Positions 1 through 64,000 of a DNA stretch of 64,000 bases are shown piece by piece. The notes beneath the pieces were generated by a model. It was not told the origin of the DNA. It searched no databases and saw nothing but the letters and a program-made list of their open reading frames with translations. This stretch comes from Alphaproteobacteria bacterium (GTDB lineage Bacteria > Pseudomonadota > Alphaproteobacteria > UBA828): NCBI GenBank assembly GCA_963422645.2, contig CAXXVO010000007.1:32001-96000 (forward strand). Reading direction: 5' to 3'. How positions within the stretch are numbered: the stretch's first letter is position 1; the number at the start of each line of letters is the position of its first letter. The position numbers were made by a program, and so were the translations under genes.

Positions 1-442
1 CATCCCCCGGCCCGAGCGCCGGCGGCTCATTGACGACGCGCTGGAGCGCACCGGGCTCGGCGCCTTCGCGCGCATTCCGGCGCGCGTGCTCTCCTTCGGC
101 GAGCAGCAGCGGCTGGCGCTCGCGCGCTCCTGGGCGCTGCACCCGCAGGTGCTCTTCCTCGACGAGCCGACCGCCAATCTCGACCCGGCGGCGACCCACG
201 TGATAGAGGGCGCGATCGAGGCGATGGCCCGGGAGGGCACCAAGATCATCATGACCACCCACGATCTCGGCCAGGCGCGGCGGCTCGCCGACGAGGTGAT
301 GTTCCTGCACCGCGGCCGCGTGCTGGAGCACGCAGTAGCCGAGACCTTCTTTGCGGGGCCTGAGAACGAGCTCGCCAGCGCCTTCCTACGCGGGGAGCTC
401 TTGTGGTGGGAGCGCCGCGAGCTCACCCCGCCCGGGGCCTGA
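1..442 (+). CDS. tupC: ABC transporter ATP-binding protein, probably tungstate transporter TupC (5' partial)
   Basis: LSFGEQQRLALARS signature, LFLDEPT Walker B and H-loop; frame is open from the window start; lies directly upstream of tupA. Confidence 0.75.
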   Translation, partial: IPRPERRRLIDDALERTGLGAFARIPARVLSFGEQQRLALARSWALHPQVLFLDEPTANLDPAATHVIEGAIEAMAREGTKIIMTTHDLGQARRLADEVMFLHRGRVLEHAVAETFFAGPENELASAFLRGELLWWERRELTPPGA

Positions 443-459
443 AGCAGAGACCGCTGCCC

Positions 460-1299
460 ATGCGACTCTACGGCCGCTCCCGAGGCCGCGTCCTCCGCCT
501 CTTCGCGGCGTTGGCCCTCGCGCTCCTGCTGGCAGCGCCGGGCGCGCGGGCCGGGGACTTCATCACCGTCGCCTCGACCACGTCGACCCAGAACGCCGGG
601 CTCTTCGATCATCTGCTGCCGCTCTTCGAGGCCGAGACCGGGATCGAGGTGCGCGTCGTCGCGGTCGGCACCGGCCAAGCGCTGCGGCTCGCGCGGAACG
701 GCGATGCGGACTTGCTGCTGGTGCACGACAAGCCGTCCGAGAAAGCGTTCGTTGCCGAAGGCTACGGCAGCGCGCGCTTCGACCTGATGTACAACGACTT
801 CGTGGTGGTCGGGCCGGCGAGCGATCCGGCTGGAATCGCCGGCACGGACGACGCAGCCGCGGCGCTTGCCAGCATCGCGGCGGCGAAAGCGCCCTTCGTC
901 AGCCGAGGCGACGACAGCGGCACCCACCGGCGCGAGCAGGCACTCTGGGCGGCTGCTGGGGTGGACCCCACCGGTGCGTCCGGCACCTGGTACCGCGAAG
1001 CAGGCCAAGGCATGGGGGCGACGCTCAACACCGCGACGATGATGGAGGCTTACACGCTCGCCGACCGCGGCACGTGGCTCGCCATGCGGGGCAGGCTCGA
1101 CCTCCGGGTCGTGGTGGAGGGCGATGCGCGGCTCCGCAACCAGTACGGCATCACCCTGGTAAGCCCGGAGCGGCACCCGCACGTCAAGGCGGCGCTTGCC
1201 CGGCGCTTCGCCGATTGGCTGCTCTCGCCCGCGGGCCAGGCGGCGATCGACGGCTTCGCCATCGACGGCGAGCGCCTCTTCATCCCCAACGCGCGCTAA
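460..1299 (+). CDS. tupA: Tungstate ABC transporter substrate-binding protein
   Basis: Signal peptide; ASTTSTQNAGL, VGTGQAL and SRGDDSGTH motifs typical of TupA. Confidence 0.85.
   Translation: MRLYGRSRGRVLRLFAALALALLLAAPGARAGDFITVASTTSTQNAGLFDHLLPLFEAETGIEVRVVAVGTGQALRLARNGDADLLLVHDKPSEKAFVAEGYGSARFDLMYNDFVVVGPASDPAGIAGTDDAAAALASIAAAKAPFVSRGDDSGTHRREQALWAAAGVDPTGASGTWYREAGQGMGATLNTATMMEAYTLADRGTWLAMRGRLDLRVVVEGDARLRNQYGITLVSPERHPHVKAALARRFADWLLSPAGQAAIDGFAIDGERLFIPNAR
1200..1292 (+). repeat. 93-bp direct repeat, copy 1 (3' end of tupA)
   Basis: Matches 3797..3889 with 4 mismatches. Confidence 0.9.
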
Positions 1300-1415
1300 C
1301 CCGTATTTCTGTCGGGATCACGGCTTGCGTCGGGCGGGACGCGGGCGACGACGCCCCTCGCCCTAGACACGCATCAAGATATTGTGGATTGCGGGGAAAG
1401 CCATACAGAATCTGG

Positions 1416-1445
1416 TTGACAGCACCGGCCGAATTCTCCAGAACT
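1416..1445 (+). promoter_or_regulatory. Putative sigma70 promoter of the atypical tRNA
   Basis: TTGACA at 1416-1421 with a weak -10-like CAGAAC 17 bp downstream, about 20 bp before the tRNA. Confidence 0.5.
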
Positions 1446-1465
1446 CGACCAGTGCTGCACATTGC

Positions 1466-1551
1466 GGGCGCGTGGCGGAATTGGTAGACGCAGCGGTCTA
1501 GAAAACCGTGGCCTGAGGAGCATGTGGGTTCGAGTCCCACCGCGCCCACCA
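1466..1551 (+). tRNA. Atypical class II tRNA: anticodon AGA (Ser) on a Leu-type body
   Basis: Acceptor GGGCGCG/CGCGCCC + A + CCA; D arm GCG-GAATTGGTAGA-CGC; anticodon arm GCGGT-CTAGAAA-ACCGT; 14-nt variable region; T arm GTGGG-TTCGAGT-CCCAC. Confidence 0.9.
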
Positions 1552-1583
1552 GGGGCGGCCCAGTAGGGTCGCCCCTTTCCTTT
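1552..1583 (+). terminator. Intrinsic terminator after the tRNA
   Basis: GGGGCGGCCC-AGTA-GGGTCGCCCC hairpin followed by TTTCCTTT. Confidence 0.75.
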
Positions 1584-1632
1584 CCACCCGCATCTTGAGC
1601 CGAGAGGATCACCGGGTCAAGAAGAAATTGGC

Positions 1633-3520
1633 GTAACTGCCCAGGTTCTTGCTGTGAAAATTCTCTGGGATTCGGCACAACGCTACCCACGCGACGCCCG
1701 TGTGCTCCTCTGGGGTCGCCGGGTTTCACAGCTCACGATGCCCCTCTTGCGGACTGCGACCGGTAAGCTACCCCGATGTGGCCCGAAGTCCGCCCGCGCG
1801 ACGGGCACCGATTTTCATTCTATGGGGTGGTCCAGCACGGCGTCGACCATGATCGTTTATGAGAATGGCTCCGCTGTTGGAGAACCCGTGCCAGGTGAGC
1901 TTACGCGCACTTGACGGTGGCGATGAGCCGATCCGATGGGCTGGTCAGGGCTTCGATGATATTCCAGCCCTGCTTTCTGGCGGTGGTGATGACGCTGCGC
2001 AGGATGGCGAAGTTCTCGGCCCCCTGCGCGGACCGGAAGCCCCCGGAGATCTTCTGGCGCAGCTTCATCATCCGAAGGTCGCGCTCGGCCTCGTTGTTCG
2101 TGAACCCGACCTCGAGGTCGATCAGGAACCGGAGCACCGCGCATTTGTGGTCGCGCAGCCTCAAGGCCAGATTGTGACCGATCCTTCGCTTCCGGCGCTT
2201 CTTCCTCTTGCCAGGCGAGAACGGTGGTTGGCTCTCGTGAAAGGCCAGCGCATCGGCGATGATCTCGTCGTATCGGCGCTCGATCAGCGCCACAAGCCTC
2301 GCCGGAACGGCGATATCCTTGTCCAGCGCGATGCGGGCGGCGCGATTGGCTCGGCGCAGGAGCTGCTGCATCCGCCGGGCCCAAGCCTCCCCTTCGATGT
2401 CCACCAGCGCCTGCAACTCCCGCAGGTGATGGGCGTTGCACAGGCCGTGCTCCACCCCTTCCATCGCGAAGTACGGCTTCCAGTGATCGTGCACGACGAT
2501 GCCGGAGACACCCGAGAGCAGGGCGCCGCGCTTGCCGCTGACCCGGTACGCCGCCAGCAGCGGCGTGCAGATCACATGAAGCCACTGCGTCTGACCGCCG
2601 ATCCGCAAGCCGGTCTCGTCCATGTGTTTCACCCGCGCCGTGCCCGCCGCCAGGTCCTGTATGTGCAAGGCCGCGTCCCGCAGCCGCTCGGCCGCCCTCT
2701 CGCTCATCGTCGCCAACGTCGCAGCCGTCACCGGCGCGCCGAAGAGCTCGGCCATCACCTGCGACAGCCGATCCTCCGGCAGGAAGTGAGCGTGCTGAAG
2801 GTAGACCGCCACCCCGGCAATGCGCGGGCCGTACTGCACCGGCGCCGACACCCCGTCGGGGAACGCCGCCCGGGTCACCGTCCCGCAATGCCCGCAGCAC
2901 TTGGCATGCGCCCGGTGCTCGGTCACCTCCAGGGGGCTCGGCTCGGGCAGATCGAACACCTGGCGGGCGACGGGCGTTCCCGCCCTGGCCGCGTCCGAAA
3001 GCGGCGAACCGCATCCCTTGCAGGAAGCCGGGACGTGATCCTTCACCCGATCCGGGTGATCGGCGCGGCGCAGCGTCTTGCCCTTGTGGCCGGGCTGGCC
3101 ACCGGGCTTGCGGCCCGATTTGCCGCGCAGGCTTCGGGTTCGCCGCTTCGAATTCGGCTTCCTCAGCCCATCGCTCGAAGGCGGCTTGACGCTGTTGCCG
3201 CTGTTGAGGCCGAGACGGCGCTCCAACTCCTCGATGCGCTCGACGAGACGCGCGACTTGCTCTTCCAGCCGCGCGTTCTGCTGCCGAAGCCAGGCATTTT
3301 CCTCCCGAAGCCGGGCGTTCTCCTCCTCCAGGCGGGCGATCTTCTGCGCGGGCGTTTCGGGCGCTGCTCCCGTCGAAGGGCCGCGCGGCGACTCGGGATT
3401 GCTCATGTCGTTGTTGAGTCATTTCCCGAAATTCCCGTCAAGCCCTTTCCACCAACTCCGAACGAGAAACGCCTCAATCCACTGGCCCAAAATGACAAAT
3501 CAGACGACCTGGGCAGTTAC
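1633..3520 (-). mobile_element. IS66-family element A, copy 1 (single ORF, ISBst12-like), 1888 bp
   Basis: Terminal IRs GTAACTGCCCAGGT; 8-bp target duplication AAATTGGC at 1625-1632 and 3521-3528. Confidence 0.95.
1901..3406 (-). CDS. IS66 transposase (TnpC-like)
   Basis: Coiled coil, KPPSSDG, GGQPGHKG, CxxC zinc motifs, MDETG, CNAHHLREL, TNNEAERDLR. Confidence 0.95.
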   Translation of the reverse strand: MSNPESPRGPSTGAAPETPAQKIARLEEENARLREENAWLRQQNARLEEQVARLVERIEELERRLGLNSGNSVKPPSSDGLRKPNSKRRTRSLRGKSGRKPGGQPGHKGKTLRRADHPDRVKDHVPASCKGCGSPLSDAARAGTPVARQVFDLPEPSPLEVTEHRAHAKCCGHCGTVTRAAFPDGVSAPVQYGPRIAGVAVYLQHAHFLPEDRLSQVMAELFGAPVTAATLATMSERAAERLRDAALHIQDLAAGTARVKHMDETGLRIGGQTQWLHVICTPLLAAYRVSGKRGALLSGVSGIVVHDHWKPYFAMEGVEHGLCNAHHLRELQALVDIEGEAWARRMQQLLRRANRAARIALDKDIAVPARLVALIERRYDEIIADALAFHESQPPFSPGKRKKRRKRRIGHNLALRLRDHKCAVLRFLIDLEVGFTNNEAERDLRMMKLRQKISGGFRSAQGAENFAILRSVITTARKQGWNIIEALTSPSDRLIATVKCA

Positions 3521-3524
3521 AAAT

Positions 3525-3566
3525 TGGCTCTCAATTGGATTCCAAATGGATTCCAATTGAGAGCCA
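3525..3566. promoter_or_regulatory. 42-bp near-perfect palindrome upstream of the RHH gene (candidate operator or hairpin)
   Basis: TGGCTCTCAATTGGA ... TCCAATTGAGAGCCA, perfect 15-bp arms plus inner TCCA/TGGA. Confidence 0.6.
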
Positions 3567-3590
3567 CGTGCTGTACCGTGCATCTCTGCC

Positions 3591-3779
3591 ATGGCCGAAA
3601 ACAAGCCGATCCATGTCCGAATTTCGCAGATCATGCATGAGTACCTGCAGGACTTGACTGATACTGGGGCTTACGGAGCTAACCCCACGGACGTAGCTCG
3701 GACACTGATCGAAGAAGGAGTGAGAAGGGCTCTGGCGGAGAAGATTATCGAAGTTCGGCGCGGCACCAAGTCGGGTTAG
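3591..3779 (+). CDS. Small ribbon-helix-helix (CopG/MetJ-like) DNA-binding protein
   Basis: 62 aa; beta-strand IHVRIS, helix, G-x-Y-G turn, helix PTDVARTLIEEGV; lower GC than the flanks. Confidence 0.6.
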   Translation: MAENKPIHVRISQIMHEYLQDLTDTGAYGANPTDVARTLIEEGVRRALAEKIIEVRRGTKSG

Positions 3780-3796
3780 CACACCAGCGCAAGCGT

Positions 3797-3889
3797 CCGG
3801 CGCTTCGCCGAATGGCTGCTCTCGCCCGCAGGCCAGGCGGCGATCGACGGCTTCACCATCGATGGCGAGCGCCTCTTCATCCCCAACGC
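3797..3889 (+). repeat. 93-bp direct repeat, copy 2 (orphan tupA 3' fragment)
   Basis: Encodes RRFAEWLLSPAGQAAIDGFTIDGERLFIPNA; 89/93 identical to 1200..1292. Confidence 0.9.
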
Positions 3890-3968
3890 AAACTGGACAC
3901 GGGGCGGTCGGTCCGGATAAGTCCGGCATAGTCCGGGTTCTTCCGGCCATCCGCGCGGAGGCCAGCTC

Positions 3969-5285
3969 ATGGCGGTCAAGATTCTACCCAAGGAGGACGC
4001 CACCAACGGCTGGAGCCGCATCCTGCCCCCACGCGAGCCCACGCCTGCGCTCAAGGGTGACGTGCGCGCCGACTGGCTGGTGGTGGGCGCGGGCTTCGCC
4101 GGCCTGGCGGCGGCACGCAGGCTCGCCGAGAACCGCCCCGACGATCACATCGTCCTGCTCGACGCCCACGAGGTGGGCGAGGGCGCCTCAGGCCGCAACT
4201 CGGGCTTCGCCATCGACCTGCCGCACAATGTCGGCGGCGAGTTCGAGGAGCTTTCGGGGGCGCACGACTACATCCGCCTCAGCCGGGCGGCGATCGACTA
4301 TCTGGATGCGTGCGTGGCGCAGAACGGGATCGAGTGCGCCTACACCCATCGCGGCAAGTACCACGCCGCCCGCACGGAGCTCGGGCGCGAGAAGATCCTG
4401 GAGCCCTTCGCGCGCGCGCTCGACGAACTCGACGAGCCCTATCGCTGGGTCGACGCCGCCGGTCTCAAGCGGGAGCTCGGCACGTCCTATCACACATCGG
4501 CGCTCTACACGGCGGGCTTGCGGCTCATGAACCCGGCGGGCCTCACCAAGGGCCTCGCCGACACGCTGCCCGGAAACGTGACGCTGCACGAGCACACACC
4601 GGTGATGGAGGTGGAGGAGCGGAACGGCATTCGCGCGACCACCCCGGGCGGCACCGTCGACGCCCAGGCCATGGTGCTCGCAGTCAACGGCTTTGCGCCG
4701 CAGTTCTCGGTCTTCAAGGGCTCCTTGCTCAACTTCGCGGCCCACGGCAGCCTGACCCGGCCGCTCACCGAGGCCGAGCACCAGGCGCTCGGCGGCGTCG
4801 ATGACTGGGGCCTCACCCCGGCCAACTCCCACATCAGCGTCACCATGCGCTACACCACCGAGCGGCGCATCCTGATCCGCCAACGCTTCTTTTATGCGCC
4901 GAGGCTCCGGCGCTCGGACGCCGAAATGGAGACGATCCGACGGGACCATCAGCGGGCTTTCGAAGCGCGCTTCCCGATGCTGCCGGAGGTCAAGATCGAG
5001 CACACCTGGCGCGGCTATGTCTGCCTCTCGCGCAACCATGCGCCGGGCTTCGGCAAGGTGGGCCCCCACACCTTCGCCGCCGTGTGCCAGAACGGGGTGG
5101 GCGTCACCAAGGGCACCATCTCGGGCGTGCTGGCGGCGGACATGGCCACCGGCCAGGACAACCCGCTCATCGCCGACTTGGAGGCACAGGGGAAACCGGA
5201 CCCGTTGCCGCCGGCCCCCATCACGTACCTGGGCGTGCGCGCCCGCCTCGCCCTCGACGATATCCGCTGGCGGCGCGAGCGTTAG
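3969..5285 (+). CDS. FAD-dependent oxidoreductase (DAO / PuuB-like family)
   Basis: VVGAGFAGLAAA Rossmann motif, GASGRNSG, C-terminal CQNGVGVTKG. Confidence 0.85.
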   Translation: MAVKILPKEDATNGWSRILPPREPTPALKGDVRADWLVVGAGFAGLAAARRLAENRPDDHIVLLDAHEVGEGASGRNSGFAIDLPHNVGGEFEELSGAHDYIRLSRAAIDYLDACVAQNGIECAYTHRGKYHAARTELGREKILEPFARALDELDEPYRWVDAAGLKRELGTSYHTSALYTAGLRLMNPAGLTKGLADTLPGNVTLHEHTPVMEVEERNGIRATTPGGTVDAQAMVLAVNGFAPQFSVFKGSLLNFAAHGSLTRPLTEAEHQALGGVDDWGLTPANSHISVTMRYTTERRILIRQRFFYAPRLRRSDAEMETIRRDHQRAFEARFPMLPEVKIEHTWRGYVCLSRNHAPGFGKVGPHTFAAVCQNGVGVTKGTISGVLAADMATGQDNPLIADLEAQGKPDPLPPAPITYLGVRARLALDDIRWRRER

Positions 5286-6130
5286 TCCAACTCGTCGCGC
5301 AGGTCGCGCAAGGAATTGCCGGCCACATGGGCCGGCACGGTCGAGGCTCGCACCAGGGCGTCGAAGTGGCGTGAGAGCACGCGAATATGCGCGATCGTGT
5401 TGAAGGCGAAAAACATCTGGCCGACATAGACCACCGCCCGCTGCGGCCCGAACACGGTGTAGGGCACGGAGAAATGGGTAAGGCCGTCGAAGAAGAACAC
5501 GCGGAGCGTGGGGTAGAGTTCGTCGATCAACGCGATCATGTGATCGAGCTGCTCGCGCCTGGCCGCTAACGAAAGGTCGCGCCAGATGCCCTCGGCACGG
5601 GCAAAGGACTCCATGGACTGACGCGACACACAGATTTCGATATCCGTCTCCGGCAGCCGCACATAGGCGAGGCGGCCGTGGGAAATCGCGATCGCCCGGT
5701 CGGGCGATCTGGCGGCGAAGTCGCGATATTCGTAATCCAACACCGCCTCGGTCTTGAGCATGTCCGGGAGCGTGGTCGGCACATGGCGGATCTTGTAGCC
5801 GACCGCCTCGGCGTACCAGGCGGCGAGGCTTTCATCCGCGGGCTCGTCCGCGCTCGCCTTCACTTCAACCGATTCTTCCAGGATATCGGCGCCGAGCTTC
5901 GCCTGCTGGCTGAGGCCGAGCAGCCAATCGAGGCTCACGTGAAGAGCTGCCGCGATCGCTGCGGCGGTGTCGGCGCGCGGCAGGCGGTCGGCCTCGGCCG
6001 ATAGAAGCTGCGACAGCGTGGAGCGGTCGATGCCGATGCGCGCGGCGAGGGCGGACCGGTTGACCTGCCCCCTCTCCATGGCCTCGCGCAGCCGCTCGCG
6101 GAAGCGTTGCGCCGTGTCACGCCGATCCAT
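5282..6130 (-). CDS. XRE-family HTH transcriptional regulator
   Basis: N-terminal HTH RSALAARIGIDRSTLSQLL...VSLDWLLG; divergent from the desaturase gene. Confidence 0.85.
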   Translation of the reverse strand: MDRRDTAQRFRERLREAMERGQVNRSALAARIGIDRSTLSQLLSAEADRLPRADTAAAIAAALHVSLDWLLGLSQQAKLGADILEESVEVKASADEPADESLAAWYAEAVGYKIRHVPTTLPDMLKTEAVLDYEYRDFAARSPDRAIAISHGRLAYVRLPETDIEICVSRQSMESFARAEGIWRDLSLAARREQLDHMIALIDELYPTLRVFFFDGLTHFSVPYTVFGPQRAVVYVGQMFFAFNTIAHIRVLSRHFDALVRASTVPAHVAGNSLRDLRDELD

Positions 6131-6232
6131 GCGCCAATTCTCCTGTTTGAGCGCTACATCATCTCTTGGTGATAAATATCACAATAGTCGCGAATTTTGC
6201 GCGCAGTATGACAATCCAAGCGAATTCCCACG

Positions 6233-7240
6233 TTGTTTCACCGCGCGACGGGCCACAGAGTGGACCGTCGCCGTCGCCACAGCCGGGTCATCGTGCACAG
6301 TAACCCCGACAATTCCCTCGCTCGAGCGGACCTCCCTGCCCTCTGGCGCTGGATCGAGGGGCCGACCTGGCTCGTGGCGGCGGCGGTCTACGGCGGCTGG
6401 CTGGCGCTCACTTGGTACCATCATGCGCTGCCCTGGTGGCTGGTCCTGCCGCTCGGCGGCTGGCTGGTCGGCTGGCACGGCAGCCTGCAGCACGAGATCA
6501 TCCACGGCCATCCCACGCGCCGGCCCTGGGTCAACACCGCGCTCGCCATGGCGCCGGTCGCGCTCTGGCTACCCTATCCCCTCTACCGCAGCCGCCACCT
6601 CAGCCATCACGCCACGCCGCACCTCACGGAACCGCCTGCCGATACCGAAAGCTTCTACGTGGAGCCCGAGCGCTGGCGTCGGCTGGGGCCGGTTCATCGG
6701 GCGCTGCTCCGGGTCCACAACACTCTGGCCGGCCGGCTGCTGCTGGGACCTGCGCTCGCAATGCTCGCGTTCTGGCGGGAGGAAGGCGCGCGGCTGATGC
6801 GGGGCGAGTCGGGATGTGTTCAAATCTGGGCCACGCATGCGGTGTTGACTGCGCTGGTGCTGGTCTGGGTGCTGGTCGTCTGCGGCATCCCGCTCTGGGC
6901 CTACGTGATGCTCTACGTCTATCCGGGCACCGCACTGATCCTGCTGCGCTCCTACACCGAGCATCGGCCGGCGACGAACCAAGCAAAGCGCACGGTGATC
7001 GTGGAAGCCGGGCCACTGATGAGGCTGCTCTTCCTCAGCAACAATTTTCACGCGCTCCACCACGAGCGCCCCGGCATCGCCTGGTACGACCTGCCCCATG
7101 TCTACCGCGAGGAGCGGCAGCGGTTGCTTGCCGACAACGGCAGCTTCCTGTTCACCGGCTACGGCGATATCGTGCGGCGGTTCTTGTGGCGGGTGAAGGA
7201 TTCGCCACTCCACCCCGGCCCGGCCGGCCAGAACCAATAG
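6233..7240 (+). CDS. Fatty acid desaturase family membrane protein (start uncertain, possibly GTG 6293)
   Basis: His boxes HEIIH, HLSHH and HALHH; hydrophobic segments. Confidence 0.85.
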   Translation: MFHRATGHRVDRRRRHSRVIVHSNPDNSLARADLPALWRWIEGPTWLVAAAVYGGWLALTWYHHALPWWLVLPLGGWLVGWHGSLQHEIIHGHPTRRPWVNTALAMAPVALWLPYPLYRSRHLSHHATPHLTEPPADTESFYVEPERWRRLGPVHRALLRVHNTLAGRLLLGPALAMLAFWREEGARLMRGESGCVQIWATHAVLTALVLVWVLVVCGIPLWAYVMLYVYPGTALILLRSYTEHRPATNQAKRTVIVEAGPLMRLLFLSNNFHALHHERPGIAWYDLPHVYREERQRLLADNGSFLFTGYGDIVRRFLWRVKDSPLHPGPAGQNQ

Positions 7241-7797
7241 GGAGCGTTATCCATGACTGACGCCGCAGTATCCAGCGGACCGGATCTTCTCGAGCGGCTG
7301 GCGGCAGGGCCTGTCATCTGCGCCGAGGGCTATCTGTTCGAGATCGAGCGCCGCGGCTATCTCTCCGCAGGCGCCTACGTGCCGGAGGCGGTTCTCGACC
7401 ACCCGGAGGTCGTGGCCCAATTGCACCGCGATTTTCTGCACGCGGGCTCCGACGTCATGCTGGCCTTCACCTACTACGCCCATCGCGAGAAGCTGCGGGT
7501 GATCGGCAGGGAGGACACGCTCGAGGAGATGAACCGCACGGCGCTCCGCCTGGCGCGGGAGGCGGCGCAGGGGAGCGACGCGCTGGTCGCCGGCAATGTG
7601 TCCAACTCCAGCATTTACGTAACTGCCCAGGTCGTCTGATTTGTCGTAACTACCCAGGTACCCCGCCGCCAGTTCTGAGTGCGTGCTGATGTTGCTTGCC
7701 GTCGGTGCCGTTTCGCCGTCGGCGCGTCGTTGATCCCCGCTTGACTGTATAGGTTCTCTCGCCTATGGGTTGCACTCTCGCATGAGAGGAGCAGCCG

Positions 7798-8466
7798 GTG
7801 GGGTATTTCGGGTCGAAGGCGACGACCGGTCTGAGCCAGGCGCTGATTGCGCTGATGCCGCCGCACTCTGTCTATATCGAGAGCCATCTTGGGGGCGGGG
7901 CGCTGATGAAGCGCAAGCCTGCGGCCATGCGCTCGATCGGGATCGACCGCGACGAGCGGGCGCTTGAGGCCTTTGGCTGCGACTACCCGGTGGAGTTGGT
8001 GCCCGGCTGCGCCCATTCCTTCCTGGCCTCGTTCCCGTTTCTGGGCCCGGAGCTGGTCTACAGCGATCCGCCCTATCTGCACGCGACCCGGCGTTCGTCG
8101 CAGCGCTACCGCTTCGAGTACGAGGAGGCCGACCACGTCGCGCTCCTCGAACTGCTCAAGGGTCTGCCCTGCCAGGTGATGGTCTCGGGCCACCCGTCTG
8201 CGCTCTATGACGAGCTGCTGGCGGGCTGGCGCCGGCTGGCGCTGCAGGTGACGACCCAGGCCCAGGTGCGGACCGAGGTCGTGTGGTTCAACTTCGCGCC
8301 TGACCGGGTGCACTGGGCGAGCTTCGCCGGCCGGAACTTCACCGAGCGCCAGTGCATCAAGCGCAAGGCGGCCAACTGGGGCCGGCGCTACGAGGCCATG
8401 CCGGCGGGCGAACGCCTGGCGGTGCTGGCCGCGATCATGGCCGTCGAGGCCGACGAGGGTTCGTGA
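7798..8466 (+). CDS. Compact N6-adenine DNA methyltransferase (Dam/D12-like, alpha motif order)
   Basis: GYFGSK, YIESHLGGGA (motif I), IGID, LVYSDPPY (motif IV), SGH/Y-x-S-x-LY; 222 aa. Confidence 0.9.
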   Translation: MGYFGSKATTGLSQALIALMPPHSVYIESHLGGGALMKRKPAAMRSIGIDRDERALEAFGCDYPVELVPGCAHSFLASFPFLGPELVYSDPPYLHATRRSSQRYRFEYEEADHVALLELLKGLPCQVMVSGHPSALYDELLAGWRRLALQVTTQAQVRTEVVWFNFAPDRVHWASFAGRNFTERQCIKRKAANWGRRYEAMPAGERLAVLAAIMAVEADEGS

Positions 8467-10004
8467 CAGTGTCGCGCTGGCACGAGGACCTCGCTGCCCA
8501 CGACGAGGCCTTCGCGTGCCTGCAGGACCTTTTCACCCCACAATCCTTCGCAATGACCGCCGTCAAAGCCATTCGGGAATGGGGCCAGAGGTTGCTGCGC
8601 CTGAGCGCGGCCCTGGTCAAGGAGAACGACGCGCTGGAGCGGGAGAACGCCCGCTTGCGCGAGCGGATCGCCGAACTCGAGCGCAGCGCCGCGCTCGACA
8701 GCACCACCAGCTCCAAGCCGCCGGCCAGCGACGGTCTGAAGAAGAAGAGCGGTGACCGGGAGAAGCGCACCCGGAGCCAGCGCGGCAAGTCCGACAGGCC
8801 CAGTGGCGGCCAGCCGGGCCACAAGGGAACTACCCTGGAGCGGACCGCGACGCCCGACCATGTCGTCGATCATGATCCGTCCGCCTGTGAGGGCTGCGGC
8901 GCGCCGCTGTCGGACGCTGACCGTCACGGAGCCCCCGTCTGCCGGCAGGTCTTCGATGTGCCCGAGCCGCAGCCCCTCGAGGTCACCGAACATCGCGGCC
9001 ATCGTTGCCTCTGCGCTGCCTGCGGCACCGTGACGACAGCCGTCTTCCCGAACGGCGTGAGCGCACCGGTCCAATACGGGCCGCGCATCACCGCGTGGGT
9101 GACCTACCTGCTGCACGCTCAGTTCATTCCCGAGAAGCGGGTCGCCGAGGTCATGAGCGACCTCTTCGCGGTCAAGCTCTCAACAGCCACCATCGTCGCC
9201 ATGGGAAGGCGCACCGCCCGGCGCTTCGAGGGCTTCCTCGATCGCCTCGCGGAGATCATCCGCACCGCAGCCCCAGTCAAACACCTCGACGAGACCGGCA
9301 TCCGCATCGCCGCCCGGACCCATTGGCTCCATGTGCTGTGCACCCCGTTGCTCACCATCCTGCGCGTCGCCACCGGGCGCAGCCACATCGACGAGAAGCT
9401 CAACGGCATCGTCATCCATGACGACTACGCCACCTACTTCGCTCTCGAGGGCGTGCGCCACGGGGCCTGCAACGCCCATCACCTGCGCGAGCTCCAAGCC
9501 CTCATCGAGATCGAGAAGGAAGACTGGGCAACGAGCACGCACCGGCTCCTCATCCGTGCCAACAGAGCCGCCCGCTTCGCCCACAAGAACGACCGCGACG
9601 TGCCCGCCTCACTGGTGGCCCGCATCTCGCGAGCCTGGGACCGCATCCTCGAACGTGCCATCGCCTCTCACGAAGAAATGCCACCGCTCCAGACCGGAAA
9701 GCGCGGACGACAAAAGCGCCGCATCGGTCACAACCTCGCCCTCCGACTCCAGAAGTACAAGGAGGGGTGCCTGCGCTTCCTCACCGATCCGCGAACCCCC
9801 TTCTCCAACAACGAGGCCGAGCGCGACCTCCGAATGGGCAAGCTGCGCCAGAAAATCTCAGGCGGCTTCCGCTCGATACAAGGCGCCCGCGACTTCGCAA
9901 ACCTGCGATCCGTCATCGCCACCGCTCGAAAACAGCGCTGGAATGTCCTCGAAACCCTGGCGCACCCCGATCCAATCCAGCTGATCCCCGTATTGCGCTT
10001 CTGA
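8463..10004 (+). CDS. IS66 transposase of element B
   Basis: SSKPPASDG, GGQPGHKG, LDETG, CNAHHLREL, SNNEAERDLR; GTG start overlaps the MTase stop (GTGA). Confidence 0.92.
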   Translation: MTVSRWHEDLAAHDEAFACLQDLFTPQSFAMTAVKAIREWGQRLLRLSAALVKENDALERENARLRERIAELERSAALDSTTSSKPPASDGLKKKSGDREKRTRSQRGKSDRPSGGQPGHKGTTLERTATPDHVVDHDPSACEGCGAPLSDADRHGAPVCRQVFDVPEPQPLEVTEHRGHRCLCAACGTVTTAVFPNGVSAPVQYGPRITAWVTYLLHAQFIPEKRVAEVMSDLFAVKLSTATIVAMGRRTARRFEGFLDRLAEIIRTAAPVKHLDETGIRIAARTHWLHVLCTPLLTILRVATGRSHIDEKLNGIVIHDDYATYFALEGVRHGACNAHHLRELQALIEIEKEDWATSTHRLLIRANRAARFAHKNDRDVPASLVARISRAWDRILERAIASHEEMPPLQTGKRGRQKRRIGHNLALRLQKYKEGCLRFLTDPRTPFSNNEAERDLRMGKLRQKISGGFRSIQGARDFANLRSVIATARKQRWNVLETLAHPDPIQLIPVLRF

Positions 10005-10201
10005 AATCCTGCGCTGCTCCGGGAAAGCGCCGCCTGACCCCTGGCTGGTCAGAACCATCAATCCATCACGTCCGAGTGCTCGGCAGAATCAGACCTGGGC
10101 AGTTACGATTTGTCATTTTGGGCCAGTGGATTGAGGCGTTTCTCGTTCGGAGTTGGTGGAAAGGGCTTGACGGGAATTTCGGGAAATGACTCAACAACGA
10201 C

Positions 10202-11707
10202 ATGAGCAATCCCGAGTCGCCGCGCGGCCCTTCGACGGGAGCAGCGCCCGAAACGCCCGCGCAGAAGATCGCCCGCCTGGAGGAGGAGAACGCCCGGCTT
10301 CGGGAGGAAAATGCCTGGCTTCGGCAGCAGAACGCGCGGCTGGAAGAGCAAGTCGCGCGTCTCGTCGAGCGCATCGAGGAGTTGGAGCGCCGTCTCGGCC
10401 TCAACAGCGGCAACAGCGGCAAGCCGCCTTCGAGCGATGGGCTGAGGAAGCCGAATTCGAAGCGGCGAACCCGAAGCCTGCGCGGCAAATCGGGCCGCAA
10501 GCCCGGTGGCCAGCCCGGCCACAAGGGCAAGACGCTGCGCCGCGCCGATCACCCGGATCGGGTGAAGGATCACGTCCCGGCTTCCTGCAAGGGATGCGGT
10601 TCGCCGCTTTCGGACGCGGCCAGGGCGGGAACGCCCGTCGCCCGCCAGGTGTTCGATCTGCCCGAGCCGAGCCCCCTGGAGGTGACCGAGCACCGGGCGC
10701 ATGCCAAGTGCTGCGGGCATTGCGGGACGGTGACCCGGGCGGCGTTCCCCGACGGGGTGTCGGCGCCGGTGCAGTACGGCCCGCGCATTGCCGGGGTGGC
10801 GGTCTACCTTCAGCACGCTCACTTCCTGCCGGAGGATCGGCTGTCGCAGGTGATGGCCGAGCTCTTCGGCGCGCCGGTGACGGCTGCGACGTTGGCGACG
10901 ATGAGCGAGAGGGCGGCCGAGCGGCTGCGGGACGCGGCCTTGCACATACAGGACCTGGCGGCGGGCACGGCGCGGGTGAAACACATGGACGAGACCGGCT
11001 TGCGGATCGGCGGTCAGACGCAGTGGCTTCATGTGATCTGCACGCCGCTGCTGGCGGCGTACCGGGTCAGCGGCAAGCGCGGCGCCCTGCTCTCGGGTGT
11101 CTCCGGCATCGTCGTGCACGATCACTGGAAGCCGTACTTCGCGATGGAAGGGGTGGAGCACGGCCTGTGCAACGCCCATCACCTGCGGGAGTTGCAGGCG
11201 CTGGTGGACATCGAAGGGGAGGCTTGGGCCCGGCGGATGCAGCAGCTCCTGCGCCGAGCCAATCGCGCCGCCCGCATCGCGCTGGACAAGGATATCGCCG
11301 TTCCGGCGAGGCTTGTGGCGCTGATCGAGCGCCGATACGACGAGATCATCGCCGATGCGCTGGCCTTTCACGAGAGCCAACCACCGTTCTCGCCTGGCAA
11401 GAGGAAGAAGCGCCGGAAGCGAAGGATCGGTCACAATCTGGCCTTGAGGCTGCGCGACCACAAATGCGCGGTGCTCCGGTTCCTGATCGACCTCGAGGTC
11501 GGGTTCACGAACAACGAGGCCGAGCGCGACCTTCGGATGATGAAGCTGCGCCAGAAGATCTCCGGGGGCTTCCGGTCCGCGCAGGGGGCCGAGAACTTCG
11601 CCATCCTGCGCAGCGTCATCACCACCGCCAGAAAGCAGGGCTGGAATATCATCGAAGCCCTGACCAGCCCATCGGATCGGCTCATCGCCACCGTCAAGTG
11701 CGCGTAA
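10202..11707 (+). CDS. IS66 transposase (element A copy 2)
   Basis: Identical to the other copies except NSGKPP instead of NSVKPP. Confidence 0.95.
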   Translation: MSNPESPRGPSTGAAPETPAQKIARLEEENARLREENAWLRQQNARLEEQVARLVERIEELERRLGLNSGNSGKPPSSDGLRKPNSKRRTRSLRGKSGRKPGGQPGHKGKTLRRADHPDRVKDHVPASCKGCGSPLSDAARAGTPVARQVFDLPEPSPLEVTEHRAHAKCCGHCGTVTRAAFPDGVSAPVQYGPRIAGVAVYLQHAHFLPEDRLSQVMAELFGAPVTAATLATMSERAAERLRDAALHIQDLAAGTARVKHMDETGLRIGGQTQWLHVICTPLLAAYRVSGKRGALLSGVSGIVVHDHWKPYFAMEGVEHGLCNAHHLRELQALVDIEGEAWARRMQQLLRRANRAARIALDKDIAVPARLVALIERRYDEIIADALAFHESQPPFSPGKRKKRRKRRIGHNLALRLRDHKCAVLRFLIDLEVGFTNNEAERDLRMMKLRQKISGGFRSAQGAENFAILRSVITTARKQGWNIIEALTSPSDRLIATVKCA

Positions 11708-12749
11708 GCTCACCTGGCACGGGTTCTCCAACAGCGGAGCCATTCTCATAAACGATCATGGTCGACGCCGTGCTGGACCACCCCATAGAATGAAAATCGG
11801 TGCCCGTCGCGCGGGCGGACTTCGGGCCACATCGGGGTAGCTTACCGGTCGCAGTCCGCAAGAGGGGCATCGTGAGCTGTGAAACCCGGCGACCACAGAG
11901 GAGCACACGGGCGTCGCGTGGGTAGCGTTGTGCCGAATCCCAGAGAATTTTCACAGCAAGAACCTGGGCAGTTACACATTTACGTGGACGGCGACGCCGA
12001 GTCCGCCCGCGAGGTGCGCACGATGTTCGACGAGCAGGTGGCCTGGGCCGTCGACGAGGGCGTGGATTACATCGTCGCCGAGACCATCTCCTTCGTCGGC
12101 GAGGCCCTGCTCGCGCTTGAAGCGATCAAGGCGGCCGGCCAGACGGCAGTGATCAACCTCGCCGTCCACCGCGACCCGACCACGCGGGACGGATTGAGCC
12201 TGGCCGAGGCAGCCAAGCGCCTGGAAGACGCGGGCGCCGACGTGGTCGGGCTCAACTGCACGCGCGGCCCGGCCACCATGCTGCCGCTGCTCGGCCCCAT
12301 TCGCGAGGCGGTGAGCTGCCACGTCGCGGCGCTGCCGGTGGCCTACCGCACCACCGCCGAGCAACCCAGCTTCCAGGCCCTGGAGGATCCCGGCTGCGCC
12401 TGTCTGCCGCGGGAGCGGCCCTTCCCCACCGCGCTCGACCCCTTCACCGTCAATCGTTACGAGATCGAGAAATTCACCAGGGACGCGCAGGCGCTCGGCG
12501 TCAACTATCTCGGCGTCTGCTGCGGCGCGTCCCCCCACCACATCCGCAGCATGGCGGAGGCCCTCGGCCGGCACCCGCCGGGGAGCAGGTACTCGCCCGA
12601 CATGTCCACACACGCCTTCTACGGCACCTCGGACAAGGTCCCGTCCGAATACAAGGACTTCGCGAAGCACCTTTAGGAGGGGTCGGGCACCAGGGCTGCG
12701 GGAGACGCCGCACGCCCGCGTAACCATCGTGAACTGGGAGAACATGTCC

Positions 12750-13803
12750 ATGACTGACGCCGAAGCGTCTGGCGTATCGAGTCCTGACTTCGACGGTTGG
12801 GCCGGTCCTCTGCGCAGAGGGCTATCTGTTCGAGCTCGAGCGCAGCGGCTATGTCGCCGCCGGCCCCTATGTGCCCGAGGCAGTGCTGGAACACCCCGAT
12901 GCGGTGATCCGGCTGCACCGTGATTTCCTGCGCGCGGGCTCCGACGTGATGCTCGCTTTCACTTACTACGCACACCGGGAAAAGCTCAGGCTGATCGGCA
13001 AAGAGGGCGCACTGGAAGAGATCAACCGCACCGCGATCCGTCTTGCGCGGGAGGCGGCGCGGGAGGGCGACGCTCTGGTCGCCGGCAACGTCTGCAACTC
13101 CAACATCTACGTGGACGGCGAGACCGAGTCCGCGCGGCGGGTGCGTGCCATGTTCGACGAGCAAGTGGGCTGGGCCGTGGACGAGGGTGTGGACTTCATC
13201 GTTGCCGAAACGATCTCTTACGTCAGCGAGGCGCTGTTGGCGCTGGAGGCGATCAAGGAGGCAGGCCTGCCGGCGGTGATCAACCTCGCCATCTTCCGTG
13301 ACCCGCTGACGCGCGAAGGACTGACCCCGGCCGAGGCCTGCAAGCGCCTGGAGGATGCTGGCGCCGACGTTGTGGGACTCAACTGCGCGCGCGGCCCGGC
13401 CACCATGCTGCCCTTGCTCGGGGAAATCCGCGAAACGGTGAGCTGCCACGTCGCGGCGCTCCCGGTGGCCTACCGCACCACCGAGGACGAGCCGACCTTC
13501 CTGTCGCTCAGCGATTCCGAGTGCGTTTGCATACCGGAAGAACGCCCCTTCCCCACGGCGCTCGACCCCTTCACCTGCAACCGCTATGAGATTGCGGAAT
13601 TCACCAGAGACGCGCGGGCACTCGGCGTCAACTATCTTGGCGTCTGTTGCGGCGCGGCACCCCACCATATCCGCAGCATGGCGGAGGCGCTCGGCCGCCA
13701 GCCGCCGGCGAGCAAGTACTCGCCCGACATGACTCGGCACGCCTACTTGGGGACCGTCGACGAAATCCCGGCTGCGAACAGGTCGTTCGCCAGGTACTTG
13801 TAG
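12750..13803 (+). pseudogene. Homocysteine S-methyltransferase (BHMT-like), paralog 2, with a 5' frameshift
   Basis: ATG 12750 (MTDA..., as in paralog 1) is out of frame with VLCAEGYLFELERSGY...GLNC...GVCCG; the shift lies between 12750 and about 12805. Confidence 0.75.
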
Positions 13804-13809
13804 CGCCGC

Positions 13810-15420
13810 TCAGCCGCCCACGCCGCCGTAGGCGACGCCCGAGAGGCGGGACATATCCTCTTTCCAGGTCACGAGGTCGTCGGGCGCGAGTTGGTTCAGG
13901 TGCGTGTGCCCGCAGGCGCGCGCCATGATCTTCATCAGCTCGACGCTCGCTTCGAAGAAGTTAGCAAGACGCCGCGCCGACTTCTCGATTTCGATCCGGG
14001 CGGTGAGATGCGGCTTCTGAGTCGCGATGCCGACCGGGCAGTTGTTGGTGTGGCAGGCGCGCATGCCGAGGCAGCCGATCGCCTGGATCGCGGCGTTGGA
14101 GACCGCGACCGCATCCGCGCCCAGCGCCAGCGCCTTGGCGAAATCGGCGGGCTTGCGCAGGCCCCCGGTGATCACCAGCGTCACGTCCTGGCGCTCGGAC
14201 GCATCTAGATGGCGCCGCGCGCGGGCGAGCGCTGGGATGGTCGGCACCGAGATGTTGTCGCGGAATATCAGCGGTGCCGCCCCCGTGCCGCCGCCGCGGC
14301 CGTCGAGAATGACGTAGTCGACCCCCACCTCGAGCGCGGCGTCGATGTCCTTCTCGATGTGCTGGGCTGAGAGCTTGTAGCCGATTGGGATGCCGCCGGT
14401 GTGGCTGCGTACCGCGTCGGCGAAGTCCTTCACCTGGCGCCAGTCGGTCCAGTCCGGGAAGCGCGGCGGTGAGACCGCGGGCGAGCCTTCCGGCAACCCC
14501 CGTACCTCGGCGATCTTGCCCCTCACCTTGTTTCCCGGCAGATGCCCGCCGGTTCCGGTCTTGGCGCCCTGGCCACCCTTGAAGTGGAAGGCTTGCACGT
14601 TCTCCAGCTTGTCCCACGAGAAGCCGAAGCGGCCTGAGGCATACTCGTAGAAGTAGCGGCTGCAGGCCTGCTGTTCCTCCGGCAGCATGCCGCCCTCGCC
14701 CGAGCAGATGCCGGTGCCGGAAAGCTCGGCGCCGCGCGAGAGAGAGACCTTGGCGGGCTCCGAAAGCGCCCCGAAACTCATGTCCGAAACCAGCAGCGGA
14801 ATTTCGAGGGTGAGCGGTTTCTGCGCGTTGGGGCCGACCACCACCTCGGTACCGACGGGCTCGTCGTCGAGGTGCGGCATGCGGTGGAGCTGCGCCGTGA
14901 TGAACTGGATGTCGTCCCAGCTCGGCAGGTCTTGGCGCGGCACGCCCATGGCCACGACCACGCCGTGATGGCCGGTCTTGGAGAGCCCGTCCCTGGCGTA
15001 ACCCTGGATCAGCCCGACGTGAGGCTCCTCCGGCGCGGGGTGGGTGTCGGCGTAAAGCCCGAGATAGTCGTCGCGCTTGAAGGGCTGCGGGTGCTCCTCC
15101 TGCCAGGCGCCGATCTCGTCCGCATCGACCAGAACCTGCCCGTCTTCGATCCAAGACGTGAACTTGGGCAGGACTTCCGCGTTGTTGTATTCGCTCACGC
15201 CGGTATCGAGGCGGTAGTCCCAATAATGGACGCCGCAGATCAGGTTTTCGCCATCGACGAACCCGTCGGCCATGAGCGCGCCCCGGTGCAGGCAGCGGCC
15301 GTAGAAGACCGAGACGTTGTCGTCGTAGCGCACCAGGCAAAGATCGACCTCGCCGACGAGGGCATAGGCCGGCTGGCGGTCTTCCAACTCGTCGAGCGTC
15401 TTGATTGCGATCTTGTTCAT
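13810..15420 (-). CDS. FMN-binding glutamate synthase family protein with N-terminal Rieske domain
   Basis: CLHRG...CGVH Rieske motif; MSFGALS, SGEGG, GQGAKTGTGGHLPG, CxxxxxCxxxxCP [3Fe-4S] motif. Confidence 0.88.
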   Translation of the reverse strand: MNKIAIKTLDELEDRQPAYALVGEVDLCLVRYDDNVSVFYGRCLHRGALMADGFVDGENLICGVHYWDYRLDTGVSEYNNAEVLPKFTSWIEDGQVLVDADEIGAWQEEHPQPFKRDDYLGLYADTHPAPEEPHVGLIQGYARDGLSKTGHHGVVVAMGVPRQDLPSWDDIQFITAQLHRMPHLDDEPVGTEVVVGPNAQKPLTLEIPLLVSDMSFGALSEPAKVSLSRGAELSGTGICSGEGGMLPEEQQACSRYFYEYASGRFGFSWDKLENVQAFHFKGGQGAKTGTGGHLPGNKVRGKIAEVRGLPEGSPAVSPPRFPDWTDWRQVKDFADAVRSHTGGIPIGYKLSAQHIEKDIDAALEVGVDYVILDGRGGGTGAAPLIFRDNISVPTIPALARARRHLDASERQDVTLVITGGLRKPADFAKALALGADAVAVSNAAIQAIGCLGMRACHTNNCPVGIATQKPHLTARIEIEKSARRLANFFEASVELMKIMARACGHTHLNQLAPDDLVTWKEDMSRLSGVAYGGVGG

Positions 15421-15473
15421 GGAGACCCTGCCTTCCGCCACCGCGCGACCGCGCGGCGCGTCTCAATCGACCG

Positions 15474-15713
15474 TCACGAACCCTCGTCGGCAGCGGGCGT
15501 CTTGCGCTTGCACAGCAGGCGCTCGGTGTAGGTGGAGACGAGTTGCGCCACGCTGAGCAGGGCGAACACGCCCATGACGCCGACGAAGATGCCGAAGCCC
15601 GAAATCAGCGTGCCGCGAGTGCTGGCCTGCACCTCCAGATAGACCCAGTAGGAGGCATAGCCGAGCCCGGCAGTCACGATCGCACCGGCAATGATCCAGG
15701 CGAATTGCTTCAT
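15474..15713 (-). CDS. Small two-TM hypothetical protein
   Basis: 79 aa, two hydrophobic helices, tight operon spacing. Confidence 0.6.
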   Translation of the reverse strand: MKQFAWIIAGAIVTAGLGYASYWVYLEVQASTRGTLISGFGIFVGVMGVFALLSVAQLVSTYTERLLCKRKTPAADEGS

Positions 15714-15716
15714 CGC

Positions 15717-16505
15717 TCAGAACACCTTGGCCGCGTCGATATCGACCTTGAAGACCAGGAGATCGTCGAGGCGTTCGACCTCGCCTTCGAGCTGGAGGCG
15801 GACCGCCACATAGTCGCCAAAGTGGTCGGGGAGCGGCCCGCCATCCTCATTGGCCATGAGCAGGAAGGTCTCGCCCTCGACCGCGCCCTCCTCCGCCGTG
15901 ACGAAGATCGGCGGCGCGCCGGAGGAAATGCAGAGGTTGGCGCAGGCCTTGTGCGCGAGCCCGTCGCCCGGGCGCATGGCGCCCAGATGGCACTTGCTGT
16001 CGCAAATCTCGCCGATGAGGCGCCAGCGGCCGAGCGGTTCCGCGGGCACCGGAGTGAATTCGGGCGGCGGCTCGCCTTCGCCGGCCTCGACGGCTTTCAG
16101 GGAGTTCTTGCCCTGGACCTGCAGCATGTCGATGTCGCCGCGCTGGAACATGAAGCCCGTCACGTCGACGAGCTGGCCGAAGAGCTTGCGGCCGCGCCGC
16201 TTGACGCTGCGCTTGCCGGGCACGGTGAGCATGACCGTGCGTGCTTCGGGATTCTTCGCGTCGGCGCGCACGCGCAGGATCGGATAGGGATTCTCCACCA
16301 GAATCCCCGACATCTCCTGTTTTCCGAGCTTGCGGGCGAAGGTGCCGTCGCCTGGGTCATTCACGTTGGTGCCAAGGGCGAAGGCCAACCCCGCCATGCC
16401 GCCCACGAGCGCCGCGGCGACCACCACCAGGAAGATCGCGAGCGGACGCGGCACCGAGTTGAGGTAGCCGACGAAGAAGCCGGGATCCGGCAAGCGGCCT
16501 GCCAT
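15717..16505 (-). CDS. Membrane-anchored hypothetical protein with Cys motifs
   Basis: N-terminal TM helix; ICDSKCHLG and HKACANLC motifs. Confidence 0.75.
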   Translation of the reverse strand: MAGRLPDPGFFVGYLNSVPRPLAIFLVVVAAALVGGMAGLAFALGTNVNDPGDGTFARKLGKQEMSGILVENPYPILRVRADAKNPEARTVMLTVPGKRSVKRRGRKLFGQLVDVTGFMFQRGDIDMLQVQGKNSLKAVEAGEGEPPPEFTPVPAEPLGRWRLIGEICDSKCHLGAMRPGDGLAHKACANLCISSGAPPIFVTAEEGAVEGETFLLMANEDGGPLPDHFGDYVAVRLQLEGEVERLDDLLVFKVDIDAAKVF

Positions 16506-16506
16506 G

Positions 16507-17574
16507 TTACGCCTCCGTCACCCGCACGGGCTCGACATAGGTGCCGGGCTCATTCGCTCGGGGATCGAGCAGGATCCGCCTGCCGTCGAGCTTGAGCCGG
16601 TAGGTCGCGACCTTCTCGGTGAAGGGCGGTGGCGAGCAGCCGTCCTCGGGCCGGTACTGGAAGCCGTGCCACGGGCAGGTCACGCAGCCGTCCATGATCC
16701 GTCCCTCGCCGAGCGGTCCGTTCTGATGGGCGCAGACGTTGGCGAGCGCCGACAGCTTGTCGCCGTAGCGGAACACCGCAACGCGTTCGCCATGCTCCAG
16801 CGGCACCACGATGCCGCGCCCGTCCGCCACCGAATCCACGTCGCCGGCGACGACCCAGGGAGTCTCGTCGGTGCTTTCAGGGACGCTCTCCGCCGCGTTG
16901 CGGTCCTTCTGCCGCTCGATACGCCCGGCAACGAGGTGCAGGCCCGTCACCGCCACCACGCTCAAGCCCACGATGACGGCGAGCAGCGGGCTCTGCTTCG
17001 CCTGCAGGGAGCCGAGCGCCACATGGCAGACGATTGCCGCATAGGCGACGTAGACCGAGATGTGGATCGCCTTCCAGATCGGCGGAGTCAGGAACCTGAG
17101 CCAGAAGTCGTGACTCGTGGCCGCGAGCACCAGCAGCAGGAAGAGCGCGAAGATGCCGAAGGTCTCGAACGGAAAGCCGAGAAAGCGGTCGTAGCTCGTG
17201 TTGCTCGCCAGCACGGCGACGTATTTGTTCAGCGGGCTGAAGGAGTAATAGATGCTGACCACGTGCGTTGCGTGTGTGAAGGCGATGGCACACGTGATCA
17301 CGCCGAAATGGCGCCTGTTGTAGAGCAGCGGCAGGAAGCGCTGATCGAGGCGCGCGAGCGGTCCGATGCACAGGATGAAGGTGAGCATCAGGAAGGCGCA
17401 GGTGCCGAAGGCCTGCGCCCTGAGGATCGCCCCGCTGGTCGGCTTGGTGACGTCCTGGAAGCTCGGCGCAATCTTGATGAAGAGCAGGATGTAGGCGACG
17501 GCGGCGGCCAGCACCACGACGTCGTAAATGATCTTGTTGCGGTTCCAGCCGACCGGCGCGTAACGCACGCTCAT
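16507..17574 (-). CDS. Ferric-reductase-like transmembrane domain fused to a Rieske [2Fe-2S] domain
   Basis: LYNRRHFG, HATH and WKAIH heme-ligand pattern; CAHQNGP...CPWHG. Confidence 0.85.
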   Translation of the reverse strand: MSVRYAPVGWNRNKIIYDVVVLAAAVAYILLFIKIAPSFQDVTKPTSGAILRAQAFGTCAFLMLTFILCIGPLARLDQRFLPLLYNRRHFGVITCAIAFTHATHVVSIYYSFSPLNKYVAVLASNTSYDRFLGFPFETFGIFALFLLLVLAATSHDFWLRFLTPPIWKAIHISVYVAYAAIVCHVALGSLQAKQSPLLAVIVGLSVVAVTGLHLVAGRIERQKDRNAAESVPESTDETPWVVAGDVDSVADGRGIVVPLEHGERVAVFRYGDKLSALANVCAHQNGPLGEGRIMDGCVTCPWHGFQYRPEDGCSPPPFTEKVATYRLKLDGRRILLDPRANEPGTYVEPVRVTEA

Positions 17575-17589
17575 CGCTCAGCCGCCCCC

Positions 17590-17769
17590 TTACTCTTCCG
17601 CCCTAGCAGCGGGCGCCTCGGCCTGCGCCCCGGGCTTTTCGAGCTGGACGGCGGATTTCTCCGTCGGCCCGTGCTGGCGAATGGCAAGCGCCGCGATCAG
17701 CATCGCCGGCAGAAAGATCGCGAGCACCTTCCACATGTAGGCGTGGGTCTTGCGATGGCGGCGCTGCAT
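17590..17769 (-). CDS. Small TM hypothetical protein (59 aa, below the ORF-track cutoff)
   Basis: MQRRHRKTHAYMWKVLAIFLPAMLIAALAIRQHG...; fills the gap in the operon. Confidence 0.6.
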   Translation of the reverse strand: MQRRHRKTHAYMWKVLAIFLPAMLIAALAIRQHGPTEKSAVQLEKPGAQAEAPAARAEE

Positions 17770-17782
17770 GACGACGAGCCGC

Positions 17783-17995
17783 TCAGCCGCGCTGCCGCTC
17801 AGCCGCGACCCAGCGGGCGATGACCAGCGGCCAGAGCACGATACAGCCGGGAATCAGCAGCGGGCGGAAGGCGTAGGAACGGCGCGCGCCCTCATCCACG
17901 CGCTCGATGCCATAGAGCAGGAACGCGGCCGCGACGGCGAGCCCGACGTAGCCGTAGTACTGGAGGACTTCGATGACGATTCGTGCCGCGTCCAC
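17783..17995 (-). CDS. Small membrane hypothetical protein
   Basis: 70 aa, RBS GGAGG upstream, two TM helices. Confidence 0.65.
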   Translation of the reverse strand: MDAARIVIEVLQYYGYVGLAVAAAFLLYGIERVDEGARRSYAFRPLLIPGCIVLWPLVIARWVAAERQRG

Positions 17996-18421
17996 GCTCT
18001 ACCTCCTGGAAGAGCAGGAGCCGCTCTCGGCCCCCGTCGCATATCGCATGTCGTCGCCCAGCCCCTGCAACTCGGCGGGGCTGAACGATACGAACGATCG
18101 CGACGCGTGCCAACCCCGCAACGGATCAACGGCGATCAACATTGCGCGACCGACATAGCGGATATGCTGGGGTTCGGCCCTTACCGGCCCCTTTACCGTG
18201 CCGGGCGCCATGTCAGTCGCTCAGTCCCGCGAGCGCGGCGGTCTTGGTCGGATACACCGTAATAAGCCTGTCCACACCGCCTCCCGAGAAGACCGCAGCG
18301 ACGACGCCCTGCGGCGCGCAAACTGCCAGGCTGACGTCCCGGTCGCGCAAAACCCTGGTCGTGATCCGCAGCGCGCGAACGCCGACGTTGCCGATGTAGG
18401 CGAGCTGCTCGAAATCTAGGA

Positions 18422-19472
18422 ACCGCTTATGCACATGGCTCCGGTCGCGAGAGTTTGCCACCAGATGTTGAGGTTGAGGTTAGGGCGGGAGAACGGGTAG
18501 AATGTTGCCTATACGTTCCTGCCGACGGAGCCACCACATGAAACAGGTCGCCGACAGCCTCCTCGCCTTCCAGCACATGTTCCCGGACGATGACGCCTGC
18601 GCCGCCTGGCTGATCGAAATGCGCTGGCCGGACGGCTTCGTCTGTCCCGCGTGCGGCCATGAAAAGGGATGGGCGCTGCGCAGAAAAGCACACACCTTCG
18701 AGTGCGCCGGCTGCCGCCGGCAGACCTCGGTGACGGCCGGGACGATCCTGCACGCCAGCAAGCTGCCGCTCACCGTCTGGTTCTGGGCCGCCTACCTGAT
18801 GGCGACCCACTCCAACGGCATCTCTGCCCTGCAGCTCCAGAAACAGCTCGGTATCGGCTCTTACCGCAGCGCTTGGCTGCTCGCCCACAAGCTGCGCGCC
18901 AGCATGGTCGACCCCGAGCGCAACCCGTTGTCGGGCCTGGTGGAAATCGACGAGGCCAGCCTTCCATTCCGGACCAAAGACGATCCTCCCACCGGAGGGC
19001 AAGGACGCAGCCACGACGGCAAGATGCTCATCGTCGGCGCCATCGAACTGGGGGATGGAACCATCCCGGGCCGCCTGCGGCTGGCCGAAATCTCCTCCTA
19101 CGGCGCCGCCGACCTCGGACACTTCGTCGAAACCGCCGCCGATCCCGACGCCATCGCGAAAACCGACGGCTGGTCCGGCTACGCTGCGGTCCCCGCCGAT
19201 CGCCACAATGTCCATGTCGTCGGGAAGACCGCCGCTCACCTCGTCCTGCCGTGGATCCACCAAGTCTTCTCCAACCTCAAAGGATGGGCGCGAGGCGTCT
19301 ACCACGGGCTGCGCCGCAAGCATCTGCAGGCCTATCTCGATGAGTTCGCCTTTCGCTTCAACCGCCGCAAAACCCGCCACGCTGCTTTCCGCTCGCTCTT
19401 CCGCATCGCCACCAATGCAAAACCCCTTACCTACAGCATGTTGATCGAACCGGAGCCATGTGCATAAGCGGT
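18422..19472 (+). mobile_element. IS1595-family element, 1051 bp
   Basis: Perfect 24-bp IR ACCGCTTATGCACATGGCTCCGGT; 8-bp target duplication ATCTAGGA. Confidence 0.95.
18502..19467 (+). CDS. IS1595 transposase (start may be ATG 18538)
   Basis: RWPDGFVCPACG zinc ribbon, VEIDE, KTDGW, YLDEFAFRFNRR. Confidence 0.92.
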   Translation: MLPIRSCRRSHHMKQVADSLLAFQHMFPDDDACAAWLIEMRWPDGFVCPACGHEKGWALRRKAHTFECAGCRRQTSVTAGTILHASKLPLTVWFWAAYLMATHSNGISALQLQKQLGIGSYRSAWLLAHKLRASMVDPERNPLSGLVEIDEASLPFRTKDDPPTGGQGRSHDGKMLIVGAIELGDGTIPGRLRLAEISSYGAADLGHFVETAADPDAIAKTDGWSGYAAVPADRHNVHVVGKTAAHLVLPWIHQVFSNLKGWARGVYHGLRRKHLQAYLDEFAFRFNRRKTRHAAFRSLFRIATNAKPLTYSMLIEPEPCA

Positions 19473-19915
19473 ATCTAGGATTACGGCACGGTCGCCATTC
19501 TGAAGCGACGCAGTGATCGTCGACTCGAGCGCCTGCGCGTTGGCGGGCTCGATCCGCCCGCTCACGCGGGCGACCAGCACGCCATCCTGCCGCTCGATCG
19601 TCGCTTCCATTGTGCTCCTCCCCGTGAAGACGGCGCGCGCCTATAGCACGAGCGGAGGATTGCCCACCAGTCCGGACGAAGATGACCGAACCAACCGCCT
19701 GGGCTACCTGGTCTTCCGATGCGCTATCGGTCGTGCGTTGGCCGCGCCGGCTTCGGCGGCGAATGCGTCCTGGCATAGGGTCCGGGCCGACCGGCATAGC
19801 GGAAGGACTGGAATTCGGCCGTCACCAACCCCATGATAGAAACAGGCGGCGGTACCCTGTGGCCTGCCTGCGCCGCGGGACGAGGGGCAGGGGCACGACC
19901 GCAGAGGGCTGGGAG

Positions 19916-21398
19916 ATGGCGTCCTCGAACATGCCGCTCGCACGCGGCCTGCCGGTCGTCGGCAGCGTGTTTGACATGGCGCGGGACATGCGCGCCTTCC
20001 TCACTGACAACTACCATGAGCTCGGGCCGGTCTACGGCATGCGCCTGCTCAACCGGCGCTTCACCGTGCTGGCGGGCGTGGAGGCCAACCGCTTCCTCGC
20101 CCGGCAGGGTACGAAGCACTTCCGCTCCTTCGAGTTCTGGAGCGGCTTCAACGCCTGGTTCGGCGCCGCGCGCTCCACGCTCAGCGCCGACGGGGCCGAG
20201 CACGCGGCCTTCCGGCGCACGTTGAAGCGCGGCTATTCGCGCGAGTACGCCGTGGAGCATATGGGCGGCATGATCGACATCGCGCGACGGGAGATCGCGG
20301 CGTGGCCGGCAGAACGTCCGATGGCTGCAGTGCCGGCGCTGCAACGGATCGTCACCGACCAGGTGGGCACGCTGGTGGCCGGCGTCTCGCCGCGTCCCTA
20401 CAACGACGACCTGGTCTGCTATGTCCACGGTCTGCTGTCCGCCACCGTCGTGCCGAGGCCCTACCTGCGCTGGTCGCCGCGTTTCCGCCGCGCCTCGGCG
20501 CAGGTGGACAAGCTCTATAACGAAGTCATCGAGTGCCATTCCGGCACGATGCGGGAGCGGCACGGCGCCGCGCCGGACTTGATCGACGACCTCTTGGACC
20601 TTCACGAAGAGGACCCGAAATTCTTCCCGGAGGCGGACCTGAAGATCGCGGCCATGGGCCCCTTCGTCGCGGCGCTGGACACGGTGGCTGGCACCTGCGC
20701 CTTCATGCTCTACGCCCTGCTCAGGAACCCGGACGTGCTGGAGAAGGTGCGCGAAGAGGCCGCCGCCCTCCTCAGCGGCGACGTGCCGGCCGGTCAGGCG
20801 CTGCGCGAGATGGACGCGATGCACCGTGCGGCCATGGAAACCATGCGGATGTATCCGGTCACGCCGCTCCTGGTCCGGACCGCCGCGAATTCCTTCGAGT
20901 TCGCGGGCCATCGCATCCCCGCCGGCGAGCAGGTGATGATCGCGACCGCGGTGCCGCACTACCTGCCGGAATTCTTCCCGGAGCCCGAGCGCTTCGACAT
21001 CGACCGCTACACGCCGGAGCGGGCGGAGCACAAGCAAGCCCTACGTCTACGCGCCCTTCGGCCTGGGCCCCCACCGCTGCCTCGGCAACGGCTTCGCCGA
21101 GGTGCAGATCGCCGCCACAATGGCGACCATCCTGCACGAGGTGGACCTCGACCCCGACAGGGCCGACTACAGCCTCAAGACCACCCAGATACCCCTTCCC
21201 GCGCCCGACGAATCCTTCAAGGTCCGCGTTAGGGCGCGGCGCGGCACCCCGCAGCCGCTTGCGGAACCCAAGCCCTGGGGCGCGCTCGGGGCGGTGCTCG
21301 GCGGCGCGCTCTGGGGCGCACTCGGCGCCGAAGCCGCGAGAGAGGCCTTTCGCTCGTTGACTCCCGCGCACCTCAGCCGGCGTCAGCTCAGCCGATAA
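19916..21398 (+). pseudogene. Cytochrome P450 with a frameshift just before the heme-binding motif
   Basis: AALDT I-helix, ETMR (ExxR), PERF; FGLGPHRCLG lies in the +1 frame after AAGCAAGCCC (about 21036). Confidence 0.85.
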
Positions 21399-22224
21399 GG
21401 GTGGCGTAGCGGTCGACGACCGGCATCACCCCGTCGCGCCCTTCCGGCGGCAGGATTAGCAGGGCACGGTCCATCCCGGCCTCCCGGCAGGCGTCCAGAT
21501 AGCCGGATTCAGGCGCGGCGCCGAAGACCGTGGCGGAGACCGTGGCCGGGTCGCGCCCGGCGCCTTCGGCGGCGGCGCGGAGCCTCGCCATGCCTTCGGC
21601 CGGATCGGGCAGCAGCGGGCCGCGCGGGAACCAGCCCGAGCAGAAATCCATCACGCGCCGCATGGTGTGCACGGTCTCGCCGCCCAGCAGAATCGGCGGA
21701 TGCGGCTTCTGCACAGGCTTCGGCCACGACCAGATGGGCTCGAAGGACGTGAACTCGCCCTCGTAGCTCGCCTCGTCCGCGGCCCAGATTGCCTGCATGG
21801 CCTTGACCCGGTCCTCCATGAGGCGAAAGCGGGTCTCGAAGCGGGTGCCGTGATGCTCCATCTCTTCGGCGTTCCAGCCCGCGCCGATACCGAAGTCGAA
21901 GCGCCCGCCGGAGACCAGATCGAGGCTCGCCACCGCCTTCGCGGTGACGATGGGGTCGCGCTCGGTGACCAGGCAAATGCCGGTGCCAAGGCGGAGCGTA
22001 CCGGTCACCGCCGCGGCCGCCGCCAGCCCCACGAAGGGGTCGAGCGTGTGGGAGTATTCCGGCGGCAGCTCCGCCCCGCCCCGCCAGGGCGAGCGCCGGC
22101 TGGTGGGGATGTGGGTGTGCTCGGGCACGAAGAGCGAGTCGAACCCCCGCTCCTCCAGCGCTGGCGCAAGCTCGGTGAGCGCAATGCAATAGTCGGTGGC
22201 GAAGATGGCGGCGCCGATCTTCAT
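21388..22224 (-). CDS. LLM-class (probably F420-dependent) oxidoreductase
   Basis: FVPEHTHIP, LGTGICLV, GIGAGWNAEE, PKPVQKPHPPILLGG. Confidence 0.85.
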   Translation of the reverse strand: MKIGAAIFATDYCIALTELAPALEERGFDSLFVPEHTHIPTSRRSPWRGGAELPPEYSHTLDPFVGLAAAAAVTGTLRLGTGICLVTERDPIVTAKAVASLDLVSGGRFDFGIGAGWNAEEMEHHGTRFETRFRLMEDRVKAMQAIWAADEASYEGEFTSFEPIWSWPKPVQKPHPPILLGGETVHTMRRVMDFCSGWFPRGPLLPDPAEGMARLRAAAEGAGRDPATVSATVFGAAPESGYLDACREAGMDRALLILPPEGRDGVMPVVDRYATLIG

Positions 22225-22377
22225 GGCTCGATGCTCCGGGTGCGGTGTTCAATCGCGGCGCGTCTGGCGCGGCGCACGCTCTCACGCGCTACGGTGCGGC
22301 GCAACCGCCCGCCTTGACAAGGCGCGGGCACGCCCACAGCCTTCCCGCGCTGCCTCAGCCATCGCCCGAGTATCGCC

Positions 22378-23229
22378 ATGAACGAGGAGACTTCCGCCGC
22401 AAGCGCGGCGCCCTGGCAAAGCCCGACGCTGAGCCTCGACGGCCGGGTCGCGATCGTGGCCGGCGCCGGCCAGACGCCGGGACCGGTGATCGGCAACGGC
22501 CGGGCCACCTGCGTGCTCTTCGCCCGCGCCGGCGCGCACGTGGTGGCCCTCGACCGCGACCGCGCGTCCGCCGAGGAAACTGCCGCAACCATCAAGGCAG
22601 AGGGCGCCGCAGCCGAGGCGCTGGTCGCCGATGTCACGGACGAGCGCGCGCTGATCAAGGCCGTCCGCTCCGTCGTCGCCCGCCACGGGCGCATCGACGT
22701 GCTGCAGAACAACGTGGGCGTCGCCTATACCGGCGGGGATTCGCCGCTCGCGGACCTCGACGAGGCGAGCTTCGACCGGGTCATGGCGATCAACCTGCGC
22801 GGCACGGTGATGGCCTGCAAGCACGTGGTCCCGGTCATGCAGAGCCAGGGCAGCGGGGTGATCACCAACATCTCATCGATCGCCGCGGTGGTCGACTACA
22901 AGTCGGTCACCTACAAGACGAGCAAGGCAGGCATGATCGCCTTCTCCCGCCAGCTCGCGCTCGACTGCGCGCCCGACGGCGTGCGCGTGAACGCCATCCT
23001 GCCGGGATACATGGACACGCCCATGGCGGTGGACACGCAAGCCCGCCGCTACGGCAAGCCGCGCGAGGAGATCGCCGCCACCCGCGACACCTGGAGCCCG
23101 CTCAGGGGCGGCATGGGCAGCGCCTGGGACGTGGCCCAAGCCTCGCTCTTCCTCGCCTCCGACGCCGCCCGCTTCATCACCGGCGTGGCGCTCCCGGTGG
23201 ACGGCGGGGTCATGGCCCGGATCGGCTGA
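22378..23229 (+). CDS. SDR family oxidoreductase
   Basis: GxxxGxG-like motif, NNVG, YKTSK catalytic motif, VNAILPG. Confidence 0.9.
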   Translation: MNEETSAASAAPWQSPTLSLDGRVAIVAGAGQTPGPVIGNGRATCVLFARAGAHVVALDRDRASAEETAATIKAEGAAAEALVADVTDERALIKAVRSVVARHGRIDVLQNNVGVAYTGGDSPLADLDEASFDRVMAINLRGTVMACKHVVPVMQSQGSGVITNISSIAAVVDYKSVTYKTSKAGMIAFSRQLALDCAPDGVRVNAILPGYMDTPMAVDTQARRYGKPREEIAATRDTWSPLRGGMGSAWDVAQASLFLASDAARFITGVALPVDGGVMARIG

Positions 23230-23255
23230 CAGGTTCGTCTGACGCGCTCCTCCGC

Positions 23256-23933
23256 TCAGGCGTTCCAGATCGGATCCTTCAGCGTCGCGACGAAGGCGGC
23301 ATGGGCCGCCACCTCGGCCTCGGTCGGCGCGTGCGGGCGCGGCGGGCGGGCAGCACGGTCGGCGCGGGACGCGGGCGCGGCTCCAGGCGTGGGTACCGCG
23401 CGTTGCAGCTCGAGCCCGGGCTGACGGCCGCCGGTCAGTTCCAGATAGACCTCGGTCAGCAGCTCGGCGTCCAGCAGCGCGCCGTGCTTTTCCCGCATCG
23501 ACCGGTCGATCGCGAAGCGCTTGCAGAGTGCATCGAGGCTCGCCGGTGCGCCGGGAAACTTGCGCCTGGCGATCGCCAGTGTGTCCACTGTCCGCTCCAC
23601 CGGGATTGGCGGCTTGCCGATGCGCTCAAGCTCGGCATTGAGGAAGCCGAGGTCGAAGGGCGCGTTGTGCATGACCAGCTTGTCATCGCCGATGAAGTCG
23701 AGAATCGCGTCGACCTCCTCGGCGAAGCGCCGGTGCTTGGCGAGAAAATCCCGGGTGAGACCATGCACCCGCTCGGCGCCCTCCGGCATGTCGCGCTCGG
23801 GGTCGAGATAGCGCTGGAAACGCCGGCCCGAGGGGATGTGGTTGACAAGCTCGACCGCGCCGACCTCGACGATCCTGTGGCCCTCCGCCGGCTCCAGGCC
23901 GGTGGTCTCGGTATCGAGCACGACCTCACGCAT
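23256..23933 (-). CDS. dnaQ: DNA polymerase III epsilon subunit
   Basis: LDTETTG, HNAPFD, HGALLDAELL. Confidence 0.95.
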   Translation of the reverse strand: MREVVLDTETTGLEPAEGHRIVEVGAVELVNHIPSGRRFQRYLDPERDMPEGAERVHGLTRDFLAKHRRFAEEVDAILDFIGDDKLVMHNAPFDLGFLNAELERIGKPPIPVERTVDTLAIARRKFPGAPASLDALCKRFAIDRSMREKHGALLDAELLTEVYLELTGGRQPGLELQRAVPTPGAAPASRADRAARPPRPHAPTEAEVAAHAAFVATLKDPIWNA

Positions 23934-24594
23934 AGTCACCCTCCTGAACCGGCTTCAGCGCGCCCGCCCAGCACGCGGGCCAACACGTGCCGCGCTCTGC
24001 GGCAAGGCGGGCCGCGATCCGCCTTGCAGCCATTCGTGACACCCGCCGGTCGAGCCCGGTGCGGATCACGAAGTCCGCGCGCCGCCGCTTCTCGGCGTCC
24101 GGCATCTGGCGGGCGAGGATCGCGGCCAGGCGTTCCTCGGTCATCCGGGCCCGGCCCAGCACCCGTGCGCGCTGCACGAAATCCGGCGCCGAGACCACCA
24201 GAGTCGCATCGCAGTGCGTCTCGCCGCCGGTCTCGAAGAGCAGTGGCATGTCGAGGACCGCGAGGCGGCAGCCCCGTCGCTGGCTCGTCGCGAGGAAATG
24301 CCGCTCGCCCGCGCGGACCAGGGGATGGAGGATCGCCTCCAGCTCCGCCAGCGCCTCGGGGTCCGCGAAGACGCGCGCACCGAGCACCCGGCGATCAGCC
24401 GCGCGCGCTGCGCCCTCGCCCGATGCAGCATCGGGGAAGCGCGCGAGCACCGGCGCCACCGCGGTCCCGCCGGGCGCGAGCAGCCGGTGCACCGCCGCAT
24501 CGGCGTCGTAGACGGTGGCGCCGCACGCGCGCAAGGCGTTTGCCACGGTCGTCTTGCCCATGCCGATGGAGCCGCTAAGGCCAAGGATGACCAC
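23926..24594 (-). CDS. coaE: Dephospho-CoA kinase
   Basis: GLSGSIGMGKTT, DMPLLFE; synteny. Confidence 0.95.
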   Translation of the reverse strand: MVILGLSGSIGMGKTTVANALRACGATVYDADAAVHRLLAPGGTAVAPVLARFPDAASGEGAARAADRRVLGARVFADPEALAELEAILHPLVRAGERHFLATSQRRGCRLAVLDMPLLFETGGETHCDATLVVSAPDFVQRARVLGRARMTEERLAAILARQMPDAEKRRRADFVIRTGLDRRVSRMAARRIAARLAAERGTCWPACWAGALKPVQEGDYA

Positions 24595-24606
24595 GGCCGC
24601 CCCCCT

Positions 24607-25446
24607 TCACAGCCCTTCGGCGGCGAAGCTGCGGAGTGCCTCCGTCGCCTCGGCCTCGCGGCCAAACCAGGCAGCGAAGCCTGGCCGCGCCTGATGGATC
24701 AACATGCCGAGCCCGTCCACCGCCACATGGCCGCGCGCCCGCGCCGCCTTCAGCAGCTCCGTCTCCAGCGGCGCGTAGACCAGGTCGTAGACCACCGCAT
24801 CGGCAGGCAGACGGTCGAGAGCGAGGTCGAGCCTGGGCTTGCCCACCTGGCCGAGCGTCGTGGTGTTGACGAGCAGCCCGCAGCCGTCGAGCGCTGCTTC
24901 CCTCTGCTCCCAAGGGAGCGGGTCGACTGCGTTGCCCGCTTCTTCGGCGAGCGCCGCCGCGCGTTCGCCCGAGCGGTTGAGCAGGCGCATTTCGGCGACG
25001 CCTGCGGTAGAGAGCGCATCTAACACCGCGCGCGCCGCGCCGCCGGCCCCCAGCACTGTGACCGGCGACGCAAGCTCCCAGCCTGGCGCTTCCTGGCGCA
25101 GGTGGCTGATGAAGCCGAAGCCATCGCTGTTGTCGCCGTGCAACGCACCGTCGTCCGCGACCGTCACGGTGTTCACCGCGCCGATCCGGCGCGCGCTCTC
25201 CGACAGCGAGTCCATGCGCGCGAGGGCGGCCTCCTTGTGCGGCGCGGTCAGGTTGCACCCACGAAATCCAAGAGCAGGCAGCGCAGCGAGGGCGGAGTCC
25301 AGAGCCTCGGGCCGCACCGCGAGCGGCAGGTAGGCGCCGTCGATCCCCTTCTCTTCGAGCCAGTAGCCGTGAATGCGCGGCGAGCGCGAGTGCGCCACCG
25401 GCCAGCCCATGACCCCGGCGAGCTGCGCCGCCCCGGTAAGGATCAT
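24607..25446 (-). CDS. aroE: Shikimate dehydrogenase
   Basis: HSRSPRIH, NLTAPHK, GAVNT, GAGGAA, DGLGML. Confidence 0.95.
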   Translation of the reverse strand: MILTGAAQLAGVMGWPVAHSRSPRIHGYWLEEKGIDGAYLPLAVRPEALDSALAALPALGFRGCNLTAPHKEAALARMDSLSESARRIGAVNTVTVADDGALHGDNSDGFGFISHLRQEAPGWELASPVTVLGAGGAARAVLDALSTAGVAEMRLLNRSGERAAALAEEAGNAVDPLPWEQREAALDGCGLLVNTTTLGQVGKPRLDLALDRLPADAVVYDLVYAPLETELLKAARARGHVAVDGLGMLIHQARPGFAAWFGREAEATEALRSFAAEGL

Positions 25447-26084
25447 GTCTCCACCAGCCCGTGCTCGCGAAGGAAGCCAAGGAGCGGCAGAAGCGGCAGG
25501 CCCAGCACCGCAAACCAGTCGCCCTTGATTTCCGCGAGCAGCTGCCCGCCCATGCCCTCCGCCTCGTAGCCGCCGACGCAGGCGAGAATCCCGTCTCCCG
25601 CCTGCTCCAGATAGCGCTCCAGGAAAGCGTCCGAGAAAGGCCGCATCGTGAGTTGCGGACACACCACCTCGCCCCAGATTTCGGCCTCGTCGCGGACCAC
25701 GGAGACCGCTGTCACCAGCGTGTGCTGGCGGCCCCGGAGCCGCTGGAGCTGCCCCCGCGCGTCGTCGACACCCATGGGCTTGTCGAACCACTCGTCGCCG
25801 CAGACGAGGAGCTGGTCGGCGCCGATGACGAAGGCGCTTGGCGCGCCCGTGCTGACCCGCCGGGCTTTGAGCGCGGCGAGCGCCCGTGCGGTCTCTCGAC
25901 CCTCGGGGTCCTCGGCCCGCATGGCGTCCTTGACCGCGCCTTCGTCCACCCGCGCCGGCTGGACCGAAAAGGAGAGGCCAACGGCGCGCAGCATCGCGGC
26001 GCGCACGGCCGCCTGAGAGGCGAGCACTAGATGCCGGTCGCCAGCCTCTCCGTGCGAGGCTGGGCCACCCTCAGCCATTGCCAT
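25443..26084 (-). CDS. maf: Maf family nucleoside triphosphate pyrophosphatase
   Basis: LVLASQ, IGADQ, KP, VLGLPLLPL. Confidence 0.9.
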   Translation of the reverse strand: MAMAEGGPASHGEAGDRHLVLASQAAVRAAMLRAVGLSFSVQPARVDEGAVKDAMRAEDPEGRETARALAALKARRVSTGAPSAFVIGADQLLVCGDEWFDKPMGVDDARGQLQRLRGRQHTLVTAVSVVRDEAEIWGEVVCPQLTMRPFSDAFLERYLEQAGDGILACVGGYEAEGMGGQLLAEIKGDWFAVLGLPLLPLLGFLREHGLVET

Positions 26085-26156
26085 GGATTCGCTTTCCTGT
26101 CCCGGCTCGCCCGCGCGATGCTGAAGAATATACGCTTCCCGCGCCGCGCCAACCGC

Positions 26157-26972
26157 TCAGCCCGAAAGCGCGCGGCGGTCGTGCAGCTGCAGGATTGCGG
26201 CGGTGGTCTCCTCGATCGAGCGGTCGGTCACGTCGATGACCGGCCATGCGGCCTCGGCAAAGAGCCGCCTGGCCTGCCGCACCTCCTCCTCCACCTGCAG
26301 CGGGTCCACGTAGGCGGTCTCTCCGACATCGCCGATCATGCGCATGCGGCTGCGCCGAATGTCGATCAAGTGCTCCGGGTGACACGTGAGGCCCACCACC
26401 AGCGCACCCCTCAGCGCCGGGAGTTCGGGCGGCAGCGGACAACCGGGCACCATCGGCACATTGGCCGCCTTGAGGCCGCGATTGGCCAGGTAGAAGCAGG
26501 TCGGGGTCTTCGAGGTCCGCGAGACGCCGACGAGCACGATGTCCGCCTCGCGCAGCGACGCCGGCGAGTGTCCGTCGTCATGGGCGAGCGCATAGTTCAT
26601 CGCCTCGATGCGCTTGAGATAGGCCGCGTCCATGACATGCTGTCGGCCCGGCTGATTGCGGCTCTCGACGCCGAGAAATGCGCTCAATGCCGTAATCGCC
26701 GCGTCGAGGAGCGGGATGCAGGGCACCGCGAGGCGCCGGCATTGCACGTCCAGGAGGATACGGAGTTGCGGATCGACGAGGGTGTACATCACCACGCCGG
26801 GCTCAGTCTCCACATGCGTGAGCACGCGGCGCAACTGACTCTCAGTTCGCACCAGAGACCACAGGTGCTCGACCGCATCCACGCCCTGAAACTGCGCCGC
26901 CGCCGCGCGCGCGATCGTGATGCAGGTCTCGCCGGTAGCATCTGAGACCAGATGCAGATGAAACCTTGGCAT
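26157..26972 (-). CDS. Pyruvate,phosphate/water dikinase regulatory kinase-pyrophosphorylase (DUF299)
   Basis: VSDATGET, HDDG, GVSRTSKTP, RSIEET. Confidence 0.92.
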   Translation of the reverse strand: MPRFHLHLVSDATGETCITIARAAAAQFQGVDAVEHLWSLVRTESQLRRVLTHVETEPGVVMYTLVDPQLRILLDVQCRRLAVPCIPLLDAAITALSAFLGVESRNQPGRQHVMDAAYLKRIEAMNYALAHDDGHSPASLREADIVLVGVSRTSKTPTCFYLANRGLKAANVPMVPGCPLPPELPALRGALVVGLTCHPEHLIDIRRSRMRMIGDVGETAYVDPLQVEEEVRQARRLFAEAAWPVIDVTDRSIEETTAAILQLHDRRALSG

Positions 26973-26999
26973 GAGCTCGCCTGGACCCTCCGCGCTGCG

Positions 27000-27386
27000 C
27001 CCGCACGGGCACGATTCCTCAACACCCTCATGTGGGGAATCCGTGGGCAACCCCGCCCAGCCCGCAAGTCCCCAGCCTATCCCATCATCCATGTCACAGG
27101 ACAGCCACAGTGGGGATAACGCTCTTACGATCGGCCCTGTCAGGTGTCCTTCCACAGAATCCACATTTTCCCACGACCGCTGAAGGACCCGGACGTATTG
27201 GCCCTTCGTTGCTTTTTCACCTCGAGCCCTTCTGCGGCAAGATCCACCCGATGATTCACCGGACCCATGGGATGAACGCCACAATCCACTCCGCTACGCC
27301 AACAACATCATCCACCCTTACTTAACTTAAGACTCAATTAATGAAGATAGTCTGACGAAACCGGGGACAAGGGCCGACTCGCAATC
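27000..27386. other. Probable chromosomal replication origin (oriC)
   Basis: Intergenic between DUF299 and hemE, as in other Alphaproteobacteria; DnaA-box-like TGGGGATAA (27111), CCTTCCACA/GAATCCACA (27148-27165), TCATCCACC (27308); AT-rich tract 27318-27350. Confidence 0.8.
27327..27341. promoter_or_regulatory. CtrA box containing a CcrM site
   Basis: TTAA-GACTCAA-TTAA = TTAA-N7-TTAA with GANTC in the spacer. Confidence 0.7.
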
Positions 27387-28439
27387 GTGGACGCAGATAC
27401 CAAACCACTTCTCGCGGCACTTCGGGGAGAGGCACAACGGCCGCCGCCGCTCTGGCTGATGCGCCAGGCAGGGCGCTACTTGCCTGAGTATCGGGCGTTG
27501 CGGGCAAAGGCGGGATCCTTCCTCGACCTTTGCTATGACCCAGCGCTGGCGGCGGAGGCCACACTTCAACCTCTGCGTCGCTTCCCCCTCGACGGGATCA
27601 TCCTGTTCTCCGACATCCTGGTGGTGGCGGATGCGCTGGGCGTGAAGCTCTGGTTCGAGGAAGGCGAGGGACCGCGTCTTGAGCCAGTCCCGGAGGGCGG
27701 TCCCCTTCCCGAGTTCGATGCGGATCGGCAACGGCGCCATCTCGCGCCCGTCTACGAGGCGATGGAACGGGTCGTGGCGGCGGCGCCGGCCGAGGCGACG
27801 GTGCTGGGTTTCGCTGGGGCGCCGTGGACGCTTGCGACCTACATGGTCGGCGGCGGCCGGAGCCGGGATTTTGCCGCTACCAAGGGCTGGGCTTACCGCG
27901 ATCCCGGGAGCTTCGGTCACCTAATCGAGACGGTACGCGAGGCGGTGACGACGCACTTGATCGCCCAGCTCGACGCCGGCGCCGACGCGGTTCAGGTCTT
28001 TGACAGCTGGGCCGGAGCGCTGCCAGAGAGCGAGCTAGAAGGGTGGAGCATCGATCCCATCAAGCGGATCGTGGCCGACGTAAAGGCGGCGCACCCGGCG
28101 GCTCCCATCATCGGCTATCCGCGCGGCGTGGGCGTGCTCTACGAGCGCTTCGCGGCGGAGACCGGCGTGGACGCAGTCTCCATCGACAGCACCGTGCCGC
28201 TGGCCTGGGCGGCGTTAAGGCTGCAGCCGCACTGTACGGTGCAGGGCAACCTCGATCCGGTGGCGCTGCTGGCGGGCGGCGATGCGCTGCGTCACGCGGC
28301 CGGCCGTATTCTGGGAGCGCTCAGTCAGGGCCCCTTCGTGTTCAACCTGGGTGAAGGTGTGCTGCCCCGGACCCCGCCTGAGCATGTCGCGGAGCTTGCC
28401 GACCTCGTACACGCGTGGCCGGATGAGACCAGGCGATGA
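27387..28439 (+). CDS. hemE: Uroporphyrinogen decarboxylase
   Basis: WLMRQAGRYLPEYR, FSDIL, QGNLDP. Confidence 0.97.
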   Translation: MDADTKPLLAALRGEAQRPPPLWLMRQAGRYLPEYRALRAKAGSFLDLCYDPALAAEATLQPLRRFPLDGIILFSDILVVADALGVKLWFEEGEGPRLEPVPEGGPLPEFDADRQRRHLAPVYEAMERVVAAAPAEATVLGFAGAPWTLATYMVGGGRSRDFAATKGWAYRDPGSFGHLIETVREAVTTHLIAQLDAGADAVQVFDSWAGALPESELEGWSIDPIKRIVADVKAAHPAAPIIGYPRGVGVLYERFAAETGVDAVSIDSTVPLAWAALRLQPHCTVQGNLDPVALLAGGDALRHAAGRILGALSQGPFVFNLGEGVLPRTPPEHVAELADLVHAWPDETRR

Positions 28440-29470
28440 GCCGCGTTGCGGTGGTTCTCATGAATCTCGGCGGCCCGGACTCTCTCGATGCCGTCGAACC
28501 CTATCTGCGCAATCTGTTCCGGGACCCGGCGATCATCGGCGCGCCGCGGCCGGTGCGCCGGCTGCTCGCGCGCCTGATCGCGAAGCGGCGCGGCCCCGAA
28601 GCCCGCGAAATTTACCGCTCGATCGGCGGCCGGTCGCCGCTGCTTGAGGAAAGCGAGGCGCAGGCGGCGGCCCTGCAGGCTGCTCTCGGCGATCTCGCTG
28701 AGGTCGAGGTCGCCATCGCGATGCGTTACTGGCACCCGATGAGCGGCGCTGCGGCGCAGCAGGTGGCTGCCTTCGGGCCGGAGCGGATCGTGCTTTTGCC
28801 CCTCTACCCGCAGTTCTCGACCACGACCGTGGCTTCGTCGCTGGCGGCTTGGCATTCGGCGGCCAGAGCCATCGGCATCGCCATACCGACGCAAGCCCTT
28901 TGCTGTTACCCGCGGGCGGACGGGCTGATAGCGGCTCATGCAGCGCTGATCGAGCCCCTGCTGGCGGCGGCGGCCGAGGCCGGGAAGCCGCGGCTTCTCT
29001 TCTCCGCCCATGGCCTGCCCAAGCGTGTGGTCGCCCGCGGCGATCCCTACCAGTGGCAGGTGGAGGAGACGGCGCGGTGCATCGTCGCCCGCCTCGGCCG
29101 CGACGGGCTGGATTGGACGGTCTGCTACCAGAGCAAGGTGGGGCCGCTCGCCTGGCTGGAGCCCGCCACTGTCGACGAGCTCGACCGCGCCGGGCGGGAC
29201 CGCGTACCCGTGGTCCTCGTGCCTATCGCCTTCGTTTCCGAGCACAGCGAGACCCTGGTGGAACTCGATGTCACCTATCGCGAGCACGCGGAGCGAGCCG
29301 GCGTACCCGCCTACCATCGCGTGCCCGCGCTCGGCACGCATCCGGCCTTCATCGAAGCACTTGCGAGGCTGGTGCGCCGCGCCCTGGATGGCGAGGCCTA
29401 TCTCGGCTCCGGCGAAGGCGGGCGGCTTTGCCCCGCGGCCCATGGCGGCTGCCCGCTGGCGGTGCGCTGA
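28436..29470 (+). CDS. hemH: Ferrochelatase
   Basis: MNLGGP, PLYPQFS, FSAHGLP, YQSKVG, SEHSETLVELD. Confidence 0.97.
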   Translation: MSRVAVVLMNLGGPDSLDAVEPYLRNLFRDPAIIGAPRPVRRLLARLIAKRRGPEAREIYRSIGGRSPLLEESEAQAAALQAALGDLAEVEVAIAMRYWHPMSGAAAQQVAAFGPERIVLLPLYPQFSTTTVASSLAAWHSAARAIGIAIPTQALCCYPRADGLIAAHAALIEPLLAAAAEAGKPRLLFSAHGLPKRVVARGDPYQWQVEETARCIVARLGRDGLDWTVCYQSKVGPLAWLEPATVDELDRAGRDRVPVVLVPIAFVSEHSETLVELDVTYREHAERAGVPAYHRVPALGTHPAFIEALARLVRRALDGEAYLGSGEGGRLCPAAHGGCPLAVR

Positions 29471-29913
29471 TGGCCGACGATCTCTATACCTGGCTGCGGG
29501 CGCTCCACGTGATCGCGGTGATCGCCTGGATGGCAGGGATGCTCTATCTGCCCCGGCTCTACGTCTATCACGCCGATGCCGAGCCGGGGTCGCAGCTGTC
29601 CGAAACCCTCAAGGTGATGGAGCACCGCCTGCTCCGGATCATCATCAACCCGGCCATGGTGGCGACTTTCGGCTTCGGCGGCGCCCTGCTGGCGCAGCCC
29701 GGCGGGGTCGACTGGTCCGGCGATATCTGGATCTACGTCAAGCTCGCCCTGGTGGCGCTGCTTGCGGCCTTCCACGGGCTGCTCGCGCGTTGGCGCCGCG
29801 ACTTCGCCGCCGACCGCAACCGCCGGAGCGCGCGCTTCTATCGCAGGGTGAACGAGGTGCCGACGCTCGCCATGATCGCTATTGTCATCATGGTCATCGT
29901 CAGGCCGTTCTGA
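29470..29913 (+). CDS. hemJ: Protoporphyrinogen oxidase HemJ
   Basis: ALHVIAVIAWMAGMLYLPRLYVYH, NEVPT. Confidence 0.95.
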   Translation: MADDLYTWLRALHVIAVIAWMAGMLYLPRLYVYHADAEPGSQLSETLKVMEHRLLRIIINPAMVATFGFGGALLAQPGGVDWSGDIWIYVKLALVALLAAFHGLLARWRRDFAADRNRRSARFYRRVNEVPTLAMIAIVIMVIVRPF

Positions 29914-29934
29914 GCCGGATTGGGAGCGAGAGGC

Positions 29935-31053
29935 GTGACTGAGCGAGCCGGGGTCTTGTCCAGCACCGCGATCGCCGCGTTGATCGAACGCGGCGAGGTC
30001 GCCGCAGAAGCCCCTGTCGGCGCGCCCCAGATCCAACCGGCGAGTCTCGATCTCAGGCTCGGGCCGATCGCCTACCGCGTGCGCGCGAGCTTCCTGCCGG
30101 GCCGCGAGAGCGTGCGCGCGAAGATCGCGCGCCTCGGCATGCATGAAATCGACCTCACGCGTGACGCCGTGCTGGAGCGCGGCTGTGTCTACATCGTGCC
30201 GCTGATGGAACGCCTCGCGCTCGCGCCCGCCGTTGCCGCCCACGCCAACCCCAAGAGCTCCACCGGGCGGCTCGACATCTTCACCCGGCTCATCGCCGAC
30301 GAGGCGCACGAGTTCGACCGGGTGCAGGCCGGCTACCGGGGACCGCTTTATGCCGAGGTCTCGCCCCGCACTTTCAGCGTCGTGGTGCGGGCCGGAAGCC
30401 GGCTCAACCAGATCCGCTTCAAGCGGGGCGATCTCGGCTATTCCGAAGGCGCGCTGGAGCGCCTCCACGCCGAACGGCAGCTGATTGAGGGCGAGGTCGC
30501 GCGCGGCGGCTTCAGCGGCGGCCTGCCGCTCTCCGTCGATCTCGCCGGCACCGGCGCCGACTTTGTTGGCTGGAAGGCGAAACGCCATACCGACCTGATC
30601 GATATTGACGTCGTCGGCTGCTACGAGCCCGCCGATTTCTGGGAGCCGATCGCGCGCCCTTCCGGCGGCGGCGTGATCCTGAACCCGGATGATTTCTACA
30701 TTCTGGCCTCAAAGGAATCGGTGCGCATCCCGCCGGACCACGCCGCCGAGATGGTGGCCTACGACACCCTGGTCGGCGAGTTCCGCGCCCATTACGCGGG
30801 TTTCTTCGATCCGGGCTTCGGTCACGACGAAGCGGGCGGCGGCGGCACCCGGGCGGTGCTCGAAGTGCGCTCCCACGACGTGCCCTTCGTGATCGAGGAC
30901 GGGCAGACCATCGGCCGACTCCTGTTCGAGCCGCTGACCGAACGTCCCGCCGAGCTCTACGGTCAACGGATCGGCTCCTCCTACCAGCGCCAGGGGCTCG
31001 CGCTCGCCAAGCAGTTCAAGCGGCCCGTCCTTGAGGACATCGCAACGGCATAA
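29935..31053 (+). CDS. dcd: dCTP deaminase (alphaproteobacterial two-domain type)
   Basis: IQPASLDLRL, NPKSSTGRLD, HYAGFFDPGFG. Confidence 0.9.
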   Translation: MTERAGVLSSTAIAALIERGEVAAEAPVGAPQIQPASLDLRLGPIAYRVRASFLPGRESVRAKIARLGMHEIDLTRDAVLERGCVYIVPLMERLALAPAVAAHANPKSSTGRLDIFTRLIADEAHEFDRVQAGYRGPLYAEVSPRTFSVVVRAGSRLNQIRFKRGDLGYSEGALERLHAERQLIEGEVARGGFSGGLPLSVDLAGTGADFVGWKAKRHTDLIDIDVVGCYEPADFWEPIARPSGGGVILNPDDFYILASKESVRIPPDHAAEMVAYDTLVGEFRAHYAGFFDPGFGHDEAGGGGTRAVLEVRSHDVPFVIEDGQTIGRLLFEPLTERPAELYGQRIGSSYQRQGLALAKQFKRPVLEDIATA

Positions 31054-31083
31054 CCCGCAGGCATAGCAACATCGAATCTTCGT

Positions 31084-31113
31084 TTGACACGGCAGAACGG
31101 CACCCGATAGGCT
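31084..31113 (+). promoter_or_regulatory. Putative sigma70 promoter of rho
   Basis: TTGACA-N18-TAGGCT. Confidence 0.55.
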
Positions 31114-31266
31114 AACGCACACGTCCGCCGCAGCGGGCGGGCTCCCCGCCTGCCGTCGGCGCATTCTCTCGGAAAAATAAGCCGCACGCCGTCCTCACTA
31201 GGTTTGCGCCCTCAGCGTGCCGCCGGCCGGCGGTGCGATTCCCGGTCCACAACGGCAGCGCCCGTC

Positions 31267-32523
31267 ATGCATCTGCAAGAACTCAAGACCCAGACCCCTA
31301 CCCAGCTGATCGACTACGCCAAAGAGCTCGAGATCGAGAACGCGAACTCGATGCGCCGGCAGGACCTGATGTTCGCGATCCTCCGGCAGCTTGCCGAGAA
31401 CGATCAGGCGATCTTCGGCTCAGGCGTACTGGAGACCTTGCAGGACGGCTTCGGCTTCCTGCGCTCGCCGGAATCCAACTACCTGCCCGGCCCCGACGAC
31501 ATCTACGTGAGCCCGAGCCAGATCTGCCGCTTCGGGCTCAGGACCGGCGACACTCTGGAGGGCCAGATCCGGGCGCCCCGCGAGGGCGAACGCTACTTCG
31601 CGCTGCTCAAGCTTAACAACATAAACTTCGACCCGCCGGAGAATCTCCGCCACAAGGTCAACTTCGACAACCTGACTCCGCTCTACCCCGAGCAGCGCTT
31701 CAGCATGGAGGTCGCCGACCCCGCACGGAAAGACACCACCAGCCGCATCCTCGACATCGTGGCGCCGCTCGGCAAAGGGCAGCGGGCACTGATCGTTGCT
31801 CCGCCGCGCACCGGCAAGACCATGATGCTGCAGAACATCGCGCACTCGATCGAGGCGAACCACCCCGAGGCCTTCCTCATCGTGCTGCTGGTGGACGAGC
31901 GGCCCGAGGAGGTCACTGACATGGACCGCTCGGTGAGGGGCGAGGTGGTGAGTTCGACCTTCGACGAGCCGGCGACGCGCCACGTGCAGGTGGCGGAGAT
32001 GGTGATCGAGAAGGCCAAGAGGCTGGTGGAGCACAAACGCGACGTGGTGATTCTGCTGGATTCCATCACCCGCCTTGCCCGCGCCTACAACACCGTTGTG
32101 CCCTCCTCAGGCAAGGTGCTGACTGGTGGGGTGGACGCCAACGCGCTGCAGCGGCCCAAGCGCTTCTTCGGCGCCGCCCGCAACATCGAGCACGGCGGCT
32201 CGCTCACGATAATCGCGACCGCGCTTATCGATACCGGCTCGCGCATGGACGAGGTGATCTTCGAGGAGTTCAAGGGCACCGGAAACTCCGAGATCATTTT
32301 GGACCGCAAGCTTGCCGACAAGCGCACCTGGCCCAGCATGGACATCGCCCGCTCCGGCACCCGCAAGGAGGAACTGCTGGTCGACCGCGCAACGCTCGGC
32401 AAGATGTGGGTGCTGCGGCGGATCCTCTCGCCCATGGGCACGGTAGATGCCATGGAGTTCCTGGTCGACAAGCTCAAGACGACCAAGACCAACGACGAAT
32501 TCTACGCCTCGATGAACACGTAA
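31267..32523 (+). CDS. rho: Transcription termination factor Rho
   Basis: [38 protein letters not shown]. Confidence 0.98.
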
Positions 32524-32630
32524 TCGCGCACGCCTGCAGGGTCGTGGGCGCGGAGTAGAGTCGCGCACGCCCGAAACTTCAGGGATTGACTCGTTCGGAC
32601 CTTCCTACGGGCTCACGCCCTTCCCTTTAG

Positions 32631-32727
32631 CGTCATGGCCGGAGTTGCTCCGACCATCCACGGCCGCCGCCCCACTCGTGTACGGACCGCCCTGAGAGAG
32701 TTGCCCGGATCGAGTGCGGTCATGACG
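32631..32727. repeat. Degenerate alphaproteobacterial palindromic (REP/RIME-like) element
   Basis: CGTCATGGCCGG...CCATCCAC...GCCCGGATCGAGTGCGGTCATGACG, terminal CGTCATG/CATGACG inverted repeat. Confidence 0.6.
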
Positions 32728-32780
32728 GCGTGCGGGAGCAGGCATCGCGTAATACCGAATAAGCCTTTTGTAGAAATTCT

Positions 32781-32860
32781 GCGGCTCAAAGCGGCCTATT
32801 CCGGCTCAAGGCGGTCCAAAGTGGCTCAAGGTGGCTCATTATTCCGGCGCATTCCGGCCC
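32781..32860. repeat. Array of degenerate tandem 10-mers
   Basis: GCGGCTCAAA GCGGCCTATT CCGGCTCAAG GCGGTCCAAA GTGGCTCAAG GTGGCTCATT, then ATTCCGGCGC ATTCCGGCCC. Confidence 0.75.
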
Positions 32861-32912
32861 CTTGATGCGACGCGGAACGAGGCGGACGACACGACCTTGG
32901 GGAGCTACCTGC

Positions 32913-33908
32913 ATGAAGACACTTGATCGAAAGCTCGGCGCGCTCCTGCGGGGAAGCGGCGCGAGGACGGACTTTATTATCGCAGACGCCAAGGATGCCG
33001 ACATGGGTGGCGGGCGGCTCGCCCCTGGTCCGGCGCGCGGCGCGGACGGCCGGCCGCTCGAAGCAGTCCGGTCGCTCGCCGGGTACCTCGACGAAATCCG
33101 GGCGATCACCCGTCAGGGAATCGTCGACGTGATGCTCGTCTCGTCTTCGACTCTGGAGCGGCTCGGGAAGGAAATTTTCGAAAGCTCACAGGTCACCCCC
33201 GCCATTCGCGCCAACGACACGACGGACATCTGGAGAATACGGGGAGGCGCCTACCCGGTCGAGCCGTCCCGGCCCTTCCGCACCGCTTCGCTCTCACGGG
33301 CGCGCGACCTGGGGTGCGACCTCTGTCTCTACTCGATCACCTTCAACAACCGCGTGGACGACGATCTGCGCAGCCTCGATGCGTTCGCGGACTTCCGCGA
33401 GGACGCGGGGCGCTGCGGCATGCGCTACTTCCTGGAGGTGTTCAACCCCAACGTCGACTCAGGCCTCGCCTCGCTCGAGGAGAACGGTGCCTACGTCGGC
33501 GACTGCATCATCCGCTGCCTCGCGGGGCTGACGCGAGCGGAGAGGCCCTGTTTCCTCAAGATCGCCTACAACGGCCCGCGCGCAATGACCGAGCTCTGCT
33601 CTTACGACCCCGAGCTCGTGGTCGGAATCCTCGGCGGGTCGGCGGGGACCAACCGCGACACCTTCCAGCTTCTCGCGGACGCCCAGCGGGACGGCGCCCG
33701 GGTGGCCCTCTTCGGCCGCAAGATCAAGCTCGCGGAGTCTCCCCTTGAGATGGTCCGCCACATGCGACGCGTGGTCGACGGAGAGCTCACGCCGGAGGAG
33801 GCCGTCCAGGAGTACCACGCCGCGATCCGGGCGGACGGCCTCGTGCCGGCCCGCTCCCTCGACGAGGACCTCCGGATCACCGAGCCGGCTCTCCTGCCCG
33901 GGGCGTGA
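32913..33908 (+). CDS. Hypothetical protein, probably a class I aldolase-like TIM barrel
   Basis: FIIADAKDADM, FLEVFNPN, FLKIAY, GILGG, FGRKI pattern; next to a sugar kinase. Confidence 0.6.
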   Translation: MKTLDRKLGALLRGSGARTDFIIADAKDADMGGGRLAPGPARGADGRPLEAVRSLAGYLDEIRAITRQGIVDVMLVSSSTLERLGKEIFESSQVTPAIRANDTTDIWRIRGGAYPVEPSRPFRTASLSRARDLGCDLCLYSITFNNRVDDDLRSLDAFADFREDAGRCGMRYFLEVFNPNVDSGLASLEENGAYVGDCIIRCLAGLTRAERPCFLKIAYNGPRAMTELCSYDPELVVGILGGSAGTNRDTFQLLADAQRDGARVALFGRKIKLAESPLEMVRHMRRVVDGELTPEEAVQEYHAAIRADGLVPARSLDEDLRITEPALLPGA

Positions 33909-33959
33909 GCGACACGAGACGACCGGAAGGGGTCGAGAGCAGGGCGGAGACACGGACAG

Positions 33960-34985
33960 ATGGCGGAGCGAAAAAGCGGCGTCCTGACCTTCGGGTCGTT
34001 CATCACTGACCACAATCTCGCCATCGAGTCCTATCCGGCTGAGGACCGGACGACCTTCATCACCAGCCGCCGGCTCGCGGCCGGCGGGCCGGGCTACAAC
34101 ATCGCGGCGAACCTGCGCCGGCTCGATCCGGACATGCGGGTCGAGTGCCACGGCCTCCTCGGCGACGACGAGAACGGCCAAGTGGTCCTCGACGCGCTCG
34201 CCCGACACGGCATCTCGCCGGACGGGATGACCCTCACCCGCGAGGCGCCGCAGGTCTACGTCGAGGTCTTGGCGTCGCAGACGACCGGGCGTCGGACCTT
34301 CTTCTTCTTCCGGGGGTGCGCCGACCTGCTGGACGAAAACCACGTTGATCCCGGCGCTTCGCGCGGCCGCATCTTCCACGTGGGCGCCCCCGGGCTTCAC
34401 CCTCGCCTGGACCGGCCGCATCCCGACGGCGGGAACGGCTGGACGCGGGTCCTTGCGCGCGCCCGCGAGCTTGGCTTCCGCACGAACATGGAGATGGCGA
34501 GCCTGGAGGGCGAGATCCTGCGCCCCATCGTGCGGCCGTGCCTTCCCCTCCTCGACAGCATCGTGATCAACGACCTTGAGGGCGAGGCGGTGACGGAGAT
34601 CGAGATCCGTCCCGAGGGGGTACTCGACTGGGAGGCGGCGGGACGGGCATGCCGGCGGCTCCGCGAGATGGGGGTCCGGCAGGTGGCAGCCATCCACTTC
34701 CCCGAGGGCGCGGTCGCGGTCGATGCGGAGGGCGCCCTGCACGCGCAGGCGTGCGTAGGGTGGCCCGATTCGCGCATCGTGAGCGCGGTAGGCGCAGGGG
34801 ACGCCTTCGCGGCCGGGCTCGTCTACGGCCTGCACGAAGGGTGGCCGGTGCCGCGCGGCCTCGAGCTCGCGGTCTCTGTGGCGGCGGTGTGCCTGGAAAG
34901 CCTCGACACCAACGAAACCATCGGCACCTGGCAGGAGTGCGAGGCGGAGACCGCCCCCTACGGCTACCGCGACGGCCCTCCCTGA
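33960..34985 (+). CDS. PfkB family carbohydrate kinase
   Basis: GGPGYN, INDLE, SAVGAGDAFAAG. Confidence 0.9.
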   Translation: MAERKSGVLTFGSFITDHNLAIESYPAEDRTTFITSRRLAAGGPGYNIAANLRRLDPDMRVECHGLLGDDENGQVVLDALARHGISPDGMTLTREAPQVYVEVLASQTTGRRTFFFFRGCADLLDENHVDPGASRGRIFHVGAPGLHPRLDRPHPDGGNGWTRVLARARELGFRTNMEMASLEGEILRPIVRPCLPLLDSIVINDLEGEAVTEIEIRPEGVLDWEAAGRACRRLREMGVRQVAAIHFPEGAVAVDAEGALHAQACVGWPDSRIVSAVGAGDAFAAGLVYGLHEGWPVPRGLELAVSVAAVCLESLDTNETIGTWQECEAETAPYGYRDGPP

Positions 34986-35347
34986 ACGCCTCCGCCGGCG
35001 GGCGTTTTCGACAAGGGTGTCACGCGCCTGCCCGACGACGTCGCTGGGGCATGAGGGCGCCGCCCGCGCTGTAGGTTGGCCCACGGCCTCTTCGCAGGTG
35101 GGCAGCATGGCGCGAGACTGGCGCGCAGCGGGTGCCGTGCACCGCACCATGTTCCAGGGTGCTTGCCGAAGCACCGTCGCTTCGCGGGGAGAGCGCCAGA
35201 AGCCGACAGCAACATGGCATGCCAATGAATATAGAGGCGCACAAAGCGCAAGCTCGACTGACTGAGCGCCAGATAATTAGCTAGACAATCACATTCCAGT
35301 TACAACCACTAACCGCTTGATTCAAATACAATATATGCAAGAGGTCC

Positions 35348-36271
35348 CTAGACAACCTTGAGGGGCGGGCGGGGCGCTGGGGCCGCGCGCAGGCGGCCGA
35401 TGATCGCGTCGAGCTGCTCGGGCTCCTTGTAGGCGATGGTGAGCCGACCGCCGGCGCCGCGCTTGGCGGTGTCGATGGTGACCTTGAGTCCGAGCGCGCG
35501 GCTTAGGTCCGTCTGCAGCGCCTTGAGGTTGGGGTCGTCCCTGCGGCGTTTCGGCGGGCGGGTGCGCTCCTCTGCTGCACGGCGCACCAGGGCCTCGGTT
35601 TGGCGCACGGTAAGCCCCAGTCGCACCACCGTGTCCGAAAGCGCTGCCGGGTCCGCGGCCGCCATCAGCGCCCGCCCGTGGCCTGCGCTCAGGATGCCGT
35701 CGCCGACCAGTGCCTTCACCTTCTCGGGCAGATCGAGCAGGCGCACCGTGTTGGCCACATGGCTGCGGGACTTGCCGAGCGCTGTCGCGACATCCTCCTG
35801 GCGGTGGTCGAACTCGCGGATCAGGCGGCGGTAGGCAGCGGCCTCCTCCAGCGGGTTCAGGTCGCGGCGTTGCAGGTTTTCGACCAGTGCGATCTCGATG
35901 CTCTCGGAATCGTCCAAGTGACGGACCACCGCCGGCAGTTCGTGCAGCCCCGCCCGCTGCGCCGCGCGCCAGCGCCTCTCGCCGGCGACGATCTGGTAGC
36001 GCGCGCCCTCCTCGCCGCCGTCGCCGGGCCGCACCACGAGGGGCTGGACGATCCCCTTCTCGCGGATCGAGGCGGCCAGGCTCTCGATCTCGGCCTCGTC
36101 GAAGTGCTGGCGCGGCTGGTTGGGGTGGGGTGCCAGGTGCTCGATGGGGATGGAGAGCAGCGCGCCCGCGCGTGCGCCAACCGCCCCTTCTTCCATGGTT
36201 TCGCCGAGGAGGGCGGCGAGCCCCTTGCCGAGGCCACGCTGGCGCGGTGGGCTGCCCGCATCGGCTGTCAT
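35348..36271 (-). CDS. parB: Chromosome partitioning protein ParB
   Basis: [40 protein letters not shown]. Confidence 0.96.
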
Positions 36272-37119
36272 GCTGCGCTCTCCTTCTGGGTTCGCTCGCG
36301 CCGGAGCAATTCGCCCGCCAGGTGAGCATAGGCCTGGGCGCCGGGGCAGCGGAAATCATGGAGCAAAACGGGAACGCCGTAGGAGGGCGCCTCGGAAACC
36401 CGCACGTTGCGCGGGATGATGGTCTCGTACACCGCATCGCCCAGATGGGTGCGCACGTCGTCGCGCACCTGGGCGGAGAGGTTGTTCCGCTTGTCGTACA
36501 TGGTGAGCACGATGCCCTGCACGCGGAGCGCCGGGTTGAAGGCGGTGCGCACGCGTTCCACGATGCTGAGCACTTGGCTAAGTCCTTCTAACGCCAGGAA
36601 CTCGCACTGCAGTGGCACCAGCACAGCATCCGCCGCCACCAGGGCATTGACCGTCAGCATGCCGAGGGAAGGCGGGCAGTCGATCAGCACGTGCGACAGC
36701 CCGCTCTCGCGGGCAAGCGCCGGCTCAAGCGCCTCCCTCAGCCAGTGCTGCGGGCGGGGGCTCTGGGAGAGTTCGATCTCGGCGCCGGCGAGGTCGCGGG
36801 TCGCCGGCACGATGCTGAGCCCCGGCACCGTGGTCTGCCGCCGGGCTGCGGCGAGCGGCGTGCCCTGGAGCAGTCCGTAGGAGCCGGGCGCGCGTTCTGC
36901 CGGCGGAATGCCGAGGCCGGTGCTGGCGTTCCCCTGCGGGTCCAGGTCGAGCAGAAGCACCGGGCGGCCTGCCGCCGCAAGTGCGGTGCCCAGATTGATG
37001 GCGGTGGTGGTCTTGCCGACGCCGCCCTTCTGGTTCGCGACCGCGATGATCCGGGGGCGCTCCGCCGGGGCCGGCGTGGGCGAGGCGCCGGTTTCAAGAG
37101 CGGCGCCGCCGTTCGACAT
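36268..37119 (-). CDS. parA: Chromosome partitioning ATPase ParA
   Basis: [36 protein letters not shown]. Confidence 0.96.
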
Positions 37120-37723
37120 CGCTGATCCTCAGTATCCGCGCCTCGGCCGCCGTCTGGCTGGGGACGATGTCTGCCCCGAAATCCCACCGGCGGCGGGCCT
37201 CCTCCAGCTCGCTCCGGTAACGGCGTCCTTTTGGGAATATACAATATGTATGGGAGTCCAGCACGGGGAAAACTAGACCTAGCAGATCGACCAGCGGCGC
37301 GCAGGCGCGGGCGACGATCGTGCCGGCCGGCGGAAGGGCGGCCTGTACGTCCGGCGCCTCGAGGCGGCCTTCGATCACGGAGACTTGGGTGCCGGTAGCC
37401 TCCGCCACCTCGCGCAGGAAGGCACAGCGCTTGCCATTGGCCTCGACCAGGGAGACCCGGCGGCTGCCGTCGAGGATCGCGAGCACCATGCCGGGAAAGC
37501 CGGCGCCGCTGCCGACGTCCACCGTGTGGCCCATGGGATCGTCGGCGAGCAGGGGCGCGAGCTGCGCCGAATCGAGGAAGTGGCGGGTCCAGAGCGCGGG
37601 GAGCGATGCCGCCGAGACCAGGTTGGTGTGCCGCTGCCGTTGCCGGAGGAGGGATTCGTAGATCTCGAGCCGCTCGCGTGTTTCACGTGAAACATCGCGC
37701 CGGAAGGCCTCGCCCGGCTCCAT
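37094..37723 (-). CDS. rsmG: 16S rRNA m7G527 methyltransferase
   Basis: [25 protein letters not shown]. Confidence 0.95.
37679..37694. promoter_or_regulatory. parS centromere-like site
   Basis: Perfect TGTTTCACGTGAAACA inside the 5' end of rsmG. Confidence 0.95.
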
Positions 37724-37729
37724 CCGGCT

Positions 37730-39631
37730 CTACCCCCGCCCGGCCTCCGCCGCGCTCTTGCGGTGGACCCTCTTGCGCACATGTGCGAGCAGCGCCGTCA
37801 GCGCCGCCGGCGTCACTCCCGGCACTCGCCCCGCCGCGCCGAGTGTGGCAGGCCGCGCGGCGGCAAGGCGTTGGCGCATCTCGTGGGAGAGGCCGCCGAC
37901 CAGATCGAAACGGAGGTCGCCCGGCAGCCTGAGCGCCTCGTCCCGGCGGAAGGCTGCGATATCCGCCTCCTGCCGCTCCACATAGCCCCGGTAGTGCGCG
38001 TCGTTCTCCAGGGCCTGGACGATCTCGGGCTCCAACGCAGCCAGCGCGGGCCAGAGTGCCGCGAGCTCTTCCAGGCTCACGTCGGGATAGCCGATCAGCT
38101 CGCGCGCGCTGCGCCTGCGCCCGTCCCGGTTCGCCGCAATCCCGTGGCGGCGCAGTGCATCGGGCGTCACGTCGAGCGAGCCCAGCAGGTCCTCAGCCCG
38201 CAACAGCGCCGCGCTCTTGGCGGCGAAGCGCTGCGCCCGCTCTCCGCCCACGCAACCGGCTTCGATGCCTCGCGCCGTGAGGCGTCGGTCCGCATTGTCC
38301 GGCCGGAGCCGGAGCCGATACTCGGCGCGAGACGAGAACATGCGGTAGGGCTCGCTCACCCCCTGCGTCACCAGGTCGTCGATCAGCACGCCGATGTAGC
38401 CCTCGGCCCGGTCGAATGTGAAGGGCCCACCACCGGCGGCCGCCCGCGCGGCGTTGATGCCGGCGACGACGCCCTGGGCAGCGGCTTCCTCGTAGCCTGT
38501 GGTGCCGTTGATCTGGCCGGCGAGGAAGAGGCCGCCGACGCGCGCGCTCTCCAGCGCCGGGCTCAGCTCGCGTGGGTCCACATGGTCGTACTCGATGGCG
38601 TAGCCCGGCCTGAGCACGTCCGCCCGCTCCAGCCCCGGGATCGTCGCCACCAACGCCCGCTGCACGTCCTCGGGCAGCGCGGTCGAGATTCCGTTGGGAT
38701 AGACTGTGTGGTCGTCAAGCCCCTCAGGCTCAAGGAAAATCTGGTGGGAGGCGCGGTCTGCGAAGCGCACCACCTTGTCCTCGATGGAGGGGCAGTAGCG
38801 CGGCCCGCGGCTCTCGATCGCGCCCGAGTACATGGGCGAGCGCGCGAGGTTGCGCCGGATGAGGTCGTGGCCCTCTGGCCCGGTGGCGGTGATGTGGCAG
38901 CGCACCTGCGCCCGCATGATCGCGTCCGTCAGGAAGGAGAAGGGCTCGGGCGGCTTGTCGCCCTCCTGCGCTTTCAGGGCGCCCCAGTCGATGGTCCGCC
39001 CATCGAGCCTGGGCGGCGTGCCGGTCTTCAGGCGGCCAAGGCGGAAGCCCAGGCGCTCCAGCGTGAGCGCGAGACCGGTCGCCGGCGCATCGCCCACGCG
39101 CCCCGCCGGGATCTGCCGCTCCCCGATATGGATAAGCCCGCGCAAAAAGGTGCCGGTCGTGAGCACCACTTGCGGCGCCGGGATGAGCGCGCCGTCCCCC
39201 AGCACCACGCCGCGCACGGGGGGGGGCGCCGGCGCGGTCGCATCCAGCGCCAGGTCCTCGACCGTGCCCTCGCGGATCGTGAGATTGGGCTGGGAGCCAA
39301 GCGCCGCCTGCATCGCCGCACGGTAGAGCGCGCGATCCTGCTGCGCCCGGGGCCCGCGCACCGCCGGCCCCTTGCTGCGGTTGAGCACGCGGAACTGGAT
39401 GCCCGCCTCGTCGGCGACGCGGCCCATGAGCCCGTCGAGCGCATCCACCTCGCGCACCAGGGTGCCCTTGGCGAGCCCCCCGATCGCCGGATTGCACGAC
39501 ATGGCGCCAATGGTTTCGCGCTTCTGGGTGATGAGGAGCGTCTCGGCGCCCACGCGCGCGGCCGCCGCCGCGGCCTCGCAGCCGGCGTGGCCGCCCCCGA
39601 TCACGATGACATCGAAGCGCTCGCGGCTCAT
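37730..39631 (-). CDS. mnmG: tRNA uridine modification enzyme MnmG (GidA)
   Basis: [48 protein letters not shown]. Confidence 0.98.
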
Positions 39632-39735
39632 GGCCGCCCTCCCGGCAGCCCGCTCTGCGGCTCGGCTCGTTGAGACGGCGCACCCTATAGGGGAGTCGGC
39701 GCCACCCGTAAAGCACCGGGTATCGTGAGCCGCGC

Positions 39736-41070
39736 CTACTTGCCGATGCAAAAGTCGCGGAAGACGAGGTCGAGCACCGCCTCCACGTCGACCCGGCCGG
39801 TGATGCGGCCGAGCGCATGCGCCGCGAGTCTGAGTTCCTCCGCCAGCCGCTCGTCCGCCGGCCCAGCGATGGCGCGAGCCAGCGCGTCACGGCATTCGAC
39901 GACCGCCTGCCGGTGCCGGGCACGAGTGAGCGCAGGCGCGCCGCCCGTCGGGTAGCGTCGCGCAATCTCCTCGGCCAGCGTCTCTAGCAGCGCTTCGATG
40001 CCGGCACCGGTCAGGCACGAGACACCGAGCGCCGCGTGGCCTTCGATCGAACCAGGGCCGGGACCCGCGAGAAGGTCGCTCTTGTTCAGCACCGGAAGCG
40101 CGTCGTCCCCCAGCAGTGCGAGGCTCTGCGCATCCGTCACGGGCCAGAGCGCGCCGTCGAAGACCACCAGCGAGAGGTCGGCGCTCGCCGCGCGTGCCAA
40201 CGCCCTGCGCACGCCTTCGCTCTCGATTTCGTCCCGGCTCTCGCGCAGGCCCGCGGTATCGGCCAGGGTGAGCGGCCACCCTGCGAGGTCCATGCGGACC
40301 TCGACCACGTCGCGGGTGGTGCCCGCGCGGGTCGAGACGATGGCCGCATCCCGCCCGACTAAGCGATTGAGCAGGCTCGACTTTCCTGCATTCGGTGCAC
40401 CCACGATACCGACACAGAAACCTTCGCGCAGGCGCTCGCCCCGGCGGGCATCGTCGAGGTGGGCCGCGATCTCCGCCGCCAGCGCCGCAAGACCGGGAGC
40501 GGCGGCGGCCATCGGATCCTCGCCCAGTTCCTGGTCCGAAAAATCGATGGCGGCCTCGACGTTGGCCCGGAGCACCATGAGCCGCTCGCGCCAGCCGTCG
40601 TAGAGCCGATGCAGCCCGCCTTCCATCTGGGCGAGCGCCTGGCGGTGCTGGGCCTCGGTCTCGGCCGCGACCAGGTCGGCGATCCCCTCCGCTTCCGTGA
40701 GGTCGAGGCGCCCGGCCTCGAAGGCGCGGCGGGTGAACTGGCCGGGCTCCGCCGGGCGCAGGCCGGGGATCGCCGCGAGCGCATCGCACAGCGCGGCGAT
40801 GACGGCGGGTCCGCCATGCACGTGAAACTCCGCCATGTCCTCGCCAGTGGCGCTCGCGGGCGCGGGGAACCAGAGCGCCAGCCCCCGGTCGATCGCCGCG
40901 CCCGTCGCCGGCTCGTGGAATCGCCGGAGCACGGCCCGCCGGGCCTCCGGCAACGGCTTGCCGCCGATCCGTGTCAGCGCCGCTGCCGCAGCAGGGCCGG
41001 AAACCCGGATCACCGCGATGGCGGCGCGCCCGCCGCCGGAGGACAGCGCGAATATGGTGTCGCCGGTCAT
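39736..41070 (-). CDS. mnmE: tRNA modification GTPase MnmE (TrmE)
   Basis: [23 protein letters not shown]-terminal FCIGK. Confidence 0.98.
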
Positions 41071-41120
41071 CGCCTACGGTGAAGTTGCCGCGCGGATGCC
41101 GGCGGCAGGCCCGTGCGGGG

Positions 41121-41519
41121 TCAGGAAGCGGCGGTCGCCGCCGCTTGGCTGAGGTCCGCGGCGCCGTCGACCTCGTCGGGGAAGGGCTGGTCCGGCATCA
41201 GCATCAGCCGCTCGACCCGGCCGTCGCCCACGAGATGGGTCTCGATGATCTCGTCCACGTCCGCCACGGTCTTGACCGCATACCAGACGCCTTCGGGATA
41301 GATCACCATGGTCGGCCCGAACTCGCAGCGATCCAGGCACTGGCTCGCGTTGATGCGCACGTCGGTGAGGCCGCGCTGTTTGGCTCTGGCTTTCATGTGG
41401 GCGCGGAGCTTGACCGAGTCCTTCGCGCTGCAGCAGCCGCGCGGATGGCCGGGCGCGCGGGTGTTGACGCAGCAGAAGACGTGGCGCCGGTAGTAGGGCG
41501 GCGGGTCCGGCAGGCTCAT
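41121..41519 (-). CDS. Thioredoxin-like [2Fe-2S] ferredoxin
   Basis: HVFCC...GCC...CLDRCEFGP...YPEGVWY. Confidence 0.88.
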   Translation of the reverse strand: MSLPDPPPYYRRHVFCCVNTRAPGHPRGCCSAKDSVKLRAHMKARAKQRGLTDVRINASQCLDRCEFGPTMVIYPEGVWYAVKTVADVDEIIETHLVGDGRVERLMLMPDQPFPDEVDGAADLSQAAATAAS

Positions 41520-41785
41520 CCCGCGCCGCCTCCGCCGCCCTTGGGCGCGCCGCCGCCGGCTTGCCCGAACCCTTCCCAGAAGGCCTTCTGCATGGCCTCG
41601 AAGCCCTGGAGCCCGCCGGGGAGCCACGATTTCAAGAGCGCCTCGGGATCGATCTGGCCGATCGCCTCCGCCATCCGCGCCTCCAGGCCCTTGGCCATGG
41701 CCTCGTGGGCCGCCCTCAGGTCCGGCATCCCGCAGAAGGCCCGGGCCTCCTCAGGCGTGCAGTCGATCTCGATCTTGACCTTCAT
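41516..41785 (-). CDS. Conserved small alphaproteobacterial protein (DUF6489-like)
   Basis: MKVKIEIDCTPEEARAFCGMPD motif. Confidence 0.8.
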   Translation of the reverse strand: MKVKIEIDCTPEEARAFCGMPDLRAAHEAMAKGLEARMAEAIGQIDPEALLKSWLPGGLQGFEAMQKAFWEGFGQAGGGAPKGGGGGAG

Positions 41786-42006
41786 GGCAACCTCGCTCGC
41801 GACACAATCCGCGCTCAGGCGACGGGCGCGACCATACCCCGCCGCCTGACCCCTGAACAGGGTACCGTCGCCCTGCCATTAGCGCTGACCGGTAAACCAA
41901 GGGTGTGCGGAAGAGGTGCGGCCCTCAAGAATCGTCGCGGTCGACTGCCGCTCTTGCAGTTTTCTTGCTATGATCAAGGAAACGAACCTGATAGCCTTGA
42001 GAATCT

Positions 42007-43894
42007 GTAACTGCCCAGGTCGTCTGATTTGTCATTTTGGGCCAGTGGATTGAGGCGTTTCTCGTTCGGAGTTGGTGGAAAGGGCTTGACGGGAATTTCG
42101 GGAAATGACTCAACAACGACATGAGCAATCCCGAGTCGCCGCGCGGCCCTTCGACGGGAGCAGCGCCCGAAACGCCCGCGCAGAAGATCGCCCGCCTGGA
42201 GGAGGAGAACGCCCGGCTTCGGGAGGAAAATGCCTGGCTTCGGCAGCAGAACGCGCGGCTGGAAGAGCAAGTCGCGCGTCTCGTCGAGCGCATCGAGGAG
42301 TTGGAGCGCCGTCTCGGCCTCAACAGCGGCAACAGCGTCAAGCCGCCTTCGAGCGATGGGCTGAGGAAGCCGAATTCGAAGCGGCGAACCCGAAGCCTGC
42401 GCGGCAAATCGGGCCGCAAGCCCGGTGGCCAGCCCGGCCACAAGGGCAAGACGCTGCGCCGCGCCGATCACCCGGATCGGGTGAAGGATCACGTCCCGGC
42501 TTCCTGCAAGGGATGCGGTTCGCCGCTTTCGGACGCGGCCAGGGCGGGAACGCCCGTCGCCCGCCAGGTGTTCGATCTGCCCGAGCCGAGCCCCCTGGAG
42601 GTGACCGAGCACCGGGCGCATGCCAAGTGCTGCGGGCATTGCGGGACGGTGACCCGGGCGGCGTTCCCCGACGGGGTGTCGGCGCCGGTGCAGTACGGCC
42701 CGCGCATTGCCGGGGTGGCGGTCTACCTTCAGCACGCTCACTTCCTGCCGGAGGATCGGCTGTCGCAGGTGATGGCCGAGCTCTTCGGCGCGCCGGTGAC
42801 GGCTGCGACGTTGGCGACGATGAGCGAGAGGGCGGCCGAGCGGCTGCGGGACGCGGCCTTGCACATACAGGACCTGGCGGCGGGCACGGCGCGGGTGAAA
42901 CACATGGACGAGACCGGCTTGCGGATCGGCGGTCAGACGCAGTGGCTTCATGTGATCTGCACGCCGCTGCTGGCGGCGTACCGGGTCAGCGGCAAGCGCG
43001 GCGCCCTGCTCTCGGGTGTCTCCGGCATCGTCGTGCACGATCACTGGAAGCCGTACTTCGCGATGGAAGGGGTGGAGCACGGCCTGTGCAACGCCCATCA
43101 CCTGCGGGAGTTGCAGGCGCTGGTGGACATCGAAGGGGAGGCTTGGGCCCGGCGGATGCAGCAGCTCCTGCGCCGAGCCAATCGCGCCGCCCGCATCGCG
43201 CTGGACAAGGATATCGCCGTTCCGGCGAGGCTTGTGGCGCTGATCGAGCGCCGATACGACGAGATCATCGCCGATGCGCTGGCCTTTCACGAGAGCCAAC
43301 CACCGTTCTCGCCTGGCAAGAGGAAGAAGCGCCGGAAGCGAAGGATCGGTCACAATCTGGCCTTGAGGCTGCGCGACCACAAATGCGCGGTGCTCCGGTT
43401 CCTGATCGACCTCGAGGTCGGGTTCACGAACAACGAGGCCGAGCGCGACCTTCGGATGATGAAGCTGCGCCAGAAGATCTCCGGGGGCTTCCGGTCCGCG
43501 CAGGGGGCCGAGAACTTCGCCATCCTGCGCAGCGTCATCACCACCGCCAGAAAGCAGGGCTGGAATATCATCGAAGCCCTGACCAGCCCATCGGATCGGC
43601 TCATCGCCACCGTCAAGTGCGCGTAAGCTCACCTGGCACGGGTTCTCCAACAGCGGAGCCATTCTCATAAACGATCATGGTCGACGCCGTGCTGGACCAC
43701 CCCATAGAATGAAAATCGGTGCCCGTCGCGCGGGCGGACTTCGGGCCACATCGGGGTAGCTTACCGGTCGCAGTCCGCAAGAGGGGCATCGTGAGCTGTG
43801 AAACCCGGCGACCCCAGAGGAGCACACGGGCGTCGCGTGGGTAGCGTTGTGCCGAATCCCAGAGAATTTTCACAGCAAGAACCTGGGCAGTTAC
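42007..43894 (+). mobile_element. IS66 element A, copy 3 (1888 bp), no target duplication
   Basis: Same IRs; flanks GAGAATCT and GGCTTGGA do not match. Confidence 0.95.
42121..43626 (+). CDS. IS66 transposase (element A copy 3)
   Basis: Protein identical to copy 1. Confidence 0.95.
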   Translation: MSNPESPRGPSTGAAPETPAQKIARLEEENARLREENAWLRQQNARLEEQVARLVERIEELERRLGLNSGNSVKPPSSDGLRKPNSKRRTRSLRGKSGRKPGGQPGHKGKTLRRADHPDRVKDHVPASCKGCGSPLSDAARAGTPVARQVFDLPEPSPLEVTEHRAHAKCCGHCGTVTRAAFPDGVSAPVQYGPRIAGVAVYLQHAHFLPEDRLSQVMAELFGAPVTAATLATMSERAAERLRDAALHIQDLAAGTARVKHMDETGLRIGGQTQWLHVICTPLLAAYRVSGKRGALLSGVSGIVVHDHWKPYFAMEGVEHGLCNAHHLRELQALVDIEGEAWARRMQQLLRRANRAARIALDKDIAVPARLVALIERRYDEIIADALAFHESQPPFSPGKRKKRRKRRIGHNLALRLRDHKCAVLRFLIDLEVGFTNNEAERDLRMMKLRQKISGGFRSAQGAENFAILRSVITTARKQGWNIIEALTSPSDRLIATVKCA

Positions 43895-43973
43895 GGCTTG
43901 GAGTGGACATGCCCTTGCCGCGCCGCAGGCCGGGCGGCTATCGTCCGCCGCTCAATCGGCAGCGAGGCGCGAC

Positions 43974-45353
43974 ATGGCAACGAGGCCCGACGTGAGTGGC
44001 CGCAATCTCGACCTCGACAGCGCGGTCGACGAGGTGACGGCGCGCTATGTGGGCGCCAATCCCGCCAGCGAAGCGCAGTACGAGCGGGCGAAGCAGAGCC
44101 TGCCCGGCGGCAACACCCGGACCGGCATGTTCTACACGCCCTTCCCGCTCGCAATCGCGACGGCGGCCGGCGCAACGCTGACCGACGTCGACGGCCACAC
44201 CTACACCGACTTCGTCGGTGATTTCTCCGCCGGCCTCTACGGTCATTCGCATCCGGTGATCCGCGAGGCCCTGACCGCGGCCCTCGACGACGGCATGGCC
44301 TACGGCTCGTCCAGCCCCTACGAGGAGCGGCTGGCGACGCTCGTCTGCGCACGATTCTCTTCCATCGAGCAGGTGCGATTCACCAACTCGGGCACCGAGG
44401 CCAATACCATGGCGCTGGTCACCGCCCGCGCCGTCTCCGGCAAGGACCTGGTCATGGTGTTCGAGGGCGCCTATCACGGCGGCACCATCTACTTCGGCCG
44501 CAAGAGCGCGCCGATCAACATGCCCTTCCCCTTCGTGATCGCGCCCTATAACGACGCGGAAGAGGCGACGCGCCTGATTCGGGAGAATGCGGAGCGCCTC
44601 GCCGCCGTGCTGGTCGAGCCGATGCAGGGTGCGTCCGGCGCGATTCCGGGCGAGGCGGGCTTTCTGCGCGCGCTTCGCGAGGCCTGCACCACCCACGGCG
44701 TGCTGCTCATCTTCGACGAGGTGATGACCTCCCGGGTCGGGCCCGACGGGTGCCAGGGGCAGCTCGGCATCGCCCCCGACATGACGACGCTGGGCAAGTA
44801 CATCGGCGGCGGAATCTCCTGCGGCGCCTTCGGCGGCCCGGCGGAGATCATGTCGCGCTACGATCCCTCGAAGCCCGGCGCCTTCGTCCACCACGGCACC
44901 TTCAACAACAATGTGCTGATGCTCAGGGCCGGCGCCGCCGGTCTCGAAAAGGTCTTCACGCCAGAGGTGCAGGTGGCGCTCAACGACTCAGGCATCGCCT
45001 TGCGCGACGCCCTCAACGGCCTCGCCGCCAAGCACGGAGCGCCCTTTCAGGTCACCGGCCTCGGCTCGATCATGACGATGCACTTCCAGCGCGAGCCGCT
45101 CCGCTCCATCCGCGACATCCAGCCCCGGGACGAGCGCCTGCGCCAGCTCCTGCATCTCTACCTGATCGACAAGGGGTTCTTCACGACCCGGCGCGGGTAC
45201 ATGGCGCTCTCGCTGCTCATCGCCGAGGCCGATTGCGCCAGCCTGGTCGACGCGATCGACGACTTCCTGGCCCACCACGGCCATCTCCTCGATGCCGCCC
45301 CGGTGGGAGGTCCAGTTGAAGATTGGCCGGCTGCCGCCGGCGCTACCACCTAG
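43974..45353 (+). CDS. Class III PLP aminotransferase (GSA aminomutase-like)
   Basis: LPGGNTR, FTNSGTEA, YHG, LIFDEVMT, TLGKYIGGG, GTFNNN. Confidence 0.9.
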   Translation: MATRPDVSGRNLDLDSAVDEVTARYVGANPASEAQYERAKQSLPGGNTRTGMFYTPFPLAIATAAGATLTDVDGHTYTDFVGDFSAGLYGHSHPVIREALTAALDDGMAYGSSSPYEERLATLVCARFSSIEQVRFTNSGTEANTMALVTARAVSGKDLVMVFEGAYHGGTIYFGRKSAPINMPFPFVIAPYNDAEEATRLIRENAERLAAVLVEPMQGASGAIPGEAGFLRALREACTTHGVLLIFDEVMTSRVGPDGCQGQLGIAPDMTTLGKYIGGGISCGAFGGPAEIMSRYDPSKPGAFVHHGTFNNNVLMLRAGAAGLEKVFTPEVQVALNDSGIALRDALNGLAAKHGAPFQVTGLGSIMTMHFQREPLRSIRDIQPRDERLRQLLHLYLIDKGFFTTRRGYMALSLLIAEADCASLVDAIDDFLAHHGHLLDAAPVGGPVEDWPAAAGATT

Positions 45354-45366
45354 CGAGGGAGAACGA

Positions 45367-45765
45367 ATGAACGACAGCGAACGCCGCAATCTCGCGGTGA
45401 TTACAGAGGTCTGCGACGCCTACAACCGGCACGACGTGGAGGGCATCGTCCGGCACTTCGCCGAGGACTCGTCCTGGCTGCTCTCGCGGGGCGTGCCGCC
45501 TGAGGGCGGGCGCGCGCGCGGCATCGACGAGATCCGCGCCATGGCGCACAGGCGCTTCCGCACCATCCCCGACATGTACTGGCATATTCGCAGCCACTGG
45601 GTCGGCGGCAACCGGGGCTGCTCCGAGTGGACCGTCACCGGCACCGAGAGCAAGGGCAACAAGATCAACTGGCTGGGCTGCGACATCTGGGAGCTGAACG
45701 ACGACGGCAAGGTCGTCACGAAAGACACCTACTGGAAATTCGCGGGCGAGGAGGCGCCAGAATAG
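45367..45765 (+). CDS. NTF2/SnoaL-like protein
   Basis: AYNRHDVEGI, SEWTVTGT, GCDIW, KDTYWK. Confidence 0.85.
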   Translation: MNDSERRNLAVITEVCDAYNRHDVEGIVRHFAEDSSWLLSRGVPPEGGRARGIDEIRAMAHRRFRTIPDMYWHIRSHWVGGNRGCSEWTVTGTESKGNKINWLGCDIWELNDDGKVVTKDTYWKFAGEEAPE

Positions 45766-45840
45766 GCACCGCGCCCTGTTGTTGACAGCGTTCAGGCCGG
45801 CTCTGTAAACAACGGGGCCGCGCCGGCGCGGGACACCGCC

Positions 45841-45933
45841 GGAGGGATGGCCGAGTGGTCGAAGGCGGCGGTTTGCTAAACCGTTGTACGGTGACAAGCC
45901 GTACCGTGGGTTCGAATCCCACTCCCTCCGCCA
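45841..45933 (+). tRNA. tRNA-Ser(GCT)
   Basis: Acceptor GGAGGGA/TCCCTCC + G + CCA; anticodon arm GCGGT-TTGCTAA-ACCGT; long variable arm; TTGACA upstream at 45782. Confidence 0.97.
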
Positions 45934-46717
45934 CCTCTCTCGTGTAGATAGTTGTATTGAAAGGATATTATTGGGGTCCTTTGAGAGACGCCCCCCTATT
46001 TTCAGCCCTATTTGAAACGCGATGTCGCGGCACGCCCCTGAACCGCAGGAGACGATCCCACTCGTCATCACTCGCCTGTCGACCAGGGCGAGTCTCCTGT
46101 CGGTCAGCGCTCGACAACGTCGCCGACCGTAGCGCACCCGCCGCTCCCTGGCCCGGATCGCGCGCGATCGTCCGGCGCTGGATCGGCTGCGTTCGGGGCG
46201 AGGCGATAGGGGCCGGCCATGGCTCGGATGCGCTCGACATCGGCCAACAGACTTGCGCGCACGAGCGACCACGACGACCCAACCCAGCCATTCACGTGCT
46301 TCTGGTCCGCCGTGATCTCAACGGACTAGCACGGTAGCGTTGACCCCGGAGCCGTCACGTTGACGGCCCGCCCGCCTGCCTCGACACGCTCCGGTCAAAT
46401 TCACTCCCGCGCCGAGCGGGCCCCGCCGGACCGTCAGAGGCGCGTGTCACTCCCCAACCGGGGGGAGACCCAGCCATCCGACCCCACCCCCCTCATCGCA
46501 TCCACACACACGACAGCGGTTCAGAAACCCGGCGGCCGATCTGATCGGCGACGCGGGCTGGTCACGCCGACTTCCGGAGACAAGCCCCAAGGCTCGAGCA
46601 GGACCGCTCCAGAGCCCACTTGAGTGACATGGGTATGAGATCGCCCCCTCGCTCCCCTTGACGCGTGCGATCCTCACGTGATCCACATAGACGGAGAAGA
46701 TTGCTAGAGGGCTCAGT

Positions 46718-47524
46718 GTGAGCGGTTCGCAGGAAGGGCCGCTGCTGGTCTGTGACGCCGTCCGCGCCCATTATGGTGCCATGGCGGCGGTGGACGGTCT
46801 GAGTTTCACCGTCGGCCACGGCGAGATCCTCGGTGTGGGCGGGCCGAACGGAGCCGGCAAGACGACCCTGTTCGACGTGATCTCGGGCCTGACCCGCGCC
46901 AGCGGCGGTACCGTCACGTTCGACGGCAAGGATATCACCGGCAAGTCCGCCGACCGCGTGTGCCACGCCGGAATCTCGCGCACGTTCCAGCTCAACGCCG
47001 CGTACGACACGCTCACCGTCGAGGAGAACGTGCTGTGCGCGTCCTACTTCGGCTATCGCAACGTCGTCTTCCCCAAGCTCGGCTTCGACCGTGCCGCCCG
47101 CGCGCGGGCCGAGGAGGCCATTGCCTTCGTTGGGCTGGAGGACGACAGCAACACCGTGGTGAGCGAACTGCCGATCCTGCACCGCAAGCTGCTCATGCTC
47201 GCCGCCGCCGTCGCACGCCGGCCCAGGCTGCTCCTGCTGGACGAGCCCGTGGGCGGCCTCAACCGGCAGGAAATCGACCATGTCATGCGCATCGTCGGCC
47301 GGCTGCGCGACGAGCAGGACCTGACTATCGTCCTCATCGAGCACGTCATGCGCTTCCTGGTGGCGCTCTCGGACCGCGCCCTGATCATGCATCACGGCCA
47401 GAAAATCTACGAAGGGCCGGCGGACGGCCTGGCGCAGGACAGGACGGTGGTGGAGGTCTATCTGGGCGAGCGCCAGGCCCAGCGTCTTCGGCTCGGGATC
47501 GTGAAGGGAGAAGCCGGTGGCTGA
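46718..47524 (+). CDS. HAAT-family ABC ATP-binding protein (LivG-like)
   Basis: GPNGAGKTT, RTFQ, LLDEP, IEH. Confidence 0.9.
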   Translation: MSGSQEGPLLVCDAVRAHYGAMAAVDGLSFTVGHGEILGVGGPNGAGKTTLFDVISGLTRASGGTVTFDGKDITGKSADRVCHAGISRTFQLNAAYDTLTVEENVLCASYFGYRNVVFPKLGFDRAARARAEEAIAFVGLEDDSNTVVSELPILHRKLLMLAAAVARRPRLLLLDEPVGGLNRQEIDHVMRIVGRLRDEQDLTIVLIEHVMRFLVALSDRALIMHHGQKIYEGPADGLAQDRTVVEVYLGERQAQRLRLGIVKGEAGG

Positions 47525-48239
47525 GGCCTCGCTGAGCGTCGACGCCATCACGGCCGGTTATCGGAGCCGACCGGTCCTGCGCGACGTCTCGCTTGCCGTG
47601 CCCGAAGGGGCGGTCGTCGGCATCGTCGGCCCGAACGGCCACGGCAAGACGACGCTGCTGCGCTGCATCTCCGGCATGATCCCGCTGTCGTCGGGTCAGG
47701 TCCTCTTTCGCAGCAGGACCCTGAAGGGGATGGCGGTCGAGAAGATCGCCGAGCTCGGGGTCATTCACATTCCGCAGGGCGATATGATCTTTCCCGACAT
47801 GTCGGTGCGCGACAACCTGTTGATGGGCGCCTACATGCCCGCAGCTTACGCCAGGGTCGATGAGCATTTGAGCGCGGTGCACGAGCTGTTCCCCGTACTG
47901 TTCGAGCGTCGCGATCAGACGGCGAGCACGCTCTCCGGCGGCGAGCGGCGGATGCTGGGGATCGGCCGCGGCCTGATGTGCGGTGGGCGGCTGCTGATGA
48001 TCGACGAGCCGTCGCTCGGGCTCGCGCCAATCATCATCGAGCAGATCTACGCGGTGCTGACCGAACTGAAGCGTGAAGGCAGGACCATTCTCCTGGTGGA
48101 GGAAAACGCGGCGCGCATGCTCGACCTCGTCGACGAGGTCTATCTGCTCGACCATGGCGAGTTCGTGTGGAACGGGACGCCAGCCGAGTTCGAGGAGCGA
48201 CAGGAGGTTCTCGAGACTTATCTGGGCGCAGACTTGTAG
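47517..48239 (+). CDS. HAAT-family ABC ATP-binding protein (LivF-like)
   Basis: GPNGHGKTT, LSGGE, DEPSLGLAP. Confidence 0.9.
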   Translation: MAEASLSVDAITAGYRSRPVLRDVSLAVPEGAVVGIVGPNGHGKTTLLRCISGMIPLSSGQVLFRSRTLKGMAVEKIAELGVIHIPQGDMIFPDMSVRDNLLMGAYMPAAYARVDEHLSAVHELFPVLFERRDQTASTLSGGERRMLGIGRGLMCGGRLLMIDEPSLGLAPIIIEQIYAVLTELKREGRTILLVEENAARMLDLVDEVYLLDHGEFVWNGTPAEFEERQEVLETYLGADL

Positions 48240-48520
48240 TCGCGAAGAGCTTTTCCCGGAATGTTCTCGGCGGCTTGACGCGTGGCGCCCTGCGCGTGGC
48301 AAGCGGCATTCGATTCACTAGACCATCACACGCTCTGTGGCCCGCCGTGCCATGCCCCACGACCGGGTTTGTCAACGCGGCGCTGCGGTTACTTTACGGA
48401 GCCCTCAGCGACCGCCCACTCTACTCCACGGCGCACAGAGGACTAACGTCTGGTCCGCCGGTTGGCGCAGCGCTACACTGGATCCACTAGAAAAACTAAT
48501 CGAATACAGGGAGCGACGTC

Positions 48521-49882
48521 ATGTGGGGGAAGTGTGTAAACCTGCTCTCCAAGCGGGGGAAGAATGCGTCTGCGAGCGGCGTCTCGCGGCGTTCGTTTCT
48601 GAAAAACTCCGGCTTGGCTGCCGGCGCCGCCGTGTCCGGCCCGGCCGCGTTGATGGCACTCAACAAGGGCGCCAAGGCGGAAGGTGAGCCAATTCCCGTG
48701 GGCGGCGCGGTGCCGCTCACCGGCTGGGCGGCATCCGACGGCATCGAGGTTCGGCGCGGTCTGGAGCTGGCGATCGAGGAAGTCAACGCCCTTGGCGGGT
48801 TGCTCGGGCGCCCGATCGAGCTGCACATCGAAGACACGTCGACGATGGGCGCCAACTTCGTGATCCAGGCGCTGCAGAGGCTGATCGACCGACATGGAGT
48901 TCACGCCGTCATCAACGGATACAATGCAGGCACGCTTACCGCCGAATACGACACGATCGCGGACGCCGGGATTCTCTACCTGCACCACAACACCGCAAGC
49001 AGCCACAAGCGGGCAATCGCGAGCGATCCCGAAAGATATTTCGGAACCTTCATGTCCGATCCTGCGGACTACTGGTACGGGCCGGGTCTCATGCAGTTTC
49101 TCAAGGACCTGGAAGAGTCGGGCCAATGGACACGGCCCAACAACAAGCTGTTCCTGATCACTGGGTCCGACGACAACATGATGACCATCGGCAATGCGAT
49201 CCGCAGCACCTACGAGGGATTCGGCTGGGAGATCAGCGGCAGCGAGGTCGTGGTCACGCCGATTTCGGAATGGGGGCCGACTCTGGCCAAGGTCAGACAG
49301 GATAACCCGGCCGTGCTCGCCGTGATCCACTGGGTACCTCAGGACCTGGCGCAGTTCATGCTGCAGTTCACGCCGAATCCGACGAACAGCATCGTCTACA
49401 TGCAGTATGGGCCTTCGTTGCAGGCCTTCCGGGACATCGGCGGCGAGGCCGTCGTGGGCGTCACGTACTCGACCGTGATCGCCCAGCTGCAAGATGAAAT
49501 CGGCAATGCCTTCGGGGCGCGCTACAAGGCCAAGTTCGGTGACGACGCAAGTCCACTGATCGGCGCCCAGTCCTACGACAGCTTCTACGACTGGATAATC
49601 GCCGCCGCCATTGCCGGCGGCAGCGGCGCACCCGGCGACTTCGAGCAGAACCGCAAGATCTCGCACTGGCTGAACAGCCTCGCCTACCGGGGCGTGATGG
49701 GCACCATGAATTATGACATCAATCAGGAGGCCATTCCCTATCCCGACGCCACGCCCGATCCGTCACTCGGCATTCCTCACCAGTACATCCAGATTCAGGA
49801 GCTCACGGAGCCGCCGGTGATCATCGCGCCGAGCCCGTACGATACGGGTCGGTTCCTGACGCCTCCGTGGATGGACGCCTGA
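48521..49882 (+). CDS. HAAT-family ABC substrate-binding protein, Tat-exported
   Basis: SRRSFLK twin-arginine motif; PLTG...EVNALGGLLGRPIE. Confidence 0.88.
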   Translation: MWGKCVNLLSKRGKNASASGVSRRSFLKNSGLAAGAAVSGPAALMALNKGAKAEGEPIPVGGAVPLTGWAASDGIEVRRGLELAIEEVNALGGLLGRPIELHIEDTSTMGANFVIQALQRLIDRHGVHAVINGYNAGTLTAEYDTIADAGILYLHHNTASSHKRAIASDPERYFGTFMSDPADYWYGPGLMQFLKDLEESGQWTRPNNKLFLITGSDDNMMTIGNAIRSTYEGFGWEISGSEVVVTPISEWGPTLAKVRQDNPAVLAVIHWVPQDLAQFMLQFTPNPTNSIVYMQYGPSLQAFRDIGGEAVVGVTYSTVIAQLQDEIGNAFGARYKAKFGDDASPLIGAQSYDSFYDWIIAAAIAGGSGAPGDFEQNRKISHWLNSLAYRGVMGTMNYDINQEAIPYPDATPDPSLGIPHQYIQIQELTEPPVIIAPSPYDTGRFLTPPWMDA

Positions 49883-50053
49883 GTGCCGTGGACCTGACAC
49901 GCGGCTCTTAAGAGCGATGCCGGGAGAGAGCACTCTCTCCCGGCACTTAGGCGCAGTCGATCAGTGCAGCAGGTTGCCGCCTCGAAAATGGCGAAGAACC
50001 GAGTTGCGTCACCGCCGGCGAGTTTCGGGTCCGCCCGAAGCGAGTGAGCGATA

Positions 50054-50938
50054 GTGGACGCTCTCATTCAGATCATTTCCAGCGGGCTTCTTCTCGGCTC
50101 CATGTACGCGACGGGCGCCGTGGGCCTGTCGCTGCTGTGGGGCGCGCTCGGCATGCTCAACATGGCTCACGGCGCGCTGCTGACGATCGGCGGCTATGCC
50201 TCGTTCGCCGCAGTCAGCGGCCTGAACCTGCACCCCGTGCTGGGCCTGCCCGCTGCGATGATTGCCAGCTTCGTTTTTGGTCTGCTGCTCTATTTCGCGA
50301 TTGTGCGCTGGATGTACCGGCTCCCGGCCTTCGAAACCAATGTGATCATTGCGACGATCGGCCTCGCCATCCTGCTTGAGAACGTCGTCCTCAAGGTTTT
50401 TGGCGCCTATCCCCAGAGCCAGCCCTTCAAGATCGGACTGGAGAAGGGCTTCACGATCAGCGAGATCTACATTCCTTGGCAGAATCTGATCATCATCTGC
50501 ATCGCCATGGTGATGATGGTGGTGATGGCGTGGCTGCTGAATCGCACGCGCATGGGCCGCGCCATTCGGGCGACCGCGCAAAATCAGGATGCCGCCCGGC
50601 TCTTAGGGGTCAACGTCGGCCGTGTGTTCGCCCAGGTGATGGCGCTCGGCGGCGTTGTGGCGGGTGTCTCCGGCGTCATGCTGAGCTCGATCACCACACT
50701 CGCGCCGACCATGGGCTACGACCCCATGCTCAAGGCCTTCATCGTCTGCGTCATCGCGGGGCTGGGCAACGTAGCGGGCGCGTTCTACGCGGCGATGATC
50801 CTCGGTCTCTACGAGGCGGGGGTGCAGTACGTCTTCGGCGTCCGGTTCGCGCTTCCGGCGCTGCTCCTGCTCGTGATTGTCGCCCTGATCTGGCGACCGT
50901 TCGGCGTGTTCGGGCGCAAGCAAGTGACCCGCGTGTGA
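50054..50938 (+). CDS. HAAT-family ABC permease (LivH-like)
   Basis: LNMAHG, GRAIRATAQN...LGVN, AGLG. Confidence 0.9.
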   Translation: MDALIQIISSGLLLGSMYATGAVGLSLLWGALGMLNMAHGALLTIGGYASFAAVSGLNLHPVLGLPAAMIASFVFGLLLYFAIVRWMYRLPAFETNVIIATIGLAILLENVVLKVFGAYPQSQPFKIGLEKGFTISEIYIPWQNLIIICIAMVMMVVMAWLLNRTRMGRAIRATAQNQDAARLLGVNVGRVFAQVMALGGVVAGVSGVMLSSITTLAPTMGYDPMLKAFIVCVIAGLGNVAGAFYAAMILGLYEAGVQYVFGVRFALPALLLLVIVALIWRPFGVFGRKQVTRV

Positions 50939-51972
50939 CGCAAAGCGGTAGCAAGGCGTGGCGAAGCGACCTGGGGATCGGGTTGGTTCTGCTGGTCGTG
51001 GCCGCGGTGCTTCCCTTTCTCGACCCCACGACCTACGTCATTCGTCAACTGACCGTTTTCTTTATCTGGGCCACGGTCGTCACCCAGTGGAACCTGGTGT
51101 TCGGTGTCGCGGGCATCTTCTCGCTTGCGCAGCTAGCGTTGTTTGCCTTCGGCGGATACGCCACCGCGATGATGGCCTACTTCCTCGATTGGTCGCTGTG
51201 GGCGGCACTGCCCCTCGCCGCCCTCTTGACGGTGGTCTTCAGCATCGTCATCGGCCTGGCGTGCCTGCGCCTCCAGGGGCCTTACGTAGCCCTGCTGACG
51301 CTTGCCGTCGCCCAGGCCTTGCTCGTGCTCATCATCACCGACGTGGATTGCTTCAGAATGGAAGACACCATCTGCGTGCAATTCACCGGCGGGGTCCAAG
51401 GGTTCACCCGCTTCGGCGACTTCGGTTTCCGTGATTGGCTGGGACGGGACTGGTTCTTCGGCAACTATTTTCTCGCCCTCGTGGTCCTGGCGCTGGCAAC
51501 GCTGGTTTCCATCCTGGTGATTCGAAGTCCGCTGGGCATGGCATTCCGAGTGCTGAACGAAAACCCGGCCTTTGCGGTCACCCAGGGCATCAGCCGCTTC
51601 AAGTATCAGCTCCTCGCGTTCGCCGTCTCGGCGTTCTTCACCGGCCTCGCCGGCGGCGTCTATGCAGGCACCTTCCGAGTGATCGGCCCGAACATCCTGT
51701 TCCTGTCGCTGCTGATCTACCTCGTGGCGATGCTCGTGGTGGGCGGCATGGGCCGCACCTGGGGACCGATCGCCGGCGCCGCGGTGATCATGATCGCGGA
51801 CGAGGGACTGAAGGAGGCTGTCGACTATCGCAACATCGGCCTCGGTGCGATTATCGTGCTGTTCATCATGGTGTTTCCGGGTGGCGTGGCCGGCGCGGTG
51901 GAAGCACTGATGCGCCGGCTAGCGGGGCTGTGGCGCTACGCCAGGGACGGGCCCGCCGCAGGCGCCCGCTGA
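50935..51972 (+). CDS. HAAT-family ABC permease (LivM-like)
   Basis: RLQGPYVALLTLA, SPLG...GI, VVGGMG. Confidence 0.9.
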   Translation: MTQSGSKAWRSDLGIGLVLLVVAAVLPFLDPTTYVIRQLTVFFIWATVVTQWNLVFGVAGIFSLAQLALFAFGGYATAMMAYFLDWSLWAALPLAALLTVVFSIVIGLACLRLQGPYVALLTLAVAQALLVLIITDVDCFRMEDTICVQFTGGVQGFTRFGDFGFRDWLGRDWFFGNYFLALVVLALATLVSILVIRSPLGMAFRVLNENPAFAVTQGISRFKYQLLAFAVSAFFTGLAGGVYAGTFRVIGPNILFLSLLIYLVAMLVVGGMGRTWGPIAGAAVIMIADEGLKEAVDYRNIGLGAIIVLFIMVFPGGVAGAVEALMRRLAGLWRYARDGPAAGAR

Positions 51973-52093
51973 GCCGAGGTCGTGTGCGGCGGATGTGATT
52001 GAGAGCAATTGGAGGATGCCCTAGCCTGTGCGCTGCGTTTCTCACGCGGCATAAGGCGCGTTGGTTGGGATGCATCCGAGAGGGGAGGACACC

Positions 52094-53095
52094 ATGCCAA
52101 CCGGGTCCAGGCAGCCCCGCGCCGAGCGGAACGAGCAATTCGTGGGCTACCACCAGGCCCTCGTTCCCGAGCCAGACGAGGAGTTGACCCAGGTCGGCCG
52201 CGGGACGCCAGGCGGCGAGTATCTGCGGCGCTTCTGGCATCCCGTGGCCATGTCCTCGGAGGTCGTGGACCGCGCCGATGGCGGCACGGAGGGCGTACCC
52301 GTTCCCGTCCGCATCCTGGGCGAGGATCTGATCCTGTTCCGCAACAGGCGGCGCGAAGTTGGTCTGCTGCATCGCCACTGCAGCCACCGCGGCACCTCGC
52401 TCGAATATGGCAAGGTGACAGAACACGGGATCCAGTGCTGCTATCACGGTTGGCACTTCGGGACCGACGGCACGATCCTGGAGACGCCGGGTCTGCCCGA
52501 AAGCAGCAAGATCAGGCACACCGTGCGTCACGGCGCCTACCCGGTGCGGGAATACCGGGGACTGATCTTTGCCTATATGGGCCCGCCGGCTGAAGTGCCG
52601 GAGTTCCCGCGTCCGGAGATCTACGAGTATCCCGACACGGAGTATGCGGCTCACTGCTTCCACTTCGCGTGCAACTGGCTCCAGGTGCACGAGAATTGCT
52701 GCGATCCGTTTCACGCGACCTGGTTGCACACCCGGCACAGCGGCGCACAGTTCGTCGAGGCCTGGGGCGCCTATCCAGTGCAGCGCTGGCGCGAAACGCC
52801 GAGCGGCATGATGACTGAGACCACGCGGCGCAGTGGCGAGAATATGTGGTTCGATTCCGTGGACGTCATAATGCCGAATATGCGATGCACCGGCGATCTG
52901 TGGGAGGACGGATCTCAGATCAAGGCGTTCCGGCGTACCGCGCTGACACTCTACGCGGTGCCGATAGACGATACCAATACGCTGTTCATCGGCCTGCGGC
53001 TTTACAACAAGTCGACCGACATGCACGGCAACGGCCGGATGGAACTGTGCGGCCGGGAGACGGCCGACCATGTAGACGGACGAAAGTCGTTGTGA
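52094..53095 (+). pseudogene. Rieske non-heme iron oxygenase (phthalate dioxygenase-like), apparently 3'-truncated at the Mu-like end
   Basis: CSHRG...CYHGW, ENCCDPFHATWLH; ORF stops 5 nt into the TG-initiated repeat region and lacks the usual C-terminal Fe-ligand Asp region. Confidence 0.7.
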
Positions 53096-53400
53096 ATCGG
53101 GTCAAGGGGTGGAATCAGGCGGAATCGGGCGGAAGGTGGCGGAATCTCAAGGGGATGCGCGGCGGCACGGTGGCGGTGCGGCGGCTGGCGTGCGGACGGA
53201 AGTCTTTGCGAATCGGGCCGTGCAGAGGCCGTGAATTGGCTGGAAACGATGATTTTCGGGGCGTTTCAGGGGTGCTGAAAGGCCCGTAAATCGGTGCGGT
53301 TTCGGGGTATCGGATTCGGCTGGAAAATCCGGTGCGAGGTGCGGGGCGAGGCGCCCGTCCCGCGAGGCTGGCGGCGGCCCGCGCCGGGGCGCTGAATCGG
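53091..53400. repeat. Putative Mu-like end repeat array
   Basis: TGTGAATCGG, then 10-mers GGAATCAGGC GGAATCGGGC GGAAGGTGGC GGAATCTCAA; GAATCGG recurs at 53210 and 53394. Confidence 0.65.
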
Positions 53401-53504
53401 CTTGAGGTGGCGTGCGGCGGCGCGTAGGGTCGGGCGCGACGCCGGAAGCATTCGTAGTCCTCTCATGCCTTCGGGCGAGCGCGGGGTTTACGACCCGCCC
53501 GGCG

Positions 53505-54711
53505 TCAACCTCCCTCCCCGACAATCCGCTTCAGGCGCCGGCGCGCGGCGTCGAGGTTATGGGGCTGCGCCTTGTGCAGGCTCACGATGTAGGCCTCGTC
53601 GCCACCTGCGGCCGACTTGACGACGGCCTTCCACAGGCGCCCGTCCTCTTCGAGGAAGCCCTGCGCGAAACGGCCGTTGTCCTCCACGAACATCTCCCCT
53701 TGATCGAGGATGCGCTGGACGCGGGCGTAGTCTGCGGGTTCGAGATCGGGGTGTCTCCTGGCCTGCTTTGCGGCGGTTTCTGTGGAGAGGCGGACGGTTC
53801 GGGAGCGTGCGCCGATGGCGCCGCGCACCGGGGCGGAGAGCACGGCCGCGGGCCAGTCGGCGTCGGACCGGCCTTCGAGGTGGTGAGCGGAAGAGCTGCC
53901 CGCGCCAGGGTTTGCCTATGGCGGCGCGTGCGAGGTCGGGGGGCGCGTCGTCGATCTTCTCGATCAGGCGGTTTGCGCTGTCGCGCCCGGGCCGGGCGCG
54001 GCCGACGTTGTGCTGGAAGCCGGGATCGATGCCGAGGGGGACCTGGTGGATGCGGCCGGTGCGGCGGTTCTTCCACGGCCTGGTGCGCCCGGAGAGCGGC
54101 GGCGGGCCTGACGACACTTTATAGCCGTAGCGCTCCAGGTCGTCGTCTCCGAGCTGCTGGACGATGCAGCGGCACTTCCATCCGTTGGGCGGGTAGTGGG
54201 TCTTCCAGAAGGGGTGATCGACGGGAAGGATGGTGCCGTGCCATGCGAGGTGGTCGGGCCTGGTGCGGGCGTCCTGGACGGCGACGTAGCGGAGCCAGGG
54301 CATGGCCTCCCTGAGGCGCTCGATGCGCTCCCATCGGCCGCGGGCGTAGGCCATGCGGATGTTGGTATCGAAGATAATGCGCAGGCGGTGGGCCGAGCCG
54401 AGCTGGACGATGCGCGTCTTGCCGGTGAGGGGATCGGTCATGGGCTGCCTGCCCCACCATCCCTTGCGGACCAGGGTGGGCTGCAGCTCCTTGGCGAAGG
54501 TCTCGAAGGTTGTGCCGTCCGCGATGGCCTTGTCGGCGGCGGTGCGCAGGTCCTGGAGGATGTCGAGCTTCGCGGCCTTGGCGGCGGTGAAGGAGACCAG
54601 GTGCTGCTCGGCATCGGTATCGCGCCAGTCGAAGCCTGTGTGGAAGCCCCTGGCGCGGAAGTGCTCGACGGCCTCTGCGGGGGGTACGTCCAGGATCTCG
54701 GGCGCGGGCAT
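53505..54711 (-). CDS. MuF (gp30) head morphogenesis protein with a frameshifted C-terminal PBECR-like nuclease domain
   Basis: SFTAAK, KGWWG, RLRIIFDTN, RTRPDH, YPPNGWKCRC, IDPGF; domain HHLEG...RHPDL...WKAVVK...YIVSLHK lies in another frame after about 53887. Confidence 0.75.
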
Positions 54712-56198
54712 CAGCCCTCGCCCTCGTCGAGGCCTGCGTCGCCGGAGAGGCGGGCGGAGAATGCGGTGCGGCGGAGGCGGCGGGCGATGCGGTCTGCGTT
54801 CATGTTCTCCCAGAGCTGGCGCTCGTCGAGCGCGGCACGGAAGCGGCCGAGGCTGTCGGCGTTCTCTGCGGCGCCGAGCACGGGGGCGACGACCGGCTCC
54901 ATGAGGGGCTGCCAGTCTGCGGCGATCGCGTCCACGGCGTCGTCGATGGCGTCGTCGTCCTGCTGCGCCGGCTCGGCGAGGCGCGCGGGGCGGGGATCGC
55001 CGCCTGGCGTCGGGGGCGCGTCGGGGGCTTTCTCCCATTCTCCGCCGTAGACCTGCTCGACATGGGCGGGGGTGGGGCGGAGGCCCGAGGTTCGGGCGAC
55101 GGTCTCCTCGCGCCTGGCGCGGGCCACGAGGTCCTCGGGGGGCGCGGTGTTGCGGGCGAGTTCGGGCACGTCTGCGCCGGGGAAGTTCCATTGGGTGAGC
55201 CAGGCGGCGACGGAGTTGCGCAGCGCGGCGGAGAGCCGTCGGGCGTCGGCGGCGACGAGGCGCTCCAGCACCTTGGCCTGGACTTCGGCGGTGCCGCGCC
55301 AGGGTCCGATCTCGGAGGTTGCGCGCTGGCCGAGGACGGCGTCCGCGATCATGCCGTCGAGGGCTGCGACGAAGGCGCCGTAGTCGCCGCCGGCGCGGCG
55401 GGCCGAGTCGAGCAGCCTGAGTTCCTGGCCTTCGGGGATGACGAGGCCGGCGCCTCCGGCCATGGCGCGCTGGGCCTGGAGCATCGTCTCGATCTCGGCC
55501 GCCGGCGCGTCGCGGCGGACGGTGCCGATGGCGGTGGGGCTGCCGAACTTCTCGAGCGCGACCGCCCACATGCGCACAGCCTGGCGCTTGAGCCAGACCG
55601 GCCAGAGGCACCACTGTGCGGCGCCGGGGCCGTGGGGCTGGCCGCCGTGGCTGCGGGGCTGGGCGAGCACGACGAACTTGGCGGGCGGGAGTTCGGCGCC
55701 GCGCGGGTTCTCGCGGGTAACGAGCAGCGGGGTTCCGTCCCTGCGCCAGCGGAAGCGGGCGGGGTCGCGGACCTTGAGATCGGCGAGGCGGACGCGGGCG
55801 CCGTCGATCTCCCAGATGCACTCGGCGATGCTGTATCCGTACCAGGCGGCGTGGAGGAGTTCGCGGGAGATGCGGTCGATCCCGATCCCGCCGAACTGGT
55901 CCGCGAGGTCCCCGGCGGCCTGTCTGTCGCGGCGCATCGGGCCGCCGGGTTCGATATCGAGGGGGGCGGCCGTGACGGCGTCGAGGCGCTGGTCGAGGAC
56001 GGCGCGGGCGTGGGGGTCGCGGAGCGCGGCCTGTGCGGCCGCGATCCCGGTGGGATCGGCCTGCCACTGGCGGGGGTCGGCGCCGAGCGCCGGGTCGCTG
56101 TCGAGCCAGGGGAGGACGAGCTCGCCGATGCCGCCGATGCCGGCCTGCGGGCCTGCGATCTCGGCGGTCCCGGGACGTGCGGGGGCGGGCGCGGCCAT
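54711..56198 (-). CDS. Mu gp29-like portal protein (DUF935)
   Basis: WYGYSIAECIW, W...LEKFGSP, VLGQ, EVQ. Confidence 0.88.
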   Translation of the reverse strand: MAAPAPARPGTAEIAGPQAGIGGIGELVLPWLDSDPALGADPRQWQADPTGIAAAQAALRDPHARAVLDQRLDAVTAAPLDIEPGGPMRRDRQAAGDLADQFGGIGIDRISRELLHAAWYGYSIAECIWEIDGARVRLADLKVRDPARFRWRRDGTPLLVTRENPRGAELPPAKFVVLAQPRSHGGQPHGPGAAQWCLWPVWLKRQAVRMWAVALEKFGSPTAIGTVRRDAPAAEIETMLQAQRAMAGGAGLVIPEGQELRLLDSARRAGGDYGAFVAALDGMIADAVLGQRATSEIGPWRGTAEVQAKVLERLVAADARRLSAALRNSVAAWLTQWNFPGADVPELARNTAPPEDLVARARREETVARTSGLRPTPAHVEQVYGGEWEKAPDAPPTPGGDPRPARLAEPAQQDDDAIDDAVDAIAADWQPLMEPVVAPVLGAAENADSLGRFRAALDERQLWENMNADRIARRLRRTAFSARLSGDAGLDEGEG

Positions 56199-56201
56199 GG
56201 G

Positions 56202-57405
56202 CTATCGCCAGCCGTTCAGGGCGGAGAGGGGGGAATGGACGACGCCGAGTTCGGTGTCGATGCGGTAGCCGGTATCGCCGTCGAAGGGGGAGCCCGGCAT
56301 GTCATGGACGGCGTGGCGGCCCTCGCCGATCCAGGCCTGGAAGGGGCCGGATGCCTGCGAGGCCGAGAGGCAGGCGAGCGCGAGCGCCCAGAAGCGGTCG
56401 GCGTGGCCGTCGGTGCCCGAGCGCTCGGCGACCAGGCGGGGCGAGCCGGTGGGTCCGGCCTCGGCGCGCACGGCGTGGAGGTCGCGGCGCAATGCCTCGT
56501 CTGCGGGGAGGCGCAGGCGCTTGTCCTCCATGGCCTCGCGCAGCGCGGTGGCGGCATCCAGCCGGCGCGGGCCGGTCATGAGCACGCCCTCGACCCGCAG
56601 CGTGCCGTGGTCCTCCTGCCACTGCTCGACCACGGCCTCGCCCATGCCGGTCTGGTCGACCGCGATGCGGAGCGGGCGGTAGCGTTCGGCGAGGCCGCGC
56701 ACGATCCTGCGCTGCTCGCTGAACGGGATGCCCTGGCGGGCGACGATCTCGCGCACCCAGAGCGCGTCGGCGGCCTTCTCGATGACGGCGGCGACCCAGA
56801 GATCGCGGCGCCGCGCCACGTCGACGCCGATCCAGGTGCTCCCGCCGGCGTGGCGCACAGGATCGCCCGCGTCCGGGTGCTCGCGCTCGCGGATCAGGTC
56901 CCATGCGAGCCAGGCGCCGGTCCCTGCACTGGGCACGCAGTCGAGCTCCTCGGCGCCCCGGTGGCCGTAGGTGCGCCGGATCCCGGCCTCCCATTCGGCC
57001 TCCGCCCCGGGCGAGTACTCCTTGCCCGTCACCTCGAAGATGCGCCGGCCCAGCCCTTCTGCGACGGCCCGGCGGAAGGGGATGCTGTGGACCGACCCCG
57101 GCTGGCGGCCCTCGCGCACGTCGCGCAGCAGCAGGTTGAAGGGGCTGGCCTCGCCGTTGTGGGTCGAGATCACATGGACCCGCCCGCCCCACGTGAGGAA
57201 GGCGAGCGCGGCCTTGAGCACCTCGCCCAGGTCGTCGACGAAGGCGGCCTCGTCGATTATCGCCCGGTCTCCGGGGCGTCCCCTGGACCTGAGCGCGCGC
57301 GGCGCGCTGGTCATCGACGTGATGGTCTTCCCCGAGGCGAGCTGGATGCGGAACACCTGCACGGCCCTGGCATTGCCGGCATCGATGACGCTCTCGCCGA
57401 TGGCC
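56202..57405 (-). pseudogene. Mu gp28-like terminase large subunit lacking its N-terminus
   Basis: IIDEAAF Walker B, ISTHNG, GVDVARRRDL, DQTGMG, GHADRFWALALA; no Walker A or credible start. Confidence 0.8.
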
Positions 57406-57493
57406 TGCGGTCGGAACACATCTCGCGGACGCCGATGCCGTAGTGCGCCGCGACATGGCTCTGGATCAGGCCGATCGACGGGTAGTCGCTCAT
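57406..57493 (-). pseudogene. 5' fragment of a DnaA domain IV-like HTH gene
   Basis: MSDYPSIGLIQSHVAAHYGIGVREMCSDRR resembles the start of DnaA C-terminal domains, then runs into terL DNA. Confidence 0.6.
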
Positions 57494-58374
57494 GCGGGGA
57501 TATTCCCCGGCGGGAACGTGCCTCCGTCCGCGCGCGCGAAGACGCGCCGGCAGTGCCCGGGGCACCAGGACCGGCCCGGCGCGCGCGGTGCCCCGCACCA
57601 CGCGGGAAAGCCCGGGTCGCCCGGCTCGTCCTCGATCCAGAGGCAGCCGCCGGGCGGCGCGGGCTGCGCCTCGGGCACGTCAGCTTCCGGCTCCCCGGAC
57701 GAGGGGTCGGAAAGTGACGCAGCCTCGGGAGTCCCGGAATGGGTATCGTGCCCATTCTCCGCCGGCGCCGGCGGTCCATCGGGTGCGGCCGCCCCGACCG
57801 CCGGCGCGCGGCGCCGGCGCCGCCTCTCGCCGCCTTCCCACAGTCCGAGCCGGTGGATCTGGCCGTTCACGCTATTGGGCGAGCGCTCGAGCAGCCCGGC
57901 GATGTCGGCGTGGTGATCGCCGGCGGCGTAGCGCTCGCGCAGGACGCGGGTATCTTCCTCCGACCAGCGTTGCGTCAGTCGCTTCCGCTGGGTGGTGGGC
58001 CGGATGCGAGGTCCTGTCTCAACTGCGGGATCGTCTGCCGCATCGGCATCGTGTCTATTGCACCCGGCGCATGGCTCGAGGCCGCAATCGGCCGCGCCGG
58101 GATCCTGCTCGGTGGGGACCGCGCCGGCGCCGGCGTCGCCAAGGGGCGAATCGTCGGCCGGGCCATGCGCAGGGCGCATGTCGCGCGGCTCAGCCACGGG
58201 CGGCTCGTCCCCGGGCTGCGGCGTCACCGCCGCGAGGCTGCGCTCCAGCCATTGCCGGAAGGTGCGGTCGCCGAGCTCGGCGCCGAGGCGCCGGCGCAGC
58301 ATGTCGCGCTTGTCGACGAGGTCGGCCGTCAGCACCGGCGCGTCGGCGTCCGGCGCCGCAGCGGGGGCGCTCAT
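57490..58374 (-). CDS. GcrA-like regulator with N-terminal extension
   Basis: WSEEDTRVLRERY...IAGLLERSPNSVNGQIHRLGL and CLWI...WCG...SWCPGH. Confidence 0.75.
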   Translation of the reverse strand: MSAPAAAPDADAPVLTADLVDKRDMLRRRLGAELGDRTFRQWLERSLAAVTPQPGDEPPVAEPRDMRPAHGPADDSPLGDAGAGAVPTEQDPGAADCGLEPCAGCNRHDADAADDPAVETGPRIRPTTQRKRLTQRWSEEDTRVLRERYAAGDHHADIAGLLERSPNSVNGQIHRLGLWEGGERRRRRRAPAVGAAAPDGPPAPAENGHDTHSGTPEAASLSDPSSGEPEADVPEAQPAPPGGCLWIEDEPGDPGFPAWCGAPRAPGRSWCPGHCRRVFARADGGTFPPGNIPA

Positions 58375-58595
58375 GCGGCGTCCTCCGGGTGCAGCAGCGC
58401 GACCACGTTCCCGCCCTTTGCGACCTCGCCCCGGGAGAGCGGGCCGGGACCGGCCGCGCGCTCCCAGGCCGCCAGGCGCTCCGCGATGTCCTCGATGCCG
58501 TCGCAGAACAGCAGCCAGAGCTCCGGGGAGCAGGTCCCGCCGGCGATCTCGTAGCGGACGCTGCGCAGCGCGTTGCGGAGATCGTCGGACAGCAT
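58371..58595 (-). CDS. Phage hypothetical protein
   Basis: 74 aa, start and stop overlap both neighbours. Confidence 0.6.
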   Translation of the reverse strand: MLSDDLRNALRSVRYEIAGGTCSPELWLLFCDGIEDIAERLAAWERAAGPGPLSRGEVAKGGNVVALLHPEDAA

Positions 58596-58912
58596 CACGC
58601 TGCCTCCCCGGCGCGCTCGCGCCCGTCCCCGTCGCCGCCGTGGTTCTCCTGCTCGGCAACCGCCTCGGCGGCGACCGTGAGACTGTCCGCGTCGATGCGC
58701 TCGCGGCCCTCGGCGCGGGCCAGCTTCCACGCCTCGGTCAGCACCCGGCGCAGCGTGTGCAGCCCGCCCTTGCCCCGCGCGGCCCTGACCAGGGCCCTGA
58801 GCTCGGCCTTGCCGGGCCTGCGGCCCAGAGGCCCCGCCGCAGCGATGGCGGCCACGTCCCCTTCCGCCAGGCGCCTGAGTGGGGTCGTGCACCGCCCCCG
58901 CAGCGCCCGCAC
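58595..58912 (-). pseudogene. C-terminal fragment of a MuB-like transposition ATPase
   Basis: EGDVAAIA...GGLHTLRRVL...A...IDA helical C-domain; no P-loop. Confidence 0.55.
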
Positions 58913-58957
58913 ACGGGGCCTGCACGGGCGTTGCGGGGGCCATGCGCAAGAGCGGCT

Positions 58958-59371
58958 TCAGAGCCATTCCGGCGGCGCCCCGCGTTGGAAGCGATCGTCG
59001 AGCAGGGAGACCAGGCGCGCAATCGGCCTGCGACCGCAATAGCGACGCCGCCACTTTCCGACCGTCCCCGCCGACAGGCCTGTCTCACGTCCGCCCGCGG
59101 CGTCGGCGTGGTACAGCGGAAAACCGCGCGCCACCGCACGCATCGATGCCTCCACGGCACTCAATCGTGTCCGTGCCGCATCCCGTGCCTCCTGCGGCGC
59201 CGTGTCCCAGATCCGCTGCCACGCGGCCGCCCGCTCGATGTCGATGGGATCGATCCATGCGGTTCGCATCGGAACCGCGGCGTTCCGTTCGTCGCCACAG
59301 ACGGTCGAAGCATCGCGATACGCCTGCGTGGCGATCCGGGCGCCGCCCTTCCGGGTCAGCTCGCCGGTCAT
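58958..59371 (-). pseudogene. N-terminal DNA-binding fragment of a MuA-like transposase
   Basis: W...ARDAARTRL...GLSAGTVGKWRRR HTH; position after the early genes; no DDE core. Confidence 0.55.
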
Positions 59372-60129
59372 GGCTCGCCCGCCAGATGCTCCAGCGCCGG
59401 CTGGATCTCGTCCTGAAGAACCGTTTGCGCCCCCTCGATGCGGGCGTCGATCGCCGCCTCCAGACGCGCCGCCAGCGCACGCCGCTCCGCCGGCGGCATC
59501 CCCGCGGCATCGCGCGATGCCTGTGCGATCCGACCCATCACGGCCCGCAGGACCGGATCGATCTCGTCCATGAGAGCCGCCACGGCGCGCTCGTCCGCGC
59601 CCGCCCCGCCCGCCTCCGGGCCCTCGATCGGCGCCAGCGCCGCCGCCGCGTCGGCGTGCCGCGCGCGCAGCGCAGCGCCCGCCTTGCCGAACTCCCGGCG
59701 GATATCCCGCGCCAGACCGTACTGGGCACTGCGGTGCATCGCCCGGATCTCCGACGACCGCGACGCCTCGACAGCGACCTTCGTCATGCGTCTGGCGGCG
59801 CCGGCGGCCACTCGTTGCTCGGCATCGATCCGGTCGCGCATCCGGTCCGCTGCGTCCCGCGCCCTGGCAGGATCGGTCGGCTTGCAGCCGCCGCACCGCG
59901 CCTCCCGAACTGCCTCGCGCACCCGCTTGTCAATCGGCTTTCAATACTGACCCCCGATCGGCGTGCAAAATTGACCCCCCTGAGTGGCACGGCGGAGGTT
60001 GTCCCGGTAGCCAATAGGGGGGACCCGCGCGGCTTCGTGTGGCGCCCTGCGCTACGCGGAGCGAAGCCGCGTGGGGGGTCCCTGTTGGCCCACCGGGGCA
60101 ACCGGGCCGCAAGGGAGGCCGGCGGCGGG

Positions 60130-60858
60130 TCAGGAGCGGTTCTTGAAGCGCCAGCTCTCGTTGCCGGTCTCGATGATCTCGCAATGATGGGTGAGGCGAT
60201 CGAGCAGCGCTGTGGTCATCTTGGGGTCGCCGAAGACGGATGGCCATTCGCCGAAGGCGAGGTTTGTGGTGATGACGATCGAGGTGCGCTCGTAGAGCCG
60301 GCTCATCAGATGGAAGAGCAGCTGCCCACCGGCCTGGGCGAAGGGCAGGTAGCCGAGCTCGTCGAGGATGACGAAGTCGCGGCGGACGAGCTGGTCTGCA
60401 GTGCGGCCCTGGCGTCCGGCGCGAAGCTCGGCCTCGAGGAGGTTGACCAGGTCGACGACGTTGTAGCACCGGCCGCGCGCGCCCTTGCGGATGCAGGACC
60501 GCGCGATGGCGACGGCGAGATGGGTCTTGCCGGTACCGGTGCCGCCGACCAGCACGATGTTGCGTTTGCCCTCGAGGAAGCCGCCGCCGGCGAGCTCCTG
60601 GATCAGGGGCTCGTTGACCGGCGAGGCGGCGAAGTCGAAGTCGGCCAGCTCCTTGACCGTCGGCAGCTTGGCGGAGGCCATCTGGTACTTGATCGAGCGG
60701 GCCCTCTTGTCGGCGATCTCGACCTGCAGCAGCGTACCGATGATCTGTTGCACCGGATGGCGGCGCTTGAGCCCGTCGGCAAGGATGTCGTCGTAAGCGG
60801 CGCGCATACCTGCGAGCTTCAGCTGGGTCATCATCTCCAGCACATCATGACGCTCCAT
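60130..60858 (-). CDS. istB: IS21 helper ATPase
   Basis: [29 protein letters not shown]. Confidence 0.95.
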
Positions 60859-62359
60859 GACCGGCCTCCCTCAGGCTGTCGTAGCGCTGACAGTCGGCTA
60901 CCGGCTTGTGGCGAAGCTGCAGGCCCTCGGGCGTCGGGATGATTGCCGGCGGTGCCGGCTGGCGCTGCCGGGCGAGGATGTTGAGCACCACGTCGGCGCT
61001 GCAGGCACCGCAGTCGAGCGTCTCGGCACAGGCCGCCTCAACCGCCTCCAGTCCGTCCTCCAGCACCGCCGCGAGCACCTTGACGAACTGCCGGTCGCCG
61101 TCGTCGTGGCCCGCGAGCCGGGTTCGCAGGCGGCCGAGCGCGTTGGGCAACTGCCAGTCCTTGAAGGGCGCGCCATTGCGTAGCGCGCCGGGCTTCCGCG
61201 TCAGGATCGGCACGTAATGCCACGGATCGTAGACGAACCGGCCGCGCCCGAAGCTGCGGGGGTGCTCGGCAACGGTCTCGCCGTCCTGGCGGATGACGAT
61301 CCGATCGGCATAGGCCCGCACGTCCACCGGCCGGCCGACGGCGCGGGCCGCGACGCTGTACTGGTTGTTGTCGAAGCGCACCAGACAGGTCTTCGAGACC
61401 GACACCTCGCTGGCATGGAAGCCGTCGAAGGGGCCGCGATACGCCATCAGGAAGGGCTGCTCCTCCTCGAACACCTGCCACACCGTCTTGCCCGGGATTG
61501 TCGGATGCGGATGCTTCTTGGCGTCCTCGATGCACCGATCCATCAGCCACTCGTTGATCTCGGCGTAGGAGCGGCCCCGCGGGATGGGCACGAACAGGCG
61601 GCCGCGAAGGTCACCCACCTGCTTCTCGACCTGCCCCTTCTCCCAGCCAGCCCCTGGCGTGCACGCCACAGGCTCCACCAGATGGTGCGAGCACAGCTCC
61701 TGGAAGCGGCGGTTGTAGTCCCGCTTCTTGCCCACGAAGATCGTGCTCACCGCCGTCTTCATGTTGTCGTAGATGCCCCGCCGGCAGACCCCGCCGAAGA
61801 AGCGGAAGGCACGCTCGTGCGCCTCGAAGACCATCTCCTGGCTCTCGCGGGGAAAGATCTGGACCAGATACATCCGGCTGTGGCACAGCCGCATGTGCGC
61901 CGCCTTCACCCTGGTCGTCGCGCCCGACAGACGCGCGTACTCGTGGCTCCAGTCGAACTGGTAGGCCTCGCCGGGATCGAAGATCAGCGGCACATAGGCC
62001 TGCGCCGGCGACAACAGCCGCCACCGGCGCCGCCAGGCCCTGGCATAGCGGCGAACCGCGTCATAGCCGCCCTTGTAGCCCAGCGACACAAGGTCTTCAT
62101 GAATCCGCAGAAGAGACAGCCGATCCTTGCGTGCCTTCTTCTCGTTGGCCTTCAGCTGGCGCTCAAGCTCCTCCACCCACAGCCCAAGCTTCGGCATCGG
62201 CTGGATCTTGCGCTCGTAGCTGTGCGAGGTCGCATCGCCCCGCACCACCTTGCGTATCGTGTTCTTGGAAACCCTCAAATCCCGGGCGAGCTTCTTGATC
62301 GGAACGCCCTTCACCAGATGATCCCGACGGATCTTCGCGATCGTTTCCACAACCAGCAT
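60845..62359 (-). CDS. istA: IS21 transposase
   Basis: N-terminal [32 protein letters not shown]. Confidence 0.95.
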
Positions 62360-62889
62360 CTCCCCCACCACCCCGTCCGTCCAAACGACGAGGTGTGTTC
62401 ATGGACACAAATCCAAGGGGGTCAATTTTGGACGCCGATCACCCCCAATAGGGGGTCACTTTTCCACGCTTAACAACACCCGCTCGCGCGGCCAGCCGCC
62501 GGCCTCCGCCTCATCCAGAATGCGCTCGGCCGTCTCCGCGTCGAGCGCCGCAACCTCGGCATGAGACGAAAAGCTGACACCCGCCCGACGGCGCGCCGGA
62601 TCCTCGAAGCGCCGGGCAACGCCCGCGCAGTGATAGAGCGTCTTGCGCGCAATCCCGATCTCGGCGGCCGCGACCGTCAGATCGCCCCAGCGACGCTCCC
62701 CATGCCGCGACCAGTCGCCCAGATGCCATCCCGAAATATCCCGCCGGCGGGATATTTCCTTGCCAAGAGCCAACCAGTCGTCACGCCCGAGAGCGTCGTC
62801 AAGCGCCAGCCCGGGCGCCGTCGCGCGCCCGGCGGCCGCCGCATCGTCGGCAGGCTTGACGCCCACAACCCGAAGATCGGGCCGCTCGC

Positions 62890-63135
62890 TCACGCCGCCT
62901 CCGCCGGAGCCGGCGCAACCATCCGGTAGAGCCAGATGCGCTGCCCGCTCGCCGGGCTCGCGATCTGGCGGCACACGATATCCGCCCCGCCGGCCCGCAA
63001 CTCCGCGACGCAAGAGTTGACCGCGCATACCCCGGCCCTGGTCGCGATGTCCAGCGTCGAATGCTCCGCACCGTCCGACAGCACGGCATGCACCCGTTGC
63101 AGCCGAGCCGACCGGTCCAGCCGTGCCGCGTGCAT
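62890..63135 (-). CDS. Small phage winged-HTH protein
   Basis: RLQRVHAVLSDG...STLDI...NSCVAELR. Confidence 0.65.
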   Translation of the reverse strand: MHAARLDRSARLQRVHAVLSDGAEHSTLDIATRAGVCAVNSCVAELRAGGADIVCRQIASPASGQRIWLYRMVAPAPAEAA

Positions 63136-63196
63136 CAGGCAGACTCCACCCGCACCGGCACCGACGCGACGAGGCCCGGGAAACGCCGCCGGCGCA

Positions 63197-63601
63197 TCAT
63201 CCCATCCCCCCTTCCAGGCCGTCGCGCTCAACCACGCGACCGTCAATCTTGCGAACCAGGCGGGGGTCGCTCAGCCGGCCGCCCCGCCCGGGCGGGGCGA
63301 GGCCGAGGCGCGCCGCCCGAAGACGCCTGGTCTTCGCGATGTTCGAGAGGTCCGAATAGCGCCGACGGTCGCGTTCGCGCCCGAAGGTCTTGAGGTGGTG
63401 ACAGTGCTTGTGGATCGGGTACGCATTCGGGCCGTCGTCGTCCACCCCCCCGAACCACAAGGGAACCGCATGGTCGATCTCGAAAGGTTGGTCAGGCTCG
63501 ATCGCCTCGTGACACCAGCCGCAGATACCGCCGCCCGCTTCGAAAATGCGAAGACGCCGGGCCGCGCCCATCGAACGGCGCTTCGTCGCAACCACGCCCA
63601 T
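63197..63601 (-). CDS. HNH endonuclease
   Basis: CGWC...EIDHAVPLWFGG...N...HKHCHHLKT. Confidence 0.85.
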   Translation of the reverse strand: MGVVATKRRSMGAARRLRIFEAGGGICGWCHEAIEPDQPFEIDHAVPLWFGGVDDDGPNAYPIHKHCHHLKTFGRERDRRRYSDLSNIAKTRRLRAARLGLAPPGRGGRLSDPRLVRKIDGRVVERDGLEGGMG

Positions 63602-63888
63602 CACGCCGCCTCCTTCCCCGACGCCGCCTCCGCAGAAGGCGAGCCCGGCGACGCCGCAGGGCGCGGAATGTCGGCAGGCCACGGCGTGCCGAAGGGCCAG
63701 TGGTCGCTGAATTGCTGGAAGATGTGGTCCCGGCGCCGGATCGTGAGACCGGCTTCGTCACTCTCGAGACGCCCGAACAGACTGCCCTGGCCGGCGATCC
63801 GCAAGCTGACGGTGCTCAGCGCGTGGCTCTTGGCAGCGGCGTAGGCACGTGCGAGGCGGAGGATCTGGGCGACATCATTGGTTTCCAT
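63601..63888 (-). CDS. Cro/Ner-like early phage regulator
   Basis: LARAY...LSTVS...G...FGRL...FSDHWP...WPADIPRP; first gene after the operators. Confidence 0.65.
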   Translation of the reverse strand: METNDVAQILRLARAYAAAKSHALSTVSLRIAGQGSLFGRLESDEAGLTIRRRDHIFQQFSDHWPFGTPWPADIPRPAASPGSPSAEAASGKEAA

Positions 63889-63968
63889 ACCAATCACCGT
63901 ATTGGCACAGGAACCAACTGTCAACAGAAGATTTGCGCTTTCATCAAGATGTTGGTATTTGTGCCAAT
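63877..63968. promoter_or_regulatory. Phage switch region: three 18-bp operators and a leftward promoter
   Basis: RTTGG-N8-CCAAY at 63877, 63901 and 63951; TTGACA (63924-63919)-N17-TACGGT on the - strand. Confidence 0.7.
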
Positions 63969-64000
63969 ATGCCTGACACAGATGATCTTCTTAGTTTGAT

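Follow-up and report, generated by a model that had tools for sequence, protein, structure and literature searches.

A leucine-type tRNA gene with a serine anticodon on a strain-specific insert, and its relatives among mobile bacterial tRNAs

The window, that is, the whole 64,000-nucleotide stretch of alphaproteobacterial DNA analysed here, contains a tRNA gene that joins a leucine-type body to the serine anticodon AGA. On balance, we favour the reading that this gene is a functional-looking, horizontally acquired member of a widespread mobile family in which a leucine chassis bears non-leucine anticodons, a family with the potential to cause misreading of the genetic code. Such a mobile leucine-type family is apparently undescribed: our literature search found no paper on leucine-type tRNAs with Ser, Gly, Pro or ochre anticodons, on their partner protein or on their link to IS1595; the supplementary tRNA lists of Mukai 2017 and of a preprint on A34 tRNAs might hold such genes.

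A leucine tRNA body with a serine anticodon

The tRNA gene and its immediate signals are as follows.

1416-1444, + strand: possible promoter, read by eye (TTGACA at 1416-1421, a 17-nt spacer and a weak -10-like CAGAAC at 1439-1444)
1466-1551, + strand: tRNA with a Leu-type body (anticodon AGA at 1500-1502, A15 at 1480, A73, CCA encoded)
1551-1586, + strand: intrinsic-terminator-like hairpin with a T-rich tail (11 pairs, 9 of them G-C, a loop of 4, tail TTCCTTTCCA)

ARAGORN called an intact class II tRNA gene with anticodon aga at 1466-1551 (+), which scored 57.4 bits against Rfam RF00005 (gathering score 29). A preliminary description, made from the DNA letters, had reported an AGA anticodon, intact stems and an encoded CCA, and all three are present: the loop reads C1498 T1499 A1500 G1501 A1502 A1503 A1504, CCA occupies 1549-1551, and in the ARAGORN drawing the acceptor (7/7), T (5/5) and anticodon (5/5, one G-T) stems keep all 17 pairs, with an acceptor/T-stem geometry of 7/5. 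The loop also has U33 and A36-A37-A38. The anticodon stem (GCGGT/ACCGT) is the same as that of tRNA-Ser(GCT) at 45841, as had been noted, and the whole 17-nt anticodon arm differs from that of the host Ser(CGA) in one base, 16 of the 17 matching. The rest of the body had been called Leu-like, and closer inspection bears this out. The discriminator is A73, which is A in 5/5 host Leu tRNAs and G in 4/4 intact host Ser tRNAs; the D arm TGGCGGAATTGGTAGACGC is identical to those of host Leu(tag) and Leu(cag); and the variable region is short, at 14 nt (13-15 in host Leu tRNAs and 16-21 in host Ser tRNAs), its last two bases being an unpaired AT, which gives U48 for the A15:U48 pair. The variable stem is weak, with about two Watson-Crick pairs and a G.A mismatch. 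Thus, the tRNA has the leucine identity core (A14, A15-U48, G18G19 and A20a) with an anticodon that is neither NAG nor YAA, and it lacks the long variable arm, G73 and D arm of serine tRNAs while sharing their G1-C72, G2-C71 and anticodon. One feature of the acceptor stem, GGGCGCG, had been overlooked: its G2-C71 is, like its G1-C72, of the Ser type, whereas 5/5 host Leu tRNAs have C2-G71. The hybrid anatomy, a Leu body with a Ser anticodon, is real.

The leucine isotype score exceeds the serine score, an outcome that the preliminary description had named as support. With home-made nhmmer profiles (rather than tRNAscan-SE) and the anticodon masked, the values were 53.2 and 22.8 bits, and with the host tRNAs held out they were 56.3 and 25.3 bits; the held-out controls (5/5 host Leu, 4/4 intact host Ser) were all correctly classified. 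The Ser-profile score of 23-25 bits lies above that of true Leu tRNAs, which reach at most 12.6 bits. The host has complete sets of Leu (taa, caa, tag, cag, gag) and Ser (gct, cga, tga, gga) tRNAs, so the AGA tRNA is an extra one. There is one strong LeuRS match (C9) and one SerRS match (C14) in the host, neither nearby nor on the insert described below. Four other long host 'tRNAs' considered as possible members (Ala ggc, 93 nt; one labelled ??? gg, 91 nt; Gln, 85 nt; Met, 81 nt) were discarded as ARAGORN false positives in GC-rich coding DNA.

A read check of the anticodon, suggested in the preliminary description, was carried out on contigs of four other runs, which showed no difference there. 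Positions 1498-1504 are unchanged both in X5, from another study, and in X8, which carries another organism label. X8 is identical in sequence and X5 differs at 1 base in 326; in this strain variant, G15 replaces A15, a Leu identity position. These independent runs rule out a sequencing or assembly error at the anticodon.

Both flanking signals that had been proposed were found, the TTGACA -35 element (1416-1421) upstream and the terminator downstream (hairpin 1551-1576, then TTCCTTTCCA); a consensus promoter scan called no full + strand promoter within 1000-2000. Contigs of two RNA-labelled runs span 1411-1585 and 1428-1558 and leave the upstream gene uncovered, and DNA runs cover both. Since these runs were seen as contigs, they carry no transcript ends or levels, their uncovered parts are no evidence, and they give a weak hint of transcription of the tRNA unit. 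They start (1411, 1428) upstream of the start site predicted from the TTGACA promoter, and could stem from DNA carry-over or read-through.

The insert and the origin of the tRNA gene

The tRNA lies between a solute-binding-protein gene and a DAO gene, on an insert with the following parts.

403-1299, + strand: solute-binding-protein gene (PBP_like_2; Pfam PF12849, E 1.5e-43)
1200-1292, + strand: copy 1 of a 93-bp imperfect direct repeat, the left border of the insert (96% identity to 3797-3889)
1293-3796, unstranded: strain-specific insert of 2504 bp, made of a core of about 608 bp (tRNA and 62-aa ORF) and a later IS66-family insertion with an 8-bp duplication
1625-1632, unstranded: left copy of the 8-bp target-site duplication AAATTGGC (same 8 bp at 3521-3528)
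1633-3520, - strand: IS66-family insertion sequence (transposase 1901-3406; Pfam DDE_Tnp_IS66, E 3.5e-39, and zf-IS66)
3521-3528, unstranded: right copy of the target-site duplication AAATTGGC
3529-3562, unstranded: palindrome TCTCAATTGG-N14-CCAATTGAGA, a candidate operator upstream of the 62-aa ORF
3591-3779, + strand: 62-aa ORF (P0002) of the insert core, from translation
3797-3889, + strand: repeat copy 2, the original 3' end of the solute-binding-protein gene, which adjoins the DAO gene in the arrangement that relatives have

The insert is missing from 7/7 congeneric loci (L172-L178), in all of which the 93-bp repeat is single-copy; the nearest relative, L172, stays identical past the repeat. 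The last codons and the stop of the solute-binding-protein gene (from 1293) come from the insert, and relatives align to 1292-1298 only. The IS66-family element has ends GTAACTGCCCAGG flanked by the 8-bp duplications, and 1633-3501 is a 100% identical inverted copy of 10107-11975; it came in once the tRNA-bearing segment was in place. Pfam revealed no recombinase on the insert, and no feature of the window ties the tRNA to defence. IS1595-family matches number 34 in the host genome; none is on the insert, and the closest lies at about 18925-19362 of the window. The 62-aa ORF has 15 unannotated homologues (63-92% identity), no match in Pfam, PHROGs or PADLOC, and no counterpart in 400 other genomes of the class or in the viral contigs searched. 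In a plasmid search, the tRNA flank gave three weak matches to the tRNA only, and the region of the 62-aa ORF gave none.

No close copy of the AGA tRNA was found among 40 relatives, 20 of them of the same genus. In these genomes, the 19 best-matching loci belong without exception to canonical Leu tRNAs (14 caa, 2 taa, 3 tag), none above 79% identity, which is also the ceiling for the host's own Leu tRNAs. The nearest tRNA overall (L030; 85% identity), itself one of the mobile family described below, comes from another family-level taxon. We considered a one-off mutation of a host Leu tRNA, which is ruled out by the identity of at most 79%, the location on the insert and the existence of relatives elsewhere. 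Judging by these comparisons, the AGA tRNA is horizontally acquired.

Leucine-type tRNAs with non-leucine anticodons in other genomes

Ten further Leu-type tRNA(AGA) genes are spread over diverse bacterial genomes of several phyla. The preliminary description had looked to homologs that keep both AGA and A73 for support, and such homologs exist: a pattern search of 185,579 species genomes gave 11 matches, of which 10 are tRNA(AGA) genes whose D arm is of the Leu type, 9 of these 10 with a clear A73. Metagenomes yielded more AGA copies along with Leu-type tRNAs bearing UGA, CGA and GGA. The ARAGORN-confirmed A73 metagenome matches listed comprise at least 12 with A34, 25 with T34, 7 with C34 and 9 with G34, in sets that were picked by our own NGA search pattern and are therefore not an unbiased sample of anticodons; among those with A34, 11 were called aga and one (L140) Leu(tag). 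No Leu anticodon lies closer to AGA than two substitutions; AGA nevertheless reaches about half the frequency of UGA among the matches listed, which argues against mutational or sequencing noise. At least 16 of the 17 stem pairs are kept in 53 of 63 unique family sequences, the loops still show Y32, U33, R37 and A38, as is canonical for decoding, and CCA is encoded in many members. On the leucine chassis we found at least seven different non-Leu anticodons (AGA, UGA, CGA, GGA, UCC, UGG and UUA).

Directly downstream of the family tRNA, in 12 loci (about 10 distinct), lies a gene for a coiled-coil/winged-helix-like protein. The unit that emerges from most well-resolved relatives is a tRNA with its own promoter, followed 25-35 nt later on the same strand by the gene of this partner, which probably regulates the operon. 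A search that started from the partner, and was thus unbiased as to anticodon, returned six loci, all six with a Leu-type tRNA with UCC, UGG or UUA. Among tRNAs of viral contigs that share the anticodon-arm backbone of the window tRNA, the partner adjoins 5/7 UUA tRNAs and 0/4 tRNAs with Leu anticodons. Leu anticodons are absent beside the partner in both sets (0/6 and 0/5), which looks like selection on decoding rather than drift. An IS1595-family transposase often adjoins the tRNA-partner unit, and no other Pfam neighbour recurs across the family; a search of four loci for terminal inverted repeats around transposase, tRNA and partner found none. No dedicated synthetase paralogue accompanies the AGA tRNA, and none recurs among 150 ORFs neighbouring family members. 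The partner itself has at least 82 homologues and matched no family in Pfam, PHROGs or PADLOC. Foldseek found no PDB match at E <=0.001, the best hits (E 0.03-0.07) being winged-helix regulators, and an Atlas search returned only clusters of hypothetical proteins and, below threshold, an AbiEi_4 lead.

The copy in the window stands alone. Downstream of it are the terminator, the IS66-family element and the unrelated 62-aa ORF; its flanks are unrelated to those of other family members, and an HMM search of the host genome found no partner homologue (best E 0.27). The conserved partner and the transposase association give the family as a whole an experimental handle on regulation and mobility.

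Charging, decoding, alternative roles and known systems

In E. coli, as far as described in PMC9976931, leucine identity resides in A73, A15-U48 and G18G19, with the anticodon and variable arm unread, whereas the variable arm is the main determinant for SerRS, and tRNALeu bears an anti-SerRS element, C2-G71. By these rules, the host's single LeuRS should charge the AGA tRNA with leucine, because the identity set is present and neither the anticodon nor the variable arm is read. With a normal decoding loop, the charged tRNA should then read UCU and insert Leu for Ser, and further UCN codons would come within reach if A34 is modified or wobbles. We infer leucylation and Ser-to-Leu decoding on this basis. 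Some serylation is also possible, since G2-C71 leaves the tRNA without the anti-SerRS element and its Ser-profile score exceeds that of any true Leu tRNA. In a preprint (10.64898/2026.05.15.725136), E. coli is reported to tolerate serX bearing the AGA anticodon, and tRNAs with A34 to be active in translation. The preliminary description had singled out UCU as a rare target of the AGA anticodon. The rarity stands (TCT, 1.59 per 1000 codons, is the 8th rarest of 61 sense codons in the host) and, together with competition from the native tRNA-Ser(GGA), is the reason we propose for host tolerance; the special status of UCU and AGA does not, as the same chassis bears UGA, CGA, GGA, UCC, UGG and UUA.

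We found no sign that the elements' own genes depend on recoding. Strictly cognate Ser codons in element genes fall in Ser-rich alignment columns in 6 of 28 cases and in Leu-rich columns in 0 of 28. A private code, in which the genes of the element would need the tRNA, finds no support: the Leu-rich columns hold 0/19 cognate Ser codons of the IS1595-family transposase and 0/9 of the partner, and the Ser-rich columns hold 5 and 1, respectively. Recoding of TAA near ochre-type members likewise found no support, as none of the five longest read-through candidates had a Pfam domain across the in-frame TAA. Since the element genes place cognate Ser codons where serine is conserved, heavy insertion of Leu would be harmful to them.

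Three other readings of the AGA tRNA were weighed. It may be a silent or decaying relic, a stranded fragment of a module with little or no transcription and no translational effect that persists neutrally. The missing partner gene, the flanks unlike those of other members, the lack of a consensus promoter call, the weak variable stem, the IS66-family insertion 82 bp downstream of the tRNA, the A15G variant in another strain and the insert's lack of a recombinase all fit such a relic; however, all 17 stem pairs are intact with CCA and terminator encoded, X8 is identical and X5 has a single change in 326 bases, the family is structurally conserved overall, and, as weak evidence, contigs of the two RNA-labelled runs cover just the tRNA unit. 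We regard a relic as rather unlikely. A role outside decoding, which we consider unlikely, would have the tRNA serve the mobile element, for example by binding a tRNA-targeting enzyme as ligand or decoy, by acting as a regulatory RNA to which the partner binds, or by marking a site for recombination or transposition; the anticodon would then serve recognition. Such a role would accord with the close association of the tRNA with a partner of nucleic-acid-binding type and with the IS1595-family transposase, with elements that show no sign of recoding their own genes, with very varied anticodons on one chassis and with the finding of Mukai et al. 2017 (PMC5389517) that other unusual tRNAs lie close to toxin-antitoxin and transposon genes, but not readily with the canonical Y32, U33, R37 and A38, the CCA encoded in many members, the absence of Leu anticodons beside the partner (0/6, 0/5) or the lack of inverted repeats around the unit.

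Charging wholly or partly with serine would turn the tRNA into an ordinary decoder that adds UCU reading with little or no mistranslation. The G1-C72 and G2-C71 pairs are those of bacterial tRNASer, with the anti-SerRS C2-G71 missing (described in part in PMC9976931), the anticodon arm equals that of host Ser(CGA) at 16/17, the Ser-profile score is above that of true Leu tRNAs, and element genes retain cognate codons at conserved Ser positions. Set against this are A73 instead of G73, a D arm identical to those of host Leu tRNAs, Leu and Ser profile scores of 53-56 vs 23-25 bits, and a 14-nt, weak-stemmed variable region, compared to 16-21 nt in host Ser tRNAs, in what PMC9976931, in the relevant part, treats as the main SerRS determinant. 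The chassis also carries Gly, Pro and ochre anticodons, for which serylation would not be ordinary decoding, and we judge this reading quite improbable.

If the favoured reading holds and the AGA tRNA is a leucine-charged family member, the purpose of its mis-decoding may be regulated proteome corruption, conflict between mobile elements or none, the tRNA being a tolerated passenger; defence against AT-rich invaders is speculation. A bolder and rather doubtful extension would see in the window tRNA a stray from an as yet undescribed class of mobile 'codon-corrupting' cassettes, in which Leu-chassis (and some arginine-chassis) tRNAs with serine, glycine, proline or stop anticodons and a winged-helix repressor are switched on by transposons or prophage-like elements to poison or rewire translation, for example in abortive infection or as an inter-element weapon. 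The codons hit by such cassettes would show a partial trend towards rarity in GC-rich hosts, limited in that GGA takes a middle rank here and that anticodons with U34 may also read common codons ending in G, such as CCG. Were these tRNAs charged and decoding, they would provide a ready natural setting in which to examine regulated mistranslation, the suppression of stop codons and what it costs to acquire tRNAs horizontally; were they unused in translation, they would point to a new tRNA-like function in mobile elements.

To our knowledge, natural tRNAs with mismatched body and anticodon are very few, namely tRNAProX, Sec/Cys hybrids, allo-tRNAs and yeast CUG tRNAs. On the engineered side, Nyerges et al. 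in 2023 reportedly equipped recoded E. coli with a Leu-tRNA(YGA) firewall, in which leucine tRNAs with UCR-reading anticodons decode serine codons as leucine and block viruses and gene transfer. Those tRNAs are man-made and their host was cleared of the target codons beforehand, whereas the AGA tRNA is natural and its host still uses UCU. The leucine chassis is thus also used in nature, the same one that synthetic biologists chose for Ser-to-Leu firewalls, and mobile tRNAs of this kind, if charged and decoding, could alter codon reading and bear on the robustness of recoded biocontainment strains.

Among natural systems, tRNAProX (tRNAProA, ProT and ProN of Streptomyces and Kitasatospora, with ProRSx) likewise combines a body/anticodon mismatch with A34 and causes mistranslation upon expression in E. 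coli (according to the pertinent part of PMC11415595). Its chassis is Pro rather than Leu; it has A33, A15-A48 and G21, where the AGA tRNA combines U33 and A15-U48 with an ordinary Leu D arm; it is co-encoded with a dedicated synthetase, which the AGA tRNA lacks; it always has A34, whereas the Leu-chassis family also has U34, C34 and G34; and it is restricted to actinomycetes, while the Leu-chassis family extends across several phyla. Allo-tRNAs (PMC5389517), which come from genomes and metagenomes, are similarly rare, carry many mismatched anticodons, rely on an anticodon-blind synthetase and often lie near toxin-antitoxin or transposon-related genes, but they have 8/4 or 9/3 geometry and Ser or Ala identity, in contrast to the 7/5 geometry and Leu features of the present family. 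The terms tRNALeu and LeuRS do not occur in that paper, and, unlike allo-tRNAs, the Leu-chassis family has a conserved, specific partner protein. The tRNASer(CAG) of CUG-clade yeasts is also a class II tRNA with another amino acid's anticodon that creates natural Ser/Leu ambiguity (PMC11415595, in part). It works in the opposite direction, with a Ser chassis on a Leu codon, and belongs to eukaryotes, in which it is inherited vertically and goes with a reassignment throughout the genome, whereas the AGA tRNA is a rare mobile gene. Canonical bacterial tRNALeu, finally, shares A73, A15-U48 and G18G19 with the AGA tRNA and is 76-80% identical to it outside the anticodon arm, but has NAG or YAA and C2-G71 in place of AGA, G2-C71 and a Ser-like anticodon arm.

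Anatomy and identity of the AGA tRNA

ARAGORN called two tRNAs in the window, one of which, at 1466-1551 (+), was labelled Ser with anticodon aga and scored 57.4 bits against the Rfam tRNA model (gathering score 29). Its parts, taken from the sequence and the ARAGORN drawing, are as follows.

Acceptor stem: 7 bp, GGGCGCG/CGCGCCC
D arm: TGGCGGAATTGGTAGACGC
Anticodon arm: 5-bp stem GCGGT/ACCGT, loop CT-AGA-AA, anticodon at 1500-1502
Variable region: 14 nt, GGCCTGAGGAGCAT, a weak stem with two unpaired 3' bases
T arm: 5-bp stem, loop TTCGAGT
3' end: discriminator A, encoded CCA

A terminator-like hairpin with a T-rich tail follows at 1551-1576. The consensus scan called no + strand promoter for the tRNA, despite a TTGACA upstream at 1416-1421. 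Every descriptive statement made about this tRNA in the preliminary description holds against the sequence, ARAGORN, Rfam and the terminator scan. The anticodon loop at 1498-1504, which had been marked there for comparison with reads, was likewise unchanged in independent runs. Twenty listed runs contain at least part of the stretch, and four were compared, all as contig sets. X5, a run of another study with the same organism label, covers 1315-1640 and departs from the window at just one of 326 bases, with G in place of A at 1480; this is tRNA position 15, which forms the Levitt pair with U48 and contributes to Leu identity in E. coli. X8, which bears a different organism label, matches without a difference over 1213-1363 and 1378-1528, stretches that take in the insert junction and the anticodon. 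X7, whose RNA label is a guess, covers 1411-1585, and X10, from an RNA-Seq library, includes one 151-nt record that spans 1428-1558 and then runs into Illumina adapter. Since all four contig sets agree at the anticodon, AGA is real and stable across strains. In X7 and X10 the coverage takes in the tRNA unit but leaves out the upstream gene, at most a faint sign of a separate transcript; the 5' ends of these contigs precede the start site predicted from the TTGACA promoter, and the coverage may represent DNA carry-over.

In the host genome (5.9 Mb, 67.2% G+C), Leu is served by tRNAs taa, caa, tag, cag, and gag and Ser by gct, cga, tga, and gga, along with a degenerate second copy of cga, so that the AGA tRNA comes on top of these sets. 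That second Ser(cga) copy, outside the window at 555005-555092 of the same contig, has a damaged T arm and 3' end, lacks G73, and is probably a pseudogene. The single LeuRS and single SerRS of the host are both encoded elsewhere in the genome than the tRNA.

Table. The window tRNA compared with host Leu and Ser tRNAs
Identity outside the anticodon arm: to host Leu, 76-80%; to host Ser, 66-70%
D arm: Leu type, identical in host Leu(tag) and Leu(cag); host Ser differs
Discriminator: window, A73; host Leu, A in 5/5; intact host Ser, G in 4/4
Variable region: window, 14 nt; host Leu, 13-15 nt; host Ser, 16-21 nt
Identity of the anticodon arm: to host Leu, 3-12/17; to host Ser(cga), 16/17
Pair 2-71: window, G2-C71; host Leu, C2-G71 in 5/5; host Ser, G2-C71

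Isotype profiles were built with nhmmer, with the anticodon masked, from 13 unique Leu and 14 unique Ser canonical tRNAs of the host and its relatives. The window tRNA scored 53.2 bits with the Leu profile and 22.8 bits with the Ser profile, or 56.3 and 25.3 bits with the host tRNAs held out; held-out controls (5/5 host Leu and 4/4 intact host Ser) were correctly classified by wide margins. The Leu-over-Ser ranking that the preliminary description had named as support for its reading is thus borne out at 53-56 versus 23-25 bits, on home-built profiles rather than tRNAscan-SE. On the Ser profile it scores roughly double any true Leu tRNA; the molecule joins a Leu body to an anticodon arm and a second base pair with a Ser flavour. 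According to PMC9976931, E. coli Leu identity lies in A73, A15-U48, G18G19, and A20a, with the anticodon and variable arm not used; G73 blocks LeuRS, C2-G71 of tRNALeu blocks SerRS, and the variable arm is the main basis of Ser identity. Under these rules leucylation would be expected, and weak serylation may also occur.

A strain-specific inserted segment in an IS-rich genome

The surroundings of the tRNA are as follows.

403-1299: solute-binding-protein gene, immediately preceding the tRNA
1200-1292: end of that gene, first copy of a 93-bp repeat
1633-3520: IS66-family element, bounded by the 8-bp duplication AAATTGGC
3529-3562: palindrome beyond the element
3591-3779: 62-aa ORF beyond the palindrome
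3797-3889: second copy of the 93-bp repeat, 96% identity

At all seven congeneric loci the solute-binding-protein gene runs directly into a DAO oxidoreductase gene with a single 93-bp copy, and 1293-3796 is therefore an insertion. The nearest relative continues exactly like copy 2. The IS66-family element is identical in sequence to a copy at 10107-11975 and arrived after the insert core, which comprises about 608 bp and contains only the tRNA, terminator, palindrome, and small ORF. No recombinase gene was found on the insert. The two 93-bp copies differ at four positions and are about equally far from the relatives' sequence, and no mechanism was found that accounts for a 93-bp target duplication. 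A close copy of the tRNA is absent from all 40 relatives searched, 20 of which belong to the same genus, and the 19 best loci among them are ordinary Leu tRNAs.

The host is very rich in IS elements. Four copies of one IS66-family transposase ORF of about 505 aa lie within 26 kb around the tRNA (17733-43707 of the contig, window -14267 to 11707), and the genome has 34 IS1595-family matches, 18 with identical scores. A homocysteine S-methyltransferase gene is split into an N-terminal part at 7253-7639 and a C-terminal part at 11876-12676, the two being separated by a pair of IS66-family elements (8304-10004 and 10107-11975), and further on, at 12754-13803, lies an intact paralogue.

A family of Leu-type tRNAs and its partner protein

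One genome per species (185,579 species) was scanned for the Leu-type D-arm hexamer, the loop YTAGAAA, and the T loop. Eleven places matched. ARAGORN reads 10 of them as tRNAs with anticodon aga, in records named as Alphaproteobacteria (Oceanicaulis, Beijerinckiaceae, Reyranella, Stellaceae), Gammaproteobacteria, Dehalococcoidia, Candidatus Palauibacter, and Pyrinomonadaceae. A73 is clear in nine of the 10, which supplies the homologs with both AGA and A73 that the preliminary description had asked for; the acceptor stem of one, L022, is imperfect. Acceptor, T, and variable stem sequences vary between members with pairing retained, and the tRNA nearest to that of the window (L030, 85%) is closer than the host's own Leu tRNAs. 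With position 34 open, the scan matched 11 viral stretches and at least 120 metagenome stretches.

Table. ARAGORN-confirmed tRNAs among the metagenome matches listed, by position 34 and discriminator
A: A73, at least 12 (11 aga; L140, Leu(tag)); G73, at least 3; other, at least 1
T: A73, at least 25; G73, at least 7; other, 0
C: A73, at least 7; G73, at least 18; other, at least 1
G: A73, at least 9; G73, at least 1; other, at least 1

By their sequences, the A73 group are Leu-type bodies, and the G73 group resemble true Ser tRNAs of the eukaryotic or giant-virus kind. The same appears to hold for a cluster of three tRNAs (anticodons AGA, CGA, and UGA) at 958-1991 of L043, a 504-kb viral contig, which have a Leu-like D-arm hexamer yet G73 and GAC... 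acceptor stems; the hexamer alone is thus not diagnostic of a Leu body. The Leu profile exceeded the Ser profile in 69/70 family sequences, and 53 of 63 unique sequences retain 16 or more of the 17 pairs counted over three stems, several lower scores being artefacts of an ARAGORN start offset by 1 nt. UGA is one step from UAA, and AGA is at least two substitutions from any Leu anticodon; since AGA is still about half as frequent as UGA among the A73 metagenome matches listed, random mutation or sequencing error can hardly account for these genes.

ORFs within 4 kb of A73 tRNAs were clustered for 53 metagenome or viral loci, 10 genome loci, and the window. One ORF family lies directly downstream on the same strand in at least 12 loci (two pairs near-identical), beside AGA (L021, L023, L030, L148), UGA (L063, L077, L087, L100, L144, L152), and GGA tRNAs (L129, L158). 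This partner protein has 134-145 aa, and its start codon lies 25-35 nt 3' of the tRNA. It had zero matches in Pfam, PHROGs, and PADLOC, and its homologues, at least 82, are all hypothetical or unnamed. In an AlphaFold model (pLDDT 79.4), an N-terminal helix of 47 residues precedes a three-helix domain with a short hairpin; the best Foldseek matches were winged-helix regulators (Fur, PadR, LmrR, MarR) at E values of only 0.03-0.07. Read by eye, most module tRNAs have a TTGACA-type -35 and a -10 ending 7-9 nt before the tRNA, and palindromes like TTGATA..TATCAA often overlap these boxes. The simplest reading is that tRNA and partner would form an autoregulated tRNA-regulator operon.

As these sets had been chosen by anticodon, the search was restarted from the partner, with its alignment A1 against viral contigs. 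In 6/6 loci a class II tRNA with a Leu D arm and A73 stood immediately upstream, with anticodons UCC (2), UGG (1), and UUA (3), and Leu or NGA anticodons in none of the six. A second scan of viral contigs, with the window's anticodon-arm backbone fixed and the anticodon open, gave 12 loci (UUA in 7, Leu anticodons in 4, and CUA in 1, a tRNA that ARAGORN did not call), three of them on contigs of the partner-first set. The partner lies beside 5/7 UUA and 0/4 Leu-anticodon tRNAs, which together with the 6/6 above indicates that it is specific to mismatched tRNAs. The family is best described as Leu-chassis tRNAs with varied non-Leu anticodons, the window AGA tRNA being one member.

An IS1595-family transposase (PF12762 and PF12760) adjoins the tRNA in at least 10 loci and is the only recurring Pfam family (8 members) among 150 neighbour ORFs scanned, of 169 selected from 62 unique loci. 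No inverted repeats enclosing the transposase-tRNA-partner unit were found at four loci. Two of the 150 ORFs have TROVE and Ro60-vWA domains and one has RtcB; bacterial operons of the Ro60/RtcB type specify Y RNAs that contain tRNA-like modules, and a few pattern matches might be mimics of that type rather than tRNAs. Six module loci carry a third small protein of about 150-165 aa (L023:4012-4503 (+), L158:3381-3884 (-), L084:230-721 (-), L100, L129, and L152), one member of which has a sub-threshold HARE-HTH match only. Just 3' of the partner gene, L021 (3215-3291 (-)) and L182 (2732-2806 (+)) each encode a class I tRNA whose D arm (GTAGCTCA..GGATAGAGC) is of Arg type; it has G73 and the anticodon GCU of Ser AGY. 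As C35 and U36 are retained, as in Arg UCU/CCU tRNAs, it could be chargeable with Arg and might decode AGC/AGU, which would give these cassettes a further type of mismatch. On a Candidatus Palauibacter chromosome (L028:4600-4676), a 77-nt tRNA, Gly(acc) by ARAGORN, lies 43 nt after the AGA tRNA; its body is Arg-like and its loop GCACCAA (C33), so that two A34 tRNAs stand in tandem here.

Decoding and possible roles

The window tRNA very probably represents a real, intact, and acquired gene, Leu-like with a Ser anticodon and belonging to a recurrent family. It falls among natural mismatched-identity tRNAs on mobile DNA, as a variant outside two named systems: tRNAProX has a dedicated synthetase, which the window tRNA lacks, and allo-tRNAs have 8/4 or 9/3 geometry, in contrast to its canonical 7/5. 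This placement follows from those two differences and from full-text literature searches, which returned no account of Leu-type tRNAs bearing Ser, Gly, Pro, or ochre anticodons, of the partner protein, or of any IS1595 association. Mukai 2017 (PMC5389517) gives allo-tRNAs Ser or Ala identity and mentions neither tRNALeu nor LeuRS. A 2026 preprint (10.64898/2026.05.15.725136) reports that non-ACG A34 tRNAs are very rare in bacteria, counting 132 among about 240,000 after filtering, mostly Thr-AGU and Leu-AAG, and describes serX with an AGA anticodon as tolerated in E. coli.

Host LeuRS would charge the window tRNA, and Leu would enter at UCU, the mistranslation that the preliminary description had proposed. 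This is the most likely mechanism; it draws on identity rules from model organisms, and we hold it overall with moderate confidence. A private code, in which the element's genes need the tRNA, was not supported: cognate Ser codons of transposase and partner genes fell in Leu-rich columns in 0/28 cases, and several occupy conserved Ser positions, such as the invariant Ser of the partner LSRLK motif in L021. Nor was recoding of TAA near ochre-type members supported, as no Pfam domain extends across an in-frame TAA in the 5 longest read-through candidates; genes of phages or satellites do occur at these loci, namely a large terminase and a D5_N primase. With both unsupported, the tRNAs would work in trans on any mRNA under translation.

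The expectation that UCU is rare in this GC-rich host proved correct, TCT being the 8th rarest of 61 sense codons, followed by TCA (9th), CCA (13th), and GGA (23rd); TAA is the rarest stop (12.8%). Some family anticodons thus read codons that the host seldom uses, a partial pattern; common codons that end in G, CCG for one, may be read by U34 anticodons too. Simple tolerance, under which only low-cost mis-decoders survive, fits this trend as well as harm aimed at AT-richer invaders, the role suggested in the preliminary description. Nothing in the window links the tRNA to defence. No partner gene for it was found anywhere in the host genome, and the sequence on either side of it bears no relation to the flanks of other members; the window copy may be an active, unregulated tRNA or a tolerated leftover.

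In a Reyranella MAG (L026:2048-6310), the AGA tRNA lies within a CRISPR-Cas locus, with Cas_GSU0053 upstream and, recognised by eye downstream, a 589-aa Cas4/Cas1-like ORF, a 97-aa Cas2-like ORF, and a HigA/HigB-like pair; as a link to defence this setting is an anecdote. One Cas1 Pfam match occurred among the family neighbour ORFs.

Follow-up and report, generated by a model that had tools for sequence, protein, structure and literature searches.

An IS66-family insertion sequence (IS) in the window, by which we mean the whole 64,000-nucleotide stretch of alphaproteobacterial DNA analysed here, carries a methyltransferase-like (MTase) gene directly upstream of its transposase. We propose that this gene belongs to a Upf31-like cassette acting as a trans-acting autorepressor, which would throttle the coupled transposase of an active, single-transposase IS66 element. 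This reading leans on analogy with a plasmid protein, and we regard it as evenly poised between right and wrong. One conserved gene with what appears to be its own promoter and operator is common to elements of the IS66, IS701 and ISKra4 families, whereas insertion sequences are usually described as consisting of a transposase and at most a family-specific helper.

Anatomy and mobility of the element

The MTase-bearing element can be read directly as window positions 7646-10106, a length of 2461 bp. A sequence-only reading of this DNA had placed inverted repeats and a perfect 8-bp target duplication around the MTase and transposase genes, and these limits hold. The features of the element and its surroundings are as follows.

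7253..7618, + strand: 5' part of a homocysteine S-methyltransferase-like gene, split by the outer IS; it resumes at 11976-12676
7619..7645, + strand: first 27 bp of the outer, MTase-less IS66 element (inverted-repeat pair I11), the insertion target of the MTase-bearing IS
7638..7645, no strand: left copy of the 8-bp target-site duplication, GATTTGTC
7646..7662, + strand: left terminal inverted repeat of the MTase-bearing IS66 element; same end in 14 of 14 full-length copies
7741..7769, + strand: cassette promoter and predicted operator, with TTGACT (-35), ATAG at 7749-7752, a 10-nt spacer, and CTAT at 7763-7766 overlapping the -10-like hexamer TATGGG
7768..7796, + strand: predicted 5' leader hairpin in which the Shine-Dalgarno-like GAGAGGAG is paired (-17.7 kcal/mol, z -2.95)
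7798..8466, + strand: Upf31-family, Dam-fold MTase-like gene, GTG start, 222 aa
8463..10004, + strand: IS66-family DDE transposase (DUF6444, zf-IS66 and DDE_Tnp_IS66 domains); start at GTG 8463 (GTGA overlap) or GTG 8469
10090..10106, - strand: right terminal inverted repeat of the MTase-bearing IS
10107..10114, no strand: right copy of the target-site duplication, perfect, GATTTGTC
10115..11975, + strand: remainder of the outer single-ORF IS66 element (transposase 10202-11707)

Terminal inverted repeats and an 8-bp target duplication are traits of the IS66 family. The two ends of the element (left end GTAACTACCCAGGT, reverse complement of the right end GTAACTGCCCAGGT) agree at 13 of their first 14 bases, and the transposase scores above the cut-offs of both DDE_Tnp_IS66 (PF03050; E 2.8e-38, 132.4 bits, cut-off 23.1) and the IS66 transposase profile NF033517 (284.5 bits, cut-off 180). 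The TGA stop of the MTase-like gene (8464-8466) overlaps an in-frame transposase GTG at 8463 to give the GTGA junction that had been pointed out from the sequence, with a second in-frame GTG at 8469; the overlap is kept in both subfamilies found in this genome. Only two ORFs lie between the ends (7646-10106), the first being the MTase-like gene, and tnpA and tnpB are absent, so that the MTase does occupy their place. Therefore we assign the element to the tnpA/tnpB-less IS66 subgroup, which we take to be the ISBst12 group of ISfinder, and not to the canonical three-gene group. Like plain members of that subgroup, it has a single DDE_Tnp_IS66 transposase with zf-IS66, an 8-bp duplication and ends that start GTAA; unlike them, it has an extra upstream gene with a promoter of its own, overlapping the transposase start. 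Between its ends there is no endonuclease partner for the MTase.

The MTase-bearing IS sits within a related, MTase-less IS66 element (7619-7645 and 10115-11975), 27 bp in from the left end of the latter. Rejoined, the two parts of the outer element come to 1888 bp and match 66 uninterrupted copies in the genome, making it a plain tnpA/tnpB-less IS66 member. The gene that it splits has an intact paralogue at 12754-13803, which gives the uninterrupted reading. An effect on the host methylome near the origin had also been suggested, a position that finds no support, dnaA being on another contig (C5).

A non-transposase gene that is enclosed by IS ends and moved with them is known as a passenger gene, and such an IS is termed a tIS. 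Here, the MTase-like gene lies between the ends in 50 full-length copies belonging to two subfamilies. The window's own subfamily has 14 full-length 2461-bp copies in the genome, of which 11 are flanked by perfect 8-bp duplications that differ from one another; all 14 retain an intact MTase ORF, and the transposase reaches at least 500 aa in 13. A 2508-bp sister subfamily has 36 full-length copies (22 with distinct perfect 8-bp duplications), with the MTase intact in 36 and the transposase in 34. Taken together, 33 of 50 copies have their own perfect duplication and 50 of 50 an intact MTase ORF. The MTase thus moves as part of the IS, as had been proposed, and the copy count refutes a one-off capture: the MTase-bearing IS66 element is a real, recently active insertion sequence. 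Its MTase-like gene is under purifying selection, with dN/dS between 0.13 and 0.31 in nine of ten comparisons and 0.57 in that with locus L031, and the transposase gives 0.25 between the two local subfamilies. The MTase-less sister element, with its 66 full-length copies in this genome, shows that proliferation does not require the cassette; nor is the cassette evidently better at limiting copies.

A Dam-like protein of the Upf31 family

The 222-aa protein has GGG at residues 32-34 and DPPY at residues 90-93, leaving a motif I to DPPY spacing of about 55 residues. Its AlphaFold model (pLDDT 91.8) consists of a core without a target-recognition domain (TRD), residues 1-168, followed by a C-terminal helical hairpin at 181-221. 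The best structural matches are Dam enzymes of the D12 class, with which it shares the motif order X, I, IV and the DPPY: E. coli Dam (2g1p; Z 18.4, rmsd 2.3), T4 Dam (1yf3; Z 18.0) and DpnM (2dpm; Z 17.5). Because the 149 residues aligned with E. coli Dam span Dam 8-270, the superposed model has no counterpart for about 100 residues that lie between motif I and DPPY in Dam and form its target-recognition domain. This bears out the earlier remark that the motif I-DPPY segment leaves little room for such a domain. The C-terminal hairpin is in turn unmatched in Dam. On the model, the fold is that of a Dam catalytic core without its target-recognition domain, to which a basic helical hairpin is added at the C-terminus.

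Sequence profiles recover this relationship poorly. The Dam/D12 profiles stay under their curated cut-offs (PF02086, 14.5 against 22 bits; TIGR00571, 25.8 against 114.85 bits, matched in its C-terminal third only), a sequence search of the PDB returned no match below E 0.35, and PADLOC and PHROGs gave generic partial methyltransferase matches only. The closest studied relative is upf31.0 of an IncP plasmid, with 44% identity over 224 aa (E 1e-62). Judged by this full-length similarity, C-terminal domain included, the 222-aa protein is a member of the Upf31 family. The two are alike in length (222 and 224-225 aa), in the Dam-like core with GGG and DPPY, and in the C-terminal basic helical domain; they differ in that Upf31 is a single plasmid backbone gene without an adjoining transposase, and in that the IS-borne proteins form a separate clade.

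The likeness to M.EcoGI/M.EcoGII-type enzymes that had been suggested is not supported. Like the 222-aa protein, the promiscuous enzymes M.EcoGIX and M.BceJIII (PMC7736820) and Hia5 and Hin1523 (PMC3299994) are orphans with DPPY on mobile DNA, in their case plasmid or prophage enzymes with an anti-restriction role. Their descriptions set them apart: M.EcoGIX and M.BceJIII are described as beta-class (PMC7736820), and Hia5, 281 aa long, has the aspartate of motif IV at residue 194 (PMC3299994) and so keeps the long segment before motif IV that the 222-aa protein lacks.

The putative catalytic site is strictly kept. Close homologues number roughly 2800. D90, P91 and P92 are invariant in 56 of 56 aligned sequences; DPPY persists in 118 of 119 examined close homologues that reach 200 aa, as it does in 109 of 114 sequences representing clusters. 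Since a mere repressor would not need a conserved DPPY, catalysis at this site probably matters, and an account in terms of repression would be incomplete.

The cassette across IS families and replicons

Inspection of the DNA around the MTase-like gene points to a self-contained cassette, in which a -35 TTGAC and a (C)ATAG-N10-CTAT(G) repeat covering the spacer and the -10 are followed by a leader hairpin and the ORF. The promoter and operator pattern has 79 matches in the genome, 78 of which lie upstream of an MTase gene (about 0 expected), and it is conserved, as judged by eye, in 29 of 29 distinct upstream regions. Within the element, CATAG/CTATG occurs only at the promoter and once inside the MTase gene, at 8205; operator half-sites are absent from the IS ends. 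A simple sigma-70 consensus scan of 7600-10250, which is a weak test, returned 0 promoters and 0 terminators, the cassette promoter being missed because its -10-like hexamer is TATGGG. The predicted operator arms lie 15 bp apart, centre to centre, a spacing that is unusual for a dimeric repressor. As a single-sequence fold, the leader hairpin was equalled by 2 of 200 shuffles; covariation did not appear across 18 leaders (RNAalifold, -0.06 kcal/mol, double changes in 2 of 6 pairs).

The same arrangement recurs outside insertion sequences. CATAG-N10-CTATG precedes the plasmid-borne homologues L011 and L013 and occurs three times in tandem in the viral contig L106. In IncP-1 upf31.0, CAGCATCG-N10-CGATGCTG follows TTGACA, and sequence comparison places the cassette promoter and operator in the same register as the experimentally tested upf31 promoter and operator; TTGAC(A), the inverted repeat and the 10-nt spacer are common to both, the arms reading CAGCATCG in upf31 and (C)CATAG in the IS-borne genes. 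A perfect YANNG-N10-CNNTR repeat is found in 9 of 75 distinct viral upstream regions (mean 0.65 and maximum 4 in 200 shuffles) and inside the gene in 2 of 75 viral relatives. A metagenome scan with the promoter pattern yielded at least 119 stretches; the MTase gene stands behind the match in 6 of 80 examined, and the other 74 look like chance. From these comparisons, one operator/promoter cassette, in one register, appears to be common to IS scaffolds, plasmids and IncP-1.

Eighty loci were kept from species-representative genomes. In 70 of them, an IS66-type transposase match lies within 330 nt on the downstream side of the MTase gene; five of these have transposases only 27-30% identical to that of the window, with MTases 69-75% identical. 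Six loci are on an IS701-family scaffold of 2.78 kb with perfect terminal repeats, differing 3-bp duplications and 95-99.9% nucleotide identity among all six (three of the six were scanned with Pfam, giving DDE_5, and one of the six with NCBIfam, giving NF049999 at E 1.4e-91). One locus is on a 2.43-kb ISKra4-family scaffold (NF033572, E 6.5e-103) with 23-nt ends and a AAATGACA duplication. The MTase gene is always upstream of the transposase and on the same strand, with spacing that ranges from a 4-nt overlap to a gap between ORF calls of about 130 nt, and this position is the same in the IS66, IS701 and ISKra4 families and in two deep IS66 clades. Nucleotide homology between the scaffolds is limited to window 7763-8484. 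In a tree of 42 sequences, the IS-borne MTases form one clade (support 0.965), within which those of IS701 nest among those of IS66 and that of ISKra4 nests in a second IS66 group. Insertion sequences representing three or more transposase families have exchanged this cassette.

Two further scaffolds were considered and rejected. The IS630-type transposase at L080 belongs to a separate 1.18-kb element, present in more than 40 copies and without an MTase gene; L080 and L081 have only an 828-bp stretch around the MTase gene in common, with IS66-type left ends. At L092, where a Y2 transposase suggested IS91, that transposase is 1.6 kb away on the downstream side and the cassette follows an IS66-type end. 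Two G305 loci and one G253 locus were left unclassified. Relatives at 85-99% likeness are also present in contigs from four RNA libraries of three studies, and two such contigs bridge the MTase/transposase junction, although contigs of this kind cannot show transcription, starts or strand.

Possible functions of the cassette

What is known of the family comes from Upf31 itself, the product of upf31.0 of IncP-1beta plasmids such as pBP136 and R751. According to Elg et al. (2025, Mol Biol Evol msaf062, PMC11997246), a 68-bp fragment upstream of upf31 has promoter activity in a xylE reporter, and full-length Upf31, the only form assayed, with no catalytic mutant, cuts this activity from 4.76 to 0.09 XylE units. 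Those authors take the inverted repeat to be the probable operator and link function with the C-terminal domain; Upf31 is proposed to act on the plasmid's KorB regulon. By SMRT sequencing of methylation-free E. coli expressing Upf31, no modification was detected, and there was no Dam-type protection (PMC11997246). In open-access text, our search for literature on an IS association of a Upf31-like gene found nothing; in PMC11997246, homologues were sought by BLASTN against a plasmid database only, and the four passages containing 'transpos' are not about upf31 homologues.

We infer repression of the cassette promoter, and with it an effect on the transposase, because of these experiments on a homologue that is 44% identical. 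The IS-borne protein, probably in dimeric form and by way of its C-terminal hairpin, would bind the inverted repeat of its promoter. Binding would shut down the one promoter that can be recognised for the two genes, and transposase synthesis would drop with it. Because the protein should diffuse and each copy repress the others, the result would be a brake that depends on copy number, while a copy entering a cell that lacks the protein would give a burst of expression. Points that tell against this reading are the unusual spacing of the operator arms and the finding of the perfect repeat in only 9 of 75 viral relatives. The earlier suggestion of transposition control survives in this favoured reading, though the control would come about otherwise, through a protein that represses the promoter it shares with the transposase, by analogy with Upf31 (PMC11997246).

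Insertion sequences that encode a repressor ahead of the transposase are familiar, InsA of IS1 and OrfA of the IS3 family being examples. The proposed arrangement would resemble these, and the IS10, IS50 and IS903 elements controlled by host Dam, in that a small first gene or a methyl mark limits the transposase and acts in trans on all copies. Unlike InsA and OrfA, the candidate regulator has a methyltransferase fold, uses its own promoter and operator instead of an IS end, and is interchangeable between IS families.

The conserved catalytic site is what the alternatives can draw upon. It has been suggested for this element that the enzyme serves anti-restriction: an active, low-specificity m6A enzyme would pre-methylate the DNA that carries or accompanies the IS, plasmids and phages would survive in the next host, and the IS would spread along with them. 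Strictly kept catalytic and SAM-binding motifs, purifying selection, and a missing target-recognition domain that fits low specificity are all consistent with this, as are the 134 of 198 homologue-bearing plasmid records typed as conjugative and the homologues in 33-35-kb temperate phages. The case is weakened by the failure to detect methylation or Dam-type protection with Upf31, by the lack of a gene match (E <= 1e-20) in 17 of 20 congeneric genomes, and by the finding that, among 400 genomes sampled from the class, only 3 had an IS-clade match (E <= 1e-90). Moreover, the IS does not transfer itself, its promoter looks tightly self-repressed and it is without an endonuclease partner. On balance we think anti-restriction unlikely. 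Somewhat less likely still, in our view, is an epigenetic switch in which the enzyme methylates adenines in its own operator arms, one arm per strand; full methylation would silence the promoter, and a replication fork or entry in unmethylated form would briefly reopen it, coupling transposase synthesis to replication or arrival. Such a switch would account for the conserved DPPY, each arm has conserved adenines that, the arms being inverted, would mark both strands, and, in the IS clade, position 2 of the -10-like hexamer is the A of CTATGG. Were the target long or rare, genome-wide SMRT motif finding might have missed it in the case of Upf31 (PMC11997246), and there is an established precedent in the Dam control of IS10, IS50 and IS903 (cited in the discussion of PMC9296519). 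Against it, methylation is directly evidenced for no member of the family, the upf31p repression was obtained with full-length protein and no catalytic mutant, and the downstream arm in phage relatives can be CGGTG, CTGTG or TGGTG, without a top-strand adenine, so that the detail of the -10 adenine is not general.

Least likely, and in our judgement a poor prospect, is that the gene is a selfish hitch-hiker, autonomous and autoregulated, riding in insertion sequences as it does in plasmids and phages outside them, with no effect on transposition and with the left end as a tolerated cargo site. The cassette does appear to have its own promoter and regulation, and the MTase-less sister fares equally well or better (66 copies against 14 and 36). 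Mere cargo, however, sits uneasily with a position, strand and close transposase spacing that stay the same across three families of unrelated transposases and across two deep clades of IS66, with the GTGA overlap in both local subfamilies, with an MTase ORF intact in every full-length copy, and with the sigma-70 scan, weak test as it is, recognising no other transposase promoter.

The autorepressor reading and the switch could also be parts of one scheme, which we put forward as speculative and rate as improbable. A TRD-less Dam-fold protein would both bind and methylate its two-armed operator, forming a heritable plug-in transposon switch sensitive to replication and cell entry; the transposase would be silent in an established host, braked in trans according to copy number, and released in a burst when the element reaches a naive cell. 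Unrelated insertion sequences would have borrowed this circuit repeatedly from plasmids and phages.

If the cassette works as a brake in trans or as a switch triggered by entry, transposition would have a mode of regulation independent of IS family, one that would help to explain how genomes tolerate more than 100 copies of one IS family. The IS-borne genes in any case show the Upf31 family, poorly understood on its plasmids, in another natural setting, and the conserved catalytic site, set against the lack of methylation found for Upf31, poses a sharply testable question. Automatic annotation calls such genes 'DNA adenine methylase', so that surveys of methylomes or restriction-modification systems in IS-rich genomes will count dozens of spurious orphan methylases.

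The MTase-bearing IS66 element and its insertion site

The element is 2461 bp long by direct reading of the sequence (window positions 7646-10106) and carries the Upf31-family methyltransferase-like (MTase) gene. Its features and those of its surroundings are as follows.

7253-7618 and 11976-12676: homocysteine S-methyltransferase-like gene, split by an outer IS66 element
7638-7645 and 10107-10114: perfect 8-bp target-site duplication, GATTTGTC, on both sides of the MTase-bearing element
from 7646: left terminal inverted repeat, GTAACTACCCAGGT (sequence reading)
7741-7769: cassette promoter/operator pattern (sequence inspection)
7798-8466: MTase ORF, GTG start, 222 aa, same strand as the transposase ORF
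to 10004: transposase ORF, domains DUF6444, zf-IS66 and DDE_Tnp_IS66 (profile search)
to 10106: right terminal inverted repeat, reverse complement GTAACTGCCCAGGT (sequence reading)
10202-11707: transposase of the outer IS66 element
12754-13803: intact paralogue of the homocysteine S-methyltransferase-like gene, directly adjoining the split gene

The sequence-only reading had described inverted repeats and a perfect 8-bp duplication enclosing an MTase and a transposase that overlap by GTGA, with the MTase in the place of tnpA/tnpB, and direct reading bears this out. The inverted repeats are identical at 13 of 14 bases; the GTGA at 8463-8466 joins the TGA stop of the MTase ORF to an in-frame GTG of the transposase, which has a further in-frame GTG at 8469; and neither tnpA nor tnpB lies between the ends, the MTase being the first of only two ORFs. 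The transposase scores 284.5 bits against the NCBIfam IS66 transposase model (cut-off 180). Transposase, ends and duplication all place the element in the IS66 family, outside its canonical three-gene group.

An inverted-repeat search placed a second IS66-type end at 7619, 27 bases left of the element, with its partner at 11962-11975. Joining 7619-7645 to 10115-11975 yields a 1888-bp single-ORF IS66 element without MTase. Elsewhere in the same genome this rebuilt sequence has 66 full-length counterparts, uninterrupted and at least 93% identical, which proves that the MTase-bearing element is nested in an outer one. Given the intact paralogue alongside, loss of the split homocysteine S-methyltransferase-like gene may be buffered. 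The locus had also been supposed to lie near the origin; however, dnaA is on another contig (C5), and thus nothing connects the two.

Copies and distribution

In the genome, which measures 5.9 Mb in 23 contigs and has 67% G+C, the MTase and transposase unit comes in two subfamilies.

Window subfamily: 2461 bp; 14 full-length copies; 11 perfect distinct 8-bp duplications; MTase ORF intact in 14/14; transposase at least 500 aa in 13/14
Sister subfamily: 2508 bp; 36 full-length copies; 22 perfect distinct 8-bp duplications; MTase ORF intact in 36/36; transposase at least 500 aa in 34/36

The GTGA junction is likewise present in the sister subfamily, whose MTase is 87% and transposase 68-76% identical to those of the window subfamily (tblastn); in total, tblastn finds 91 MTase segments across the genome. 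The two-gene layout thus occurs full-length 14 + 36 times with 33 perfect distinct 8-bp duplications, and these 50 copies, together with the same layout in other genomes, contradict a one-off capture. With the 66 MTase-less copies there are 116 full-length IS66-family elements, occupying ∼250 kb or ∼4% of the genome.

Most of the 33 perfect duplications are A+T-rich 8-mers (e.g. AAAATTTT, CAAATTTT, TATTATTC) which, because the genome is 67% G+C, suggests a preference for A+T-rich targets, apparently including the ends of other IS copies. Three full-length copies (C15:4379-6839, C3:145017-147478 and C5:63627-66087) lack matching duplications, and the right flank of one of them is also found at a copy on C11; these are likely to be products of recombination between copies.

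Among 40 relatives, the MTase gene was found in 3 of 20 congeners (1, 16 and 2 matches; E <= 1e-20), in none of the four genomes from the family's other genera and in 1 of 16 sampled outside the family. An even sample of 400 other genomes of the class gave an IS-clade match at E <= 1e-90 in three. So patchy a distribution is typical of horizontally acquired elements with local bursts. Separately, an ORF of 246 aa at ∼60268-60558 (C8:92268-92558) gives a weak match of the DnaA-like AAA+ type and recurs with identical score at ∼70 other places in the genome; it seems to be the IstB helper of an IS21-type element that has expanded heavily.

A conserved cassette exchanged between insertion sequence families

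Scanning species-representative genomes gave 133 relatives; we retained 80 loci, from ∼24 assemblies by record titles. Their labels include Alpha- and Gammaproteobacteria, Dehalococcoidia, Binatia, Tectimicrobiota, Planctomycetota and others, although taxon labels on short contigs need care because the assemblies are mostly MAGs. An IS66-type transposase match lies within 330 nt past the MTase gene in 70 loci. In five of these the transposase is only 27-30% identical to that of the window, against 69-75% for the MTase, and the element end is distinct (GTAACTACTCACCCC); these five make up another deep clade of IS66. A further six loci are IS701-family elements of 2.78 kb, assigned by a Pfam scan of three (DDE_5) and an NCBIfam scan of one (NF049999, 307 bits, cut-off 170); nucleotide comparison of all six shows them to be mutually 95-99.9% identical, and they have perfect terminal repeats, with differing 3-bp TNA duplications at different sites. 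One locus is an ISKra4-family element of 2.43 kb (NF033572, 345 bits, cut-off 205) with 23-nt inverted ends and the duplication AAATGACA, in whose assembly further contigs break at the element's ends. The remaining three (L080, L081 and L092) are IS66-type remnants.

Nucleotide homology from scaffold to scaffold is confined to 7763-8484, a stretch made up of leader, ORF and the next 18 bases. In a tree of 42 MTase sequences, which leaves out the incomplete sequence L083 and assumes a root on the IncP-like group, the IS-borne proteins group together in a single clade (support 0.965) separate from the plasmid and viral ones; the IS701-borne sequences fall among the IS66-borne, and the ISKra4-borne one within the second IS66 group. 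Synonymous divergence between the two local subfamilies is 0.32 in the MTase gene, half the 0.62 of the transposase gene, and therefore fits cassette exchange. Our conclusion is that an active IS66 element carries a conserved cassette that has been exchanged with other IS families.

In the genome of L080, an IS630-type element of 1.18 kb, present in more than 40 near-identical copies, abuts MTase gene fragments at several sites (e.g. C1:594118-595756 and 2927727-2929411), and seems to have struck MTase-bearing IS66 elements repeatedly. In another genome, a 574-aa ORF with an N6_N4_Mtase domain (L051:1708-3432) immediately precedes an MTase-bearing IS66 copy, probably by coincidence in a region rich in mobile elements.

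The MTase protein, its operator and its possible function

Pfam gave no match to the MTase protein at E 0.01, and the Dam cut-offs are missed (PF02086, 14.5 bits vs 22; TIGR00571 (dam), 25.8 vs 114.85, the latter match being restricted to the vicinity of DPPY). The AlphaFold model is confident (pLDDT 91.8, pTM 0.86), and its residues 1-168 align structurally with E. coli Dam at Z 18.4 (149 residues across Dam 8-270), with T4 Dam at Z 18.0 and with DpnM at Z 17.5. The target-recognition domain (TRD) of Dam has no counterpart, in agreement with the earlier remark that the very short segment between motif I and DPPY leaves little room for one; residues 181-221 instead form an additional predicted two-helix hairpin, rich in basic residues, to which no structural match was found. 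The predicted model thus shows a Dam fold that lacks the TRD and ends in a hairpin, and 'Dam-like fold' is the accurate label, since the profile cut-offs are missed and the defining recognition domain is absent.

The protein family is a large one. A word-indexed search found 2807 proteins at E <= 0.001, with 70-96% identity among the 120 matches listed; searching exhaustively brought up 6029 clusters (50% identity), of which 508 reach E <= 1e-30. The ORF has GGG at residues 32-34 and DPPY at 90-93; of 119 close homologues with 200 aa or more, 118 keep the latter, as do 109 of the 114 cluster representatives, and G5, H23, G32, D90, P91, P92 and H113 are invariant in a 56-sequence alignment. Nine of the ten dN/dS values for the MTase gene lie between 0.13 and 0.31, the exception being 0.57 (against L031), and the transposase is alike at 0.25. 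Outside insertion sequences, plasmid homologues of 44-54% identity are annotated as orphan 'DNA adenine methylase' (198 records, 134 typed conjugative), without an adjoining transposase in the three plasmids examined; temperate phages of 33-35 kb carry homologues too, as do many viral contigs. The upf31.0 product of an IncP plasmid (L012) is 44% identical over the full length (E 1e-62), and by sequence the MTase belongs with Upf31.

Upf31 of pBP136 was studied by Elg et al. (Mol Biol Evol 2025, PMC11997246). In the available part of that paper, a 68-bp fragment upstream of upf31 has promoter activity, which full-length Upf31 lowers from 4.76 to 0.09 XylE units; inverted CAGCATCG repeats are the likely operator according to the authors, and the phenotype depends on the C-terminal domain, whose residues 173-225 were modelled as a dimerisation domain. 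L012 has exactly this inverted repeat, in the same register as the window operator. The authors' homologue search used BLASTN on a plasmid database only; 'transpos' occurs four times in the main text, and two of these concern transposition of other plasmid functions, e.g. toxin-antitoxin systems, not upf31 homologues. We found no description of Upf31-type genes within insertion sequences in the open-access literature, the available part of this paper included.

All IS-borne cassettes are preceded by TTGAC, three bases, ATAG, ten variable bases and CTAT(GG), with mutually reverse-complementary arms of four to six bases. In the genome itself the pattern has 79 matches, 78 of them ahead of an MTase gene, with ∼0 expected; a simple sigma-70 scan of 7600-10250 called no promoter. 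CATAG-N10-CTATG also lies upstream of the plasmid genes in L011 and L013, and in distant relatives the geometry is kept with jointly changed arms (CATCG/CGATG, TATCG/CGATA, CACCG/CGGTG, CACAG/CTGTG). Of 75 distinct viral upstream regions, nine contain a perfect repeat of this kind, in each case with a 10-nt spacer (shuffles: mean 0.65, maximum 4 in 200; intragenic control segments: 2/75), but in most relatives the arms are imperfect or absent. The leader has a stable hairpin predicted by single-sequence folding, with the ribosome-binding purines paired; covariation was not demonstrated across 18 leaders.

We give about even credence to a reading in which the MTase protein would use the two-armed operator to shut the cassette promoter. 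With its start overlapping the MTase stop or lying close behind it, the transposase would be throttled together with that promoter; repression would act in trans over all copies, and would be lifted in a cell without the protein. As for modification, the available text on Upf31 reports no Dam-type protection and, by SMRT sequencing in a methylation-free host, none was detected; a genuine low-specificity anti-restriction methylase seems to us unlikely, and an operator switch based on methylation a little more doubtful again. The cassette is dispensable for proliferation, as the MTase-less sister element has 66 copies, and could be a mere hitch-hiker, which we think improbable.

Some relatives carry more than one copy: viral contig L106 has three tandem CATAG-N10-CTATG copies before its homologue (upstream of 2501), L145 has two, the second with one mismatch, and in L153 a 16-base unit ending GCGATG is present three times. 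The arrays of L106 and L153 recall the clustered repeats reported for IncP-1beta plasmids.
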